From positions 249,404 through 313,403 of the forward strand of contig CAVYSK010000007.1 in assembly GCA_963771155.1 (NCBI GenBank): a stretch of 64,000 nt of DNA, given 5' to 3'. Under the pieces are notes generated by a model. That model saw only the letters and a list, made by a program, of their open reading frames with translations, searched no databases and had not been told where the DNA came from. Positions 1 through 64,000 of this stretch are shown piece after piece; the stretch's first letter is position 1; every line of letters begins with the position of its first letter. Made by a program: the position numbers and the translations under genes. The DNA comes from an uncultured Chloroflexia bacterium. GTDB lineage: Bacteria > Chloroflexota > Limnocylindria > QHBO01.

Positions 1-1414
1 CCTCCGCGCCGGACTTCGCCACCCACGCTTCCAGCCACCCAGCCTCTCACCCCGGCGGCCCGACGATCAGCCGGAGGCTCGCGCTCCGCCTCGATGAAAG
101 CCGTGCCGAGCACGCGAGCCACGGTTGGGAAGGCGTGGAGCGTATCGGCCAGGATAGCGAGGGGCACCCGAGCCCGGATGGCGAGCACGCACTCGTGGAT
201 CACCTCGGAAGCCGCCAGTCCGGCGATGAAGGCGCCGACCAGCACGCGCTCCCGGCGGTCGACCACGATCGTGCAGTGTCCGCCCGTCTCGGTGGTGTAG
301 CCCTTGCTGGAAGTTGCGATGTCGACGTGAACTCGGCGGCGTCGATCCCTCGGTCGCGCGCCTGCTCGAGTAGCAGCCCGACCGATGCGATCTCCGGATC
401 GGTGTACGTGGCGCGCGGAATGGCATCCAGGAAGGGTCGGTAGTCGGCGTCGCCGAGCGCGATTCGCGCGGCCGCCTCGCCGGTGTAGTGGCCAAGGTGC
501 GTGTGCAGCTCGGGGCCGGCGACGTCTCCGGCGACGTAGACGCCATCGGCGATCTGCAGCCGGTCGTCGGGCTCCAGCTTCCCGTTGGAGGGCGTCACGC
601 CGACCGTGTCGAGCCCCAGGCCGTCGAGCGGGAGTTCGCGACCGATGGCGAGGAGGATCTCGTGTCCCTCGACCGTGTCCCCGCTGTCGAGCTCGATGCG
701 ATGCGCACCGCCACGTGGCGCCGCGTCCACGCGGGTGGCCCGTGCGCCGAGCCGCAGTCGAACGCCCTCCTTCTCGAGGGCCGCACCGAGATACTCCGAC
801 GATCGGCGATGCTCGCGGTCGTGGACCCGGTCCCGGGGATGGACGAGGGTGACCGGGACGCCGTACCGCGCGTAGGCCTGTGACAGCTCGATTCCGGTCG
901 GACCGGCCCCGAGGACGACGAGCGAGCGCGGCAGCTCCCGCGTGCCGGTGCCCTGCACGTTCGTCCATGGCTGCGCCTCGTCCAGGCCTGGCAGGTCGTG
1001 CGGGACGCGGCTGACCGACCCAATGGCGACCACCACCGCATCGGCCGACAGCAGCTGATCGCCGATGCGCACCTGCCGCGGTCCGGCGAGCGAGGCGGAG
1101 CCGCGGATCACCGTCGCGCCCGCATTCTCGAGCGACGCGGTGTGTCCCGAGTCGTCGGGGGTGTCGATGTCCTCGCGGTTGATCATGTAGTCGCGGAAGT
1201 CCGACGCCCGCGCCCACGGGAAGTCTCCGCCGGCGTGGTGAACAGCGGCGGCGTGGAGCAATGCCTTCGACGGCATGCAGGCGAAGAACGGGCACGAGCC
1301 GCCGAACAGCCCTCGGTCGATGATTGCCACCGATGCGCCCTGGCCCGCGGCGTAGTGGGCCGCCGCCTCGCCGGCGGCGCCGGCGCCGATGACGGCGAGG
1401 TCGAATTTCTGCAT
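1..1414 (-). CDS. class I pyridine nucleotide-disulfide oxidoreductase (dihydrolipoamide dehydrogenase/mercuric reductase-like), 3' end truncated by the window edge, with an internal frameshift near nt 320-340
   Basis: N-terminus MQKFDLAVIGAGAAGEAAAHYAAGQGASVAIIDRG..GGSCPFFACMPSK (FAD fold plus CxxxxC). A different minus frame from about 330 down to 1 encodes a dimerisation-domain-like peptide (VDIATSSKGYTTETGGHCTIVVD...VLVGAFIAG..ASEVIHE) that stays open to the window edge. Confidence 0.7.
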
Positions 1415-1440
1415 GGCGCGCAGTGTCGCACGCCCGCTCG

Positions 1441-2594
1441 TCAGCGGCCGATCTCCTCCCCGCCGATCCAGGTTCGAAGCGGTCGCACGGCCCCGAGGTG
1501 TAACGCGAAGGCGCCCTCGTGCTCGGCATCCCAGGCGACGAGATCGGCCGGCGCGCCCGGCTCCAGGCGTCCGAGGGACTGCTGGCCCAGCGCCCGCCGC
1601 CGCCGGCCGTTGCGGCCGTCAGCGCCTCGGTCACCGTCATGCCGAGGACGGTCGCGCCCAGTCCGACGACCAGCGGCATGGCCCCGAAGGCGCCGAACGT
1701 CCCCGCGTTGGCGTCGCTGGCCAGCGCGACCCGCGCGCCGGCGTCGAGCAGCCCACGGGCCGGTGGCATCCGGTCGCGGAGCACGAGGGCCGGCGCGGGC
1801 AGCAGCGTGGCGACCGTGGACGATGCTGCCAGCGCGGCGACACCGGCGGGGTCCATCTGCTCGAGATGGTCGACCGACGCGGCGCCGATCCGGGCGCCGA
1901 GCTCCGCGGCGCCGGTGCGCTGCAGCTGCTCGGCGTGAAGTCGAACCCCGAGCCCTGCCTCGCTCGCCGCACGCGCGATGCGCTCGGTGGCGGCCAGGTC
2001 GAAGAAGCCTGCGTCGGCGAAGACGTCGACGAAGTCGGCGAGGCCCTCGGCCGCCACGACCGGAATCATCGTGTCGGCGACGTGGTCGGCGTACTCGGCC
2101 ATGGTGCCGGCCTCGGGTGGAACGGCATGGGCGCCCAGGAACGTCGTGACGACGCGGATCGGCAGCCCGTTGGCCACGCGGCGGAGCAGGCGCAGGTGGC
2201 GGAGCTCCTCGTCGAGCGACAGGCCGTACCCGGACTTGCACTCGACCGTCGTCGTGCCCGCGCCCAGCGCGGCGCGCAACCGGAGTTCCACCAGCGGGGC
2301 GAGCGTGGCGTCGTCTGCCGCACGCGTGGCCCCCACCGTTCGCAGGATGCCGCCCTCGGTGTACGGCGCGCCCTCGAGCCGGGCCGCGGTTTCATCGGAT
2401 CGATCGCCGGCAAAGACCGGATGGGTGTGGCTGTCGACCAGGCCCGGCGTGACGAGCCCCGGGCCGAGGTCCAGTCGGTCGCCGTCATCCGCATCGACCG
2501 GGTCGCCGATCCAGGCGATGCGGCCATCCTCGATGCGGATGGCCCAGGGCGAGTGTCCGCCGGGAGCCAGGCGACCGGTGCCGACAAGGAGCAT
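1441..2594 (-). CDS. hutI: imidazolonepropionase (HutI), frameshift in a GGC repeat near 1590-1610
   Basis: My translation from the ATG at 2594 gives MLLVGTGRLAPGG..GLVDSHTHPVFAGDR..TTTVECKSGYGL..MPLVVGLGATVLGMTVTEALTAAT, then switches frame to the end LGQQSLGRLEPGAPADLVAWDA...GGEEIGR* (stop at 1441). The N-terminal frame is absent from the ORF track because it runs open to the window edge. Confidence 0.75.
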
Positions 2595-2659
2595 CGGTCA
2601 GGTGGTTCTGCGGCCCGTCATGCTCGGAGCGTAGCGCAGGCGACGCTACACTCGGCTGC

Positions 2660-4309
2660 ATGGCAGCCAGACCGGCGATCATCGCCGTCGACGACGACGC
2701 GCCGGTGCTCCGCTCGATCGAGCGCGATCTCCGAGCCCGCTACGGGAAGGAGTACCGCGTGCTTGCGGCCGGGTCGGGCGCCGAAGCCCTTGACACGACG
2801 CGCGAGCTCACCCGACGCGGGGACCCGGTTGCGCTCTTCGTCGTGGACCAGCGCATGCCGACCATGACCGGCATCGAGCTGCTGCGCGAGGCCCTCCCGC
2901 TCCACCCGGATGCCAAGCGCGTGCTGCTGACCGCCTACGCGGATACCGAGGCGGCGATCCAGGCGATCAACGACGTCCGGCTGGACCAGTACATCCTGAA
3001 ACCATGGGACCCGCCGGAGGATCGGCTGTACCCGGTTCTCGACGACCTGCTCACCGACTGGCAGGCCTCCTTCCGGCCGCCGTTCGAGGGCATCCGCCTG
3101 CTGAGCGGCCGATGGGCGCCGCGTGGCCACGAGATCCGCGACTTCCTCACGCGGAACCAGGTGCCCTATGCATGGCACGACCCCTTGGAGGACGAGGAGG
3201 GGCAGCGGCTAGCCTCGTCCCTTGGCGAGCCGGCCGACCCGACGGCGCCGGTGCTCTTCTTCGATGACGGCCGCATCGTTCGCGATCCGAGCAACACGGA
3301 GCTGGCCGATGCGATCGGGCTCTCGACGCATGCCAGCCTTCCGTTCTACGACCTCGTGATCGTCGGGGCGGGTCCTGCCGGCCTGGCAGCTGCGGTGTAC
3401 GGCGCGAGCGAGGGCCTGAAGACGCTGCTCATCGAGCGCGAGGCCCCCGGCGGCCAGGCGGGCACGACCAGCCGGATCGAGAACTATCTCGGCTTCCCGT
3501 CAGGCCTGACGGGAAGCGACCTCGCTCGCCGCGCGCTCGCCCAGGCGCGACGGCTTGGCGCCGAGATCCTCTCGTCCCAGGAGGTGGCGACGCTGCGGCG
3601 CGACGACCCGTACCGGACGCTCGTCCTCGAGGACGGTAATGAGCTCAGCTGCCAGGCGGTGGTGATCGCCAGCGGGGTCTCGTACCGCCAGCTGGAAGTG
3701 CCGGGTGCCGCGGAGCTCGCCGGGCGGGGCGTGTACTACGGTGCCGCCACGACCGAGGCGGTCCTGTATCGCGGATCCCCGGTAGCGGTGATCGGCAGCG
3801 GCAACTCGGCCGGCCAGGCCGCGGTGCACCTGGCCCGTTACGCGAGCCGGGTCCACGTGCTGGTCCGCGGCGGCGGCATCGAGGCGACGATGAGCGCATA
3901 CCTCGTGGACCAGCTGAAGGAGATCGAGAGCGTCGAGCTCCACGTGCGCTGCGAGGCGAGCGCCTTCCACGGCACCGACCACCTCGAGCGCGCCACGTTC
4001 GCGTCGCCGGATGGCGAGCTCGAGCTCGACGTGGCCGCGACGTTCGTGTTCATCGGACAGCAGCCGCGGACCGCGTGGCTGGATGGAATCCTGGTCCGCG
4101 ACGAGCCCGGCTTCATCCTCACCGGCGCCGACGTCGCCGAGGGGACGGGGTGGAACCTGGATCGCGACCCATTCCTGCTCGAGTCCAGCATGCCCGGCGT
4201 GTTCGCCGCCGGCGACGTGCGCCACCGGTCGGTGAAGCGCATCGCCAGCGCGGTGGGGGAGGGCGCAATGGCCGTCCAGTTCGTCCACCAGTACATGGCG
4301 CAGCTTTGA
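2660..4309 (+). CDS. response regulator receiver domain fused to a glutaredoxin-like linker and a thioredoxin-reductase-like FAD/NAD(P) oxidoreductase lacking the CxxC redox centre
   Basis: A track ORF of 549 aa. The REC domain shows IIAVDDD...VVDQRMP..LLTAYAD. A Cys-free Grx-like stretch (VPYAWHD..APVLFFDDGRIV) follows. The TrxR-like part shows YDLVIVGAGPAGLAAAVY..VIGSGNSAGQAAVHL..GVFAAGDVRH. The protein has only two Cys, and GVYYGAATTEA stands where TrxR has CATCDG. Confidence 0.8.
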   Translation: MAARPAIIAVDDDAPVLRSIERDLRARYGKEYRVLAAGSGAEALDTTRELTRRGDPVALFVVDQRMPTMTGIELLREALPLHPDAKRVLLTAYADTEAAIQAINDVRLDQYILKPWDPPEDRLYPVLDDLLTDWQASFRPPFEGIRLLSGRWAPRGHEIRDFLTRNQVPYAWHDPLEDEEGQRLASSLGEPADPTAPVLFFDDGRIVRDPSNTELADAIGLSTHASLPFYDLVIVGAGPAGLAAAVYGASEGLKTLLIEREAPGGQAGTTSRIENYLGFPSGLTGSDLARRALAQARRLGAEILSSQEVATLRRDDPYRTLVLEDGNELSCQAVVIASGVSYRQLEVPGAAELAGRGVYYGAATTEAVLYRGSPVAVIGSGNSAGQAAVHLARYASRVHVLVRGGGIEATMSAYLVDQLKEIESVELHVRCEASAFHGTDHLERATFASPDGELELDVAATFVFIGQQPRTAWLDGILVRDEPGFILTGADVAEGTGWNLDRDPFLLESSMPGVFAAGDVRHRSVKRIASAVGEGAMAVQFVHQYMAQL

Positions 4310-4317
4310 GCGGCGCG

Positions 4318-5646
4318 ATGGCCCACCAGCACCTCGATCGCGATGCCATCGTCCAGCGGCTGCGGGACACGCCCCTCTTCGGTGGCCTGGAGGACGCCCA
4401 GCTCGTCCGGCTGGTCGACATGGGCGAAATCCTGGATCTCGAACCCGGCGACAAGCTCATCCGGGAAGGTGACCAGGCGGACGCGCTCTACGTCGTCCTG
4501 TCCGGCGAGCTCGACGTCACGAAGCGGTCCGGGCAGAGCGACATCCCGGTCGCCCGCGTCGGTCCGGGCTCCCTGCAGGGCGAGATCGCCGCGCTCGAGG
4601 GCGGGCGGCGACTGGCGTCGGTGACCGCGATCGGCAGCGCGGAGGTGCTCAACATTCCGGTATCCGCCATCCGTGAGCTGCTTGGTGCCGGCCCGGACGT
4701 GGCCCTCGCGGTCATCCGCACCGCCGTGACGCGGTTGCGGGCGATGGAGTCGCTGTTCCGGGAGCGGGAGAAGCTGGCCGGTCTCGGCACGCTGGCCGCC
4801 GGGCTGGCCCACGAGCTCAATAATCCTGCGGCCGCAGCAATGCGCGCCATCAACGGGCTGGCCGACGCGGTCGCGAGGGCCGAGTCGCTGCCGCATCCGA
4901 CCCCGCCGCCGAGGCCACCCGAGCAGGCCGCACCGCCGTCCTCCTCGCTCGAGCGCGCCGACCGGATCGACGAGCTGGCACGCCTTGCCGGGGACGACGA
5001 GTCGGCAAGCGCGCTGGTCGACGCCGGCTGGACCCCCTCGGCCATCCAGGCGCTGCCATCCGAGGTCGTGCCGTGGGTGGCGGCGGACGCATCGGTCAAC
5101 CTGCTGTTGGGCGAGCTGCGCATGGCGGTCGGCCGGATCAGCGAGATCGTGCGCGCGGTGAAGGGGTACGCCTATCTCGACCAGGCCCCGGTGCAGCGCG
5201 TGGACGTGCGCGTCGGGCTGGAGGAGACGCTCGTCATCCTTCGCCATCGGCTTCGGGACGGCATCGAGGTGGTGCGCGAGCTCGCGGATGACCTCCCGGA
5301 GATCGAGGCCTACGGGTCCGAGCTGAACCAGGTCTGGACGAACCTCGTGGACAACGCCGTGGACGCCATGGACGGCCGGGGCACGCTCACGCTGCGCGCG
5401 CAACCCGACCCGAACGGCGACGGGGTGCAGGTCGAGGTGTGTGACACCGGCCCCGGCGTCCCCGACGAGGTCCGCGAGCGACTGTTCGAGCCGTTCTATA
5501 CGACGAAGCCGCCGGGCAAGGGGACGGGCCTCGGGCTCCACATCTCGCACAACGTCGTCGCGCGCCATGGCGGGCGGTTCGAGGTCGAGTCCTCGCCCGC
5601 CGGGACCTGCTTCGAGGTCAGCCTGCCGGCGACGCTGCCGGACTGA
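4318..5646 (+). CDS. sensor histidine kinase with N-terminal cyclic-nucleotide-binding (CAP_ED) domain
   Basis: MAHQHLDRDAIVQRLRDTPLFGGLED..GDKLIREGDQADALYVVLSGEL (cNMP-binding), H-box LAHELNNPAAAAM, and an HATPase region GTGLGLHISHNVVARHGG. The start ATG is in frame with track ORF 4075..5646. Confidence 0.85.
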   Translation: MAHQHLDRDAIVQRLRDTPLFGGLEDAQLVRLVDMGEILDLEPGDKLIREGDQADALYVVLSGELDVTKRSGQSDIPVARVGPGSLQGEIAALEGGRRLASVTAIGSAEVLNIPVSAIRELLGAGPDVALAVIRTAVTRLRAMESLFREREKLAGLGTLAAGLAHELNNPAAAAMRAINGLADAVARAESLPHPTPPPRPPEQAAPPSSSLERADRIDELARLAGDDESASALVDAGWTPSAIQALPSEVVPWVAADASVNLLLGELRMAVGRISEIVRAVKGYAYLDQAPVQRVDVRVGLEETLVILRHRLRDGIEVVRELADDLPEIEAYGSELNQVWTNLVDNAVDAMDGRGTLTLRAQPDPNGDGVQVEVCDTGPGVPDEVRERLFEPFYTTKPPGKGTGLGLHISHNVVARHGGRFEVESSPAGTCFEVSLPATLPD

Positions 5647-6573
5647 TCAGCCGAGCTCCGGCTGCGCACGTCGCCACCTCCGTGGACGCACGCGCAGGGT
5701 GGCCATCAGCAGGCCGGCCACGATGAACAGCACCCCGAGCAGCTGGAACGACGAGGGCGCCTCGCCCAGCAGCCAGATGCCCAGCAGCACCGACGCGACC
5801 GGCTGAAGGGTCAGCACGACCGATGTGATCGCCGCCGGCACCCGCGGAAGGCTGATGCTGATCAGCAGCCATCCGACGACTTGGACGCCGAGGGCCAGCA
5901 AGATGAGCCAACCGTGCGCGGGCCAGCTCGGCACGAGGTCGACATTGCCGATCACCAGGCCGATGATCAGCGAGCAGATCGCAGCAGACAGGGTCGCGTC
6001 GAAGAGCGGCCCAGCGGGTCGCCGAGGATCGGCGTTGGCCTGTCGCTGCACGAGCAGGAACCCGGCATAAGCGATGCCGGTGCCGATGCCGAAGATCACG
6101 CCGAGCACCGGATCGGCGCCGTACGCCTCGCCGCCGCCGACGACGCCGGAGATCAGCACGACGCCGAGCAGTACCACCGGAACCGAGATCGCCACCCGCA
6201 TGCCAGGCCGCTCCTTGAGGAACAGCCACGCGGCGAGCGGCACGAATACGACCTGGGTGTTCCCGAGCACGGTCGCCAGGCCGGCGCCGACCTGCCCGAT
6301 CGCGTAGTGCCACAGGACGAGGTCGGCGGCGAAGAACACCCCCGCGATCCACGCCAGCCGTGCCGAACCGGAGACGCGCGGCCCGAATCGGTTTCGTTCG
6401 TACCTGGCGAGCAGCAGCAGCGGCGGCAGGGCATACGCGCACCGGAACACCGCCGCCGTCGTTGGAGTCACGTCCGCGAGGCGCACCAGGATCGCGGAGA
6501 ACGCGATGGTCAGGGCACCGAGGACGGCCGCCAGCACCGGCCGCTCGGCCAGCGCGCGGGCGATGCTGCGCAT
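5647..6573 (-). CDS. DMT superfamily (EamA-like) transporter
   Basis: Track ORF 5647..6702. Ten hydrophobic segments with a duplicated EamA pattern. The start was chosen at MRSIARALAERP. Confidence 0.7.
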   Translation of the reverse strand: MRSIARALAERPVLAAVLGALTIAFSAILVRLADVTPTTAAVFRCAYALPPLLLLARYERNRFGPRVSGSARLAWIAGVFFAADLVLWHYAIGQVGAGLATVLGNTQVVFVPLAAWLFLKERPGMRVAISVPVVLLGVVLISGVVGGGEAYGADPVLGVIFGIGTGIAYAGFLLVQRQANADPRRPAGPLFDATLSAAICSLIIGLVIGNVDLVPSWPAHGWLILLALGVQVVGWLLISISLPRVPAAITSVVLTLQPVASVLLGIWLLGEAPSSFQLLGVLFIVAGLLMATLRVRPRRWRRAQPELG

Positions 6574-6643
6574 GCGCGAAGCGTACCGGTCGGGACTTGC
6601 ACTTGCGCTCGCCGGACCCGGAGACGCAGACTCGGCCGAGCAG

Positions 6644-9297
6644 ATGCCCGAGCTTCCGACCGGTACGGTCACCTTCCTGTTCAGCGACATCGAGGGCTCC
6701 ACGCGTCTCGCGGCGGAGCACGCCGCCGCGTGGCCATCGATCCTCGAGCGGCATCAAGAGATCATGCGCGCCGCGTTCGGCGCGGCCGGCGGCATCGAGG
6801 CGGGCACCGAGGGCGACTCGTTCTTCGTCGCCTTTCCCGGCGCGCCGGACGCGGTGGCGGCCGCCGTGACCGCACAGCGCGCGTTGGCGGGCGAACCGTG
6901 GGCGCCCGGGACGGAGGTTCGGGTCCGGATGGGGATGCACACCGGCGAGGCGGGCTTCTCCTCGGCGACCTACGCCGGCCTGAACGTCCATCGCGCCAGC
7001 CGCGTGGCCGGCGTGGCGCACGGTGGGCAGGTGCTTCTCTCGGACCCGACACGCGCCCTGGTCGAGGACGCGCTCCCGGAGGGCGTCACGCTCCGCGACC
7101 TCGGCCCGCACAAGCTGAAGGATCTCGAGCACCCCGAGCACCTCTGGCAGCTCGTGATCCCCGGCCTCCAGGACGCGTTCCCGGCTCTCCCATCGGCCGG
7201 CACCACGCCGAACAACCTGCCGACCCGCCTGACGACCTTCCTCGGTCGCGAGCGGGAGATGGCCGAGGTCGTCGAACTGCTCCGCGGCACGCGGCTGCTG
7301 ACCCTCACCGGGCCGGGCGGGACGGGCAAGACACGGTTGAGCCTGCAGGTCGCCGCCCGATCGTTGGAGACCTATCCCGATGGCGTCTTCTTCGTCGAGC
7401 TGGCGCTGATCGCGGAGCCGGAGCTCGTCATGGCCACGATCGCCCAGCACCTCGGCCTGCCGGACCGCGGGGGCCGCCCCGCCGCCGAGCGCCTGGCCGA
7501 GCACATCGCCGATCGCCGCATGCTGCTCGTGCTGGACAACTTCGAGCAGGTCATCGCGGCCGCGTCCTCGGTGTCGGACCTGCTGGCAGGGTCCCCGAAC
7601 CTCACCGTCATTGCCAGCAGCCGCAGCGCACTGCGTGTGTCCGGGGAGCAGGAGTATCCCGTGCCGCCGCTCCGCCTTCCCGACCCGGCGCACCTTCCGC
7701 CGCTGTCGACCCTCTCGCAGTACGAGGCGGTGGCGCTCTTCATCGAGCGCGCTCGCGCGGTCAAGCCCGCGTTCGAGATCACGAACGAGAACGCGCCGGC
7801 GGTCGCGGAGATCTGCGTTCGCCTGGATGGCCTTCCCCTCGCGATCGAGCTCGCGGCGGCGCGGATTCGCATCTTCACGCCCCAGGCGATGCTCTCCCGG
7901 CTCGAGTCACGGCTTTCCATGCTGCAGGGAGGCGGTCGCGACCTGCCCGCGCGGCAGCAGACGCTGCGAGGTGCCATCGCCTGGAGCCACGAGATGCTCG
8001 AGCCGGCGGACCGCTCGATGTTCGCCTGCCTGTCGGTGTTTGTGGGCGGGGCCTCGATCGAGTCGATCGAGCGGGTCTGCACCGAGGAGGTCGAGGGCGA
8101 CCCGCTCAACGCGGTTGCCTCGCTGGTCGAGCAGAGCCTCGTGCGCCAGGCAGAGGGCGCGGACGGGGAGCCGCGCTTCTCGATGCTCGCGACGATCCGG
8201 GAGTACGCCATGGAGCAGGCGCAGACCGCCGGGAGCTGGGATCGGCTGCGCGAGCGCCACGCGCACCTGTTCCGGGAGCTGGCGGAAGCATCGGCGGGCG
8301 AGATCATGGGCTCCGGCAAGCGAACCTGGCTGGATCAGCTGGAGGAGGAGCATGACAACCTCCGTGCAGCGCTGGTGTGGGCATCGGAGGTCGGAGCGGC
8401 CGAGGTCGCCCTATGCACCTCCGCGTCGCTGTGGCGGTTCTGGCAGATGCGCGGCTACCTGGCCGAGGGGCTCGAGCGGGTGACACAGGCACTCGCACTC
8501 CCTCACGGCGCGGAGCACCCGCGGGAGCGGGCCGATGCGCTCGTCCGCCGCCGCCGGTCTCGCGTACTGGCAGGCGGATGCGAAGACCGCGAGGGCGCGG
8601 TACCTGGAAGAGATCGAGGTGCGTGAAGCGCATCGGCGACCGCGCCGGGCTGGCGGAAGCGTTCTATGGCGTCTCGTTCACGTGGGCGATCATCGAGCTC
8701 GAGGCGGAGGATGCGATCGAGCAGGCGACCAGCTACGTCACGCGAGCGCTGGCCATCTTCGAGGAGCTGGATGACGCGCCCGGCATCGGGAAGTGCGAGT
8801 GGGCGCTGGCCAACGTCGCCTGGGGCGCGCGGGACATCGAAGGGGCCACAGTCCACGCCCTGCGGTCCCTCGAGGTCTTCACGTCGATCGACGACCGCTT
8901 CAACATGGGGTGGGCGAATACACCCTCGGGCTCGGCGCTCTCGCTCGGATTGGACAGCATGGCGTGTCGACGGAGGAAGTCGGCGAGGCACACGACCGAC
9001 TGCTCGTGGCGCTCCGCATCTTCGACGAGGCGCAGGACCTGACCGGCTATGCCCTGGTCCTCGACGCACTCGCGCTCCTGGCGCTCGATACCGGCGATCG
9101 GGAGCGCGCGGCGCGCCTGTCCGCGGTCGTCGACGTCATCGAGCGAACCACCGGCACCGGCCTGAACGACTGGACTCGGACTGCGCTCGACTTCGACCCG
9201 AAGGTCCTGCGCGACGACCCGGCGCTCGCCGTCGGCCTGGGAAGCGGGCCAGGCGCTCACGGTGGAGCTGGCGGTGGCCGAGGCGCTCGCCGGCTGA
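6644..9297 (+). CDS. class III adenylate/guanylate cyclase - AAA/NB-ARC ATPase - TPR large regulator; the reading frame is broken at least four times (about 8545, 8625, 8925, 9235)
   Basis: CHD domain FLFSDIEGSTRLAAEH..GDSFFVAFPG..RVRMGMHTGEA, then the P-loop LTLTGPGGTGKTRLSLQVA. The TPR-like C-terminus is split across track ORFs 6506..8626, 8535..8774, 8377..9042 and 8793..10133 (AFYGVSFTWAIIELEAEDAIEQATSYVTRALAIFEELDD.., GYALVLDALALLALDTGDRERAARL..). The last frame ends ...VELAVAEALAG* at about 9297. Confidence 0.6.
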
Positions 9298-9311
9298 CCC
9301 GTACCCGTGCG

Positions 9312-10115
9312 CTAGGCCGGCGCCGCGAGGTCCCGCCGCGGGAAGACGATGAGGGCGTAGACGATCGGCACCACGAACGCGATCCCGCAGATCACCAGGT
9401 CGATCGGGTCGAGCGCTCCCTCGAGGATCTCCCCGGGCTGGAAGTGGTGGAAGAGCGAGTACTCCTGGGTCCAGTCCGCCTCCCGCCACAGGGATCCGAG
9501 GATCTCGAAGAAGTAGTTCACCAGCAGGTACGCAAGCGTCAGACCGATGGCGGGCCCCGGGCGGTCGAAGCTCACCGAGGCCGCCAGGCCGAACGTCGCG
9601 AAGGCGCCCCAGAGGAGGAAGCCATTCAGCCAGACCAGCGGCAGCTGCTCGAGCCGCAGGTCACCCACGACGTCCTGGACCGCCGCGCCGGTCACGAAGC
9701 CCGCCAGCAGCGCGACCAGGACCACGCCGACTACCAGGAGCAGGGCGAGAAGGATGCTGAGGTACACGGTGACGCGCGACACCGGCCGTGCGAGCATCAC
9801 CTCGAGCGTGCCCCGCTGGCGCTCGCCGGCGATGGCGGTGGCAGTCGCCTCGATCGCGAACACGCCGAGCATGGCGATCGCCAACGGGTGCTGCGTTCCG
9901 AGGGTGATCGCGCCGGGGAGGGTGAACAGGGAGCCCGAGCCGAAGTTCATCAGCTCGGTCGGGAAGGCGCCCGAGGTGGCGATGTCCTCGAAGACCTCGG
10001 CGAACGCCACGTAGATGACCGGGATCAGGACGCCCCAGCCGAAGATCGCGATCGTCACGATCAGCCAGCGCGCGCGCTGCCAGGCGAGCGTTCGGCCGAA
10101 CAGCGGCAGGTTCAT
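9312..10115 (-). CDS. ABC-2 type transporter permease
   Basis: A track ORF of 267 aa with six TM segments. Its start overlaps the stop of the upstream ATPase. Confidence 0.7.
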
Positions 10116-11024
10116 CCTCCGTCTCCGGCGTAGTACTCGAGGAAGGCCTCTTCCAGGCTGGCCGGCTCGATCGTGAGGTCCTCCAGCGACGGCGAGGCGA
10201 CGGCGCGCACGAACTCGGAGACGTCACCCGTCCAGCGTCCCGAACAGGCGGTCGCCATCGACCGACGACGTTCGCGAGGCCGGGGATGCGTGGTCGGATC
10301 GGGCGCCGCGCCCCGCCAGCGGATCGAGACGCGCCGCCGCCGGCGGCTCAGGAGCTCTCGAACGTCATGGATCGCCATCAGCCGGCCCTGGCGGATGATG
10401 GCGACGCGATCGCAGACGCGCTCGACCTCGGACAGGATGTGGCTAGAGAAGAAGATCGTGCGGCCCTCGGCGCGAAGGTCGGTGAGGATGCGCGTAGAAC
10501 GCGTGTTGCATGAGCGGGTCGAGACCCTCGGTCGGCTCGTCGAGGATCGCCAGCTCCGGGTCGTGCTGGAGCGCCTGGATGACCCCGATCTTCTGCCGCA
10601 TCCCACGTGAGTAGTCGCGGACCTTGCGCCGAAGGTCCTCCTCGGGCATCTGCAGCCGCTCGACCAGCTCGGCGCGCCGATGCGGCTCGCGGCCCTGGAG
10701 ATCGGCGAGGTAGTCGAGGACCTGGTGGCCGGTGAGGGAGTCGTACAGCGCGATGCCGCCGGGGAGATAGCCGGTGAGGCGGCGGATCTCCACCGACTCG
10801 TCGGCCACGTCCATGCCCAGCACGGTCGCCCGCCCCGACGTCGCGTGCAGGAAGCCCAGCAGCGTCCGAATCATCGTCGACTTCCCGGCCCCATTCGGGC
10901 CGAGGAAGCCGAAGACCTCGCCCGGGCGGACGTCCAGGTCGAGATCGGTGAGGGCGGCCACCGAGCCGTAGTGCTTCGTCAGTGCGTGGGTGCTGATGAC
11001 CGGATCGCCCGGGGTGCCCTCCAT
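10112..11024 (-). CDS. ABC transporter ATP-binding protein (frameshift near 10490)
   Basis: Walker [10 protein letters not shown] and signature [11 protein letters not shown] are in ORF 10443..11024. The Walker [12 protein letters not shown]-loop [10 protein letters not shown] and the C-terminus are in ORF 10112..10606 in another frame. Confidence 0.75.
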
Positions 11025-11074
11025 GCGTTGATCCTACCCGCGGCGGCCGACCCGGGACGGCGGTTCGTGGCAGG

Positions 11075-11623
11075 TCACGCCAGGTCGGCTACGGCGCGTT
11101 CGAAGAGGGCGTACGTCTCCTCGCTGAACAGGACGAACCGCGCGACCTCGATGCCCGTCTCGCCGTCCAGGTGGGCAGCCACCGTCGTCACCGCCACGCC
11201 GGCACCCTCGGCACCGGGATAGCCATAGATGCCCATGCTGATTGCCGGGAAGGCGACGGAGCGGGCCCCGAGCTCGTCCGCCAGCCGCAGGCTGGACCGA
11301 TACGCGCCGGCGAGCAGCTCCTCCTCGCCGTGTGAGCCACCACGCCACACCGGCCCGACGGCATGGAGCACCCAGCGCGCGGGCAGATCGTGGCCGCCGG
11401 TCGCGACGGCAGTCCCGGTCGCGGTGCCATCCGGGTAGCGCTCCCGCAGCTCGGCCAGGAGTCCCGACCCTGCCGCGCGGTGGATGGCGCCGTCGACGCC
11501 TCCGCCTCCGCGCAATGCCTCGTTGGCCGCGTTGGCGATCGCGTCCACCTGCGCGCGGGTGATGTCGCCGAGGACGAGCTCCAGGCGGCGGTCACCGCGG
11601 AGCGCAAGGGTCGTGCCGGTCAC
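11075..11623 (-). CDS. macro domain protein (O-acetyl-ADP-ribose deacetylase-like)
   Basis: 182 aa with DITRAQVDAIANAAN..LRGGGGVDGAIHRAAG..AFPAISMGIYGYP. Confidence 0.85.
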   Translation of the reverse strand: MTGTTLALRGDRRLELVLGDITRAQVDAIANAANEALRGGGGVDGAIHRAAGSGLLAELRERYPDGTATGTAVATGGHDLPARWVLHAVGPVWRGGSHGEEELLAGAYRSSLRLADELGARSVAFPAISMGIYGYPGAEGAGVAVTTVAAHLDGETGIEVARFVLFSEETYALFERAVADLA

Positions 11624-11650
11624 CCGCCCACGATAGCGGGCCGACGCGGC

Positions 11651-11878
11651 TCAGCCGGCTCGCCGTCGGGCGAGGAAGCCGCGCGCGTCGTCCATCACGC
11701 CCCACATCAGACCGATGCGGTCCTCGGCGGCGAGGAGCCGCTCGAGCAGGGCGCTCGCCTCGGCGAGGTCGCGCTCCACGCGCTCGCTGCGCATCGGGTC
11801 GGCGGGCGTGACGATCTCCAGCGGGGGACGCATGGGTGCATGCATGGCCATGGCGCAATGCTGTGCGCCGGAGATCAA
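11651..11878 (-). CDS. hypothetical small protein
   Basis: A 75-aa ORF with non-repetitive composition (RSERVERDLAEASALLERLLAAEDRIGLMWGVMDD). It has no recognisable domain and may be spurious. Confidence 0.25.
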   Translation of the reverse strand: MISGAQHCAMAMHAPMRPPLEIVTPADPMRSERVERDLAEASALLERLLAAEDRIGLMWGVMDDARGFLARRRAG

Positions 11879-11922
11879 GGGAACGTCAGGGCTACGTCAA
11901 CCTTCGCGGCCTGGCGGAGCGC

Positions 11923-13254
11923 TCAGCGCGCCATGCGCGTGGCGCGCAGGATCGTCCGCACCCCGACCCGCTGGCCGTACATCAGCACGCCGGCGCTGTA
12001 GATCCGCGCCGCGATCCAGATCGAGCCGGCCAGCGTGATTGCCAGGAGGACGAGGGCGATCATGATCTCCCACGCCTCGACGCTGCTGAGCAGCATCCGC
12101 GCCGGGATGAGGTAGGGGCTGAAGAACGGTACGAGCGACGCCAGTTTGACCCATGCGGCATCGGGGACGTTCATGGCGAAGAAAGAGACGAAGTAGCCGG
12201 CCATGGCCAGGTAGATGAGCGGGCCGACCGCCTGCTGGACGTCATCGACGCGGCTGACGAGCGATCCCGCCGCCGCATACAGGGTGGCGTACAGGACGAA
12301 GCCCAGCAGGAAGAACAGCGTGAAGGTCACAATCCACATCGGGTCGAGCTCTGGCAAGGTGAACGGCGGCGGGCCGTCCACGCCGAGCGCCCGGGAGATC
12401 GGTCCGTTGGCGACGAAGCCGATGACGACCGCCACGATCATGATGAAGTACTGCGTCAGACCCGCTGAGCTCGTTCCGAGCACCTTGCCGGTCAACAGCT
12501 GCCGCGGCGTCGCCGCGGTGATGAGGAGCTCCATCACGCGGTTCGACTTCTCCTCGGCCACGCTCTGCGCGACCCAGTTGCCGTACGTGAGGATCGCCAT
12601 GAACGTGAGGATGACCACGACGTAGGTGAGCAGGAGGGCGCCGCCGAAGTCGGCGTCTTCGAGTGGGTCATCCGGGTCGGACTCGACCGCGCTGAAGTCG
12701 GGGGGCGCGAAGATGCCTGCACGGTCGGCTTCCGACACACCCGCGCGCTCCAACCGATCGGCGATGGTCAGCGCGGCCGTGGCCTGGGTCACAAGGATGC
12801 GCGTCCGGTCGGTTGGGCTCGCGGCGGTGAGGTACTCGAACGCGAGGTCGCCATCGGCATTCCGCGTGATCGTCAGCAGCCCGTCGAGCTCCTCGCCGCG
12901 AACGTCCGCCGCCGCCGCATCCGGGTCGTCGGTCCGGGTTGCGCGCGTCTGGTCCTCGGCCGGCGCCGGTGCGGGCTGGTCGCCTCCCGTCACGGCTCCC
13001 GGATCGAACCCCGCGGCCAGGACGAGCTGGATGGCGGCTACCGGGTCGTCGCCGAGGTCGTCCGCGTCGACGTAGATCGCGATCTCGGCTGGCTCCCCGA
13101 CGCCCACGGCCCCGAGCACGGTGGGGAGCATGGTGATCGCGGCGACGGCGACGGCCAGCAGGGCCGTGGTGATGATGAACGTGCGGCCGCGCACGCGGAA
13201 CAGGAACTCGCGTCGGGCCACGTGGAGGGCATTGGGGAAGAGCCCGGTGTTCAC
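11923..13254 (-). CDS. ABC-2 family transporter permease (NatB-like, large extracytoplasmic loop)
   Basis: 443 aa with an N-terminal TM segment, a long acidic loop, then five TM segments (ITAATPRQLLTGKVLG..). Confidence 0.75.
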   Translation of the reverse strand: MNTGLFPNALHVARREFLFRVRGRTFIITTALLAVAVAAITMLPTVLGAVGVGEPAEIAIYVDADDLGDDPVAAIQLVLAAGFDPGAVTGGDQPAPAPAEDQTRATRTDDPDAAAADVRGEELDGLLTITRNADGDLAFEYLTAASPTDRTRILVTQATAALTIADRLERAGVSEADRAGIFAPPDFSAVESDPDDPLEDADFGGALLLTYVVVILTFMAILTYGNWVAQSVAEEKSNRVMELLITAATPRQLLTGKVLGTSSAGLTQYFIMIVAVVIGFVANGPISRALGVDGPPPFTLPELDPMWIVTFTLFFLLGFVLYATLYAAAGSLVSRVDDVQQAVGPLIYLAMAGYFVSFFAMNVPDAAWVKLASLVPFFSPYLIPARMLLSSVEAWEIMIALVLLAITLAGSIWIAARIYSAGVLMYGQRVGVRTILRATRMAR

Positions 13255-14237
13255 CGCTGGCCTCCGGCACCCGCTGGTTCGGCGCTCGCCTCGCTCCCGG
13301 TGCGCGCGAGGTGCTCCTCCTCCTCGTCGACCGCGCGGCGGCCCACGTACTCGACGAAGATCTCCTCCAGGCTCGGGTCGCTGATCTCGAAGCGCGTGAC
13401 CCGCTCCCCGCGGTCGAGCGCCGCGCGCAGGATCGTCTCCGGATCGCGATCGGCGGGAACGTTGAGCTCGACGTAGTCGGCTCGCTCGGCAGCCACCGTC
13501 ACGCCGGGCAGGTCGGACAGCCAGGACGCCACGCGGCCGTCACTGTCGGTGGCGAGCCGCACGACCTGACGGTTCATGCTCCGCTTCACGTCGCGCACGG
13601 CGCCACTGATCACGACCCGGCCGCGGTCGACGATCGCGATCGACTCGCAAAGCTCCTCGACGGTCTCCATCTGGTGCGTGCTGAAGATCAGGGTCTTGCC
13701 CCGCTCACGCATCTCCAGAAACGCCTCTTTCAGGAGGCGCACGTTGACCGGGTCCAGGCCCGTGAACGGCTCGTCCATGATCAGCACATCGGGGTCGTGG
13801 AGGATGGAGGCGATGAACTGGATCTTCTGCTGGTTGCCCTTTGAGAGCTCCTCGACCTTGCGCTCGAGGTAGTCGGGGATCCGGAAGCGGTCCAGCCAGT
13901 CGGTGATCTCGCGCTGGGCGTCCGCGTCCGGAACGCCATACAGCGCGGCGAAGAAGCGGAGTTGCTCGCCGACCTTCATGCGCGGATACAGGCCGCGCTC
14001 CTCGGGCAGGTAGCCCCACGTGCGCCGTGGCAACGCGGTGTTCTCGCTGCCCTGCCACGTGACGCGTCCCTCGTCCGCGCGAAGGATGTCGAGGACGATC
14101 CGCATGCTCGTCGTCTTGCCGGCGCCGTTCGCCCCCAGCAGCCCGAAGATCCGTCCCGGCTCGACGGTAAAGCTCGCGCCGTCGAGCGCGAGGACGTCGC
14201 CGAACCGCTTGGTGATGGAGTCGACCACGAGTGACAT
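13251..14237 (-). CDS. ABC transporter ATP-binding protein (NatA-like)
   Basis: GANGAGKTTSMRI, LSKGNQQKIQF, LIMDEPFTGLDP. The start is the internal M (MSLVVDSITK) of track ORF 13251..14267. The stop overlaps the permease start. Confidence 0.85.
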   Translation of the reverse strand: MSLVVDSITKRFGDVLALDGASFTVEPGRIFGLLGANGAGKTTSMRIVLDILRADEGRVTWQGSENTALPRRTWGYLPEERGLYPRMKVGEQLRFFAALYGVPDADAQREITDWLDRFRIPDYLERKVEELSKGNQQKIQFIASILHDPDVLIMDEPFTGLDPVNVRLLKEAFLEMRERGKTLIFSTHQMETVEELCESIAIVDRGRVVISGAVRDVKRSMNRQVVRLATDSDGRVASWLSDLPGVTVAAERADYVELNVPADRDPETILRAALDRGERVTRFEISDPSLEEIFVEYVGRRAVDEEEEHLARTGSEASAEPAGAGGQR

Positions 14238-14405
14238 CGGTGTGCTCAAGCCTAGCCGATGCGCCACGCGCCGGCCCCGGGCCGGCCCTCCCGCGGCCCC
14301 ACGCTCCGGTCCCTGCTACACTTCGAATCCCGAACCGCCACGCGCCTGCATCAGAGCTGCGGCGGTTCGTTCGTGAATCGCCCACCCGAAGAGAACCGCA
14401 CCCTG

Positions 14406-15629
14406 ATGAAGATCGCCGTCCCGCGCGAGACCGCCGAAGGCGAGACGCGTGTCGCCCTCACGCCGCAGATCGCCGGCCAGCTGGTCGGCGATGGAGCGGA
14501 GGTGCTGGTCCAGTCCGGTGCCGGCGACGCCTCCGGCAACCTCGACGAGGCGTACCGGGAGGCCGGGGCCACGATCGTCCCCGATGCGGCCGCGCTCTAC
14601 AGCCAGGCCGACATGGTCCTCCGCGTCGGACGCCCCTCCGAGGAGGAGGTGGAGATGCTGCGCGACGGGACGATCCTGATCGGCACCCTGGGCACCCTGG
14701 CCCGTCCGGAGTTTGCGCAGACGCTCGCCACGCGGGGTGTGACCGCCATCAGCATGGACGCCATTCCGCGCATCACGCGCGCGCAGTCGATGGACACGCT
14801 ATCCAGCCAGGCCACGGTCGGCGGGTACAAGGCGGTCCTGATCGCCGCCGAGCGGCTGCCGAAGTTCTTCCCGCTGCTGACGACCGCGGCCGGCACGATC
14901 CGCCCCGCGCGCGGCATCGTCATGGGTGCCGGGGTCGCCGGCCTCATGGCCATCGGCACGGCCCGCCGGCTCGGCGCGGTGGTTGAGGCCACCGACGTGC
15001 GCCCCGTTGTGAAGGAACAGGTCGAGAGCCTGGGCGGCACCTTCATCGAAGTCGAGATGACCGATGAGGAGAAGGCGCAGGCCGAGACCGCCGGCGGCTA
15101 TGCCCGCGAGATGAGCGACGACTACAAGCGCCGCCAGGCCGAGCTGATCGCCGAGCGTGTGAAGGAGGCCGACTTCATCGTCACCACCGCCCTGATCCCG
15201 GGCCGCCCCGCCCCGAAGCTCGTAACCGACGAGATGCTGCGCTCGATGAAGCCGGGGAGCGTCATCGTGGACATGGCGGCGGAGATGGGCGGGAACGTCG
15301 AGGGCACCGAGGCGGGCAAGGAGGTCGTCAAGCACGGCGTCCTGCTCGTCGGGCACACGAACCTACCGGCCACTATGCCCGGCTCCGCGACCCAGATGTA
15401 CGCGAAGAACCTGCAGACCCTGATCAACCACCTCATGGCCGAGGGGAAGGTCGAGCTGAACTTCGACGACGAGATCACGAGGGGCGCGACGATCACCCAT
15501 GCCGGCAAGGTCGTCCACGAGGCGACCGCCAAGGCGCTCGGCCTGGAGGTCGAGCCCCCACCTGCCAAGCTCGCGACCGACGCGCCCGAGGCGGCGTCAC
15601 CTGCCCAACCATCCACGAAGGACGCCTGA
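14406..15629 (+). CDS. pntAA: NAD(P) transhydrogenase subunit alpha part 1 (PntAA)
   Basis: MKIAVPRETAEGETRVALTP...GAGVAGLMAIGTARRLGA. Track ORF 14259..15629 with the start at residue 50. Confidence 0.9.
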   Translation: MKIAVPRETAEGETRVALTPQIAGQLVGDGAEVLVQSGAGDASGNLDEAYREAGATIVPDAAALYSQADMVLRVGRPSEEEVEMLRDGTILIGTLGTLARPEFAQTLATRGVTAISMDAIPRITRAQSMDTLSSQATVGGYKAVLIAAERLPKFFPLLTTAAGTIRPARGIVMGAGVAGLMAIGTARRLGAVVEATDVRPVVKEQVESLGGTFIEVEMTDEEKAQAETAGGYAREMSDDYKRRQAELIAERVKEADFIVTTALIPGRPAPKLVTDEMLRSMKPGSVIVDMAAEMGGNVEGTEAGKEVVKHGVLLVGHTNLPATMPGSATQMYAKNLQTLINHLMAEGKVELNFDDEITRGATITHAGKVVHEATAKALGLEVEPPPAKLATDAPEAASPAQPSTKDA

Positions 15630-15633
15630 ACCG

Positions 15634-15939
15634 ATGGAGCTCACTGCCTTCGAGCTGCTGTCGGCGCTCTTCATCCTCGTCCTCGCCGCCTTCGTGGGCT
15701 ACGAGGTCGTCTCGAAGGTGCCGACCATGCTCCACACGCCGCTGATGAGCGGCGCGAATGCCGTTCACGGCGTCATCGTCGTGGGCGCCATGCTGGTCGC
15801 CGCCACGGCGGACACCCCGATCGCCATCGGCCTGGCCTTCCTGGCCGTGATCCTCGGCACGATCAACGTGGTCGGCGGCTTCACGGTGACCGACCGGATG
15901 CTCGAGATGTTCAAGGGCCGGGGTGGGGACCGCCGCTAG
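15634..15939 (+). CDS. pntAB: NAD(P) transhydrogenase subunit alpha part 2 (PntAB), membrane
   Basis: A 102-aa protein with three TM segments (MELTAFELLSALFILVL...) lying between pntAA and pntB. Confidence 0.85.
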   Translation: MELTAFELLSALFILVLAAFVGYEVVSKVPTMLHTPLMSGANAVHGVIVVGAMLVAATADTPIAIGLAFLAVILGTINVVGGFTVTDRMLEMFKGRGGDRR

Positions 15940-17343
15940 ATGGACGCCCTCGAGATCCTGACCTACCTCGTCTGGCTGGTCGCCAGCGTCACCTTCATCC
16001 TCGCCCTCAAGTTCCTCGCCAGCCCGAAGACGGCGCGCACCGGCAACCTGCTCGGCGCCGCCGGCATGGCGCTCGTCGTGGCGTGGACCTTCTTCACGAC
16101 CGAGGGCATGCTCGCCAACTGGTGGATCGTCGTCGTCGGCGGTCTCATCGGCTCCGTGGCCGGCTGGCTGGGCGCCAAGCGGGTGGCGATGACCGCCATG
16201 CCCCAGATGGTCGCCATCTTCAACGGCGCCGGCGGTGGTGCGGCGGCGCTCGTCGCGGTCGTCGAGTTCACCCGTGACGTCCAGCTGCATCCCGGCGAGC
16301 TTCTGCCGCTGGCCTTCGTCATCGCCACGCTGCTCGGTGCCGTGATCGGCTCCGTGTCGCTGACGGGCTCGGTCGTGGCGTGGGGCAAGCTCCAGGGCGT
16401 GATCGCCGCGCGGCCGGTGAAGTACCCCGGCTCGCAGCTGGTGACGGCGGCGCTCGCGCTGGCGCTCGTCGCCATCGGCGTGTACCTGACCGCGGTCGAG
16501 CCGTCGACCCCGCTGTTCCTCCTCTTCGTCGGGCTATCGCTCGTGCTCGGCGTGCAGCTCGTCATGCCGATCGGCGGCGCCGACATGCCGGTCGTCGTGT
16601 CACTGCTCAACAGCTACACCGGCATCGCAGTGGCGGCGACGGGGTTCGTCCTCAGCAACTACGCGCTGCTGATCGCCGGCACGCTCGTCGGTGCCTCCGG
16701 CGCGATCCTCACCCAGCTGATGTGCAAGGCGATGAACCGCTCGCTGTTCAACGTCCTGTTCGCCGGCTTCGGTACCGGTGGCGGTGCGGTCGCGGCCGGC
16801 GAGGAGGGCGAGGAGCAGCTGCGCGAGACGAACGCCGAGGACGCCGCGGTGCTCATGGCCTATGGCAAGCGCGTGATCATCGTGCCGGGTTACGGGATGG
16901 CGGTCGCGCAGGCGCAGGGTCCGGTGCGGGAGCTCATGGACCTGCTCGTCGCGAAGGGCGTCGACGTGCAGTTCGCCATCCACCCGGTGGCGGGCCGCAT
17001 GCCGGGGCACATGAACGTCCTGCTGGCCGAGGCGAACGTGCCGTACGACCGCCTCAAGGAGATGGACGAGATCAACGACGACTTCGCCGATACCGACGTC
17101 GCCCTCGTCATCGGCGCCAACGATGTGGTGAACCCGGTCGCCCGGGAGGAGGGCTCGCCGATCAGCGGCATGCCGATCCTCAACGTGGACGCCGCGCAGA
17201 ACATCATCGTCCTGAAGCGCGGCCGCGGTGCCGGGTTCGCCGGCATCCCGAACCCGCTGTTCAGCAACGAGAAGACGAAGATGCTGTTCGGCAACGCCAA
17301 GGAGACGGTCGAGTCCCTCGTCCAGGGCGTCAAGCAGGCGTAA
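15940..17343 (+). CDS. pntB: NAD(P) transhydrogenase subunit beta (PntB)
   Basis: 467 aa, a membrane N-terminus plus GYGMAVAQAQ...VIGANDVVNP. Its start overlaps the pntAB stop. Confidence 0.9.
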   Translation: MDALEILTYLVWLVASVTFILALKFLASPKTARTGNLLGAAGMALVVAWTFFTTEGMLANWWIVVVGGLIGSVAGWLGAKRVAMTAMPQMVAIFNGAGGGAAALVAVVEFTRDVQLHPGELLPLAFVIATLLGAVIGSVSLTGSVVAWGKLQGVIAARPVKYPGSQLVTAALALALVAIGVYLTAVEPSTPLFLLFVGLSLVLGVQLVMPIGGADMPVVVSLLNSYTGIAVAATGFVLSNYALLIAGTLVGASGAILTQLMCKAMNRSLFNVLFAGFGTGGGAVAAGEEGEEQLRETNAEDAAVLMAYGKRVIIVPGYGMAVAQAQGPVRELMDLLVAKGVDVQFAIHPVAGRMPGHMNVLLAEANVPYDRLKEMDEINDDFADTDVALVIGANDVVNPVAREEGSPISGMPILNVDAAQNIIVLKRGRGAGFAGIPNPLFSNEKTKMLFGNAKETVESLVQGVKQA

Positions 17344-17363
17344 GAGGCCAGCGGGCGTAACAT

Positions 17364-17395
17364 TCGTCACCCCCGAGCTCCACAGAGGTGACGAA
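17364..17395 (+). terminator. 9-bp perfect inverted repeat (TTCGTCACC..14 nt..GGTGACGAA) between pntB and the next gene; a terminator or RBS-sequestering hairpin
   Basis: Seen directly. The 3' arm covers the GAGG Shine-Dalgarno and GTG of the downstream ORF, and there is no U-tract. Confidence 0.3.
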
Positions 17396-17396
17396 C

Positions 17397-17987
17397 ATGC
17401 CTGAGCTCACGGACTCACTCACCCAGCTGCTGGACGGCCAGGCCGACCAGATCGGCCGGCGCATCGGCGCCGATCCGGACCGCACCCGCAGCGCGATCGA
17501 CGCCGCGGTGCCGACCCTGCTGGCCGCGCTGAGTGCCGAGGCCGACCAGCCGGGGCTGCGCACGGCGATCCGGAAGGACCACGACGGTGCCATCCTCGAC
17601 CAGCTGTCCGCCTACCTGGACGGATCGGCTCAGCTCGACCCGCGGACGACGAACGGCGCGGGAATCCTCGACCACGTCCTCGGCGACCGGCAGCCGGAGG
17701 TGGCGCAGGCGCTGAGTGCCAAGAGCGGCCTCGACCTCGGCAGCATCATGAAGCTCCTTCCCCTGCTTGCGCCGATCCTGATGGGAATGATCGGCAAGAA
17801 GAGCGACGCGACGCCCGGCGGCGGCTTCAGCCTGGACGATCTGGGGAGCATCCTCGGCCAGGAGCGCGACTCGACGAAGGGCAGCAACCCCGACATCGGG
17901 GACCTGCTGGACAGCATCTCAGGCGGCAGCGGCGGTGGGCTGGGCGGCATGCTGGACTCGGTCATGGGTGACAGCAAGAATCGCTGA
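17397..17987 (+). CDS. DUF937-like Gly-rich protein
   Basis: MPELTDSLTQLLDGQADQIG...LGSILGQ..GGSGGGLGGMLDSVMG, a repeated G/L-rich pattern typical of DUF937. Confidence 0.5.
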   Translation: MPELTDSLTQLLDGQADQIGRRIGADPDRTRSAIDAAVPTLLAALSAEADQPGLRTAIRKDHDGAILDQLSAYLDGSAQLDPRTTNGAGILDHVLGDRQPEVAQALSAKSGLDLGSIMKLLPLLAPILMGMIGKKSDATPGGGFSLDDLGSILGQERDSTKGSNPDIGDLLDSISGGSGGGLGGMLDSVMGDSKNR

Positions 17988-18183
17988 GCGGTGCCCGCCG
18001 TCACCGCCATGTTGACCTGCCCATGATGCCCTGATGACTCCCACCCGACGCCGAGGTGTAGGCTAGTCACCTGACTCCTCCGGCCGTCCGCGCGGGCAGA
18101 CTTCGCGGCCGGCCGCCCGCGCCGCGAAGGTCGTGCCCCGAGCGCGCGATCCGTCGCGGACGTCGACGATATCGGTCCTTCGC

Positions 18184-19974
18184 ATGGAGATCCAGATCTC
18201 GATGACCCCCTCCGTACGACGGCGCAGCGCGGCACTTCTCGCCGCCTTCATGCTCGCCATTGCCCTGGTTGTGCCGGCCGCCGCGAAGCGACCGGACAAC
18301 CCGCGGGGCCTGCTGGTGCAGGTCCAGCTGCTTGGCTTCAATGACTATCACGGCCATCTCGCCCCAGATACCCCCGGCACCGTCGGGACGACCCCCGCCG
18401 GAGGCGCCGAGTTCCTTGCGACCCACCTGGCCAACCTGCGAGCGGGCAACAAGCACTCGCTCACCGTCGCGGCCGGTGACCTGATCGGCGGGACGCCGTT
18501 CCTGTCGGGCCTCTTCCGCGACGAGCCCTCCGTCGAGTCGCTCAACGCGCTCGGCCTCGACGTGTCGAGCGTAGGGAACCACGAGTTCGACGATGGCGTG
18601 ACGGAGCTGCTGCGCATGCAGCTCGGCGGATGCCATCCGGGCGACGGCTGCTACTTCCCCGCCCAGCCGTACGCCGGCGCGGACTTCCAGTGGTTGGCCG
18701 CCAACGTCGTCAACTCGACGACCGGCGAGACTGTCCTCCCTCCGTACTGGATCCAGGAGTTCGAGGAACAGAAGATCGGCTTCATCGGCATGACCCTCGA
18801 GGACACGCCGACCCTGGTGGCGCAGGCCGGAATCCAGGGCTACGACTTCCTCGACGAGGTCACGACCGCGAACGCGCTGGTGCCGATTCTGAAGGCGCAG
18901 GGCGTCGAAGCGATCGTCGTGCTGCTCCACGAGGGAGGCACGCCAAGCTCGATCACCGACATCAATGGTTGCGCCGGGATCTCCGGACCGATCGTGGGCA
19001 TCCAGGCCGGCCTCGATCCCGAGATCGACGCCATGGTCACCGGGCATACCCACCTGCCGTACAACTGCGTCATGACCGACCCGGCCGGGCAGCCGCGGCG
19101 GGTGACAAGTGCCTTCTCGTTCGGGCGGGTGATCTCGGAGATCAACCTCGTCATCGACAAGCGGACCCACGACGTGCGCCGCGACCTGGTCACGGCGACG
19201 AACCATCTCGTCACCCAGACCGTCGCCAAGGATCCCGCCCAGACCGCCGTCCTTGCCAAGTGGGGACCGCTCGCCGCGATCGTCGGCAACGAGCCGGTCG
19301 GCGAGATCACCGGTGACATCGCGCGCGGGGGCGGCTCGGCCGACAATCGCGCCATCGAGTCCAACCTCGGCAACACGGTCGCGGACGCCCAGCTGTTCGC
19401 GACGCAGATTAACGGGGCGCAGATCGCCCTGATGAACCCGGGTGGGCTCCGGAACGACCTGCTCTACCTGTCGTCGTCGGTCGGCGAGGGAGACGGGGTG
19501 GTGACGTACGCCGAGGCGTTCAACGTGCAGCCGTTCGGCAACCTGCTGACGACCATCCCGATGACCGGTGCGCAGATCAAGGGTGTCCTCGAGGAGCAGT
19601 GCCAGCCGGTCGGGGTCAGCCGTCCGTTCCTCCACATGGGCGTCTCGGAAGGCGTGACGTACGACCTGACGAAGACGTTGGAGATGGTGCTGAATCCCCG
19701 AACGCCAGACCCGACGGACCTCATCCTGGCGTGCACGAGCATCACGGTCACGAACCTTGAGCTCAACGGTGTGCCGATCGAGGATGGGACGACGTACTTC
19801 GTCACCGCCAACAACTTCCTGATCGACGGTGGCGACAACTTCGTCACCTTCCGGGAAATCCCCGCGACCGAGCGCGTCGGCGCCGGGATCGACCTCGACG
19901 CGTTGATCGCCTACCTCGGCGAGGAGGGGCCGATCGCCCCGCCCGGCACCGATCGGGTGAACGAGCTCCCATAA
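18184..19974 (+). CDS. secreted bifunctional metallophosphatase/5'-nucleotidase (UshA-like)
   Basis: Signal peptide MEIQISMTPSVRRRSAALLAAFMLAIALVVPAAA. GFNDYHGHL, GNHEFDDG, VVLLHEGG and GHTHLPYN metallophosphatase motifs, plus a C-terminal 5'-nucleotidase domain. Confidence 0.85.
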   Translation: MEIQISMTPSVRRRSAALLAAFMLAIALVVPAAAKRPDNPRGLLVQVQLLGFNDYHGHLAPDTPGTVGTTPAGGAEFLATHLANLRAGNKHSLTVAAGDLIGGTPFLSGLFRDEPSVESLNALGLDVSSVGNHEFDDGVTELLRMQLGGCHPGDGCYFPAQPYAGADFQWLAANVVNSTTGETVLPPYWIQEFEEQKIGFIGMTLEDTPTLVAQAGIQGYDFLDEVTTANALVPILKAQGVEAIVVLLHEGGTPSSITDINGCAGISGPIVGIQAGLDPEIDAMVTGHTHLPYNCVMTDPAGQPRRVTSAFSFGRVISEINLVIDKRTHDVRRDLVTATNHLVTQTVAKDPAQTAVLAKWGPLAAIVGNEPVGEITGDIARGGGSADNRAIESNLGNTVADAQLFATQINGAQIALMNPGGLRNDLLYLSSSVGEGDGVVTYAEAFNVQPFGNLLTTIPMTGAQIKGVLEEQCQPVGVSRPFLHMGVSEGVTYDLTKTLEMVLNPRTPDPTDLILACTSITVTNLELNGVPIEDGTTYFVTANNFLIDGGDNFVTFREIPATERVGAGIDLDALIAYLGEEGPIAPPGTDRVNELP

Positions 19975-20000
19975 GCCATCCCGAACGTTCGGCAGCAGCA

Positions 20001-20035
20001 GGCCCGTCGAGTCCGCTCGGCGGGCCTCTTGCCGT
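20001..20035 (+). terminator. intrinsic terminator hairpin after the 5'-nucleotidase gene
   Basis: GGCCCGTCGAG-tccg-CTCGGCGGGCC (11-bp stem with one G:U pair) followed by TCTTGCCGT. Confidence 0.5.
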
Positions 20036-20049
20036 ACTAGCATCGGTCC

Positions 20050-20698
20050 ATGAGCAGCGACCGTTGGGTTTGCCTCGACGTCGGCGAGACCCTCATCGAC
20101 GAGACCCGCGTCTGGTCGACGTGGGCCGATGAGCTCGGCGTCCCGCGGCTGACCTTCCTCGCGGCGCTCGGCGCGGTCATCGCACGGGGAGGCGAGCACC
20201 GCGACGTGTTCCCGATCTTCGGGGCCGATGACTGGCAGCTCCGGATGCCTGCCGTCGAGGCCAGCTACGGCGGCTTCGCCGCCGAGGACCTCTATCCCGA
20301 TGCCGCCCGCGCCATCGATGACCTGCGCGCAGCCGGCTACCGGATCGCGATCGTGGCCAACCAGCCGGCGGTGCGGAGCGACGAGCTCCGGGCCATCGGC
20401 GTCGACGCAGAGGTGCTGGCCATGAGCGAGACGCTGGGCGTGGCCAAGCCGGATCCCGACTTCTTCGCTCGCACCCTCGAGCTGATGGGCGCGCCGGACC
20501 CGCCGTCGGTCGCGTACGTCGGCGACCGCGTCGACAACGACGTCCAGCCCGCCATCGCGGCGGGGATGCGCGCGGTCTGGATCCGGCGCGGGCCGTGGGG
20601 CGTCATCCAGCGGCTGCCGGAAGGGACGACGCCCGCCCTGGTGGTCGACAGCCTCCACGAGCTCGTCGACCCGCGTCGGCGAGGCGTGGGCGTAGCGC
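20050..20698 (+). CDS. HAD family hydrolase
   Basis: MSSDRWVCLDVGETLID (DxG motif I)...IAIVANQ...VAYVGDRVDNDV (motif IV). The 3' end is uncertain, because the track ORF reads through antisense to the kef-like gene. Confidence 0.65.
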
Positions 20699-22367
20699 GT
20701 CAGGGCCTCCGGCGAGAGCTCGAGGATCGCGGCCGCCTCGCGGTCGCTGACGCCGAAGCGGCGGAGGGCGTGGCGCAGGAGCTGGTTGCCGACCTCACGC
20801 TCGGCCACGACGATCCGGGCCACTCCCAGCCGGCGCAGCTCGCCCTCCTCCGCCTCCGAGTGCGCGCGGGCGACGATCTCCGCCCGCGGGTTGCGCGTCC
20901 TGGCGTAGGCGACCGCCTGCCGCGTCGCGAGCGCATCGGGGATGGCGACGATCATCGCGTGGCAATGCTCGACGCCGGCGCGGTCGAGCACGGAGGGCGC
21001 CCCGGCCTCGCCGTAGATCACCCGGCCGCCGGCCTGGCGACCCTCGCGGGCCACGTCGTAGTCGCCCTCGACCGCCACCCACGCGAAGCCGCGGGACTCG
21101 AGGACCCGCGGCGACCGCCCGTCCGACCCGCCCGTATCCGAGGATGACCGCGTGACGGCGAAGGTCGCCAGGCCGGGCGTCGTCGTCGCTCTCCGCTTCC
21201 ATCCCGGCGATGTCGTCGAGGCGCGTGCCGAGCCAGCGAGCCGCCGGCCAGCAACGGCTCCGCGGTGAGGATCGAGATCACGACGGCGCCCATGGCCAGG
21301 CTGAACGTCTCGGGCCGCACCGCCGCCAGCGACAGGCCGGCCGAGGCGAGGACGAAGCTGAACTCGCCGCTCTGGCCGACGAGCGCACCCGCACGGACGG
21401 CGGACGACGGCACCTGGCCGTCGAGCCGGGCCAGGGTGGCGACCGGGATCGCCTTGCCAAGGGTGATGATCAGCAGCAGCGCGAGCACCACCGGCCAGGC
21501 CTCGATGATCGCGGCCGGGTCGAGCAGGATGCCGATCGAGACGAAGAAGAACGTGCTGAACAGCTCGCGCAGCGGAACGATCTCGCCGAGCACGCTCGCG
21601 GTGAGGTCGGAGTCCGACAGCGCCAGCCCGGCGACGAATGCGCCGAGCGCGACGCTGACGCCGAGCGCGCTGGCCGCGAAGGCCGTGCCGATCGAGATCA
21701 GGGCCACGCTGATGACGAACAGCTCGCGCGAGCGCAGGCCGGCGACCATCCCGAGCAGGCGGGGGAGCACGCGCGAGCCGGCAACGACCACGACCGCGAC
21801 GAAGCCCAGAGCGATCCCCGCGGTGACCGCGGCCGACAGCGGCGTGGCGTCCTCCCCGCCCGCAATCGCGGTCAGCCCGACCACGAGCACGATCGTGACG
21901 ACGTCCTGGACGATCGAGACTCCGAGCGCGGCGCGGCCATAGGCGGTGGTGTGCAGCGCCGCCTCGCCGGCGACCTTCACCAGCACCACGGTCGAGCAGA
22001 CCGACACCGCGGCGCCGATGAACAGCGCCTCGGTCAGGTCCCATCCCAGCGCCAGGCCGGTGCCGGTGCCGAGCGCCATGGTGATCGCGACCTGGATCGG
22101 CGTGCCCAGCAGGATCCGGGCGCCGATCGATCGGATCTCGTGGAGGCTGAACTGGAGGCCGATGCTGAACATCAGCAGCGCCACGCCGATGTCGGCCAGC
22201 GCGAGGACCTCCTCCCGATCCGCCGTCGGGCCGGGAGTGGCCGGCCCGACCACGAGCCCGGCAACGATGTAGCCGATCATCGGGGGCAGGCCCAGCCGAT
22301 GCGCCAGCGCGCCGAGCGCCAGGGCGGCCGCGAGCGCGACCAGCAGCGTCAGGCCCAGGCTCTCCAT
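20603..22367 (-). CDS. Kef-type monovalent cation:proton antiporter (CPA2) with C-terminal TrkA-N/KTN domain; frameshifts near 21090 and 21180; 3' end uncertain
   Basis: ORF 21018..22367 is the membrane domain. ORF 20795..21202 has the Rossmann motif HAVILGYGRVGRAV. The rest of the KTN domain (VIYGEAGAPSVLDRAGVEHCHAMIVAI...) lies in the frame of the long 18067..22044 ORF. Confidence 0.6.
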
Positions 22368-22552
22368 CGGTCCCTCGAGGCGGTGAGCGCGATCATACCG
22401 GCCGAGACCCGTGGGCTAGACTGGCGCCGAAGTCCGCCGGCCGAGGCGGTCAGGGTCCAGCCGGACCCGTAGCCGCGGCGCCGAGGTGGAGGCTGCGCCG
22501 CGTGGCCTCTTGCGGCATCACCCCACCGAGGAGCGCGTCGGCCGTGGATCAC

Positions 22553-23812
22553 ATGACCCAGGTGCTGTTCCAGCTCTTCGCCATCCTGCTGGCCGCGAAG
22601 ATCGGCAACGAGATCTTCCGGCGCCTCGGCCAGCCGACCGTGGTCGGGGAGATCCTGGGCGGCGTGGTCGCGGGGCCGGCTGTGCTGGGCGTGTACGAGG
22701 TCAACGCCGAGACCGAGCTGTTCGCCGAGATCGGCGTCGTGCTGCTGCTCTTCCAGGTCGGCGTCGAGACGCGGCTCCACGATCTCCTGCGGGTCGGCAC
22801 CACGGCGCTTGCGGTCGGCGTCCTCGGCGTGCTCCTTCCGTTCGGCGCCGGGTTCCTGGCCGCCGAGCTGGCCGGGGGCGACCTGGCGCAGGCGATCTTC
22901 CTCGCCGCCGCGCTGACGGCCACCAGCGTCGGGATCACCTCGAACGTGCTGCGAGACCTCGGCGCGCTGTCGACGCGCAGCGGTCGGATCATCCTCGGTG
23001 CCGCCGTCATCGACGACGTGCTCGCGATCATGATCCTGTCCGTCGCAACAGGTGTCGCGGCGGGCAGCTTCTCGCCCGAGAGCCTGCTGGTCCTGCTCGG
23101 CGTGGCGGGCCTGTTCATCGCCGTCGTCGTCATCGGCGGGACCCGCATCCTTGCGCGGCGTCGGTCGCTGCTGACCGACCCGGAGTTCGCCGAGACCCCG
23201 TTCCTGCCGGGGATGATCATCATGCTCGGGCTGGCCGCGCTGGCGTCCTACATCGGCCTGGCGGCGATCATCGGCGCCTTCCTGGCTGGCATGGTCGTCG
23301 GCGAGTCGAGCGAGCGACATGCGCTCGAGGCAGAGGTCGCACCCGTGGCGGCGTTCTTCACGCCGTTCTTCTTCGGCTTCATCGGCGCGCAGGTGGATCT
23401 CGCGGGACTCGCCAACCTCGACGCGCTGCTCCTGCTGGCCGGCATCACGGCGCTGGCGATCGGCTCGAAGTTCATCGGCGCATTCCTCGGCGCCATCAGG
23501 CAGGGACGGGCTCGCGCCGTGCTCGTCGGCTGGGGCATGGTGCCGCGGGGCGAGGTCGGGATCGTGGTCGCGGGACTCGGGCTGACCGCCGGAGCGATCG
23601 GCTCGGAGATCTACACCGTCGTGGTGGGTATGGCGATCATCACCACCCTCGTGGTTCCTCCGTTCCTGCCCGCGCTCGTCCGCGCGGCAGAGGGCTCGAA
23701 TGTGGCGTCAGCAGATTCGGACGGCCCAGCCGCCGGGATCGAGGACGACGACGGGATCATCGAGAGCTCGCGGCACGCCGGTCGCCACGACGAGCATCAC
23801 GACCGCACGTAG
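22553..23812 (+). CDS. cation:proton antiporter (CPA family, Na+/H+ exchanger-like)
   Basis: MTQVLFQLFAILLAAKIGNEIFRRLGQPTVVGEILGGVVAGP.. and about 12 TM segments. It is divergent from the kef-like gene. Confidence 0.8.
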   Translation: MTQVLFQLFAILLAAKIGNEIFRRLGQPTVVGEILGGVVAGPAVLGVYEVNAETELFAEIGVVLLLFQVGVETRLHDLLRVGTTALAVGVLGVLLPFGAGFLAAELAGGDLAQAIFLAAALTATSVGITSNVLRDLGALSTRSGRIILGAAVIDDVLAIMILSVATGVAAGSFSPESLLVLLGVAGLFIAVVVIGGTRILARRRSLLTDPEFAETPFLPGMIIMLGLAALASYIGLAAIIGAFLAGMVVGESSERHALEAEVAPVAAFFTPFFFGFIGAQVDLAGLANLDALLLLAGITALAIGSKFIGAFLGAIRQGRARAVLVGWGMVPRGEVGIVVAGLGLTAGAIGSEIYTVVVGMAIITTLVVPPFLPALVRAAEGSNVASADSDGPAAGIEDDDGIIESSRHAGRHDEHHDRT

Positions 23813-23828
23813 CCGTGTGGGAGAAGAA

Positions 23829-23859
23829 ACGCCCCTCGCCGGCGGACCGGGAGGGGCGT
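23829..23859. terminator. bidirectional terminator hairpin between convergent genes
   Basis: ACGCCCCTC..13 nt..GAGGGGCGT, with an A-rich left flank (GAGAAGAAA), which is T-rich on the minus strand. Confidence 0.45.
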
Positions 23860-23889
23860 CAGTGTCGCGTCAGGACGCGCCGGCGATGA

Positions 23890-25482
23890 TCAGGCCGCAG
23901 GCTCAGGCTGTGCTGTCACCGGCTCGGGGCGTTCCACGGGGAAGATCTTGCTGAGGACCCAGTAGAGGACGAAGGACACCAGCAGGCCGACGATCCAGCT
24001 GTAGTCGTACAACGGCTGGAAGAGCGGAATGATCCCGTCGACCGGGAACGGTCCGGCGCCACCCTCGGCGGTATACGCGCCGCCGACGGCCAGCAGGCCG
24101 CCGGTCAGCAGCGCCACCACGCCCCGCCAGTTCCAGCCGCCGGAGTACCGGTACGCGCCATCGGATCGGTACAGGTCGGCCAGCTTCAGCTGCGTGCCGC
24201 GGATGAGCCAGTAGTCGGCGATCAGCACGCCGGCGATGGCGCCCAACGCCCCGCCGTAGAAGCCCAGCCAGGTGAAGATGTACACCGCCGGGTCACTGAT
24301 GAGGTACCACGGCTGGATCAGTACGCCGATGACCGCGGTGATGAGGCCGCCGGTCCGGAAGCTGATCCGCTTCGGCCACGCGTTGCTGAAGTCGTAGGAC
24401 GGGCTGACCAGATTGGCCGCCACGTTCGTGGTGAGGGTCGCGAGCACGACCGCGAAGAGCGCGATGACCACCACGAGCGCGTTGTCGAAGGTTGCGACCA
24501 GGGCCACCGGATCGGTGATCGCGTCGCCGTACACGACCACGGTCGCGGACGCGGTGATGACGGCGAGGACCGCAAAGAGGGTCATCGTCGTCGGCAGGCC
24601 GAGGGCCTGCCCGACCGCCTGGTCGCGCTGGCTCCGCCCGAACCGGGTGAAGTCCGGCATGTTCAGGCTCAGCGTCGACCAGAACGCGATCATCCCCATC
24701 AGGCTCGGGAAGAACAGGGCCCAGAAGTCGCCCGTCCAACCGCCGAACGCGTTTGCCTGGGTGAGGATCGGCCCGAAGCCGCCGGCCTGGATGACCATCC
24801 AGACCGTGAGGAGCACGGAGATGCCGATGAGGAATGGAGCCGACCAGTTCTCGAAGACGCGGAGCGTCTCCATCCCACGCCAGATGATGATCAGGTTCAT
24901 GGCCCAGAAGATCGCGAAGCTCAGCCACAGCGTCCAGGGCTGCGGATCGCCGAAGCCGATGCCGATCGTGGAGGCCGTCACCCACCACGAGTCCTCGCCA
25001 AGGATCGCTCCGACCAGGAAGAAGATGGCTCCGCCGCCGATCCAGGTCTGGATCCCGAACCAGCCACACGCGACAAACGCGCGCAGCAGCGCCGCGAGGT
25101 TGGCGCCGATGACGCCGAACGAGGCTCGTGCGAAGACCGGGAACGGAATGCCGTACTTCGTGCCGGCGTGGCTGTTCAGGATCATCGGAATCAGCACGAT
25201 GATGTTGGCCAACGCGATCGTGAAGACCGCCTGGACCCAGTCCATCCCGAGGAAGATGAGCCCGGCGGCCAGCGTCCAGCTCGGGATGTTGATCGCCATG
25301 CCGATCCAGAGCGCCATGTACGAGTAGGTCGTCCAGGTTCGGTTGCCAACAGGGACCGGGGCCAGATCCTCGTTGTAGAGGCCGCTCTCGGCCACGCTGG
25401 CCTGGGCCTGTGATGTGAGTTCGTGCCGCCCGTCGTCGTGAACGGTCACCTCGTGGGACGCAGCTGTCATGGATGCCTCCAT
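23890..25482 (-). CDS. NCS1 family nucleobase:cation symporter (cytosine/uracil/hydantoin/allantoin permease-like)
   Basis: 530 aa, 12 TM segments, NCS1-like segments (GIPFPVFARASFG, NLVSPSYDFSN). Confidence 0.8.
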   Translation of the reverse strand: MEASMTAASHEVTVHDDGRHELTSQAQASVAESGLYNEDLAPVPVGNRTWTTYSYMALWIGMAINIPSWTLAAGLIFLGMDWVQAVFTIALANIIVLIPMILNSHAGTKYGIPFPVFARASFGVIGANLAALLRAFVACGWFGIQTWIGGGAIFFLVGAILGEDSWWVTASTIGIGFGDPQPWTLWLSFAIFWAMNLIIIWRGMETLRVFENWSAPFLIGISVLLTVWMVIQAGGFGPILTQANAFGGWTGDFWALFFPSLMGMIAFWSTLSLNMPDFTRFGRSQRDQAVGQALGLPTTMTLFAVLAVITASATVVVYGDAITDPVALVATFDNALVVVIALFAVVLATLTTNVAANLVSPSYDFSNAWPKRISFRTGGLITAVIGVLIQPWYLISDPAVYIFTWLGFYGGALGAIAGVLIADYWLIRGTQLKLADLYRSDGAYRYSGGWNWRGVVALLTGGLLAVGGAYTAEGGAGPFPVDGIIPLFQPLYDYSWIVGLLVSFVLYWVLSKIFPVERPEPVTAQPEPAA

Positions 25483-25608
25483 CTACCCTCCCCAGACCGA
25501 ACCGCACCCCCAAGTTCCGCCCATAGGTATACCGCGTCGGCGCAAGCCCAGAGCGGGTCTCGAGAGGGCGGCCGGAACCCGATCACCTGTTGCGCGGAAC
25601 GGCCGGGA

Positions 25609-26943
25609 TCAGGCGACGGCGGCGTCGGTGATCTCGAGCGCGCGATCGATGATCGCGAATCCCTCGGCCAGCTCGTCTTCGCTGATGATCAGCGGCGGGT
25701 TGGTGAAGAACGAGTTCCATCGCACGAACGTGTACAGCCCTTCCTGGCGGAACCGCTTTCCGAGCGCGGCCATCTCGTCCGAGGTGCCGTTGAATGGCGC
25801 CATCGGCTCCATGGTCTCGCGATTGCGGACGAGCTCGACGATCCCGAACAGGCCGATGCTCCGCACCGCGCCCACACTCGGATGCTTCGCGGCGAGCTGC
25901 TCGTGGTGGCCGCGCATCACCTCGCCCATGCGGGTCGCTCGCTCGAGGAGGCCCTCGTCCTCGTAGACCTGGATCGTCGCGAGCGCCGTGGCGCACGCCA
26001 GCGGGTGCGAGTTGTATGTCAGGCCGCCGTAGAAGACGTTGTTCTCGAAGTGCTCGGCGTACTTCCGCCGCATGCCGAGAGCGCCGAGCTGGACGTATGC
26101 GCTGGTCAGGCCCTTGGCCATGGTGATGAGGTCGGGGACCACGTTCCAGTGGTCGATCGCGAACCACTTCCCGGTGCGGCCGAAGCCGGCCATCACCTCG
26201 TCGGCGATCATGAGGATTCCGTATCGGTCGCAGATCTCACGGACTCCCTGGATGTATCCGTCGGGCGGGACCAGGATGCCGTTCGTGCCGGTCACGGTCT
26301 CGAGGATGAAGGCGGCGATGGTGTTCGGGCCCTCGAGCTGGATCGTCTCCTCCAGGTTCGCGAGCGCCTCGTCCGCCGTGTCCCACCCGCGCTGGATGCC
26401 GTGATACGGGTCCATCACCCGGATCACGCCGGGGATGCCGGGCTCCGCCGCCCAGCGACGCGGGTCTCCTGTGAGCGAGATCGCGCCCGCGGTTCCGCCG
26501 TGGTACGAGCGATACCGCGCCAGGATCTTGTGTCGGCCGGTGACGAATCGGGCCAGCTTGATGGCGTTCTCGTTCGCCTCGGCTCCGCCGTTCGTGAAGA
26601 AGAACGTGTCGATGTCGCCGGGCGTGATCTCGGCGAGCTTCTGGCCCAGGCGCGCCCGCGGCTCGGTGGCCATGAAGGGATTCGCGTAGGCCAGCGTCTC
26701 GGCCTGGCGCTGGATGGCCTCGATCACCTTCGGATGCCCGTGGCCGATGTTCGTGCACATCAGCTGGGAGTTGAAGTCCAGGAAGCGCTTGCCCTCGGGC
26801 GTCCAGAAGTAGCAGCCCTTGGCGCCGGCCACCGGGATCGGGTCGACCTTGCTCTGCGCCGACCATTCGAACAGCGTGTGACGCTTCGTGATGGCCACGA
26901 TCTCGTCGCCGGTCATGGTTCCGTGCTCGGTGTCGATCGCCAT
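25609..26943 (-). CDS. class III aminotransferase (omega-amino acid / beta-alanine-pyruvate transaminase-like)
   Basis: MAIDTEHGTM..., SYHGGTAGAISLTG, IADEVMAGFGRTGKWFA (PLP lysine region). Confidence 0.8.
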   Translation of the reverse strand: MAIDTEHGTMTGDEIVAITKRHTLFEWSAQSKVDPIPVAGAKGCYFWTPEGKRFLDFNSQLMCTNIGHGHPKVIEAIQRQAETLAYANPFMATEPRARLGQKLAEITPGDIDTFFFTNGGAEANENAIKLARFVTGRHKILARYRSYHGGTAGAISLTGDPRRWAAEPGIPGVIRVMDPYHGIQRGWDTADEALANLEETIQLEGPNTIAAFILETVTGTNGILVPPDGYIQGVREICDRYGILMIADEVMAGFGRTGKWFAIDHWNVVPDLITMAKGLTSAYVQLGALGMRRKYAEHFENNVFYGGLTYNSHPLACATALATIQVYEDEGLLERATRMGEVMRGHHEQLAAKHPSVGAVRSIGLFGIVELVRNRETMEPMAPFNGTSDEMAALGKRFRQEGLYTFVRWNSFFTNPPLIISEDELAEGFAIIDRALEITDAAVA

Positions 26944-27089
26944 CTGGTTCGTCCGCCTCTCGCGCTCTCTCTCGGGAGGCCGATTACACCATAGGCGGCA
27001 ACCGAGGCGGTTCGGACCCACCGACAGAGCGGCGGGTGCTGGCTGCCGGCGCTCGCGGCATCGGCGCAGGCGGCGTAGCCTCACGGCAC

Positions 27090-28826
27090 ATGGGCAGCAC
27101 TGCGCGGACGAGCCGCCTCACGCGCTGGGTACCGGGCGTGCGTCTCATCGCAACCTATCGCCCGTCCTGGCTGCAGCACGACCTGACCGCCGGGCTCGTC
27201 CTCACGGCTCTGCTCCTGCCGCAGGGCATGGCGTACGCCGAGCTCGCTGGGTTGCCCGCCGTGACGGGGCTGTACGCGACGATGCTGCCGCTGCTCGCCT
27301 ACTTTGTCTTCGGGCCGTCGCGCATCCTCGTGCTCGGACCCGACTCGGCGGTGTCGCCGGTCGTGGCGGCGGCGATCATCCCCATTGCCGGGGCGAGTGC
27401 TGCCGCGCGGATGGAGACGGCGGCCCTGCTGGCGCTGATGGTCGGTGGGATCCTCGCGCTCGCCGCGGTGCTCCGCCTCGGCTTCGTCACTGACCTGATC
27501 TCGAAGCCAGTGCGCATCGGGTACCTGGCCGGCATCGCACTTACCGTGTTCGTCACTCAGCTGCCGAAGGTGCTCGGCATCCCGGTGTCCGCCGAGAGCT
27601 TCGTCGACGCAGTTCGGGAGCTGATGGGCGCGCTCGACGAGACGGATCCGATCACGCTCGCAATCGGCGCCGGCTGCCTGGTCGTGATCCTCGGCGTCCG
27701 GCGCATGGCGCCCAGGTGGCCCGGAGTGTTCTTCGCCGTGGTGGGAGCGACGGTGTTCGTCGCCGTCCTCGGCCTCGCCGACGACGTCGCGGTGGTTGGT
27801 CCGCTTCCGCAGGGCCTGCCAGCTCTGGCGCTGCCGAGCATGTCCGTCCCCGACGTTGGGGCGCTGACCCTATCCGCCTTCGCCGTCGCGCTCGTCGCCT
27901 TCGCGGACACCAGCGTGCTCTCACGCAGCTATGCCACGAAGCTTCATCAGCGCGTGGACCAGGACCAGGAGCTCTTCGCGCTCGGTGCGGCGAACGTTGC
28001 CGCCGGGCTCTTCCAGGGCTTCCCGCTCTCCAGCAGCTCGTCCCGGACACCGGTGGCCGAGGCCGCCGGTTCGCGCACCCAGCTGACCGGCGTGATTGCC
28101 GCCGGCGCCCTGGCCATCGTGCTCGTCGTGGGCGCTGGCCTGACCGAGAACCTGCCGCAGGCGGCCCTCGCCGCCGTGGTCATCACGGCCGTCATCGGCC
28201 TCGTCGACCTTCCCGCTCTCCGATGGCTCGCACGCGTCAACCGCGTCGACTTCGCGCTGGCGGTCGTCGCGTTCCTTGGCGTCGTCGCGTTCGGCGTCCT
28301 CCCTGGGATCGGCATCGCCATCGGACTGTCGATGCTCGCGTTCCTGTGGCGGTCGTGGCACCCGTATGACGCAGTGCTCGGCCGGGTGGCCGGACGCAAG
28401 GGCTACCACGACGTGCAGCGGCATCCGGACGCGGCACTCGTGCCCGGCCTCGTCCTCTACCGGTTCGACGCGCCGCTCTTCTTCGCGAACGCCGGTGTCT
28501 TCCAGGAGAAGCTCTTGCGCGCCGTGGGAGAGGCTCCGCAGCCGGTGCGGAGGGTGGTCGTAGCCGCCGAGCCGATCACGGACGTCGACACGACTGCGGC
28601 AGACATGCTGATCGAGGTTGCCCGCGAGCTCGAGGAGGGCGGTGTCGAGCTCGGCTTCGCGGAGATGAAGGGCCCAGCCAAGGACAAGCTCGACGCCTAC
28701 GGCCTGTTGAGCCTCATCGGCGAGGGCCGGTTCTACTCGACCGTCGGCGGGGCCGTCCACGCCTACGTGGACGAGTACGGCGTTGAGTGGCGTGACTGGG
28801 AGGACCAGGGGGACGCCGCGGATTGA
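27090..28826 (+). CDS. SulP family anion transporter with C-terminal STAS domain
   Basis: TAGLVLTALLLPQGMAYAELAGLP..., multiple TM segments, and a C-terminal STAS (VLYRFDAPLFFANAGVF...VELGFAEM). Confidence 0.8.
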   Translation: MGSTARTSRLTRWVPGVRLIATYRPSWLQHDLTAGLVLTALLLPQGMAYAELAGLPAVTGLYATMLPLLAYFVFGPSRILVLGPDSAVSPVVAAAIIPIAGASAAARMETAALLALMVGGILALAAVLRLGFVTDLISKPVRIGYLAGIALTVFVTQLPKVLGIPVSAESFVDAVRELMGALDETDPITLAIGAGCLVVILGVRRMAPRWPGVFFAVVGATVFVAVLGLADDVAVVGPLPQGLPALALPSMSVPDVGALTLSAFAVALVAFADTSVLSRSYATKLHQRVDQDQELFALGAANVAAGLFQGFPLSSSSSRTPVAEAAGSRTQLTGVIAAGALAIVLVVGAGLTENLPQAALAAVVITAVIGLVDLPALRWLARVNRVDFALAVVAFLGVVAFGVLPGIGIAIGLSMLAFLWRSWHPYDAVLGRVAGRKGYHDVQRHPDAALVPGLVLYRFDAPLFFANAGVFQEKLLRAVGEAPQPVRRVVVAAEPITDVDTTAADMLIEVARELEEGGVELGFAEMKGPAKDKLDAYGLLSLIGEGRFYSTVGGAVHAYVDEYGVEWRDWEDQGDAAD

Positions 28827-28895
28827 GATCAGCGCCGTCCGCTCGGGCCTCCGCACCCTGCGCACGTGCTTGAGCGACGGGCGTAGCATCGACCC

Positions 28896-29321
28896 ATGGC
28901 CAGCTCCATGTCGGCGACCGGCGGCCGAGCTCAACGGAGCGAGGAGGGGGATGCGCTGTACCGCGTCGTGGTGGCCGTCACCGCGGCCAGCGGCGTGATG
29001 ATCGCGATGTTCGATGCCGTCAATGGCGGGCTCCCGCTCATCGTCGCGCCGACGGTCGCGCTGCTCGTGGCCCTCGCACGGCGGGACGCGGGGTTGGCCG
29101 CGTGGGCCGGGCTGGCCATATGGGTGCTCGTCCTGCCGATGGCGCCGGGGATGGCGATCGTTGCGCCCGCCGCCATGGCAGTCGTCTGCCTCGCATTTGC
29201 CATCGGGCCGGATGAGGTTCTCGACTGGGTCCGTGACGAGTGGATTGGCCGGGAGGACGACGGCGTGACCCGGCCGGCCGGGTGGATCGAGGACGACTCG
29301 TCGGATGGCCGACTGACGTAG
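28896..29321 (+). CDS. hypothetical membrane protein
   Basis: 141 aa, three predicted TM helices and an acidic C-terminus. No known domain recognised. Confidence 0.35.
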   Translation: MASSMSATGGRAQRSEEGDALYRVVVAVTAASGVMIAMFDAVNGGLPLIVAPTVALLVALARRDAGLAAWAGLAIWVLVLPMAPGMAIVAPAAMAVVCLAFAIGPDEVLDWVRDEWIGREDDGVTRPAGWIEDDSSDGRLT

Positions 29322-29378
29322 CGTCGGCCGGGTCACACGCCTGACGACGCAGCGGCGTCTTCCCCGTACAACGGAAGC

Positions 29379-30656
29379 GTGAACAGCTTCCTCATGCGCC
29401 TCAGCGTCCTTCAGCCGCTGCGGAACCGATCGTTCCGCATCGTCTGGCTGGGTGAGACCGTCTCGATGCTGGGCGACCAGTTCTACCTCGTGGCGCTACC
29501 GTGGCTGGCGCTGGCGCTCACCGGCTCCAGCCTGGCGCTCGGCCTGGTGCTGATGGCCGCCGCCATCCCGCGCGCGGCTCTGATGCTCGTGGGCGGCGCG
29601 CTCACCGACCGGTACGACCCGCGCAAGATCATGATCGCGTCGAGTGTCGCCAGGGCAGCGCTGGTCGCCACACTGGCGACGCTCGTCTGGACCGACGCCG
29701 TGCAGCTGTGGCACCTCTACCTGCTCGGCGCTGGCTTCGGCGCCGCCGATGCCTTCTACCAGCCGGCCGCCCTGGCGCTCGTCCCGCGCCTGGTGCCGGA
29801 GGACCGGCTTGAGGCATCGAACGCCCTCGTCATGGGCAGCATGGCGGTGACCGGCATGATCGGGCCTGCCATCGCCGGAGTGGCTATCGCTGCCACGGGA
29901 ACGGCCCTTGGCTTCGGGATCGACGCGATGACGTTCGTCTTCGCGGCGGTCACGCTCCTGCTCATCCGACGCCCGCAGGCGGCGGCAGGTGGTGGTCACG
30001 AGCCGGCCACCGACGGAACCTTCGGGGCTATCAAAGCCGGGTTGCGATATGCGATGGCCGATATGCAGATCCGCACCGTCCTCCTCGCGGTCACGGTGAT
30101 CAACCTCGCCGTGGTCGGGCCGTTCTTCGTCGGACTCCCCGTCCTGGTGGACCGCTTCGACGCCGGTCCGATGGCCTACGGGCTCGTGCTCTCGGCCTTC
30201 GGCGGCGCCGCGCTGGTGGCCGCGATCGCCGCCGGAACCCTGGGCGCGCGGGCTCGAATGTCGGTGGTCATCCCCGCCACCGCGGCCGGACTCGCGTTCG
30301 GCATGATCCTCATCGGCCTGGCGCCGAACGCATGGGCGACCGCGCTGGCCGCGCTTCCGCTGGGCGCGGGCGTCGGGGTGCTCCAGGTCTCGGGCATGGC
30401 GTGGCTGCAGCGACGCAGCGAGCCGGCCTATCTCGGTCGGGTCATGAGCCTGGTGATGTTCGCGGTCATGGGTCTGACCCCGCTGTCCTACGCGATTGCC
30501 GGCGCCGTGGCCGAGTCGGGCCTCACGATCCTCTTCATCGGCGCCGGGATCGGGATGATCCTCCTCGCGGTCGCGACCTCGATCACCCCGGTATGGCGGA
30601 CCGATGCGCCCGCCGGCGCCCCGGCCGTGCCGTCGATGGGCCGGCTGCCCGCCTGA
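29379..30656 (+). CDS. MFS transporter
   Basis: 425 aa, 12 TM segments, motif GGALTDRYDPRK (MFS motif A-like). Confidence 0.8.
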   Translation: MNSFLMRLSVLQPLRNRSFRIVWLGETVSMLGDQFYLVALPWLALALTGSSLALGLVLMAAAIPRAALMLVGGALTDRYDPRKIMIASSVARAALVATLATLVWTDAVQLWHLYLLGAGFGAADAFYQPAALALVPRLVPEDRLEASNALVMGSMAVTGMIGPAIAGVAIAATGTALGFGIDAMTFVFAAVTLLLIRRPQAAAGGGHEPATDGTFGAIKAGLRYAMADMQIRTVLLAVTVINLAVVGPFFVGLPVLVDRFDAGPMAYGLVLSAFGGAALVAAIAAGTLGARARMSVVIPATAAGLAFGMILIGLAPNAWATALAALPLGAGVGVLQVSGMAWLQRRSEPAYLGRVMSLVMFAVMGLTPLSYAIAGAVAESGLTILFIGAGIGMILLAVATSITPVWRTDAPAGAPAVPSMGRLPA

Positions 30657-32057
30657 TCAGGCGTCGGCCGAGCAGCGCAGGATCGTCGCGGCCGTCCGAT
30701 CGATATCGGCCTCGGTGGTCGACCAGTTGCTGACGCTGACACGCATGGCATCCACGCCGTGCCAGGTGGTCCCACCCATCCACGCGACGCCGTCGGCCTG
30801 GACGCGGCTGATGACCGCGCGCGTGTGCGCGTCAACGTCGCCGCCGATGCGGGGATGGAACCGGACCAAGACCTGGTTCAGGACGACCTCGTTGAGGATC
30901 TCGACGCCGTCGCCGCCGCGCAGCCGATCGGCCAGCATCGCGGCCAGGTCGCAGCAGCGCTCGACCAGCGCCTGGACACCCGAGCGTCCCAGCGAGCGGA
31001 TCGCGGCGTACAGGGCGAAGCCGCGAGCTCGGCGCGAGCTGTCCAGCACGAACTCCCAGTTCTCGCGGTTCTCGCTGCGCATCAGGTACGCGGCGCTGGC
31101 TGCCATGGCTATGCGGTGCGCCTCGGGGTCGCGAACGGCCACGAAGCCGCAGTCGTACCCGACGTTCAGCCACTTGTGCGCGTCGGTCGACCAGGAGTCT
31201 GCCCGGTCCACGCCCTCGACGAGATGGCGCAACCGTGGCGATGTGGCAGCCCACAGGCCGAAGGCGCCGTCCACGTGCAGCCAGCCGTTCGGCCGCGTGG
31301 CGAGGGCATCGGCGATCGCGCCGACCGGGTCGAAGGCGCCCGTGTTCACGTTGCCCGCCTGCGCGGCCACGATGACAGGGCCTTCGGCGCGCAAAACGGC
31401 GGCGACCGCCTGCGGCGTGGACATCCGCCCCTGGTCGTCGGTCGGGACCCGGACCACGCGCTCGCGGCCGAGCCCGAGGTACTGGAGCGCGGTGAGCAGC
31501 GTGGCGTGCGCCTCGTCGCCGACGACCACGCTGATCGTCGGTGCGCCGTACAAGCCCTGCGCCTCGACGTCCCACCCGACCCGGGCGAGGACCGCGTGCC
31601 GCGCGGCGGCGAGTCCGACGGCGTTGCCGAGCCCAGCGCCGGTCGGCAGACCGACGCTCGCGCTTGGCGGGAGGCCCAGCAGATCCAGCATCCACCGCCC
31701 GGCGACCTCCTCCACCGCCGCGGCGGCGGGGGACAGCGCATGCAGCGCGGCATTCTGCCCCCACGCCGTCGTCAGCCAATCGGCAGCCGCCGATGCGGGC
31801 AGCGCCCCGCCCACCACGAAGCCGTAGTAGCGCGGACCGGCCGATCCGATCAGTCCGGGATCCACTGCCTCCGCGAGCTCCTCGATGACGGCCACCGGAT
31901 CGGCGCCATCCTCTGGGAGCGGTCCGCCGAGCCGGTCGCTCAGCGCGGCGGCATCCGCCCGCGCGCCGACGTGCCGCTCGGGGAGCCCCTCCACGAACTC
32001 GATGCCGAGCTCGGCTGCGCGTCGAAGCGCTCGGGTGCGGTCGTCCATCGTTGCCAT
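30657..32057 (-). CDS. pyridoxal-dependent decarboxylase (group II, aromatic-L-amino-acid/glutamate decarboxylase family)
   Basis: 466 aa with STDAHKWLNVGYDCGF (PLP-Lys region) and the family fold signature. Confidence 0.75.
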   Translation of the reverse strand: MATMDDRTRALRRAAELGIEFVEGLPERHVGARADAAALSDRLGGPLPEDGADPVAVIEELAEAVDPGLIGSAGPRYYGFVVGGALPASAAADWLTTAWGQNAALHALSPAAAAVEEVAGRWMLDLLGLPPSASVGLPTGAGLGNAVGLAAARHAVLARVGWDVEAQGLYGAPTISVVVGDEAHATLLTALQYLGLGRERVVRVPTDDQGRMSTPQAVAAVLRAEGPVIVAAQAGNVNTGAFDPVGAIADALATRPNGWLHVDGAFGLWAATSPRLRHLVEGVDRADSWSTDAHKWLNVGYDCGFVAVRDPEAHRIAMAASAAYLMRSENRENWEFVLDSSRRARGFALYAAIRSLGRSGVQALVERCCDLAAMLADRLRGGDGVEILNEVVLNQVLVRFHPRIGGDVDAHTRAVISRVQADGVAWMGGTTWHGVDAMRVSVSNWSTTEADIDRTAATILRCSADA

Positions 32058-32070
32058 CCTACCCGCCGTC

Positions 32071-32856
32071 CTACGTGCCGGCGATCAGGCCCCCGTCGAC
32101 CGCGATCAGCTGCCCCGTGACGTACGAGGCGCGCTCCGACGCGAGGAACGCGACGAGCGCCGCCAGCTCGGGAGGCTCGCCGTACCGGCCGGCCGGAATC
32201 GTCGCGAGGTGCCCATCCCGCACCGCGTCCTCGCTGGTGCCCTCGCGCTCGGCACGGCCGCTGTCGAGCTCGTGGATCCGTGGCGTCGCGATCCGGCCGG
32301 GCAGGACGCCGTTGACGGTCACCCCGTCCGCGGCGACCGCGCGCGCCGCGGTCTTCAGCCACGCTGCCAGCGCGGAGCGTCCGGCATTCGAGTACACGAG
32401 CTCGGGGATCGGTTGGCGCACGCCGCTCGACAGGATCGCCACGACCCGGCCCCATCCCCGCTCGCGCATCCCGGGCAGCAGGCGCGTCGCGAGGTCGATG
32501 GGCGTCGCCGCCAGGAGCTGGAACGCGCGGTCCCAGCCCTCGCGATCGGTCGCGGTCGGGTCGACGGTGGGCGGGCCGCCGGCGTTCGAGACCAGGATGT
32601 CGATCGGGCCGACCGCCAGCGCCGCCTCCGCGATATGAGCGGCAGCGTCCCGGTCGGTGGCATCCGCGGCCACTGTCGTGACCTCCACACCATGGGAGGT
32701 GCGCAGGGTGCTGGCCAGCTCGTCCAGCGCATCGGCGCGGCGCGACCACACGACCAGGTGGCAGCCCTCGGACGCGAGCGCCTCGGCCGATGCGCGTCCC
32801 AAGCCCGACGTGGCGCCCCCGACGACTGCGGTCCGACCGCGGAGCCCGAGCTCCAT
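32071..32856 (-). CDS. SDR family oxidoreductase
   Basis: MELGLRGRTAVVGGATSGLGRASAEAL (TGxxxGxG), NAG, YSNAGRSAL..K (catalytic YxxxK). Confidence 0.85.
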   Translation of the reverse strand: MELGLRGRTAVVGGATSGLGRASAEALASEGCHLVVWSRRADALDELASTLRTSHGVEVTTVAADATDRDAAAHIAEAALAVGPIDILVSNAGGPPTVDPTATDREGWDRAFQLLAATPIDLATRLLPGMRERGWGRVVAILSSGVRQPIPELVYSNAGRSALAAWLKTAARAVAADGVTVNGVLPGRIATPRIHELDSGRAEREGTSEDAVRDGHLATIPAGRYGEPPELAALVAFLASERASYVTGQLIAVDGGLIAGT

Positions 32857-33995
32857 CAGTCGTGCGCCAGCTCGAGCGGCCTCAGTTCGCCGAGCGACTC
32901 GGCCACCACGACCGCGTCGTCGCCGGCCTCGAGGCGGAAGTCGGCGGGCGGGTTCGTCATCGAGCGGCCGTCGCGGGTGACTGCCAGCAGCGTCGCGCGG
33001 TGCTCGGTGCGCAGCTTGGCCGAGAGGTCGTCGACGGAAAGCCCACAGTACTCGTCCGGCAGCCCCACGCGGTACAGCTCGGAGCCCTCGCCGCCGGACA
33101 CGATGTCGGTCACCAACTCGGAGAGGCCCGGATAAAGCGCAGAGCGCGCAAGCAGGTGGGAGGCGAGCTTCGAGGTGACCAGGATCTCGTCCGCGTTCGC
33201 GCGGCGGAAGTGGTCGACGTGCATCGGGTTGTTCGCCTCGACCACGGTCCGAACCTCCGGCGCGATCGACTCGATCGCCATCACCGACAGGATCGAGCGC
33301 ATATCGGCCTCGTTGCTGCGGTCGACTGGGAAGACGATCGCGGCGGCCGCGTCGCGGATCCCGCACCGCTCGAGATCGTCGGTGGACGTCACATCCCCGC
33401 GGACGAAGTACACGCCGTCCCCGGCCGGACTGCGATCGGCCGCGTGCAGCAGCACGACCTTGGTGCTGAACTCGTCGCCCTTCAGCTCCTCGATGAGATC
33501 GCGGGCGGTTTCGTTCCAGCCGCAGACGACGATGTGATCGCGGTAGCCCGCGGCGCCCATGCCCTGGCCCTCCTTGAGCAGGAAATCGATGAAGAATCCG
33601 ACGACCGCGCCGGTCATGGCGGCCACGATGGCGACGCCGAAGAAGGCGAGCAGCCACCCGACGACGAAGCCGCCCGGTGAGCCCACATAGCTTGCGTCAC
33701 CGGAGCCGATGACGGTGGTGATGGCCCAGTAGAAGCTACTGCCGAGCCCTGCGAAGGTGCGTTTCTCGTCCTCGAGCAGCGTGACTGCCACGGCGGCGAT
33801 GAGCACGAACGCGACGACGCCGGTCAGCAGCGTGGTGAAGAAGTGGCGATCCAGCTGGCCGCCGATACGCCGTGCATGAAAGCCGAGGCGCTGGAAGATC
33901 GGCGCAACGAAAAAGGCGGTCAACGGGTTCCGCACGGTGATCCTCGGACGGTGGCTCGGCGCGGCCGGCGCGCCCCTCGCGCCGGCGTGGCGCAT
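32856..33995 (-). CDS. potassium-channel-like protein (2TM pore plus TrkA-N and TrkA-C domains) with a non-canonical filter TTVIGSGD
   Basis: TM1 LLTGVVAFVLIAAVAVTLL, pore helix/filter FYWAITTVIGSGDASY, TM2, then VVCGWNETARDLIEEL (KTN) and a TrkA-C-like end. The start is uncertain, and the stop overlaps the SDR start. Confidence 0.65.
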   Translation of the reverse strand: MRHAGARGAPAAPSHRPRITVRNPLTAFFVAPIFQRLGFHARRIGGQLDRHFFTTLLTGVVAFVLIAAVAVTLLEDEKRTFAGLGSSFYWAITTVIGSGDASYVGSPGGFVVGWLLAFFGVAIVAAMTGAVVGFFIDFLLKEGQGMGAAGYRDHIVVCGWNETARDLIEELKGDEFSTKVVLLHAADRSPAGDGVYFVRGDVTSTDDLERCGIRDAAAAIVFPVDRSNEADMRSILSVMAIESIAPEVRTVVEANNPMHVDHFRRANADEILVTSKLASHLLARSALYPGLSELVTDIVSGGEGSELYRVGLPDEYCGLSVDDLSAKLRTEHRATLLAVTRDGRSMTNPPADFRLEAGDDAVVVAESLGELRPLELAHD

Positions 33996-34069
33996 TCTGC
34001 CAGCGCGCCGGGTCCGATGAAAGCGACATTCGGCCGATGTGCCCGGCATGGGGCTCCGTCGCGATGGCG

Positions 34070-34675
34070 TCAGGACAGCGGCGCGGACAGCTGCCCTTCG
34101 ACCAGCGGTTCGCCGACGATGCCGGCCAGGCGCTCGCCGATCGCCCACCAGTCGAACTCGGCGGTCACGTGGCTGGCGGGCACGCTGATGCATCGGTCCG
34201 GCGCCAGGTAGACGGGCAGGACACGGTCGAGGATGCCCTCGATCTCGTTGCGGAACGCATCGGACGTGGAGCGGACGCCATCGGCGAGGAGATCGACGTC
34301 GGGAAGGAGCCGCACCGACAGGTCGTACGAGGTCGCCCAGCGGCGGATGAGCGGCTCGACGCCGAACGGGTCCTCGCCGCCGGTGACGCGCAGGTAGTAC
34401 GCGAAGTTGTCGACGACCGAGCGGTCGGTGACGAGCACGTCGGCACGGCGTGCCAGCTCCAGCTCCTGCTGCACCTGCGCCATGAGCACCCAGAGCTGCG
34501 CCTCGGCCGTCGCTCCCTCGTTCAGGCCGAGCGGGTTGAAGCGCACGACCTCACGCCCGACCTCAACTGAACGCCCTGCCCGCCCGATGGTCGACGCGAA
34601 CGCGTGCACGGCGTTCGACTTGCGCACCGAGTGCGAGCCGATGAACGCGATCTTGGCGGGGCGGCTCCACGGCAT
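34070..34675 (-). CDS. P-loop ATPase/kinase-like protein (AAA_28-like)
   Basis: 201 aa, N-terminal IAFIGSHSVRKSNAVHAF, a Walker-A-like motif. Function unknown. Confidence 0.45.
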   Translation of the reverse strand: MPWSRPAKIAFIGSHSVRKSNAVHAFASTIGRAGRSVEVGREVVRFNPLGLNEGATAEAQLWVLMAQVQQELELARRADVLVTDRSVVDNFAYYLRVTGGEDPFGVEPLIRRWATSYDLSVRLLPDVDLLADGVRSTSDAFRNEIEGILDRVLPVYLAPDRCISVPASHVTAEFDWWAIGERLAGIVGEPLVEGQLSAPLS

Positions 34676-34684
34676 GCGACGAGC

Positions 34685-35872
34685 CTACAGGCAGGCGCCG
34701 GTGTCGACGGCCGTCGTGGAGCCGAGAAATGGACCGAGGCGCTCCGCAGCCTCGTTGGCTCCGATGGCGTAGCCGACCTCCGGGTTGATGCGCGAGGCGC
34801 CGAAGATCACGCCGCCGACCAGCCCCGGCTCGACGACCAGCGGTCCGCCACTGTTCCCGCGACGAACCTCGGCGCGCAGCTCGACCACGGTGCGATCGGA
34901 GATGCCCTCGCCGTAGATGTTCGGGCCGGCGATCTCGTGCGACGCGGTCACGCCGGCCGCCGTGATCGTCAGGTCGCCGCCGCCGGGATAGCCCAGGGCC
35001 ACGGCGGTCGTTCCCCGCCCGGGCGCGCTCGACGCCAGCGTGAGGGCCGGAGCCTGCGCGCCCGGAACGTGGAGCAGGGCGAGGTCCGCTTCCGCGTCGA
35101 GGGCCACGACCACCGCGTCGAGCACCTGCCCGCCAATCGTCACGGTGGTCGCCTCGCTGCCGGCGATCACATGGGCGTTCGTCACCGCGTGTGACGGCGA
35201 CACGAAGAACCCGCTGCCGACCGCGAGGCCGGCCCCGCATCCGCTGGCCGCGATTCGCGCCGTGCTCGCCAGCGCGGACTCGGCGAGCGCGCGTGCCTCG
35301 GCATCGGCCGGCAGCTCGACCGGCTCCGCCGGCAACGGCTCGAGCCCACCGAAGAGCGGCGGCAGATCCGTGGTGTCGAGCAGCGCCAGCAGGCGGCCCG
35401 CGACGGTCAACGGCGGAGGCAGGCGTTCCGTCGTCACCCGGACGGCGACCGAGTCGTGGGCCAGCGCGCCCAGCGACGGCGCCATGCCCATGGCCAACAT
35501 GCCGCCCAGCAGCCATACAAGCAGGACGATGTGCGCAGCGCCGACCACCGCCCCGCCCATGGCATCGATCGGCCGAAGCGGGCTGCCCCGCAGGCCATGG
35601 CTCATCTGCGCCCCGATCGCCGCCCCGAGCGCCTCGCCGGTCAGCACGAACGCACCCAGGCTCAAGACGGTGACCAGCGCCCGCATCGGCTGCTCGATCT
35701 CCGCCAGCGGCTCACGCAGGATGGAGGCGAGGAAGAGCGCGAACGCGAACCCCACCACCGCGCCGATGAGCCCGAGTACCGGCCCCAGGAACCCGGCGCG
35801 TGCGCCGGCCACCGCGGCGAGCAGCAAGAGGAGGATGACGACGACGTCGAGGAGGTTCATTGGGAGCCGCAA
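34685..35872 (-). CDS. MarP family serine protease (CvpA-like membrane domain plus trypsin-like domain)
   Basis: N-terminal 4 TM segments, then GSGFFVSPSHAVTNAHVIAG...GNSGGPLV (His/Ser catalytic motifs). Confidence 0.8.
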   Translation of the reverse strand: MRLPMNLLDVVVILLLLLAAVAGARAGFLGPVLGLIGAVVGFAFALFLASILREPLAEIEQPMRALVTVLSLGAFVLTGEALGAAIGAQMSHGLRGSPLRPIDAMGGAVVGAAHIVLLVWLLGGMLAMGMAPSLGALAHDSVAVRVTTERLPPPLTVAGRLLALLDTTDLPPLFGGLEPLPAEPVELPADAEARALAESALASTARIAASGCGAGLAVGSGFFVSPSHAVTNAHVIAGSEATTVTIGGQVLDAVVVALDAEADLALLHVPGAQAPALTLASSAPGRGTTAVALGYPGGGDLTITAAGVTASHEIAGPNIYGEGISDRTVVELRAEVRRGNSGGPLVVEPGLVGGVIFGASRINPEVGYAIGANEAAERLGPFLGSTTAVDTGACL

Positions 35873-36007
35873 AGCCTAGCGGCCGGCGGCGCGACGCGTC
35901 GATCGGCGGCCCCGGCGGGGGTGTCGCAGGGGTGTACTGTATCGGCCTTCCGAAGCAGAACCGATGCCGCCCTCCGGGCGCACCCGAGGACCGAGCAGGA
36001 GGAACCG

Positions 36008-36856
36008 ATGGCGCGAATCGTCCGCGCGGCGCTGCTCCAGGCGGAGTGGACCGGCGACAAGGAATCGATGATCGAGAAGCACGAGAAGTACGCGCGTGAG
36101 GCGGCGGCCCAGGGCGCGAAGGTCATGTGCTTCCAGGAGCTCTTCTACGGCCCCTACTTCTGCCAGGTCCAGGACCCGCAGTACTTCAGCTACACCGAGC
36201 ACATCCCGAACGGCCCGACCACGAAGCGGATGCAAGAGCTGGCCAAGGAAACCGGGATGGTCCTCATCGTGCCGATGTACGAGGAGGACGAGCAGACGAC
36301 CGGCATCTACTACAACACCGCGGCGGTCATCGACGCCGATGGCACGTACCTCGGCAAGTACCGCAAAACGCACATCCCGCACGTCAAGGGATTCTGGGAG
36401 AAGTACTACTTCCGCCCTGGCAACACCGGATACCCGGTATTCGACACCGCCGTTGGCAAGGTCGGCGTCTACATCTGCTACGACCGTCACTTTCCCGAGG
36501 GCGCGCGGGCTCTTGGCCTCAACGGCGCCGAGATGGTCTTCATCCCTTCGGCCACGTCACGGGGTCTCTCCGAGTACCTGTGGCGCGTCGAGCAGGTGTC
36601 CCACGCGTTGGCCAATGGCTACTACGTGGGGACCATCAATCGCGTCGGGATCGAGCCGCTGGGCGACGACGACTTCTACGGCCAGTCGTACTTCGTGGAT
36701 CCGCGCGGCCAGTTCATCGGCGAGGTGGGGGACCCGCACGACGAGGAGCTGATCGTCCGCGACCTGGACCTCGACACGATCGAGGAGGTCCGCCAGACGT
36801 GGCAGTTCTTCCGTGATCGCCGTCCGGATGCCTACGAAGACCTCGTCCGCCCGTAG
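36008..36856 (+). CDS. beta-ureidopropionase / N-carbamoyl-amino-acid amidohydrolase (nitrilase superfamily)
   Basis: MARIVRAALLQAEW..., a catalytic E region, and GVYICYDRHFPE (the Cys of the E-K-C triad). Confidence 0.85.
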   Translation: MARIVRAALLQAEWTGDKESMIEKHEKYAREAAAQGAKVMCFQELFYGPYFCQVQDPQYFSYTEHIPNGPTTKRMQELAKETGMVLIVPMYEEDEQTTGIYYNTAAVIDADGTYLGKYRKTHIPHVKGFWEKYYFRPGNTGYPVFDTAVGKVGVYICYDRHFPEGARALGLNGAEMVFIPSATSRGLSEYLWRVEQVSHALANGYYVGTINRVGIEPLGDDDFYGQSYFVDPRGQFIGEVGDPHDEELIVRDLDLDTIEEVRQTWQFFRDRRPDAYEDLVRP

Positions 36857-36861
36857 CACCG

Positions 36862-37872
36862 ATGAAGTTCGGGATTACTCTTCGGCCGGATCAGCGCCTC
36901 CCAGCGGCACGAGCCGTCGACCTGGCCAAGCGGGCCGAGGCGAACGGGTTCGGCTACGGCTGGATGTTCGACTCTCATGTGCTGTGGCAGGACCCCTATC
37001 CGCTTCTGACGCTCATGGGCGCCGGCACGAGCGAGATGCGCCTGGGCACGTGCGTCACGAATCCAGCCACCCGCGACATCACGGTGACAGCGAGCACCCT
37101 GGCGACCCTGAACGAGATCACCGGCGGGCGCATGGACCTCGGCATCGGCCGCGGAGACTCCGCGCGGCGCGTGATGGGTAAGAAGCCGACGACGGTGGCG
37201 TACATGGAGGAATGCTGCCGAATCGTTCGGTCGCTGACGGGCGGCGAGAAGATCGAGCTCGACGGCACCGAGATCCAGATGCCGTGGGCCAGCCACGGGC
37301 CGGTGCCAATCTGGGTGGCCGGCTACGGACCGATGGCGCTGGCGGCCGCCGGACGCGTGGCGGACGGGATCATCCTGCAGCTCGCGGATCCCGACATCAT
37401 CCGCTGGTGCATGGGTTTCGTCCGCGCCGCAGCCGAGGAGATAGGCCGCGACCCCGATGCGATCGAGGTGATGGCCGCAGCGCCCGCATACGTCAGCGAC
37501 GACGCCGGCGCCGCCCGCGACAAGGTCCGGTGGTTCCCGGCCCTCGTCAGCAACCACGTCGTCGACCTCATCAACAAGTACCCGAAGGACGACCTGCCCG
37601 AGTCGCTGTGGAAGTACGTCGAGAATCGCGAGGGCTACAACTACCTGCACCATGCCGAGGTCGGCAGCGACAACGCGGCCTTCGTCTCCGATCAGATCAT
37701 CGACGAGTTTGCGATCGTCGGCCCGGTCTCCTCCCATCGCGAGCGGCTGGAGCGGCTGCGGGAGGCCGGCGTCACGCAGTTCAACATCTACCTGATGAAC
37801 GGCGAGGAAGAGGACTGCCTCGACGCATACGGGGCGGACATCGTCGGCGAGTTTGCGGCCGCCAGCACCTGA
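36862..37872 (+). CDS. LLM class F420-dependent oxidoreductase
   Basis: MKFGITLRPDQ...GFGYGWMFDSH..LGIGRGD. It begins 5 nt after the preceding gene. Confidence 0.75.
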   Translation: MKFGITLRPDQRLPAARAVDLAKRAEANGFGYGWMFDSHVLWQDPYPLLTLMGAGTSEMRLGTCVTNPATRDITVTASTLATLNEITGGRMDLGIGRGDSARRVMGKKPTTVAYMEECCRIVRSLTGGEKIELDGTEIQMPWASHGPVPIWVAGYGPMALAAAGRVADGIILQLADPDIIRWCMGFVRAAAEEIGRDPDAIEVMAAAPAYVSDDAGAARDKVRWFPALVSNHVVDLINKYPKDDLPESLWKYVENREGYNYLHHAEVGSDNAAFVSDQIIDEFAIVGPVSSHRERLERLREAGVTQFNIYLMNGEEEDCLDAYGADIVGEFAAAST

Positions 37873-38668
37873 CCACGGCGCGGGGACCGACCCCGCGCTG
37901 GCGGCGATCGTCGAACGCGACTTCGTCGCGGCCTGGTGGCTCCTGGCCGATGCGACCGACACCGAGCGCCACGACGATGGCGCGCTCCGGTGGTTTCACA
38001 CCGGCCTGGGCGACTACTACCTCAACTCGGTGCTGACCACGCGTCTCCGGGACGATGAGGCCGATGCGGTCATCGACGAACGGCTCGCCGACCTCCGCTC
38101 GCGCCGCGTCCCGTTCGCGTGGTGGGTGATACCGAGCGCATCGCCCGTCGATCTCGCCAAGCGGCTTGTGGCGCGCGGCCTGGCGGGCGACGCCGCATGG
38201 CCGGCGATGGCGGTCGCCGCCGACGCGATCGTCGCGCCGCCGCCCGTCGACGGGCTCGAGATCCGCCGTATCACCTCCCGCCAGGACTTCGACGACTACA
38301 TCGGCGTCTTCGCGCCGATCCTCAGCCCGTCGCAGGCGTTCACCGAGTTCCTGGTGCGTTCCACCGAGCGCATCGGATTCGGTGAGGATGCCCCCGAGGA
38401 GCACTTCCTCGGCCTGCTGCATGGCGAGCCGGTCGCCACCGCGAGCCTGGTCACCGCCGGCGGGGCGGCCGGGATCTACAACGTCACGACCGTCGAGGCC
38501 GCGCGTGGCCGAGGGATCGGCGCGGCGATCACGGTCGCGGCTGTTCGGCACGGTGCGGCTCGCGGGTTCACGACGGCGACGCTCCAGGCCTCGACCATGG
38601 GCAGGCCGGTCTACGAGCGCCTGGGCTTCGACTTCGTCTGCGACTTCGTCCCGTATCGGCTCGGCTGA
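37853..38668 (+). CDS. GNAT family N-acetyltransferase
   Basis: C-terminal ARGRGIGAAITVAAVRHGAARGF (acetyl-CoA binding motif). The true start is probably downstream of the track start. Confidence 0.6.
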   Translation: MRPPAPDHGAGTDPALAAIVERDFVAAWWLLADATDTERHDDGALRWFHTGLGDYYLNSVLTTRLRDDEADAVIDERLADLRSRRVPFAWWVIPSASPVDLAKRLVARGLAGDAAWPAMAVAADAIVAPPPVDGLEIRRITSRQDFDDYIGVFAPILSPSQAFTEFLVRSTERIGFGEDAPEEHFLGLLHGEPVATASLVTAGGAAGIYNVTTVEAARGRGIGAAITVAAVRHGAARGFTTATLQASTMGRPVYERLGFDFVCDFVPYRLG

Positions 38669-38672
38669 TGCC

Positions 38673-39296
38673 TCAGCCCTCGCGCCGCCGGTCCCGGAGC
38701 GCGGTCCCCGCCGCGGCCACGACCCAGATGACCCCCAAGAAGACCACCAGGATCGCCACGACGTAGAGCGCGACCGTTCCGTACCCGCCGTTGGCGGGAT
38801 CGAGGAACGGATACGGATACCGGCCGTCGATGGCACCGCGGATCAGCGTGAAGGCGGTCCAGACGAGCGGGAAGCCGAGCCATGCCAGCGCGCGCCGGAA
38901 CGGAATCGGCCTGTGGGGCGGCTCGATCAGCCAGTCGGCCATCACGGCGATCGGCATGACCCGGTGCAGCACCGAGTCGACCCAGCCGACATGTGTCTGG
39001 AGCTCCTCCTGGAGGTCGCGCAGGAGCACGGCGAACACGATGTAGGTGACGGCCATGTACACCACGGTGGCCCCGCGCCACATGTCGGAGACCGGGGCAT
39101 CCGTGGCAAGCTGGCGCCGTCCGCCCTCGAAGAAGATCGTCGCGGCGAGCAGGTTCGACAGGATCGTGAAGAACGTGAAGAAGTTGAGGGGGTCGAACGC
39201 GCCCTCATCGACCAGGACGAGGATCATGTAGCCGATCGCCGCCAGGTCGAGCACCGCGAAGCCGATTCGCACCCAGGCGAGCCATCGATCGTTCAC
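38673..39296 (-). CDS. Pr6Pr (FAR-17a/AIG1-like) family membrane protein
   Basis: 207 aa, six TM segments (FFTFFTILSNLLAATIFFEGG...). Confidence 0.65.
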   Translation of the reverse strand: MNDRWLAWVRIGFAVLDLAAIGYMILVLVDEGAFDPLNFFTFFTILSNLLAATIFFEGGRRQLATDAPVSDMWRGATVVYMAVTYIVFAVLLRDLQEELQTHVGWVDSVLHRVMPIAVMADWLIEPPHRPIPFRRALAWLGFPLVWTAFTLIRGAIDGRYPYPFLDPANGGYGTVALYVVAILVVFLGVIWVVAAAGTALRDRRREG

Positions 39297-39484
39297 GCAT
39301 CGGAATCTAGCAGGAGCTCAGCGCCGGGCTCGCCGCTCGTTGCACCCCGTGACTGAGGATCGGTGGAAGCTCGCTCAGTCGGTCCAGGTCGCACCGGGTG
39401 GCTCGTTCCGATCGTGGCAGGCGACTCGTTCCAGGTTGGTCGCACCAGGTGCAACCCCGCAGGCATCAGGCGTAGGGTGACGAG

Positions 39485-39925
39485 ATGAAGATCAGCTTCG
39501 TCGCGGGCTTCGGCCCGATCATCCGCGACCCTGATGCGGCCCATGCGTTCTGGCGCGACGGACTCGGCATCGCCTTCGAGGAGCCGGCGCCTGGCTACTT
39601 CACCAACGACTCCCTGGAGGGTGTGAAGGCATTTGCGATGTGGCCGCTGGCCCAGGCCGCGGAGTCGACATTCGGCACGCCGGACTGGCCCGCCGACCTG
39701 CCGGTGCCACAGGCATGGCTCGAGCTGGACCTTGCATCGGCCGATGCGGTCGCCGCGGCCGTCGAGGAGCTGTGCGCCGGTGGCCATCGCCTGCTGCGCG
39801 ACGCGCACGAGGAGCCGTGGGGCCAGACGACCGCCCGGATGCTCAGCCCGGAGGGCCTGCTCGTGGGCCTGACGTTCACTCCATGGATGCACCCGCACGA
39901 CGAGGGCCCGATCACCGAGTCGTGA
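39485..39925 (+). CDS. VOC (glyoxalase/bleomycin-resistance) family protein
   Basis: 146 aa with a VOC-like beta-alpha-beta-beta-beta pattern (MKISFVAGFGPIIRDPDAAHAFWRDGLGIAFEE). Confidence 0.55.
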   Translation: MKISFVAGFGPIIRDPDAAHAFWRDGLGIAFEEPAPGYFTNDSLEGVKAFAMWPLAQAAESTFGTPDWPADLPVPQAWLELDLASADAVAAAVEELCAGGHRLLRDAHEEPWGQTTARMLSPEGLLVGLTFTPWMHPHDEGPITES

Positions 39926-39957
39926 GCGGTCGCGCCCATGAGCGGACCGGGGATCCG

Positions 39958-40527
39958 TCAGCCGTTGGCCGAGGCGGCCTCGCGCATTGCGGCCTTGTGG
40001 GCGCGCTTCTTGGCCTGGTAGTCGGCGAGCGCCTCGGCCGAGTCGACATCGCCGAGCGTCGGCCAGCCCGGCAGCACCTCCTCGATGCCCGGCGGACGCA
40101 CGCCGAGTTGCTTCACGATGACCGCGATCGTGCCGTTGACCTTCATCTCGCCGAACCCGGGCAGCGCGCCGATTCGCCGCTGAAGGTCCCGGCCATCGGA
40201 CGCATCGGTCCAGACGCGCGCGGCATCGCCGTCATAGGTATCGGCGATGTACCGGGCAAGCTCGTGGACTCGCCGACCCATGGCAGCCGGGAAGCGGTGG
40301 ACCGCCGGAGGGCCCTTCGCGGCAGCCTCGACGTGGGCGACATCCATCGCAGCGATCTCGCGGGCGTCGAGCGTGCCGAGCCGCTCGCGGAGCACCTTCG
40401 GCGCAGAGAACGCCCACTGCACCGGCACCTGCTGGTCAAGAGCGAAGCCGATGAGCAGCGCCATCGGCTCCTCGACGAGCAGCCGGTCAGCCTCGTCGTC
40501 ACCGGTGAAATGAAGGCGGTCGGTCAT
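39958..40527 (-). CDS. HhH-GPD superfamily base-excision-repair-like protein
   Basis: MTDRLHFTGDDEADRLLVEEPMALLIGFALDQQVPVQWAF... GPD-like LPGFGEMKVNG. Confidence 0.6.
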   Translation of the reverse strand: MTDRLHFTGDDEADRLLVEEPMALLIGFALDQQVPVQWAFSAPKVLRERLGTLDAREIAAMDVAHVEAAAKGPPAVHRFPAAMGRRVHELARYIADTYDGDAARVWTDASDGRDLQRRIGALPGFGEMKVNGTIAVIVKQLGVRPPGIEEVLPGWPTLGDVDSAEALADYQAKKRAHKAAMREAASANG

Positions 40528-41358
40528 GGCTCCATCGTACGACTCGACCCGCTCCGCGTCACCGTCTGAGCGGTGCTCGACAAGCGGCGAGCCCGTAGCG
40601 ACGCTCGGTTCGGAATCCGAGTGCCCGGGCGATTGCGAGTGACGGCGCGTTCGCGGCATTGGCGCTTGCACCGCACCCGGTCGCCTCGGGCCTCGCAGGC
40701 GCGCGCGACCAGGCGGCTGACCAGCGCGCCGTAGCCACGGCGGCGGTGCTCGGTGCGAGTCACCACGCCCATCTCGAGCGCCCGTTCCGTGTCCGAGGCC
40801 CGGCGAGGCACTCGGCGACGCTCGTCGCCGAGCATCACCGCGAAGCCGATGCCCAGCTCCTCCATCGGTCCGTTGATCCGAAGGCAAGGAGGGTGTCCTC
40901 GTACCATCGACCCGCGGCAGCAGCGCGGCGTCGAGCCGAACCGTGGTCGCGCCGCCGGCGATTGGCGCGGACGGCAATCCCTCCTCGTCGTCAGGAGGAA
41001 CCCGAGTGCGGTGAAGTCGATCGCCTCGCCCTTCCAGTACGGCTCGCTTGGAACCACATCGATCATCGGGTCATCCGGGCCGGAGAAACCGAAGATCAGG
41101 TCGCCCGACTTCGTCTCAAGACCGAGCAAGCGTCGCCACGAGATCTTCCGACGAGACCGAGCCACCGGCGTATACCGTCCCGTCCGCATCCTCGATCACG
41201 AGCAGAGCGCCGGGGCGGTCCGGGTCGTCGACCCAGGCGTGTCCGGAGAGGACGCCCTCGAGCACGGCGACCGCGCGCGGCCTGGCGGGACCGCCGCTGG
41301 AAGGAGCCGCAAGAGATCTGCGCGCCACCTCGCCACGAGGCAGGTCAGTCGGCCGCAT
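40524..41358 (-). CDS. GNAT family acetyltransferase, disrupted by frameshifts
   Basis: Acetyl-CoA motif HRRRGYGALVSRLVARACEARG in ORF 40524..41189. N-terminal pieces (LVIEDADGTVYAGG; SEPYWKGEAIDFTALGFLL) are in two other frames (41116..41358). Confidence 0.4.
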
Positions 41359-41459
41359 CCGCTGATGCTAGCTGCGCCCACCTCGGGGGCTGCCCACGCG
41401 GGCGACCGGGGCGTGACGATGCGGAGCCTGCTGAGCGAACGACGGAGGATCCCGGACCG

Positions 41460-42851
41460 ATGCGCACGCTGATCAAGGGCGGAACAATCGTCAACGCCGA
41501 TGCCACTACCCCGGCCGACGTGCTGGTGGACGGCGAACGCATCGCGCTCATCGGCGAGTCGCTGGACGTCCAGGCCGATCGGACGATCGACGCCTCCGGA
41601 AGGTGGATCATCCCCGGCGCGATTGACGTCCACACCCACATGGAGCTGCCGTTCGGCGGAACGTTCGCCAAGGACACGTTCGAGTCCGGGACGCGAGCGG
41701 CGGCCTTCGGCGGCACGACGACGATCATCGACTTCGCTGTCCAGGGCAAGGGCCAGGCACTGCGCGAGGGGCTCGACGCGTGGCATGCCAAGGCCGAGGG
41801 TAATGCGACGATCGACTACGGCTTCCACATGATCATGTCGGACGTCACCGATGACACCCTCGCCGAGATGGACACTCTCGTCGACGAGGGGGTGACCGAC
41901 TTCAAGCTCTTCACCGCGTACCCCGGCGTCTTCTTCTCCGATGACGGCGCCATCTTCCGGGCCATGCAGCAGACGGCCAGGAACGGCGGCCTGATCCTCA
42001 TGCATGCCGAGAACGGGCTGGCGATTGACGTCGTCGCGGCCCAGAACTTCGACGCCGGCAACACCGATCCGTACTATCACGGCACCTCCCGCTCGCCGGT
42101 CCTCGAGGGCGAGGCAACAAACCGAGTGATCCGGCTCGCTCAGGTTGCCGGCGTTCCGGTCTACATCGTTCACCTCTCGGCTCGCGAGGCATTGGCCGAG
42201 GTGCGCCGAGCGCGCGACGAGGGCCTGCCGGCGTACGCCGAGACGTGTCCCCAGTACCTCTTCCTCAACCTGGAGCATCTCGGCAACGGCTTCGAGGGAG
42301 CGAAGTACATCTGCTCGCCGCCGCTGCGCCACTCGGACCATGCCGATGACCTCTGGAAGGGCCTCGCCAAGGACGACCTGCAGGTCGTCTCGACCGATCA
42401 CTGCCCGTTCGACTTCGAGGGCCAGAAGGACCTTGGTCAGGGAGACTTCCGCAAGGTCCCGAACGGCCTGCCAGGCGTCGAGGACCGGGTGAACCTCATG
42501 CACTCGGGCGGCGTCGTGGGCGGCCGCATGACGCCGAACAGATGGGTCGACGTGATCAGCTCCGCTCCCGCACGCATGTTCGGCCTGGGGGGCAGAAAGG
42601 GCGTCGTCGCCGTCGGCGCCGATGCGGACCTCGTCGTCTACGACCCGCAGGCTCGCCACACGATCAGCGCCGAAACGCACCACATGGACGTCGACTACTC
42701 GGTCTACGAGGGCCGCGAGGTCACGGGGAAGGCGGAGATCGTGCTCAGCCGGGGCAAGGTGATCGTCGACGGCGACGAGTGGCTGGGCGCGGCCGGCGAC
42801 GGCAAGTTCCTGAAGCGCGCCCCGACCGGGGCGGTGCTGGCCCGGAGCTGA
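41460..42851 (+). CDS. dihydropyrimidinase / D-hydantoinase
   Basis: MRTLIKGGTIVNAD...IPGAIDVHTHMELPF (metal-binding HxH)...TDFKLF (carboxylated Lys)...STDHCPF. 463 aa in frame with the stop of track ORF 40659..42851. Confidence 0.9.
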   Translation: MRTLIKGGTIVNADATTPADVLVDGERIALIGESLDVQADRTIDASGRWIIPGAIDVHTHMELPFGGTFAKDTFESGTRAAAFGGTTTIIDFAVQGKGQALREGLDAWHAKAEGNATIDYGFHMIMSDVTDDTLAEMDTLVDEGVTDFKLFTAYPGVFFSDDGAIFRAMQQTARNGGLILMHAENGLAIDVVAAQNFDAGNTDPYYHGTSRSPVLEGEATNRVIRLAQVAGVPVYIVHLSAREALAEVRRARDEGLPAYAETCPQYLFLNLEHLGNGFEGAKYICSPPLRHSDHADDLWKGLAKDDLQVVSTDHCPFDFEGQKDLGQGDFRKVPNGLPGVEDRVNLMHSGGVVGGRMTPNRWVDVISSAPARMFGLGGRKGVVAVGADADLVVYDPQARHTISAETHHMDVDYSVYEGREVTGKAEIVLSRGKVIVDGDEWLGAAGDGKFLKRAPTGAVLARS

Positions 42852-42906
42852 TCCGACGGCTAGACTGCTCGCGCCGAGCAATCCTGCCCATCCGGAGGTC
42901 CTCCCC

Positions 42907-43497
42907 GTGAACCGACGTCTCATCCTTGTCGCGCTGCTCGCCGTCCTCGTGGCCGCGTGCGGAACGGAGCAATCGAGCGAGTCCGAGCCGGTAGCCACGC
43001 CGGAGCCGACCCTCGAGGCGACGTCGGATGCGCCCGAGCCGACCGAGGAGCCCGCCGCGACCGAGGGCGACGGCGGCGAAACCGGGTCGCTCGACGACGT
43101 GATCCCGGACGACTTGAACGGCGTCGAGGGCACCGCGATTCCCGGGATGGATCAGATCCTGTCGGGGGCGCTCCAGGGACAGGGGATCGACGCCGGCGAC
43201 GCCGAGTTCGCGTTCGTGACGTACGGCGAGGGCGTCGATGCGACCGTGCTCAACGCCTTTCGCATTCCGGGCATGACCGAGGTGTCCCTGCAGCAGCTCG
43301 CCCAGCTGATGAGCGGCGTGGGAGGCCAGCAGGAGGTGGACGTCGAGACGCTGGACGTCGGGGGCAAGACGGTGCTCAGCTTCTCCGGCGGTGCGACCGA
43401 GGGGGTCGTGTACTTCTACGTCGCCGACGGCACGGCCTTCACCATCGCCGGCCAGAACGAGGGGCTGGTCGAGCAGCTGCTGTCCGAGCTTCCCTGA
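42907..43497 (+). CDS. lipoprotein of unknown function (paralog 1)
   Basis: Signal peptide plus lipobox MNRRLILVALLAVLVAAC, Pro/Glu/Thr-rich linker, and a conserved C-terminus ...GLVEQLLSELP. Confidence 0.65.
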   Translation: MNRRLILVALLAVLVAACGTEQSSESEPVATPEPTLEATSDAPEPTEEPAATEGDGGETGSLDDVIPDDLNGVEGTAIPGMDQILSGALQGQGIDAGDAEFAFVTYGEGVDATVLNAFRIPGMTEVSLQQLAQLMSGVGGQQEVDVETLDVGGKTVLSFSGGATEGVVYFYVADGTAFTIAGQNEGLVEQLLSELP

Positions 43498-43608
43498 CCG
43501 GCCCGAGGTCACGTCATCGGACGACACTTCCCGACCGGCGCTGTTTGGGCATCTCACGGGCGGGCGGGCTATCCTGCTCGGGCTGCCGCATAACCTGAGG
43601 TTCCCATC

Positions 43609-44253
43609 TTGAAGCGCTTTTCCCTCCTGCTCGTCGTGCTGACGGCCCTCCTCGTCGTCGCGTGCTCGAGCGAGGACCCATCGGCCGCACCTTCCGAGGC
43701 GCCGGCCACGGTCCAGCCCACCCCTGAGCCGACGCCCGAGGCCAGCGAGGAGCCCTTGGGCTCTGGGTTCGCGCTGCCGTCGCTGGGCGAGGGCGACCCC
43801 GAGCTCGCCGGACGGTTCCCCGACATGGTCGATGGCCAGCCGCTCCAGGTGCAGAGCATCAGTGGTGATGCCTTCGCCGCCATGGGCGGTACCGACCCGA
43901 CGTTCGAGGCGTTCCTCGAGTCCGTCGGCGCCGAGCTGTCGGACGTGTCGGTCGCCTTCGGCGGCGTGTCCAATCCGGCGGATCCGACCGCCATCCTCAG
44001 CGTGGGCGCATTCCGCGTGCTCGGCGCCTCCGAGGGCCTCCTGCAGGAGCAGTTCATCGGCGCCCTCGACGAGGGCGGCAGCAGCCCCGCCGAGTTCGAG
44101 GCAGCGACCGTCGCCGGCAAGGACGTGCTGACCGCGGCCGACCCGACGGGCACGACCGAGAACCAGGTCTTCATCTACACGCAGGACGACACCCTGTACT
44201 TCCTCACCGGAACCGAGGAGCAGGTCGCCGAGATCCTGGAGGCCCTCCCGTAG
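43609..44253 (+). CDS. lipoprotein of unknown function (paralog 2)
   Basis: MKRFSLLLVVLTALLVVAC lipobox. The domain layout matches paralog 1 and ends ...QVAEILEALP. Confidence 0.65.
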   Translation: MKRFSLLLVVLTALLVVACSSEDPSAAPSEAPATVQPTPEPTPEASEEPLGSGFALPSLGEGDPELAGRFPDMVDGQPLQVQSISGDAFAAMGGTDPTFEAFLESVGAELSDVSVAFGGVSNPADPTAILSVGAFRVLGASEGLLQEQFIGALDEGGSSPAEFEAATVAGKDVLTAADPTGTTENQVFIYTQDDTLYFLTGTEEQVAEILEALP

Positions 44254-44312
44254 ACCGCGCACGCGCTGCCGTCTTCCTGAACCGGGGGGCGGGCACCGCG
44301 CGGACCGACCGG

Positions 44313-45134
44313 GTGGATCGCGCCGTTGAGCTGGCGCGAGCCGCGCTGGACGCGGACATCCACGTCGCCGACACCCGCGACCCGACCGAGCTGGCCGACT
44401 TCCTGTCCGAGCGGATCGGCGAGTACGACACGGCGATCGTCGTCGGCGGGGACGGGTCGCTCGGCGTCGGCTACAACGTCATCGCCGGGCTTAGCGACGG
44501 CCCCGCGCTGGGGTACATCCCGGCCGGGTTCGGCAACGCCAGCGCGCACCTCCTGCGCCTGCCGCGCGATCCCGAGGCCCTGGCCGATGTCCTGCGAGCC
44601 GGGGACGCGCGACCAGTCGACCTGGTGCGCGTCGGGGGACGGCTGGCGCTCTTCGTCGGTGCGGGCTGGGACGCGCTGGTGGCCGGACGATATGCGGCGG
44701 CCGGTGCGCGCCGGCTGCCGGGTTGGGCGGTCGCCGTGGCTCGCTCGGTCCCCGACCTGTGGCGACGCCCTGCGGTCGAGGTGCGCGCCGACGACTGGGT
44801 CGTCCATCGGGGCCCGATGGAGATGCTCGTGGCCGGCACGACCCCGTTCTACGGACGCGGTCTGGTAGTGAACCCGGGCGCTCGACCGGACGCCGGCGCG
44901 CTGTCGCTGCGCGTCTACCCCGGGCCGGCCCCCCGGCTCGGGATCGAGGCCGGTCGCTGGGCGCTGGGCATGGCGCCGCACGCGCCCCGCATCGCCGCCC
45001 GCCGCGTCGAGATCCGCACGACCGATGGTACGGAGCTTCCGCTGCAGGCCGACGGCGACCTCATCGGCACCCGGCCCGACTGGACGTTCGAGATCGAGCC
45101 GGCCGCGGTGCGCGTCATCGGTCGTTGGGACTGA
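44313..45134 (+). CDS. diacylglycerol/lipid kinase catalytic-domain protein (DAGK_cat, YegS-like)
   Basis: TAIVVGGDGSLGVGYNV (GGDG motif), GYIPAGFGNASAH. Confidence 0.7.
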   Translation: MDRAVELARAALDADIHVADTRDPTELADFLSERIGEYDTAIVVGGDGSLGVGYNVIAGLSDGPALGYIPAGFGNASAHLLRLPRDPEALADVLRAGDARPVDLVRVGGRLALFVGAGWDALVAGRYAAAGARRLPGWAVAVARSVPDLWRRPAVEVRADDWVVHRGPMEMLVAGTTPFYGRGLVVNPGARPDAGALSLRVYPGPAPRLGIEAGRWALGMAPHAPRIAARRVEIRTTDGTELPLQADGDLIGTRPDWTFEIEPAAVRVIGRWD

Positions 45135-46245
45135 ACCTCCGCACGGCATCGAGCGCCGCGAAGGCGGCGCGCCGCAGGCGCTGCGGTCCGGAGCCATGGA
45201 TCCGCAGCTCGTTCATCGGCATCGAGACGGATCCGCTGAGCGCGACGCGAACGCGGCTGCGGCCATTTGCGTCCTGCGGGAGCAGCGAGAGCTGGATCAC
45301 GACGTCCGCCACGGGGGGTCCGGACGGCGTGCCCGCGTCGAGCACGCCGCCGACGTATCCCGCCGCTCCGTCGGCCGCAGGGGAGGCAGCCAATACCGCG
45401 AGCAGGGCGCCGGCGGTGTCCGCCTCCCAGGTCGCGACCGTCGAGGCGCCCAGCGCGCCAAGCCGGGTCAGTGCCGCGGAGGCCAGATCATCCCCATCGG
45501 TGCCGTAGGCGGCCTCGCCCAGGAGCTCCACCGAGCGGTCGACCAGCGGGTCCAGTGTCGTCGGATCGCCGCGTGTCGAGAAGCGCACGTGGACACCGTC
45601 GTCGCGGGCATAGATGCCGGCCTCGACCGTTGCCGGCGGCTCGGTGAGCAGCGCCCCCAGCCGCTCCGCCATGGCCGACTCGCCGATGCCGAAGGCCTTC
45701 ACCGTGCGGATCGCCAGCGGAGGTAGGGCGAAGCGCGCCTCGAGGCGGGGGCGGACCTGGTCGGCCCACATCCGGCGCATCTCCGACGGAACGCCTGGCA
45801 TGAGCACGACGGCTACGCCGTCCCGATCGACCCACCAGCCGGGTGCCGAGCCGATCGGGTTGGCCAGGATCTCAGCGGACCCGATCCGCATCGCCTGCCG
45901 GCGGTTGGCGACCGGCATCGGTCCGTAGGCGGCAAACCGCTCCTCCAGGACGGCGACCAGCGCAGGGTCCTCCGCCAGCTCCTCGCCGAGCGCATCGGCG
46001 AGGCCCTCGCGCGACAGGTCGTCGTGGGTCGGGCCAAGGCCTCCGGTGGCGAGCACGACTTCGGAACGCTCACGAGCCAGGGCGAAGGCATCGTGGAGCG
46101 CGCCACGGTCATCGGGAAGCATGCGAATGGAGCCAAGCGGCAGGCCGATCTGCGCCATCTCGCCACCCAGGAAGGCCGCGTTGGTGTCGACCGTCTCACC
46201 CAGCAGCAGCTCGGCGCCGATCGAGAGCAGCTCCGCGTTCGCCAT
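45115..46245 (-). CDS. cinA: CinA family protein (MoCF-binding domain plus nicotinamide-nucleotide amidase domain)
   Basis: MANAELLSIGAELLLGETVDTNAAFLG...VVLATGGLGPTHDD. Confidence 0.85.
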   Translation of the reverse strand: MANAELLSIGAELLLGETVDTNAAFLGGEMAQIGLPLGSIRMLPDDRGALHDAFALARERSEVVLATGGLGPTHDDLSREGLADALGEELAEDPALVAVLEERFAAYGPMPVANRRQAMRIGSAEILANPIGSAPGWWVDRDGVAVVLMPGVPSEMRRMWADQVRPRLEARFALPPLAIRTVKAFGIGESAMAERLGALLTEPPATVEAGIYARDDGVHVRFSTRGDPTTLDPLVDRSVELLGEAAYGTDGDDLASAALTRLGALGASTVATWEADTAGALLAVLAASPAADGAAGYVGGVLDAGTPSGPPVADVVIQLSLLPQDANGRSRVRVALSGSVSMPMNELRIHGSGPQRLRRAAFAALDAVRRFSPNDR

Positions 46246-46340
46246 CGGTCAGGAGTCTAGGGCTACACTGGATTTCAGAGCGCCATCCATGCGCCGATGC
46301 CGACGATTGGCATACGTCCTGCCCACTCCGGAGGACATCC

Positions 46341-46757
46341 GTGACCGATCCTGCCCTGACCGTCGAGCCCGTCCTCACCGACGACCTGCGTGACTGGCTG
46401 ATGGCCAAGCTTCGCTACCCCGTGCTGGCCGTCCTGACTCCCGATGGCGCGCCCAACCAGTCGGTGATGTGGTTCGACATCGATCCCGACCACCCGGACA
46501 CGATCCTGATGAACACGAAGGTCGGTCGGGCCAAGGAGCGGTTCCTGCGCCGAGACCCGCGCGTCAGCCTCTGTTTCGAGGAGGAGCTGACCTGGGTCGC
46601 GCTCCAGGGGACCGTCGACCTCGACGAGGATCGCGAGGCGTCGATGCGCGACATCCTCGCCCTGGCCGAGCGCTACCGGTCGACGGCCCGGGAGTTCGGC
46701 GGCCAGCAGCGGGTCACGATCCGCATGAAGGTCGAGAAGGTGATTCGCCACGACTGA
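46341..46757 (+). CDS. PPOX class F420-dependent / pyridoxamine-5'-phosphate-oxidase-like protein
   Basis: A 138-aa split-barrel pattern (YPVLAVLTPDGAPNQSVMWFDIDPD...RVSLCFEE...) with a GTG start. Confidence 0.6.
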   Translation: MTDPALTVEPVLTDDLRDWLMAKLRYPVLAVLTPDGAPNQSVMWFDIDPDHPDTILMNTKVGRAKERFLRRDPRVSLCFEEELTWVALQGTVDLDEDREASMRDILALAERYRSTAREFGGQQRVTIRMKVEKVIRHD

Positions 46758-46773
46758 ACCGGCCGCCTAGGGT

Positions 46774-46790
46774 CGTATATACGGTATATA
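46774..46790. promoter_or_regulatory. AT-rich near-palindromic 17-mer GTATATACGGTATATAC, copy 1, 21 nt upstream of the LLM TTG start
   Basis: Seen directly. An identical copy lies at 51947..51963. Confidence 0.55.
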
Positions 46791-46811
46791 CCGCGAGCTA
46801 GGAGCTGAAGT

Positions 46812-47751
46812 TTGACTGAGCCGATCAAGCTGGGGGCCAACTCCTGGAACCAGTACGCCGACTGGGCGGCGCTTCGGGAAGCCGGCATCCGGCACGACCG
46901 GCTCGGCTTCGACTCGATCTGGACGTGGGACCACCTGTACCCGATCGTCGGCTCCCACGAGGGGCCGATCTTCGAGGGCTGGCTGACGCTGGCGGCCTGG
47001 GCCGAGCGGACGGAGCGCGCGACGATCGGCCTGATGGTCGGGGCCAACACGTTCCGTAATCCGGCGCTCGTGGCGAAGATGGCCACAACCCTCGATCACA
47101 TCAGCGGGGGCCGCGCGGTCCTCGGCATCGGCGGCGCCTGGTTCGAGACCGAGCACCGCGCCTACGGGCTCGAGTTCGGTGGGTCTCCCGGAGAGCGGCT
47201 GCGCTGGCTCGAGGAGGCGGTGCACATCATGCGCGGCATGCTCCACGGAGAGCGGCCGTCGGGCTCGCGCTACTACACCGCCCATCAGATCCGGAACGAC
47301 CCGCCGCCGGTCCAGGAGCGGCTGCCGATCCTCATCGGCGGGGGAGGCGAGCAGAAGACGCTGCGGATCGTGGCCCGCTACGCCGATGCCTGCAACGTCG
47401 GCGGCGGCTTCGAGACCGTAAAGCGCAAGGACGAGATCCTGCGCCGCCACTGCGAGGAGGTCGGCCGCGACGAGTCGGAGATCGAGCGGACGGTCGGCAT
47501 GGGCATGTGCATCATCCGCGACGATCCCGCCGAGGCCGAACGGGTTGCGAACGCGACCTTCGAGCACAACGGCAAGGCCGACCCGTGGAGGAACCAGCTG
47601 GTCGGCACGCCCGAGCAGGTCGCTGGAGGCCATGCGGCCGTTCCTCGGCATCGGGTTCCGGCACTTCATCATCGGCTTCCCGTCGCCGTACGACGAGGAG
47701 TCGGCTGAGCGGCTAATTCGCGAGGTCAAGCCGGAGCTCGAGCGCGGCTGA
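46812..47751 (+). CDS. LLM class F420-dependent oxidoreductase (frameshift near 47620)
   Basis: MTEPIKLGANSW...TIGLMVGANTFRNPALVAKMATTLDHISGGRAVLGIGG. The C-terminus (MRPFLGIGFRHFIIGFPSPYDEESAERLIREV) is in the frame of ORF 47545..47751. Confidence 0.7.
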
Positions 47752-47778
47752 CGGCGCGCCGCACGGTACGCTGCGGCC

Positions 47779-48690
47779 ATGAAGGTCACGCTCCTCGCCG
47801 GCGGCACGGGCGGGACGAAGCTGGCGCACGGCTTCGCGATGCTCGACGAGGTCGAGCTCACCGTGATCGCCAACGTCGGTGACGACGTCGAGATCCACGG
47901 GCACCTCGTCTGCCCCGATGTCGACGCGCTGACCTACACCCTCGCCGGCCTGCTCGACACGGAGCAGGGCTGGGGGATCCGCGGCGACACGCACACCGCC
48001 CACGCGATGTTCGAGCGGCTCGGTGAGCCGGCCTGGTTCCGCATCGGCGACGCCGACCTCGCGACTCACGCGTACCGCGGGCGTCTTCTGCGTGACGGCG
48101 TCAGCCTGACCGATGCGGTCGCCTCGACGACCACGGCGCTCGGCATCGGCCCCCGGATCCTGCCCGCCACGGACGACCGCTGGCGGACCATGCTCGACAC
48201 CGACGAGGGGTCGCTGGAGTTCCAGGACTACTTCGTGCGGCGGCGGCAGGAGCCCGAGGTCCGTGCCGTGCGATTCGACGGCGATGCGCGTCCGTCGTCT
48301 GCGGTGCTCGCAGCGATCGCGGATGCGGATCTGGTCGTCATCGGTCCATCGAACCCGATCGTCAGCATCGGGCCTATCCTGGCGCTGCCCGGGATCAGTG
48401 AGGCTGTCCGCGCTCATCGCTCCACCGTCGCGGTGAGCCCGATCATCGAGGGCCGCGCCCTGAAGGGACCGGCCGACCGGATGCTGACCAGCCTGGGGCA
48501 CGAGTCGTCAGCAGCCGGTGTGGCGCGAATCTACGCCGGCCTCGTCCGGCGTCTCGTGATCGACCAGGCGGATGCGGGGCTGGCCAGCGGGATCGAGGCG
48601 GAGACCGGCCTGGCGGTCGCGGCGCTGCCGACGGTCATGCGGACCGACGACGATCGCCGCACGCTCGCCGAGGCGCTGACCCGAGGCTGA
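47779..48690 (+). CDS. cofD: 2-phospho-L-lactate transferase CofD (F420 biosynthesis)
   Basis: MKVTLLAGGTGGTKLAHG...VVIGPSNPIVSIGPIL. Confidence 0.85.
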   Translation: MKVTLLAGGTGGTKLAHGFAMLDEVELTVIANVGDDVEIHGHLVCPDVDALTYTLAGLLDTEQGWGIRGDTHTAHAMFERLGEPAWFRIGDADLATHAYRGRLLRDGVSLTDAVASTTTALGIGPRILPATDDRWRTMLDTDEGSLEFQDYFVRRRQEPEVRAVRFDGDARPSSAVLAAIADADLVVIGPSNPIVSIGPILALPGISEAVRAHRSTVAVSPIIEGRALKGPADRMLTSLGHESSAAGVARIYAGLVRRLVIDQADAGLASGIEAETGLAVAALPTVMRTDDDRRTLAEALTRG

Positions 48691-49319
48691 TGCCCGCGCT
48701 GCGATATGCTGCCCGGGTGTCGACCCGGATCATCGTTCCGCACCGCGGGCTGGAGGCGGCGAAGACCCGACTCGCCCCCAGCCTCGATCCCGAGGAGCGG
48801 ATCATGCTCGCCAGCCAGCTCCTCCAGCGGGTGCTTGCGGTGGCGCACGAGGTGAGCCACGACGTTGTGGTGATCTCGCCGTCGCGGCCGCTGGCGGAGA
48901 TCGTCGAGGCCTCCGGCGCGCGCCTGGAGGTGCAGCGCGGCATGGGCCTCAACGAGGGTCTCGACCAGGCCCGCTCCCAGGCGCTGCTCGACGGCACCGA
49001 GACGCTCGTGGTGCTGCATGGCGATCTGCCAAACCTGCGTGCTGCCGACGTCGAGACGCTGATGGGTGCGCTCCCCTCGAATGGCGGTCCGGGCGTGGCG
49101 ATCGGCCCCGATCGCGCGGGCACCGGCACGAATGCCCTGGCCCTCCGGCCGCCCGGCGTGATCGGGTTCAGGTTCGGGGTCGGCTCGTTCGCCGCCCACG
49201 CGGCCGAGGTCGAACGGGCCGGCGTGTCCTGCGTGGCAGTGGACCGCGCCGGCCTGGCGTTCGACCTCGACACCCCCGCCGACCTCGCGCGCTGGTTGGA
49301 GCTCGGGGACGCAGCGTGA
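48690..49319 (+). CDS. cofC: 2-phospho-L-lactate (phosphoenolpyruvate) guanylyltransferase CofC/FbiD
   Basis: RIIVPHRGLEAAKTRL...GTGTNAL. ATG overlaps the cofD stop. Confidence 0.75.
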   Translation: MPALRYAARVSTRIIVPHRGLEAAKTRLAPSLDPEERIMLASQLLQRVLAVAHEVSHDVVVISPSRPLAEIVEASGARLEVQRGMGLNEGLDQARSQALLDGTETLVVLHGDLPNLRAADVETLMGALPSNGGPGVAIGPDRAGTGTNALALRPPGVIGFRFGVGSFAAHAAEVERAGVSCVAVDRAGLAFDLDTPADLARWLELGDAA

Positions 49320-50074
49320 GCTCGCGCATCGAGCTCATCGGCCTAGACGGCATCGGCGAGATCCAGCCCGGCGACGATCTGGCCGCCACCGTCGCGGCGG
49401 CGGCAGCCGCCGGCGAGGTCGTCCTGACCGATGCGGACGTCGTGGTCGTCACGCAGAAGGTGGTGTCCAAGGCCGAGGGTCGCCTGGTCGACCTCGCAAC
49501 GGTCGAGCCATCGGCGCTGGCCCGCGACTGGGCGGAGCGCTGGGGGAAGGACGCGCGCCAGGTCGAGCTGGTGCTGCGCGAGTCCGCCGCGATCGTGCGC
49601 ATGGCCACCGGCGGCCTGATCATCAGCCGCACTCGGCACGGCCTGGTGTGCGCGAACGCCGGCGTGGACGTCAGCAACGTCGGCGGTGGCGACGTGGCGT
49701 CATTGCTGCCTGAGGATCCCGATGGGTCGGCCCGCGGCATTCGCGAGGGCCTGAGGGCGCGAACCGCCGTGGCGCCCGCGGTCGTCATCAGCGACTCGTT
49801 CGGGCGGGCATGGCGCAACGGGATCGTGAACGTTGCGATCGGATCCGCAGGCATCGAGGCCCTGGTCGACCTGCGCGGCGAACCCGATGTCTCCGGTCGC
49901 CCGATGCGCGCCACGATCATCGCGGTCGCCGACGAGCTCGCGTCTGCCGCCGATCTCGCGGGCGGCAAGGTTGACCAGCGTCCGGTGGTCGTGGTGCGCG
50001 GGTACGAGTGGCGTCCCTCGCCGCAGGGCGCATCGGTGTTGGTCATGGAGGCCGAGCGGGACCTGTTCCCGTAG
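49316..50074 (+). CDS. cofE: coenzyme F420-0:L-glutamate ligase CofE
   Basis: IELIGLDGIGEIQPGDDLA...VVVTQKVVSKAEGR...GLVCANAGVD. GTG overlaps the cofC stop. Confidence 0.8.
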   Translation: MSSRIELIGLDGIGEIQPGDDLAATVAAAAAAGEVVLTDADVVVVTQKVVSKAEGRLVDLATVEPSALARDWAERWGKDARQVELVLRESAAIVRMATGGLIISRTRHGLVCANAGVDVSNVGGGDVASLLPEDPDGSARGIREGLRARTAVAPAVVISDSFGRAWRNGIVNVAIGSAGIEALVDLRGEPDVSGRPMRATIIAVADELASAADLAGGKVDQRPVVVVRGYEWRPSPQGASVLVMEAERDLFP

Positions 50075-50083
50075 GCAGGCGGC

Positions 50084-51445
50084 TTGCATGGCATGGGAAC
50101 GCCCGCTGAGCGGGCGAGCATGGACGAACAGCGCGTTCTCGACCGATACCGACTGATCGAGCGGATCGCCGCGGGTGGGACCGCGGAGGTCTGGCGTGCC
50201 CACGACGAGCAGCTCGACCGTCCGGTGGCGATCAAGCGGCTCCACGCCCACCTCTTCGCCGATGACTCCTCGCGCGCCCGGCTGGCCGCCGAGGCGCGCG
50301 CCGCGGCCCGGCTCTCGCACCCGGTGATCGTGGGCGTCTATGACGTGGACGCGACCGGCGACGCGCCGGCCCTGGTCATGGAGCTCGTCGACGGCGAGTC
50401 CCTGGCCGCGCGGCTGGAGCGCGATGGGCCGCTGGCCGAGCGCGAGGCGGCGGCCATCGCGGCTGACCTGGCCGAGGCGATCTTCCACGCCCACCAGCAG
50501 GGCGTGATCCACCGCGACATCAAGCCGGGCAACGTCCTGCTCGATCGGGCCGGGCGCACCCGGCTCGTGGACTTCGGGATCGCCCACAGCCTCGCGGACG
50601 CCTCCGAGCGGCTGACAGTCACCGGTACGGTGGTGGGCACCCTACCCGCCATGGCGCCGGAGCAGCTGGCCGACGGCCCGATCACCCCGCGCACCGATCT
50701 CTACGGGCTGGGCGTCGTGCTGCACCAGGCGCTCACCGGCCGTCCGCCGTACCCGACCGGCTCCCCGCTGGCCCTGGCCGCGGCGCAGCGCGCGGGTCCG
50801 CCGCCGCTGGGTGGGATCGATGCCGCACTTGCCGCCGTCGTAGCCGGCTGCCTCGCCCACGACCCGGCCGATCGTCCTCTCCATGCCGGCGCCGTCGCTG
50901 AGGCACTCCGGTCGTGGCTGGCCGGCGACCCCGCGCCGGCGTTGGCGCTGGCCCCGGTCGCCTCGGTCGACACGTCAGCGGTGACCCAGCCGATCCCGGT
51001 GGTCGACATGGGCCCTGCCGCGGTCGCCGCCGCGCCGCCGCCTTCAGTTGCCCGGGACGGCCGGCAGCGCCGGCTCGTCCCGCTGCTTGCCGCCCTGGCT
51101 GCCCTGCTCGTAGTCGCGGTTCTGGCCGCCTTCGCCGCGAGCCGGCCCAATGGCATCGCTGACCCGGCACCGTCCGCATCGGCTCAGACACCACTGCCCA
51201 CGGCAACCGAGACGCCCGTTGCCGAATGGCTCGCGCGCCTGGTCGAACGGGTCGAGAAGGACTGCGGCGCTGATGCCGCCACCGAGGCCGAGGCCGAGAT
51301 GGCGTCGATGACAGAGGACGAGGCTCGCGCCCACGCCGACGCGCTGGTTCAGGAGTGCAAGGACGACGATGGCGGGGGCGGGAACGGTCGTGGCAACGGG
51401 AACGGCGGGGGCAACGGGAACGGGGGCGGAAACGGCGACGACTGA
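50084..51445 (+). CDS. Ser/Thr protein kinase with TM segment and a C-terminal Gly/Asn-rich tail
   Basis: YRLIERIAAGGTAEVWRA..VAIKRL (G-loop and Lys), HRDIKPGN, DFGIA, APE. TM LLAALAALLVVAVLAAFAA. Confidence 0.85.
   Translation: MHGMGTPAERASMDEQRVLDRYRLIERIAAGGTAEVWRAHDEQLDRPVAIKRLHAHLFADDSSRARLAAEARAAARLSHPVIVGVYDVDATGDAPALVMELVDGESLAARLERDGPLAEREAAAIAADLAEAIFHAHQQGVIHRDIKPGNVLLDRAGRTRLVDFGIAHSLADASERLTVTGTVVGTLPAMAPEQLADGPITPRTDLYGLGVVLHQALTGRPPYPTGSPLALAAAQRAGPPPLGGIDAALAAVVAGCLAHDPADRPLHAGAVAEALRSWLAGDPAPALALAPVASVDTSAVTQPIPVVDMGPAAVAAAPPPSVARDGRQRRLVPLLAALAALLVVAVLAAFAASRPNGIADPAPSASAQTPLPTATETPVAEWLARLVERVEKDCGADAATEAEAEMASMTEDEARAHADALVQECKDDDGGGGNGRGNGNGGGNGNGGGNGDD
51365..51440 (+). 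repeat. low-complexity GGGNG/GNG coding repeat at the kinase C-terminus
   Basis: GGGGNGRGNGNGGGNGNGGGNGDD, encoded by reiterated GGCAACGGGAACGG units. Confidence 0.6.
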
Positions 51446-51478
51446 GCTCCCCAGCCCGCGCCGGTTACGTCGGGCGAC

Positions 51479-51565
51479 TCACAGTCGCTGCTGGCGGTAC
51501 CCCCACCAGAGAAGGGCCGCCATCAGGATGCCGAAGACGATCACGGCTCCGACGATGACTTCCAT
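51479..51565 (-). CDS. putative 28-aa single-TM micropeptide
   Basis: MEVIVGAVIVFGILMAALLWWGYRQQRL*, immediately downstream of and co-directional with the SnoaL-like gene. It is below the track length cut-off. Confidence 0.2.
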   Translation of the reverse strand: MEVIVGAVIVFGILMAALLWWGYRQQRL

Positions 51566-51573
51566 GTCCGGCC

Positions 51574-51909
51574 TCAGTTCGGCGTCAGGAAGAGGCTGAC
51601 GATCTCGCCGTTCTCGACCCGGAAGTTCGCCTCGACGTGCATCGGGTCGATGCCGGGGCGCATCACCGTGACGTCGGCCACGTACGATGCGCCCATGTTG
51701 CGGCTGTCGTTGATGAACAATCTGAACCCATCGCCGGCCCGCATGAACCAGCCCCCGACCTTGTCGCGTCCGCGCAGGTTCGTCCGCTCGTCGCTGCCTG
51801 GAACGCTGATGCCCATCACGGCGTTCTCCGCCAGCAGCTCCACGGCCTTGTCGCGGTGATCGTCGTTGATGAGCTCGAAGAAGAGATCGACGGTCTCGGT
51901 GGCTCCCAT
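51574..51909 (-). CDS. SnoaL-like / NTF2-like small protein
   Basis: 111 aa, MGATETVDLFFELINDDHRDKAVELLAENAVM... (a nuclear transport factor 2 / ketosteroid isomerase-like fold pattern). Confidence 0.55.
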   Translation of the reverse strand: MGATETVDLFFELINDDHRDKAVELLAENAVMGISVPGSDERTNLRGRDKVGGWFMRAGDGFRLFINDSRNMGASYVADVTVMRPGIDPMHVEANFRVENGEIVSLFLTPN

Positions 51910-51946
51910 ATGCCGCCAGTTTACCGAATCGCCGCTGTGCGCCGCC

Positions 51947-51963
51947 GTATATACGGTATATAC
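51947..51963. promoter_or_regulatory. AT-rich near-palindromic 17-mer GTATATACGGTATATAC, copy 2, in the divergent intergenic region between the SnoaL-like gene and hom
   Basis: Seen directly and identical to 46774..46790. It lies 38 nt from the SnoaL-like start and 40 nt from the hom ATG. Confidence 0.55.
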
Positions 51964-52002
51964 ATGCGGTTCCGGCCATGCCGAGCCCCGTAGACTGAGC
52001 CG

Positions 52003-52932
52003 ATGGACCGCCTGCGCATCGGCCTGATCGGATGGGGGACCGTCGGCTCGGCCTTTGGAACGCTCGTCGCCGACGGGCCACTGCCACTGACGCTCGCCGG
52101 CGTGGCCGTCCGCGACCCGGATCGGGCACGCGAGCGCGGCCTCCCCAAGGAGGTGCCGACCATCTCCGTCGACGAGGCCCTGGCGGTCGACGTCGTGGTC
52201 GAGCTCGCGGGCGGCCTCGAGGGCCCCCGAGACTGGGCCCGCGCGACGCTCGACCGCGGGACGCCGTACGTGACGGCGAACAAGGCGCTGCTTGCCACCC
52301 ACGGCGGCGAGCTCGCGGAGCTGGCCGAGCGACGGGTCGCGGCACTGCTCGGCAGCGCGAGCGTCGGCGGCGGCACGCCGATGATCGAGACAACGCAGCA
52401 CGTCGCGGCCGCCGGCGAGATCGCACGGCTGCGGGGGGTGGTGAACGCCACCACCACGTTCATCCTGAGCGCGATGGGACGCGGAGCCAGCTACGAGGAT
52501 GCGCTGCGCGACGCGCAGGATGCCGGCTACGCGGAGGCTGATCCGAGCTTCGACGTCGAGGGCCGCGATGCCGCGCAGAAGCTCGCGATCCTCGCCTCGG
52601 TGGCATGGGGGACATGGCGGCCAGAGTCCGACGTGGACACCACCGGGATCCTCGATGCGGCGGTCGCCCCGGGCCAGATCACCCGGCTCGTGGCGGACGC
52701 GGATGCCACCGCGCTGCGCGTCGCGCCGGCCACGCTCGACGCACTCGACCCGCTGGCCGCGCTCGACGGGGTCGAGAGCATGCTCGAAATCGTCTCGCGC
52801 GACGGGACCACCGTCCGCGTCAGCGGCCCCGGCGCAGGTGGCCGGGTGACGGCCGGCGCGGTGTACGCGGACGTCGCGCGTCTGGTCGCCGGCGAGCGGC
52901 CGATCCTGTTCGGCGGTATCGTCGCCCCATGA
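52003..52932 (+). CDS. hom: homoserine dehydrogenase (short form without ACT domain)
   Basis: MDRLRIGLIGWGTVGSAF...TANKALLA...EADPSFDVEGRDAAQKLAILA. Confidence 0.75.
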   Translation: MDRLRIGLIGWGTVGSAFGTLVADGPLPLTLAGVAVRDPDRARERGLPKEVPTISVDEALAVDVVVELAGGLEGPRDWARATLDRGTPYVTANKALLATHGGELAELAERRVAALLGSASVGGGTPMIETTQHVAAAGEIARLRGVVNATTTFILSAMGRGASYEDALRDAQDAGYAEADPSFDVEGRDAAQKLAILASVAWGTWRPESDVDTTGILDAAVAPGQITRLVADADATALRVAPATLDALDPLAALDGVESMLEIVSRDGTTVRVSGPGAGGRVTAGAVYADVARLVAGERPILFGGIVAP

Positions 52933-53960
52933 ACGGATGGCCGACGGTCGGGGTGGCGGGTGCGCGGGGCGTGGTCGGTGGGGTGTTCTGCGACATCCTC
53001 GCCGATGCCGGCCTGCCCGCCGAATGCCTCCGCGCCTTCGGCCATGAGGAAGGCAACACGCTCGGCTACCGCGGTGAGACGGTCCCGGTGCACGTCCTCA
53101 CCGACGAGCGGGCGGGCGAGCTGGACGTGCTGTTCCTGGCGGTGGACGCTGCCCAGAGCCGCGAGATCATGGACGGACCGGGTCGCGCGGTGCCACTCGT
53201 CGTCGACAACTCGAGCGCGTTCCGCCTGGCCGACGACGTCCCGCTCGTCGTTCCGGAGGGGAACGCGCATGCTGCCCGCGATCGCACTGGCAATCTGATC
53301 GCCAACCCGAACTGCACGACGGCCGCAGCCGTCGTCGTGCTCGCGCCGATCCGCGACCTCGCTGGCCTCGACTCGGTCGACCTCGCCAGCTACCAGGCGG
53401 TCAGCGGCGCCGGCCGGAAGGGCCTGGACGCCTGGGAGGCGGAGCGAGCGACCGACCATCGCGACGCCGCCGCCGGATCGCCGTTCCACGGCCGGATCGC
53501 CGACTCGGTGGTCCCGCAGATCGACGTCCTCGCCGATGACGGGTGGACCGGCGAGGAGCGAAAGATCCACGCCGAGCTGCGCAAGATCCTCGAGCTGCCG
53601 GAGCTCGACGTCGCCGCCTCGGCCATCCGCGTGCCAGTCCGCACCGGCCACTCCGTCGCGCTTCACGTGCGCACGACGCGGGACACGACCGTCGAGGAGC
53701 TCGAGGCTGCGCTGAAGGCCGCGCCCGGGCTCGAGTACCGCCCCGCCGATGGATCCGAGCGCCACCCGATGCCGCTCGACGTCGAGGGCCGTGATCCGGT
53801 GCTGGTCGGGCGGCTCCGCGCTGTGGCCGGCCGGGAGCGGGGCTTCGCGCTGTGGCTCAGCAGCGACAATCTTCGCAAGGGAGCCGCGCTCAACGCCATC
53901 CAGTGCGCGGCGGTCGCCGACCCGGAGCGCTACGGACGGCTCCTACCGCCCCCTCGGTGA
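52929..53960 (+). CDS. asd: aspartate-semialdehyde dehydrogenase
   Basis: VGVAGARGVVGG...NPNCTTAAAVVVLAPI (catalytic Cys)...SGAGRKG. ATG overlaps the hom stop (ATGA). Confidence 0.85.
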   Translation: MNGWPTVGVAGARGVVGGVFCDILADAGLPAECLRAFGHEEGNTLGYRGETVPVHVLTDERAGELDVLFLAVDAAQSREIMDGPGRAVPLVVDNSSAFRLADDVPLVVPEGNAHAARDRTGNLIANPNCTTAAAVVVLAPIRDLAGLDSVDLASYQAVSGAGRKGLDAWEAERATDHRDAAAGSPFHGRIADSVVPQIDVLADDGWTGEERKIHAELRKILELPELDVAASAIRVPVRTGHSVALHVRTTRDTTVEELEAALKAAPGLEYRPADGSERHPMPLDVEGRDPVLVGRLRAVAGRERGFALWLSSDNLRKGAALNAIQCAAVADPERYGRLLPPPR

Positions 53961-54841
53961 GCGAGGGTCCTCGGCTCGCGGCACTCCTCGATGCGCTCGA
54001 CGACCACGGCGTTGAGTACGTCGTTACCGGATCGGTGGCTGCCATGGCGCACGGCGCCCCGGACGTGCGGCCGGCTGACCTCGACATCATTCCGGCCACC
54101 GACCCGGACAACCTCGCACGGCTCGTGGCCGCGCTCGGGGCGATCGGTGCCACGATGGGGCCCGAGTACGGCGAGTGGCGGATCGACGATGCTGGCGAGC
54201 GCGAGTGGGTTCAGGACGGACGGCTCCGCGATGCCCCTCCGCTGGATCCGGCGGACCCGGCGACGTTCGACCACTGGTTCGAGTCCCCAGACGGTCGGCT
54301 CGACATCGTTCCGGAGGCCGCCGGTACCCACGCCGCCGTCCGACCACGCGCCGTGTGGGTCGGGGTGGCAGGTGCCGATCGTTGGGTCGCGGCACCGGCA
54401 GACGTCCTGGCCGGCATGACGCGACCCAGGCGGCCGAAGGACGCCACCCGGGTGCAACATCTCCGAACCCTGGACCCGACCGGCGCACGGTCGGGGATCG
54501 GCTTCATCGGCTTCCGGACCGATCGATTCACGGAGATGGTGACACTGTTCCGTGACCGCATCGGTCTCGAGGTCATCCGGGAGGCGCCGGGCGCCACCTG
54601 GTTCCGGCTCGGGGATGCGGAGCTCCACGTGTACGCCAACACCGACCCCGACCACGCGTTCTTCACGACCGGCCCGGTCGTCGGCCTTCGCGTCGCCGAC
54701 GTCGACGCCACCAGGGCTGCACTCGAGGCTGACGGACTTGAGCTGCTGACCGAGATCGAGCGGACCGGCGATGCCGCCTGGTGCCATTTCCGGGCACCCG
54801 ACGGCAGCGTCCTCGAGATCATCGGCCCGGGCAGCGGATGA
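53957..54841 (+). CDS. nucleotidyltransferase-fold domain fused in frame to a VOC/glyoxalase domain (possibly two genes; alternative internal start about 54418)
   Basis: N-terminal GVEYVVTGSVAAMAHGAPDVRPADLDIIPA (minimal NTase GS...DxD). C-terminal IGFIGFRTDRFTEMVTLFRDRIGLEV...GLRVADVDATRAALEADGLEL. GTG overlaps the asd stop. Confidence 0.5.
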   Translation: MSEGPRLAALLDALDDHGVEYVVTGSVAAMAHGAPDVRPADLDIIPATDPDNLARLVAALGAIGATMGPEYGEWRIDDAGEREWVQDGRLRDAPPLDPADPATFDHWFESPDGRLDIVPEAAGTHAAVRPRAVWVGVAGADRWVAAPADVLAGMTRPRRPKDATRVQHLRTLDPTGARSGIGFIGFRTDRFTEMVTLFRDRIGLEVIREAPGATWFRLGDAELHVYANTDPDHAFFTTGPVVGLRVADVDATRAALEADGLELLTEIERTGDAAWCHFRAPDGSVLEIIGPGSG

Positions 54842-55767
54842 GCGAGGAAATCGACGGGCGCATCTTCGAGCGGCTGCCGCTCATGCCGGAGCCGACGCCC
54901 GCGCTCCTGGGGCCTGCCATCGCACCGGAGGCGAGCGATCGTTGGACACGCGACGCGCTCCTCGCCTACCTGCGGTACTTCACCCGGCTGTTCGAGCTCG
55001 ACGAGTCGGCGAGTGGCGCCGAATCCTCTCTGGCCGATGCGCTGACGGCGCTGGCCGACGTGCCGCGCAGCGGGGTGGACGAGCCCGACATCGACGCGGC
55101 CGAGTCGGTCCTGCGACGCGGCTTCGCCGACCGTGGATATCAGTTCCTTGGCGGCCGGACGCCGCCGCACTTCGGTGCCTACATCTGGAAGCGCACCGAG
55201 GATCGGCGGTTCAAGGTGACATTGCCGCGCGGCGAGCCGCAGGAGGTGACCGTTCACTTCATGCACGACTTCGTGCTGCGTGGCTGGCTCCACTGGAAGA
55301 CGGCCGGGGCGCAGGGAGCCGGCGGCTGGTACAAGGAGGACGATCCCGACTGGCCCGATGGCCTGTACTGCGTTGCCGACCGCTACCCCGAACCGCTGGA
55401 TGAGAACCGTGCGTTCCAGGTCTCGCTCCTTGGCCACGAGGCGCAGCACGTCGCCGACCATCGGGCCTTCCCTGGTCTCTCGTCCCCGGACCTGGAGTAC
55501 CGCGCCAAGCTCGTGGAGCTCATCGGCTACGACAGCGTTGACGAGCGGCTGACCTCGTTCCTCGCCGATGCCCTCGACGATCCGACGCAGCCGCACCCCT
55601 ATGCCGCCCACCTCATCGTCGGCCGGTTGGCCGATCGGCTCTTCGGCGGCGCCCCGGCATCGGATGCCGGCTGGGCATCGCTCCCGTACCGTGAGATCGC
55701 TACTGCCGCGGGAGCGCTCCTGGACGAGGACACGGTCCGGCTGACCGCGCAAGCCCAGGAGCGCTGA
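54838..55767 (+). CDS. hypothetical protein with HExxH motif (putative metallohydrolase-like)
   Basis: MSEEIDGRIFERLPLMPEP... LLGHEAQHVADH. ATG overlaps the upstream stop. No clear family assignment. Confidence 0.45.
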   Translation: MSEEIDGRIFERLPLMPEPTPALLGPAIAPEASDRWTRDALLAYLRYFTRLFELDESASGAESSLADALTALADVPRSGVDEPDIDAAESVLRRGFADRGYQFLGGRTPPHFGAYIWKRTEDRRFKVTLPRGEPQEVTVHFMHDFVLRGWLHWKTAGAQGAGGWYKEDDPDWPDGLYCVADRYPEPLDENRAFQVSLLGHEAQHVADHRAFPGLSSPDLEYRAKLVELIGYDSVDERLTSFLADALDDPTQPHPYAAHLIVGRLADRLFGGAPASDAGWASLPYREIATAAGALLDEDTVRLTAQAQER

Positions 55768-55772
55768 TTCCG

Positions 55773-56549
55773 CTACGCCGACCGCTGGTAGCCGCGGAAG
55801 GCCCAGGTGGCGAGCGCGACGCTCAGCAGCGCCACGACCGCCAGACCGGCAACGCGAGGCAGGACGAAGGACCAGTCCGGGTTCGCGAGCAGTGCCTCGC
55901 GTCCGGCCTCGATCGCCCAGTTGATCGGGTTGTACGTCGCAACCGTTTGAATCCAGTCCGGCGCGAGCGCCAGCGGCAGGAAGGCAGCCGACAGGAACGT
56001 GAGCGGCAGCGTCAGCATCGTGTTCACCCCGATCACCGACTCGCGCTGACGCAGTGTCAGCGCCATGGCGCACGAGAGGGAGGCGAACGCGAAGGCGACC
56101 AGGACGGCAACGGCCAGCAGCACGCCGAAGCCGACGAGGCCGCTGGCGAACTGCGCGCCGAGCAGCCAGGCCAGTCCGCCCATGATCAGGCCCTGGATTA
56201 CGAGGGCGATGCCCTCGTACCCGATCCGTCCGACGATCAGCGCGCTGCGTCGGGTCGGCCCGGCCAGGAAGCGGTCGAGCAGGCCGCGGTCGATGTCCTC
56301 GATCACGCCCATCCCCGACCAGCCGCTGCCCATCAGCGCGGTCATGATGATGATGCCGGGCACCAGGTAATCGAGGTACGTGCCCGCCGTGGCGAACCCG
56401 GGGATCTCGGTCACGCTGCGGAACAGCGAGCCGAACAGCAGCAGCCAGATCACCGGCTGCACGAGGGTGATCGCCACGAACCACGGCTGCCGCAGCAGCA
56501 TGCGGGCGTGGCGCTGGGTCATGTAGTAGGACTGGGCAATGGCGGTCAT
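55773..56549 (-). CDS. ABC-2 type transporter permease (DrrB-like)
   Basis: 258 aa with six TM segments. Confidence 0.75.
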   Translation of the reverse strand: MTAIAQSYYMTQRHARMLLRQPWFVAITLVQPVIWLLLFGSLFRSVTEIPGFATAGTYLDYLVPGIIIMTALMGSGWSGMGVIEDIDRGLLDRFLAGPTRRSALIVGRIGYEGIALVIQGLIMGGLAWLLGAQFASGLVGFGVLLAVAVLVAFAFASLSCAMALTLRQRESVIGVNTMLTLPLTFLSAAFLPLALAPDWIQTVATYNPINWAIEAGREALLANPDWSFVLPRVAGLAVVALLSVALATWAFRGYQRSA

Positions 56550-57524
56550 GCGAAGGACTCCTCGGTCTGCCGGAATGCCCGGCCGGTGTGGCGGAGGTAG
56601 ACGTCATCGAGCGATGGGCGGCTGACGGTGACCGAAGCGACGCCGATGCCGGCGCCCTCGAGCGCCGACAGCACGGCCGGCACCGCGGTGGCACCGCGCT
56701 CGACACGGGCACGCAGCGATCGGCCGTCGATCAGCGACTCGGCCAGGCCGGGGACCCGCTCGCAGGACGCTCATGGCATGCGCGTCGGCGGCAGGCTCGG
56801 CCAGCTCGACCACGATCGCGTCACCGCGCAGCTCGGACTTGAGCTGGTCCGGCGTGCCGGTGGTGACCACGCGACCGCGATCGACGATGGCCAGCCGGCT
56901 GGCGAGCCGATCCGCTTCCTCGAGGTAATGGGTGGTGAGCAGGATCGTCAGCCCGTCCTCGCGCGTCAGCCGCGCGATCTCGGCCCACAACTCAGCGCGC
57001 GCCTCGGGATCGAGTCCGGTGGTTGGCTCGTCCAGGAACAGGACGCGGGGCCGATGGACGAGTCCCATGGCCACGTCCAGCTTGCGCTGCATGCCGCCCG
57101 AGTACGTTCTCGCGACCCGATCCGCGGCGTCGGAGAGCCCGAACTGGCCGAGCAGCTCGTCGATCCGATGCTTCAGCTTCGATCCCCCCATGCCGTGGAT
57201 CCGGCCCTCGAGCTCGAGGTTCTCACGACCGGTGGCCTCGGGATCGACCGCGATCCGCTGGCCGACAGTGCCGATCGCGCGGCGCACCCGGTCGGGCTGG
57301 CGCAGCACGTCGATACCGGCGACCGTCGCCCGCCCCCCGTTCGGGTAGCTGAGGGTGGTGAGGATCTTCACCGTCGTCGACTTGCCAGCCCCATTCGGCC
57401 CAAGCAGGCCGAAGATCGTGCCCGGCTCGACGTCGAAGGTCAGCCCGTCGAGGGCCGTCACGTCATTCCGATATCGCTTCACCAGGCGCTCGGCCACGAT
57501 GGCCTTGCTATCATGCTCGTGCAT
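56546..57524 (-). CDS. ABC transporter ATP-binding protein (DrrA-like), frameshift in a C-run near 56750
   Basis: [41 protein letters not shown]. The true C-terminus (...ALEGAGIGVASVTVSRPSLDDVYLRHTG...ESFA*) is in another frame and ends in ATGA, overlapping the permease start. Confidence 0.75.
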
Positions 57525-57579
57525 GTTGACCTCCTGATTCGTTTAGATGCTAAGATATCGGCATGATGAGACAAGACCG

Positions 57580-58716
57580 ATGACTATGTCAACTCCGGAC
57601 GATGCGACTGCCGCACTGCGCCGGCTCATCACGGCGTCGCTCGACACCCATGAAGCCCTGGCGGCCCGCGTCGGGCTCAACCCCACTGACCTGCGCTGCC
57701 TGGTTATCGCGGCCGGCGAGCCCGACGTGACGCCTTCTCGGCTCGCCGAGCTGAGCCGCCTGACGAGTGGGGCGGTCACCGGCGTGCTCGACCGGCTCGA
57801 GCGTGCCGGCTTCGCGCGCCGGGAGGCCGACCCGGAGGACCGACGGCGTTTGATGGTCCGTGTCGACCCGGAGCAGCTGACCGCGCTCGAGGCGGAGTAC
57901 ACGCCGATCGTGGAGCGTGCCATCGGCGCCGCCGCGGACGCCGTTCCCGCGGTGGGGACAGAGGCCGGGCGCTACCTCACCGCCATCGGCGACGTCCTGG
58001 CCCGGGAGGCGGATCGCCTGCACGTCTCCACTCACGGAGGCATCCTCGACGACGCCTATCTCGTCCCGCGCGGAGACGTGGCACGCGCCCGGCTGGTGCT
58101 GCACACGGGCGCGCCGCGACTGTCCCTCGGGCGTTCGGCCCTGGGTCAGCAGGTCCGCATGGTGGCCGAGACGGCCGCGACGAGGCTCACCGTGGTGGCA
58201 GCCGAGCCCGGCGAGGAGCTCATCCGGGCATCGTTCGTCGGGCCGCCGCCGGACGTGCGTACAAGCGAAGGCACGGTGACGATGCGGTACCGCCGTCGCC
58301 TGATCGACCCGCGCAGCCGGGCGATCAGCGCCCAGCTGCATCCGGCAGCGGCCTGGGCGCTCCAGATCGAGGACGGCATCACCGACATCGACGCGGATCT
58401 GAGCGGTCTCACGTTCACCGGGCTGGCGGTGCGCGGGGGTGCGAACCACTTCCGCCTGCGGCTTCCCAAGCCGAGCGGCACGGTCCGGATCCGGATCGAG
58501 GGCGGCGTCAGCGAGGGCACCGTGACGCGGCCAGCGGGCGTCCCGGTCCTCGTTTCCGCTGATGAGGGAGCGTCGAGGCTCTCCCTCGACGATGAGCGCC
58601 GCGAGTCGTCTGGGACCGAACTCCGCGTTCGATCACGCACCTACGACCGGGGCCCGGATCGGTACGAGATCGAAATCGGCGGGGGGATCTCGGAACTGAA
58701 CGTCAGCGAGGAGTGA
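57580..58716 (+). CDS. MarR family transcriptional regulator fused to a about 230-aa beta-rich C-terminal domain (DUF4097/toastrack-like)
   Basis: wHTH LSRLTSGAVTGVLDRLERAGFARREADPEDRRR. C-terminal reiterated G-x-V-x-V strands (TVRIRIEGGVSEGTVTRPAGVPVLVSADEG..ELRVRSRTYD..YEIEIGGGISELNVSEE). Confidence 0.6.
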   Translation: MTMSTPDDATAALRRLITASLDTHEALAARVGLNPTDLRCLVIAAGEPDVTPSRLAELSRLTSGAVTGVLDRLERAGFARREADPEDRRRLMVRVDPEQLTALEAEYTPIVERAIGAAADAVPAVGTEAGRYLTAIGDVLAREADRLHVSTHGGILDDAYLVPRGDVARARLVLHTGAPRLSLGRSALGQQVRMVAETAATRLTVVAAEPGEELIRASFVGPPPDVRTSEGTVTMRYRRRLIDPRSRAISAQLHPAAAWALQIEDGITDIDADLSGLTFTGLAVRGGANHFRLRLPKPSGTVRIRIEGGVSEGTVTRPAGVPVLVSADEGASRLSLDDERRESSGTELRVRSRTYDRGPDRYEIEIGGGISELNVSEE

Positions 58717-58783
58717 CGCTGCGGCACAGGTGCTCCGGTACACTTGGCCATTCCCCCGGGCACGCAGTGACAGAGGGATATCC

Positions 58784-60415
58784 ATGCCGTCCTTCGACGA
58801 GCTGACCACCGAGTTCCTCGACGCCGAGTTCGCCGAGTCGCCGGTCCGTGCAAGCAGCCTGGGGCTGACCGAGTACGACGACCGGCTCGACGACCTCTCC
58901 GAGGCCGCGTTCGAGCGGCGCCGCTCGGCCGACACGACGTGGCTAGGTCGGTTCCGCGCGGTGACCGATGACGAGCTCGGGTTCGACGAGCAGATCGACC
59001 GAGACCTGGTGATCAGCATCCTGCGCGGTCGCGAGATCGTCGGGGACTGGGAGGTCTGGCGCCGCCAGCCGGACACCTACCTCAATCCCGGGATGACCGG
59101 GATCTTCGGCCTCTTCCTACATCAACTGCGGCCGATGGAGGGCCTCGTCGATGCGGCGGTGGCGCGCATGGACCTGATTCCCGGGAACCTGGAGGACGGG
59201 AAGCGGAACCTGCGGCCGGAGATGGTCCCGGAGATCTTCCTGGACCGCGCGGCGAACCAGGCGCGCGCCGGCGCCCGCTACGTTCGCGAGATCCTGCCGT
59301 CCCAGATCGACGACGGTGGCCTGCGCGCGCGGCTGGCGGAGGCGGGCGAAGCGGCAGGCTCGGCCTACGACGACTACGTCGCCTTCCTCGAGGCGATGCG
59401 GCCGAACGCGACCGGCGAGTGGGCGCTGGGGGAGGAGCGGTACAGCGCGCTGCTGCGCGAGAAGGAGCTGCTGGGCTTCGACGCGCGCGAGCTTCGCGAG
59501 CGCGGGCGAGCCGCCTACGAGGAGCTCGCCGTGGAGCTGACGCGCTGCGCGCGCGAGCTGCGTGGGACCGAAGATTGGAAGGCGGTGCTCGACGACCTCA
59601 ACGAGGACCATCCCCGCACACCCGAGGACATGCGCGTCGGCTACGAGGAGTGGACCGAGCGCGCGCGGGCGTACCTGCGTGAGCATCGGCTGGTGAGCTT
59701 CCCGGAAGGGGAGGAGTGCCACGTCGTGCCCTCACCGCCCTTCCAGCGGCCGGTCCTGGCCGTCGCCTCGTACATGCCGCCGCCCGCCTTCAGCGACCGC
59801 ATGCTCGGCCACTTCTTCGTTCCGTTCCCGCCGGATGGCGCGTCCGAGGACGAGGTCCAGAAGCGGCTGGCCTCCAACTCCTACCCGGGCATCCCGACCA
59901 CCGCCGTCCACGAGGCGTACCCTGGCCACCACTGGCACCTGGTGATGTCGAAGGCCAACCCGTCACGGGTGCGCCAGGTGTTCCGCACGCCCTACTTCAG
60001 CGAGGGCTGGGCGCTGTACGCCGAACGGATGATGCGGGAGCAGGGCTTCTTCACCGACCTGCGCCACGAGATGAACCAGTACGAGGCCACGATCTTCCGG
60101 GCCGCGCGGATCGTCGTGGACACGAGCCTCCACCTCGGGGAGATGAGCTGGGACGAGGCGGTCGAGTTCATGACGGCACGCACCGGCCTCACCGAGCCGA
60201 CCGCGAAGGCGGAGGTGACCCGCTACTGCGCGTGGCCAACCCAGGCCTCGTCGTACCTCACCGGCTGCCTGGAGATCCTTCGCATCCGTGAGGCGTTCTT
60301 CGCCGCCCACGGAGCGTCGGACACCGATGCGCTGCGCGCCTTCCACGACGGGATCACCACCAGCGGCGGCCTGCCGATCGCCCTCGCGGAACGAGCTGTG
60401 CTCGCCACCGCCTGA
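58784..60415 (+). CDS. DUF885 family protein
   Basis: 543 aa with HEAYPGHHWH (the conserved HExxGHH of DUF885). Confidence 0.65.
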   Translation: MPSFDELTTEFLDAEFAESPVRASSLGLTEYDDRLDDLSEAAFERRRSADTTWLGRFRAVTDDELGFDEQIDRDLVISILRGREIVGDWEVWRRQPDTYLNPGMTGIFGLFLHQLRPMEGLVDAAVARMDLIPGNLEDGKRNLRPEMVPEIFLDRAANQARAGARYVREILPSQIDDGGLRARLAEAGEAAGSAYDDYVAFLEAMRPNATGEWALGEERYSALLREKELLGFDARELRERGRAAYEELAVELTRCARELRGTEDWKAVLDDLNEDHPRTPEDMRVGYEEWTERARAYLREHRLVSFPEGEECHVVPSPPFQRPVLAVASYMPPPAFSDRMLGHFFVPFPPDGASEDEVQKRLASNSYPGIPTTAVHEAYPGHHWHLVMSKANPSRVRQVFRTPYFSEGWALYAERMMREQGFFTDLRHEMNQYEATIFRAARIVVDTSLHLGEMSWDEAVEFMTARTGLTEPTAKAEVTRYCAWPTQASSYLTGCLEILRIREAFFAAHGASDTDALRAFHDGITTSGGLPIALAERAVLATA

Positions 60416-60418
60416 GCC

Positions 60419-61246
60419 ATGCCGCTGTTCAGCAGTTCGGATCGCGAGTCGACGCTGCGCCGAGTCGTCAGGCTGTTCGAGGCGGATCCGCGTATCGAGG
60501 CCGCCGTCATCACCGGGTCGCTCGGTGCCGACACCGCCGACCGCTGGTCCGACGTCGACCTGGGCGCCATCGTGGTTGATGGGGCCGGCTGCGAAACCGT
60601 CGCCGCCGACTGGGTGGATCGGGTCTACCGCGAGCTCCCGGTCGTCCATCACTACGAGACGGCCTTCGGCACGACGCTCGTCCGCGGGTTCCTGTTGACC
60701 AACGCGCTGCTCGTCGACCTGGCCTTCACGCCGAGCGTCGACTTCAGCGTGTGGGCCCCGGTCCGCATCGCCTTCGACCGTCGGGGCGCGGCGACCGCCG
60801 CGGCGGATCGGCCGGTGTCCTGGGCGCCGACGCCCGACTGGCGAGGTGAGGCGGGCTTCGGATTCCACGACGTCCTGCACGCGTGGTCTGCCGCGCAGCG
60901 CCGCAAGCCGTGGGAGTCGCTCTACTACCTGCAGCGGGTGCGCAATCGGACGCTTGCCCTCGCCTCCGAACGGCACGGCCACGACGCCGAGGAGTTCAGG
61001 CACGTCGACGAGCTGCCCGCGGAGGAACGGGATTCGCTGCTGAACAGCCTCGCCGGCGACCTGGATCGCGCGACGCTGATCGGCGCGATCGGCGTGGCCA
61101 CTCGTGCGTTCCTGGCTGAGCTGCGCCGAGGAGATTCGGCGCTGGCGGCCCGCCTCGAGGTACCGCTGGAGGCACTCCTGGCGTCGTCGCCCGACGATGT
61201 TCAGGGAGTCGGGGAGGACCCGCCTACCGCACGAGCCGATCGGTGA
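60419..61246 (+). CDS. nucleotidyltransferase domain protein (aminoglycoside-nucleotidyltransferase-like fold)
   Basis: AVITGSLGADTADRWSDVDLGAIV (GS...DxD). Confidence 0.6.
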   Translation: MPLFSSSDRESTLRRVVRLFEADPRIEAAVITGSLGADTADRWSDVDLGAIVVDGAGCETVAADWVDRVYRELPVVHHYETAFGTTLVRGFLLTNALLVDLAFTPSVDFSVWAPVRIAFDRRGAATAAADRPVSWAPTPDWRGEAGFGFHDVLHAWSAAQRRKPWESLYYLQRVRNRTLALASERHGHDAEEFRHVDELPAEERDSLLNSLAGDLDRATLIGAIGVATRAFLAELRRGDSALAARLEVPLEALLASSPDDVQGVGEDPPTARADR

Positions 61247-62798
61247 TCTCGAACATCTCGTAGAACCGGTACAGGTCGAAATGCGACCAGGTCCGGTCGG
61301 GCAGCAGGGGCAGTTCGGTCCCGAAGCGGGCGTTCAAGATGATCCGGAACGCGTTCACCGGGGTGAGCCTGTCGTGGAAGCCCTCGGCCTCGAGATCGGC
61401 GCCAGGCACCCGCATGGCGTAGAGGATCCCGAACTTCTCCTCGAGCTCCGCATCGGTCGCATCCTCCCACTCGAAGCCCCATTCATCGTCCGCGTAGTGC
61501 GCGGGGAACGGGCCCTCGTCGGATTGGAGCAGGATCACCGCGTTCGGATCTGACACGAGGATGCGGTCGATGAGCGACAACAAGCGGGTGTTGGCATACG
61601 TCAGCTGGCGTCGGTAGCTCTCCGCATCACCCAGCCGCCTGACCTGGGCGCGGCCGGTGAAGGAGCCATCCTCGTTGTGCACGTATGGGGGATGGGTCGT
61701 GACCAGATGCGCAAAGACGTATTTGGGGCCGGGCAGATCGGGGATCTCGTCGAGACGGTCCAGCGCGTAAAGGTTGTTCTCGTACATGACCGGCCAGGAC
61801 CACGGGTCCTCTGGGGCGGTATTCGGATCGCTGAACGCACGCAGGAGGGTGGTCTGCGCAAACACGGACGAGAACTCGTCCTGGCCCTCGTAGCGGAACA
61901 CGCGGTCGGCGTCCACGTTGTCCTGCGTCGGCGTCCACCAGTTCGCGACCTGCAGGTACTGGTACCCCAGCTCCTTCAGCGCGGCCGGCACGACCAGGTG
62001 ATCCTGCAACATGCGATGGATCGGCTCGCGATCCCTGTCGCTCTCGGCCTGCGCCGCGAGCTCCTCGGTGTCCAGGTACTCCATGTTCAGGGAGCTCACG
62101 AGCGAGAGCGGGGTTTTGATGTAGTTCGCGTGCGCATGGCGTGCGACGTTGAACCCACGGTCCTCGAGTGCGGTCAGAAACGGCTCGTTGTCGAAGTCAT
62201 AGGCCTCGCTGAGGCCGGTCGAACCGCCATAACGGTCCGGGACGATGTAGTACACATCCGGCAGGTCGGCCGGGTCATCCGGCCGCAGCTCGAGCTCGCT
62301 CAGCTCGGCGGGCGCCGTGTCCGTGCCGCCGAAGGCGACCATCGTGCTGCCCACGCTCCAGACGTTGGCCGCGACCAGCACGAGCGCCACCAGGTTCAGC
62401 GCCCGCGTCACCGGCACGAGCGCTGCGCGGCCGGCCCTCCAGGCAACGAGCAACCCGATGACGACCAGCAGCAGCCAGGCCGCGATCAGCGGCCACTGCG
62501 TGTCGAGCAGCTGCGTCGCCGCGTTCCAGGCGTGGCCGTAGCCGAAGAAGCCGATGACCAGCACGGTGGTGAGCAGCCCGGCTCGCTGCCAGTCGCCCAG
62601 AAGGAAGCCGAGGATCACCAGCGTCGCGGTTGCCGCCCCGACCGAAATCAGCAGCGGGATCCACAGCGGCTGCGGGGTGATCTGGTCCGCAGCGTTTGTG
62701 GCGAAGAGGAAGAGCGCTGGGTACGCGGCAGCAAGCACGGGATGCAGCGGGAGGCTGCTGGGGTCGAATTGGCGTGCGCCTGCACGGGCGGTTAACAT
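61224..62798 (-). CDS. membrane-anchored sulfatase/alkaline-phosphatase-superfamily protein (LtaS-like)
   Basis: Five N-terminal TM segments, then an extracytoplasmic domain (YYIVPDRYGG...LQSDEGP). Family assignment is tentative. Confidence 0.4.
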   Translation of the reverse strand: MLTARAGARQFDPSSLPLHPVLAAAYPALFLFATNAADQITPQPLWIPLLISVGAATATLVILGFLLGDWQRAGLLTTVLVIGFFGYGHAWNAATQLLDTQWPLIAAWLLLVVIGLLVAWRAGRAALVPVTRALNLVALVLVAANVWSVGSTMVAFGGTDTAPAELSELELRPDDPADLPDVYYIVPDRYGGSTGLSEAYDFDNEPFLTALEDRGFNVARHAHANYIKTPLSLVSSLNMEYLDTEELAAQAESDRDREPIHRMLQDHLVVPAALKELGYQYLQVANWWTPTQDNVDADRVFRYEGQDEFSSVFAQTTLLRAFSDPNTAPEDPWSWPVMYENNLYALDRLDEIPDLPGPKYVFAHLVTTHPPYVHNEDGSFTGRAQVRRLGDAESYRRQLTYANTRLLSLIDRILVSDPNAVILLQSDEGPFPAHYADDEWGFEWEDATDAELEEKFGILYAMRVPGADLEAEGFHDRLTPVNAFRIILNARFGTELPLLPDRTWSHFDLYRFYEMFEITDRLVR

Positions 62799-62828
62799 CG
62801 CGCTAACAGTATCCGAGGCATCGAGTCC

Positions 62829-63008
62829 ATGCCATTTGCCTATATCGATCCCGGCTCAGGCACGTTGCTGCTCCAGGTGATCCTGGCGGGCGCGCTGGCC
62901 GTACCGTTCTTCTTCCGCCGGGTCATCGCGGACGGTTGGCGGCGCATTCGAGGCGAGCAGGCTCCGGCGCCCACCAATAGCTCTACCCCGCCCGAGCGCG
63001 AGGACTAG
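62829..63008 (+). CDS. putative small membrane protein (59 aa)
   Basis: MPFAYIDPGSGTLLLQVILAGALAVPFFFRRVIADGWRRIRGEQAPAPTNSSTPPEREDstop. It is below the track threshold and I see no RBS. Confidence 0.2.
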   Translation: MPFAYIDPGSGTLLLQVILAGALAVPFFFRRVIADGWRRIRGEQAPAPTNSSTPPERED

Positions 63009-63014
63009 CCCTTT

Positions 63015-64000
63015 TTAGGCCGCTTCGACGCCCGCTCCCTCGACCGAGCGGCGCAGCAGCTCGGCGGCCCACTCCTGGTCGACGTCGAGGACGAAGTTCT
63101 CGGCCCGACCCGGAGCAATGAATCCCCCCGTCACGTTCCCGAGCGCAGCGGTGCTCGGGATGTGGCGTCGGACCATCTCCGTGGTGCCGGCATCGGCGAA
63201 GAGCGCCCGAAGCTCGGCAGCCGCGGCTTCGGCTGACGGCCGGTCCAGGGCGGCGACGATGAGGCTGGCCCGATCCGGCCGCGCTTCCGCCACTGCCAGC
63301 AACAACTCCGGCAACGTGAGGCTGCAGGCGATGCCGTGCGGCAGGCCCAGCTCGGCGGTGAGCGGGTACGAGATCGAGTGGGCGAGCGCAGTGCGGGTGC
63401 TGCTGATCGCTAGGCCGGCAAGGAGCGCGCCCTTCAGGAGCGCCTCGCGCGCTCCAGTGTCATCCGGAGTGGCCAGGACAGCTCGGAGTGCGCCGGGGAT
63501 GAGGCCGATGGCTGCCGTCGCGAGCGCGTCGGAGACCGGGTTCGAGGCGCGATTCCAGATCGCCTCCATCGCATGCGAGGCGGCGTCGAGGGCCGACGCG
63601 ACGGTGGTTTCGCGCGGGACGCTCACGGTCAGTCCGGGGTCAAGGAGCGCCATTTCCGGGTAGAGCGCAGGATGCGAGATCGAGTGCTTCCCGGCGTTCT
63701 GCTCGTCCCAGATCGTTCCCCACATCGTCACCTCGCTGCCGGTGCCGGCGGTGGTCGGGATGGCGACGATGGATGGGGGCGCGAACCCGGGCGCGAACGG
63801 CTCCCCATCCCGCAGATGGCGCGCCAGCCAGCTGTGTGAGGAAGCGTGGGCGCGCTGCGCGGCGACTGCCTTGGCAGTGTCGATCGTGCTGCCGCCCCCG
63901 ACAGCTACCAGCACCTCCGCGTCGCTGTCTGCGAGCGCATCCGCTGCCCGGGTGGACGAGGCGACGGTCGGGTTGGGCTCGACGCCGGTGAAGACCGCGG
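63015..64000 (-). CDS. iron-containing alcohol dehydrogenase family protein, 5' end outside the window
   Basis: ...LVAVGGGSTIDTAKAVAA...ALAHSISYPLTAELGLPHGIACSLTLP (Fe-ADH His motifs). It ends at 63015. Confidence 0.75.
   Translation of the reverse strand, partial: AVFTGVEPNPTVASSTRAADALADSDAEVLVAVGGGSTIDTAKAVAAQRAHASSHSWLARHLRDGEPFAPGFAPPSIVAIPTTAGTGSEVTMWGTIWDEQNAGKHSISHPALYPEMALLDPGLTVSVPRETTVASALDAASHAMEAIWNRASNPVSDALATAAIGLIPGALRAVLATPDDTGAREALLKGALLAGLAISSTRTALAHSISYPLTAELGLPHGIACSLTLPELLLAVAEARPDRASLIVAALDRPSAEAAAAELRALFADAGTTEMVRRHIPSTAALGNVTGGFIAPGRAENFVLDVDQEWAAELLRRSVEGAGVEAA

Follow-up and report, generated by a model that had tools for sequence, protein, structure and literature searches.

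The DNA analysed here, a window of 64 kb, carries the palindrome GTATATACGGTATATAC exactly twice, and the question raised by the locus is what such a recurrence could be for. From composition, ~4e-8 copies are expected per 64 kb, and dinucleotide-preserving shuffles of the window matched in 0/100 cases, so the recurrence is beyond chance, as the preliminary description of this DNA had supposed. That description placed the end of the second copy correctly at 51963 and the start of the first at 46774, one position off (46775). It was also right about the architecture, in which a self-complementary octamer, a single joining base and another self-complementary octamer follow each other. The octamer GTATATAC occurs four times in the window, always within the two 17-mers; neither a third copy with up to 3 mismatches nor an extra match to the relaxed pattern GTNNNTACSGTANNNAC was found in the window. 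The sequence common to both copies extends over at most 18-21 nt, and the copies are not part of a longer dispersed repeat, the possibility initially named as an argument against a regulatory site. Their flanking bases are C/C and C/A, so the edge hexamer TATACT, which arises where the flanking base is T, is missing at both.

Pfam assignments agree with the gene content first proposed, namely an LLM gene, cofD-cofC-cofE and a Ser/Thr kinase gene between the copies, and a SnoaL-like gene and hom-asd at copy 2 (Table 1). Copy 1 lies 17 nt past the stop codon of a PNPOx-like gene; another 20 nt, which contain an AGGAG ribosome-binding site, separate it from the LLM gene, whose start codon is TTG. 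Copy 2 sits in a 93-nt divergent spacer, 37 nt from the SnoaL-like start and 39 nt from the hom start. The listed open reading frame of the PNPOx-like gene (45843-46757) is too long at its 5' end: PNPOx_N spans its residues 189-301, and the homologues in the close relatives L239-L241 have 137-138 aa. The LLM gene is frameshifted near 47611-47625, leaving its C-terminal 41 aa in a different frame; its homologues share 82-91% identity with it, several of them carrying the name Candidatus Limnocylindria, the group from which the window itself comes. The start of asd (end 53960) is not fixed because its listed frame, 52605-53960, overlaps hom.

Table 1. Features at and between the two copies of the palindrome (positions in the window).
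Feature	Position	Strand	Basis
PNPOx-like gene, 3' part, ends upstream of copy 1	46407-46757	+	Pfam PNPOx_N
Copy 1, GTATATAC-G-GTATATAC	46775-46791		exact match
LLM (luciferase-like, F420-dependent type) gene, first 3' of copy 1	46812-47748	+	Pfam Bac_luciferase, E = 2e-46
F420 biosynthesis genes cofD-cofC-cofE	47779-50074	+	Pfam CofD, CofC, F420_ligase
cofD	47779-48690	+	Pfam CofD
cofC	48690-49319	+	Pfam CofC
cofE	49316-50074	+	Pfam F420_ligase
Ser/Thr protein kinase gene	50084-51445	+	Pfam Pkinase, E = 2e-44
SnoaL-like gene, 111 aa, divergent from hom	51574-51909	-	weak Pfam SnoaL_2, E = 8e-4
Copy 2, same palindrome as copy 1	51947-51963		exact match
hom then asd	52003-53960	+	Pfam Homoserine_dh, NAD_binding_3; Semialdhyde_dh, Semialdhyde_dhC
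hom	52003-52932	+	Pfam Homoserine_dh, NAD_binding_3

In the close relatives, the order cofD-cofC-cofE is the same throughout, and the 111-aa SnoaL-like orthologue holds the equivalent position in L240 and L241. L241 has the kinase gene, L239 a part of it and L240 none. Copy 1 falls within a segment of ~41 nt that L241 lacks; there, the LLM ribosome-binding site directly follows the stop codon of PNPOx. Copy 2 is conserved in L241 with C in place of G at its centre, degenerate in L240 with an indel, and absent from L239, whose spacer is ~50 nt shorter. Sites have been gained and lost among these relatives, implying that individual copies may be dispensable. The suggestion that the copies mark att-like or recombination sites around the island fails here, since gene order is the same with none, a degenerate or one copy, and Pfam finds no integrase gene between the two window copies. 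We therefore reject the palindrome as the boundary of a mobile island, the intervening genes being syntenic whether the motif is present or not.

Scans of genome and metagenome collections returned the 17-mer in ~46 high-GC Chloroflexota-type contigs, every copy being G- or C-centred; a genome scan with any base allowed at the centre gave G or C in 21/21. Several copies can occur in one MAG (SMAG_U1275, for example, has one in L044 and two in L106), and secondary sites inside the fetched loci suggest about one site per 40-70 kb. We estimate that each genome of Candidatus Limnocylindria and related high-GC Chloroflexota carries tens of such near-identical copies. Those found in the high-GC Chloroflexota contigs are invariably intergenic. 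The genes beside the ~46 sites form a diverse housekeeping set (miaA, fabZ, murA, trpS/birA, cysS, hom and others) that no single pathway unites, an unusual target set for a specific repressor. In view of these varied neighbours, an F420-specific regulon is rejected, and the broader proposal of an F420- or amino-acid-specific one is not borne out. Most copies are perfect (17/17) and few are degenerate, a picture that is biased by exact-match searches and is atypical of large regulons. At orthologous sites (miaA, n = 4 contigs; accC/fabZ, n = 3; murA, n = 2; thioesterase, n = 3; and L128/L158), the motif is 94-100% identical while the flanks fall to 24-59%. Judging from these alignments, the motif is under selection and its copies probably do not reflect recent spread.

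The same 17-mer adjoins genes of autoregulated repressors of four kinds, YtrA-like GntR, AbrB-type VapB, AbrB-like Phd and RHH. In Firmicutes, it lies 3-70 nt upstream of YtrA-like GntR genes of ~124 aa (n = 25-27 loci), usually with A or T at its centre and often overlapping a TTGACA-N17-TATACT promoter. At AbrB-type VapB/PIN loci (n = 23), the full 17-mer is found 0-30 nt upstream of vapB, and three AbrB-like Phd/Doc loci have it as well (L036, L066 and L176). Two of these, L066 and L176, belong to Chloroflexota and carry the exact G/C-centred form 21-50 nt upstream of the Phd gene, which is followed by Doc; related Phd/Doc loci have the 8-1-8 variants GTCATTACGGTAATGAC and GTGTATACGGTAACTAC, in which the centre TACGGTA is kept. 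No 17-mer lies within 10 kb of the conserved orphan Phd-like genes of high-GC Chloroflexi (L242-247, L254-255). Outside the Limnocylindria, the 17-mer serves toxin-antitoxin and GntR repressors as their operator.

The fourth kind is found in four Limnocylindria-type contigs (L106, L149, L183 and L205), where the 17-mer accompanies an RHH antitoxin/PIN toxin pair in at least two genomic contexts. In the three contigs with sequence at this point, 6-9 nt separate the motif from the start codon of the RHH gene, and beyond the PIN frame there is another exact copy after 1-2 nt (L106, L183) or ~10-13 nt (L149, L205); in L106, L149 and L183, the two copies bracket the pair ~620 bp apart. The antitoxin matches Pfam RHH_1 and a HicB-like RHH region, and weakly MazE6 and CopG. 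The window encodes no RHH, AbrB/VapB, Phd-like or YtrA-GntR gene, and no YtrA-type GntR was found in the Limnocylindria-type loci either.

RHH repressors such as CopG, Arc and MetJ and the antitoxins MazE6 and FitA bind their operators as dimers of dimers. Short palindromic subsites recur every 8-11 bp, with one dimer contacting each through its beta-ribbon, and the operator overlaps the promoter of the autoregulated repressor. The 17-mer is similar in its repeated palindromic subsites and in its place just ahead of the Limnocylindria RHH gene. However, the subsite sequences, such as the MetJ box AGACGTCT, are unrelated to the octamer, and known RHH operators occur at one or few loci compared with tens for the 17-mer; the Limnocylindria RHH protein is a putative binder. 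The YtrA-GntR genes share the identical upstream 17-mer but differ in their winged-helix fold and in having single autoregulatory sites beside ABC-transporter operons.

Sequence-specific binding has been described for AbrB-type antitoxins, whose dimers bind the GTATATAC palindrome over a -10 element (PMC5389673, PMC13034048). In Caulobacter crescentus VapBC1, VapB1 AbrB dimers bind half-site 1, CGTATATACG, overlapping the -10 element, and two AbrB dimers of one VapB4C4 occupy adjacent major grooves at two neighbouring half-sites (PMC5389673). The octamer of half-site 1 with its C/G flanks recurs in many Limnocylindria copies, whereas the second Caulobacter half-site is degenerate. In addition, the Caulobacter operator is a single autoregulatory site by its own genes, unlike the dispersed Limnocylindria copies beside housekeeping genes, and the window lacks vapBC. 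Flank preference also differs: VapB loci mostly have T/A, Limnocylindria sites C/A to the left and G/T to the right. In Enterococcus faecalis Phd-Doc, the AbrB-like Phd binds as a dimer to a 10-bp palindrome, TGTATATACA, close to the TATA box (PMC13034048). There, one octamer suffices for binding, and the window differs from this system, as from the Chloroflexota Phd/Doc loci, in having no Phd-like gene.

Could the palindrome instead be an intrinsic bidirectional -10-only promoter, portable and gained between genes without a dedicated regulator? Its centre, TAC-S-GTA, presents the hexamer TAC(G/C)GT, a TAnnnT, on both strands; TAnnnTA is central in every copy, and the AT-rich arms would ease melting in a 70% GC genome. 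A -10 element, however, needs only ~3 fixed bases, whereas here 16 are conserved around a strict G/C centre, and all three 1-mismatch variants, two of them ahead of the RHH gene, lose the central TAnnnT on both strands. Spacing fits a promoter, and with it an operator that overlaps one: a T flank accompanies distances of 7-9 nt to the start codon (4/4 vs 3/32 otherwise, p = 6e-4), the geometry expected of leaderless transcripts, while distances elsewhere are 18-50 nt and, as copy 1 illustrates, include a ribosome-binding site, and divergent pairs have ~30-40 nt per side (window copy 2, L241, L020, L023, L044). In L176, L140 and L254, TTGACA/TTGACT precedes the central TACSGT by 16-17 nt, and copy 1 has the form of a small insertion between otherwise abutting genes. 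Across the aligned flanks there is no -35 signal, and a consensus promoter scan returned nothing. The site is symmetric, its centre base being independent of gene orientation, and gene starts are not preferred (36 sides facing a start vs 31 facing an end). Convergent genes flank at least 4-5 of the sites (L095, L128/L158, L166, L019; Pfam-verified for L095, L128 and L166), that of L128/L158 being conserved across two contigs; such placement is not accounted for by a simple promoter-operator model. We consider a promoter without a regulator unlikely. It does not exclude an operator, and the two may be compatible, since known systems use the site as both operator and -10 element.

Somewhat less probable still is a dispersed repeat of selfish or structural nature, or a recombination target (REP/MITE-like, cassette boundary or att-like), whose copies would enclose stretches like the 5.2-kb F420/kinase segment or the RHH/PIN cassette. 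Presence and absence in close relatives resemble insertion and deletion, the copies are mostly perfect, the RHH/PIN pair is bracketed by two of them, and placement is orientation-neutral and strictly intergenic, often 1-19 nt past a stop codon. REP and BIME palindromes likewise are short, dispersed between genes, often close behind stop codons, and polymorphic in presence between relatives. REPs, however, are GC-rich imperfect hairpins of 20-40 nt with a conserved GTAG end, hundreds of often clustered copies and a link to RAYT, none of which the 17-mer shows. Its unit is 17-23 bp, with no conserved flanks, target-site duplication or terminal structure; no transposase, RAYT or integrase is associated with it in the window or the annotated loci, and the synteny of L239-L241 and the persistence of orthologous copies in diverged flanks also argue against this origin, as do copy numbers estimated in tens rather than hundreds. 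An RNA-level role, as an intercistronic or UTR hairpin serving as a processing or stability signal or a protein-binding stem-loop, would suit an element placed between cistrons and at 3' ends without regard to orientation, and a hairpin of 6-8 bp can form from either strand of the palindrome. Yet folding energies resemble those of shuffled sequence (z = +0.37, -0.99 and -0.52), no Rfam match, U-tract or terminator was found, and complementarity continues only weakly, 1-3 nt, into the flanks, with no compensatory changes. An RNA stem would have no need for self-complementary arms, and the ~90-nt divergent spacers would force promoters into neighbouring coding sequence. We regard this role as very improbable.

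We lean, by a modest degree, towards an operator that overlaps a -10-only promoter and is bound by a repressor as a dimer of dimers. The shared operator at a -10 element first suggested is retained in kind, as an operator-type element supported by orthologous conservation, adjacency to repressor genes and published AbrB binding; the single dimer is replaced by two, because the architecture consists of two self-complementary octamers. A small DNA-binding protein of the ribbon or hairpin type would bind as one dimer at each GTATATAC, the two octamers being 9 bp apart, and as a dimer of dimers across the full 17-mer. Since the site overlaps TAnnnT hexamers, the bound protein would occlude the -10/start region or block read-through into the adjacent gene or genes. 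At copy 1 this would concern LLM-cofDCE-kinase, and at copy 2 the SnoaL-like and hom-asd units on either side of the divergent spacer. We infer that a protein binds the window copies and thereby represses transcription, and that the best candidate is the RHH antitoxin of the conserved Limnocylindria RHH/PIN pair, alone or complexed with its toxin. On the sequence comparisons, the dispersed intergenic 17-mer of the Limnocylindria, which are soil Chloroflexota, is best read as a conserved protein-binding palindrome of the operator type.

On balance, we favour the view that the 17-mer serves a dimer-of-dimers repressor as its sequence-specific operator, overlapping a −10-only promoter, and that the two copies in the window belong to a family dispersed across the Limnocylindria. 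The preliminary description had reported an exact 17-mer present twice, and our counts bear this out: GTATATACGGTATATAC occurs exactly two times in the window, is absent from 100 dinucleotide-preserving shuffles of it, and has a chance expectation from composition of ~4e-8 copies per 64 kb at ~70% GC. Each copy contains the octamer GTATATAC twice, and this octamer is found nowhere else in the 64-kb window. Degenerate copies with three or fewer mismatches are likewise absent from the window, where a relaxed 8-1-8 pattern scan recovered copies 1 and 2 alone. As judged by alignment and repeat search, the sequence common to the two copies extends over 18-21 nt only. Therefore, neither copy is a fragment of a longer dispersed repeat or of an IS end, a case that the preliminary description had set against its own operator idea and that is ruled out here.

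The gene map described earlier agrees with our Pfam assignments. Copy 1 separates a PNPOx-like gene from the LLM gene (luciferase-like, F420-dependent type), which is followed by cofD, cofC and cofE of F420 biosynthesis and then by a Ser/Thr kinase gene, and copy 2 lies between the SnoaL-like gene and hom-asd.

Coordinates of the features discussed, as window positions unless a locus is named (L-numbers denote loci or contigs fetched from genome and metagenome collections)
Feature	Location	Remarks
Copy 1	46775-46791	PNPOx-like stop 17 nt before; LLM start 20 nt after, with an AGGAG ribosome-binding site between
Copy 2	51947-51963	in a 93-nt divergent spacer; SnoaL-like gene 37 nt away, hom-asd 39 nt away
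12-mer GACTGAGCCGAT, LLM side	46814-46825	overlaps LLM start codon; 22-nt spacer from 17-mer
12-mer GACTGAGCCGAT, hom side	51993-52004	overlaps hom start codon; 29-nt spacer from 17-mer
LLM residues 1-271	46812-47624	one frame; 90% identity to homologues
Last 41 residues of LLM homologue	47611-47745	other frame
LLM part affected by the frameshift	47611-47748	
304-aa ORF before copy 1	45843-46757	PNPOx_N match to residues 189-301 only
Minus-strand ORF	45115-46245	overlaps 5' part of the 304-aa ORF
Ser/Thr kinase gene	50084-51445	between cofE and the SnoaL-like gene
RHH/PIN pair between two motif copies	L106:2668-3300	upstream of a response-regulator/oxidoreductase gene
RHH/PIN pair between two motif copies	L183:715-1356	upstream of a thioesterase gene
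RHH/PIN pair between two motif copies	L149:5-641	
One-mismatch variants of the motif	L149:625; L183:1340; L220:1478	
Orphan Phd-like gene (example)	L245:10001-10216	tyrS upstream
Phd-like AbrB gene	L256:10001-10264	inserted between hom-lysC and asd
8-1-8 operator variant GTGTATACGGTAACTAC	L256:9960-9976	at the Phd-like AbrB gene

Several other features of this region were recorded. The two sites also share a 12-mer downstream of both 17-mers, separated from them by spacers unrelated in sequence; its hom-side copy is kept as TAGACTGGCCCGATGG in the syntenic relatives L240 and L241 and carries one substitution in L239. This sharing may be due to chance or to a common translation-start context. 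The LLM gene is frameshifted near 47611-47625, reflecting either an assembly error or a pseudogene. The 304-aa ORF before copy 1 is over-extended, its orthologues being 137-138 aa long, and the minus-strand ORF that it overlaps occupies the place of a CinA-type gene in the syntenic loci. No exact match to the CofD protein of the window is on record.

Species-representative genomes were scanned with the N-centred pattern GTATATACNGTATATAC, and metagenomes with a G/C centre. Together, the two scans gave a distinct group of at least ~46 copies whose contigs have 64-75% GC and in many cases bear the name Limnocylindria or Chloroflexota; single MAGs hold several copies among the matches listed. The motif may be written as MGTATATACSGTATATACK. 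In the N-centred scan, the centre base was G or C in 21/21 high-GC copies among the matches listed, and the low-GC matches are partly as expected by chance in AT-rich genomes. A random scatter inside coding regions, which had been named as evidence against an operator, was not observed, the high-GC Chloroflexota-type copies being all intergenic among the matches listed. Their neighbours are diverse housekeeping genes: miaA (four contigs), accC|fabZ (three), acyl-CoA thioesterase (three), murA (two), an aldehyde dehydrogenase/LLM pair (two), trpS/birA, cysS/Nudix, rplK, tig, a metF-like gene, meaB, the 3' ends of relA and sucD, and others besides. This breadth does not fit a regulon specific to F420-dependent or amino-acid-biosynthesis genes, as had been suggested. 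At sites common to at least two contigs, the motif is 94-100% identical, as against 24-59% for the surrounding 140 nt, which indicates that the motif itself is under purifying selection. Unselected secondary sites in the fetched loci, comprising one more exact copy and three copies with one mismatch, give a density of ~1 per 40-70 kb and an estimate of tens of copies.

The site is symmetric, and its centre base alternates between G and C at orthologous sites independently of gene direction. Information outside the 17-mer is confined to positions ±1 to ±3: the left flank is C or A with G-rich bases before it, the right flank is the mirror image, and the extended site forms a weak 23-bp palindrome of two types, GGA...TCC and GnC...GnC. 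All three one-mismatch variants in the table alter position 7 or its mirror position 11, suggesting that this A/T beside the central CSG is the least constrained. In addition, each arm of the 17-mer is a palindrome on its own. Self-palindromic arms are required neither by a dimer on an inverted repeat nor by an RNA stem; they are to be expected of a site on which every octamer has a symmetric dimer of its own, as we propose. Tandem arrays of at least three copies of the 9-mer GTATATAC+N were also seen (L210, L218, L175, L123, L129, L017 and L086), in lower-GC metagenome contigs, in one Burkholderiales MAG and beside one GntR gene; therefore, the octamer can repeat at a 9-bp phase.

The position of the sites relative to genes bears on how such an operator might act and on whether a regulator is needed at all. 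In both window copies, the motif centre reads TAnnnT on both strands (TACGGT top, TACCGT bottom). Together with the start-codon distances, this means that a bound protein would cover the −10/start region of the adjoining genes. The same hexamers, lying on the strands that face gene starts at both window copies, would also suit a bidirectional promoter working without any regulator. We regard this as improbable, however, because no −35 signal is seen across 46 of the sites listed, and a consensus scan of window positions 46500-52300 found neither promoter nor terminator. A consensus −35 at 16-17 nt upstream of the centre is present at the toxin-antitoxin-type loci L176, L254 and L140. Where the motif is flanked by T, the edge hexamer TATACT stands 6-7 nt before the start codon, as at miaA (two contigs), a DUF1015 gene and the RHH gene discussed below; a T flank is present at 4/4 sites with a start distance of 7-9 nt versus 3/32 others (p = 6e-4), the remaining distances being mostly 18-50 nt with a ribosome-binding site, as at copy 1. 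The T flank does not act as a general outward promoter, being found on 7/36 start-facing versus 11/31 end-facing sides; it tracks only the 7-9 nt leaderless spacing. Nor are the sites confined to promoters, with 36 start-facing and 31 end-facing sides among the matches listed; many copies closely follow a stop codon, at 1-19 nt, where the spacer between co-directional genes is short. A simple operator-promoter model leaves unexplained the at least 4-5 sites between convergent genes (L095 at DUF427/UbiA, L128 with its orthologue L158, L166 and L019), for which a roadblock, an insulator or unannotated transcripts might account.

A selfish repeat or a recombination target is less probable still. 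The former is opposed by the anatomy of the motif, whose conserved unit stops 1-3 nt outside the 17-mer and which shows no terminal repeats and no target-site duplication. The latter had been put forward in the preliminary description as att-like sites around a mobile island, and the comparison with relatives speaks against it. Homologues of the window LLM protein reach 82-91% identity, several being named Candidatus Limnocylindria, which places the window in this high-GC class of Chloroflexota. The order DAGK - CinA - PNPOx - LLM - cofD - cofC - cofE - (kinase) - SnoaL-like - hom - asd is common to L239, L240 and L241. The motif itself is unstable across these relatives: L241 has it at SnoaL-like/hom only, where the centre is C; in L240 the same place holds two degenerate copies, of which one is short of a base; and L239 has no copy at all, its spacer being ~50 nt shorter. 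Since the order and neighbourhood from LLM to asd are kept with one, degenerate or no motif copies, the genes between the window copies are not a mobile island. No recombinase or integrase lies between or beside the copies, where the Pfam assignment of every gene is metabolic or to a kinase. Relative to L241, in which the PNPOx stop codon directly adjoins the ribosome-binding site of LLM, the window has ~41 nt inserted before LLM; the inserted stretch contains the motif and shows no target-site duplication. Copy 1 is probably the mark of an internal promoter/operator acquired recently ahead of LLM-cofDCE. An RNA hairpin is the most remote of the explanations weighed, as the motif regions have no Rfam match (one sub-threshold chance match lies elsewhere) and fold like shuffled sequence (z-scores −1.0 to +0.4), and flank complementarity reaches only 1-3 nt, which dismisses an extended or compensated stem. 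As to variable content nearby, L241 has the Ser/Thr kinase gene, L239 a fragment of it and L240 none, and other small insertions comprise an aldehyde dehydrogenase gene (L239), an EmrE-like gene (L240) and a DUF2269 gene (L241).

Neighbour-gene clustering of all matches listed gives the operator reading its closest parallels, namely four kinds of small autoregulated repressors directly downstream of the 17-mer. These are a YtrA-like GntR protein (GntR subfamily, ~124 aa) at no fewer than 25-27 loci, mostly in Firmicutes, where TTGACA-N17-TATACT often overlaps the motif; an AbrB-type VapB antitoxin with a PIN toxin (at least 23 loci with an upstream 17-mer); an AbrB-like Phd with Doc (L036, L066 and L176, the last two being high-GC and L066 named Chloroflexota); and an RHH antitoxin with a PIN toxin. 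The second and third kinds have direct published support. In the Caulobacter crescentus VapBC1 operator, the half-site CGTATATACG overlaps the −10 element and is bound by one AbrB dimer, while another dimer from that hetero-octamer occupies the major groove next to it (PMC5389673), and the AbrB-like Phd dimer of Enterococcus faecalis binds TGTATATACA (PMC13034048). The window copies contain the same GTATATAC palindrome as these half-sites. However, the published operators adjoin their own antitoxin-toxin operons, whereas the window copies adjoin LLM, SnoaL-like and hom genes; likewise, the YtrA-like GntR gene begins within ~70 nt of its 17-mer, which is not so in the window. Profiles of all four kinds were without match in the window, with no YtrA-like GntR (profile from 25 such proteins), no VapB- or Phd-like ORF (profile searches, all six frames) and no RHH or PIN homologue, and a local regulator is therefore rejected. 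The operator idea of the preliminary description is broadly right: the element resembles known antitoxin operators in sequence and working, yet does not stand in front of its own repressor genes, and is therefore best described as a dispersed, housekeeping-associated version of a known operator kind.

Among the matches listed, RHH is the sole DNA-binding family that recurs beside the motif in Limnocylindria-type contigs. The RHH antitoxin (Pfam RHH_1, HicB-like RHH region) and PIN toxin are common to four of these contigs (L106, L149, L183 and L205). In three of them the RHH start codon comes 6-9 nt after a motif, which is exact in L106 and has one mismatch each in L149 and L183; L205 ends before this region. 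The T flank of this motif yields TATACT, spaced as expected of a transcript that is leaderless or nearly so. Between the PIN ORF and the next gene lies another copy, an exact one, within 1-2 nt of the PIN ORF in L106 and L183 and ~10-13 nt from it in L149 and L205. In L106, L183 and L149 the pair thus stands between motif copies ~616-625 bp apart; it is found in at least two contexts, L205 sharing the thioesterase context of L183. In one MAG (SMAG_U1275), RHH/PIN (L106) occurs together with a trpS/birA motif copy (L044). The nearest solved relatives of the antitoxin, by weak matches, are the RHH proteins MazE6 and CopG. In contrast to the T flank and close start codon of the RHH site, the window copies are flanked by C/C and C/A. 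We tentatively consider the RHH antitoxin, alone or together with the PIN toxin, as the leading candidate for the binding factor.

Other candidates were examined and set aside. An intact AbrB-like Phd antitoxin of 71-83 aa has a conserved place between a TPR gene and ndh in several high-GC Chloroflexi (L242-L247, L254-L255), with tyrS upstream in L242 and L245-L247; its Doc partner is a truncated remnant of 73-75 aa without the catalytic motif, or weaker traces, so that the orphan looks like a domesticated antitoxin. As the factor, it is a weak lead, with no 17-mer or octamer within 10 kb and a different upstream sequence of its own. Related Chloroflexi Phd-like loci carry 8-1-8 variants with the same TACGGTA centre, and in the high-GC locus L256 a Phd-like AbrB gene is inserted among genes of the same pathway that adjoins copy 2. 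The VapB of L185 has its closest named relatives in Thermoanaerobaculia, none being labelled Limnocylindria. The XRE-family protein at the L110 site has no homologue at other sites, and its likely start is ~128 nt from the motif. The literature match to Rv0023 of Mycobacterium tuberculosis is a different site (TATAcgtTTTT), and a literature search for the octamer GTATATAC returned mostly primer sequences. A phage origin is not supported, since all 22 viral-contig matches have 32-59% GC, far under the ~70% of the window.

Limnocylindria are abundant in soil and freshwater and uncultured, and we know of no regulatory elements described for them; the 17-mer is a conserved cis-element of high information content, suited to scans of MAGs and to in vitro tests with few candidate proteins. 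For the annotation of the window, the two copies neither bound an island nor define an F420 regulon. Whether chromosomal toxin-antitoxin systems regulate host physiology is a long-running question. A speculative and rather unlikely extension is that a toxin-antitoxin repressor, either the RHH protein of RHH/PIN or a domesticated antitoxin that has lost its toxin to decay, has come to control a regulon spanning the class, with tens of perfect operator copies at −10/start regions and between cistrons of core growth genes such as murA, fabZ, miaA, tRNA synthetases, hom-asd and F420 biosynthesis. If the binding protein is indeed an antitoxin, the motif would be an unusually clear case of a toxin-antitoxin operator spread to housekeeping promoters and would bear on that question. 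If the regulon is real, the state of a toxin-antitoxin module would directly gate housekeeping transcription, and this abundant, uncultured soil lineage would have a switch between growth and dormancy built in.
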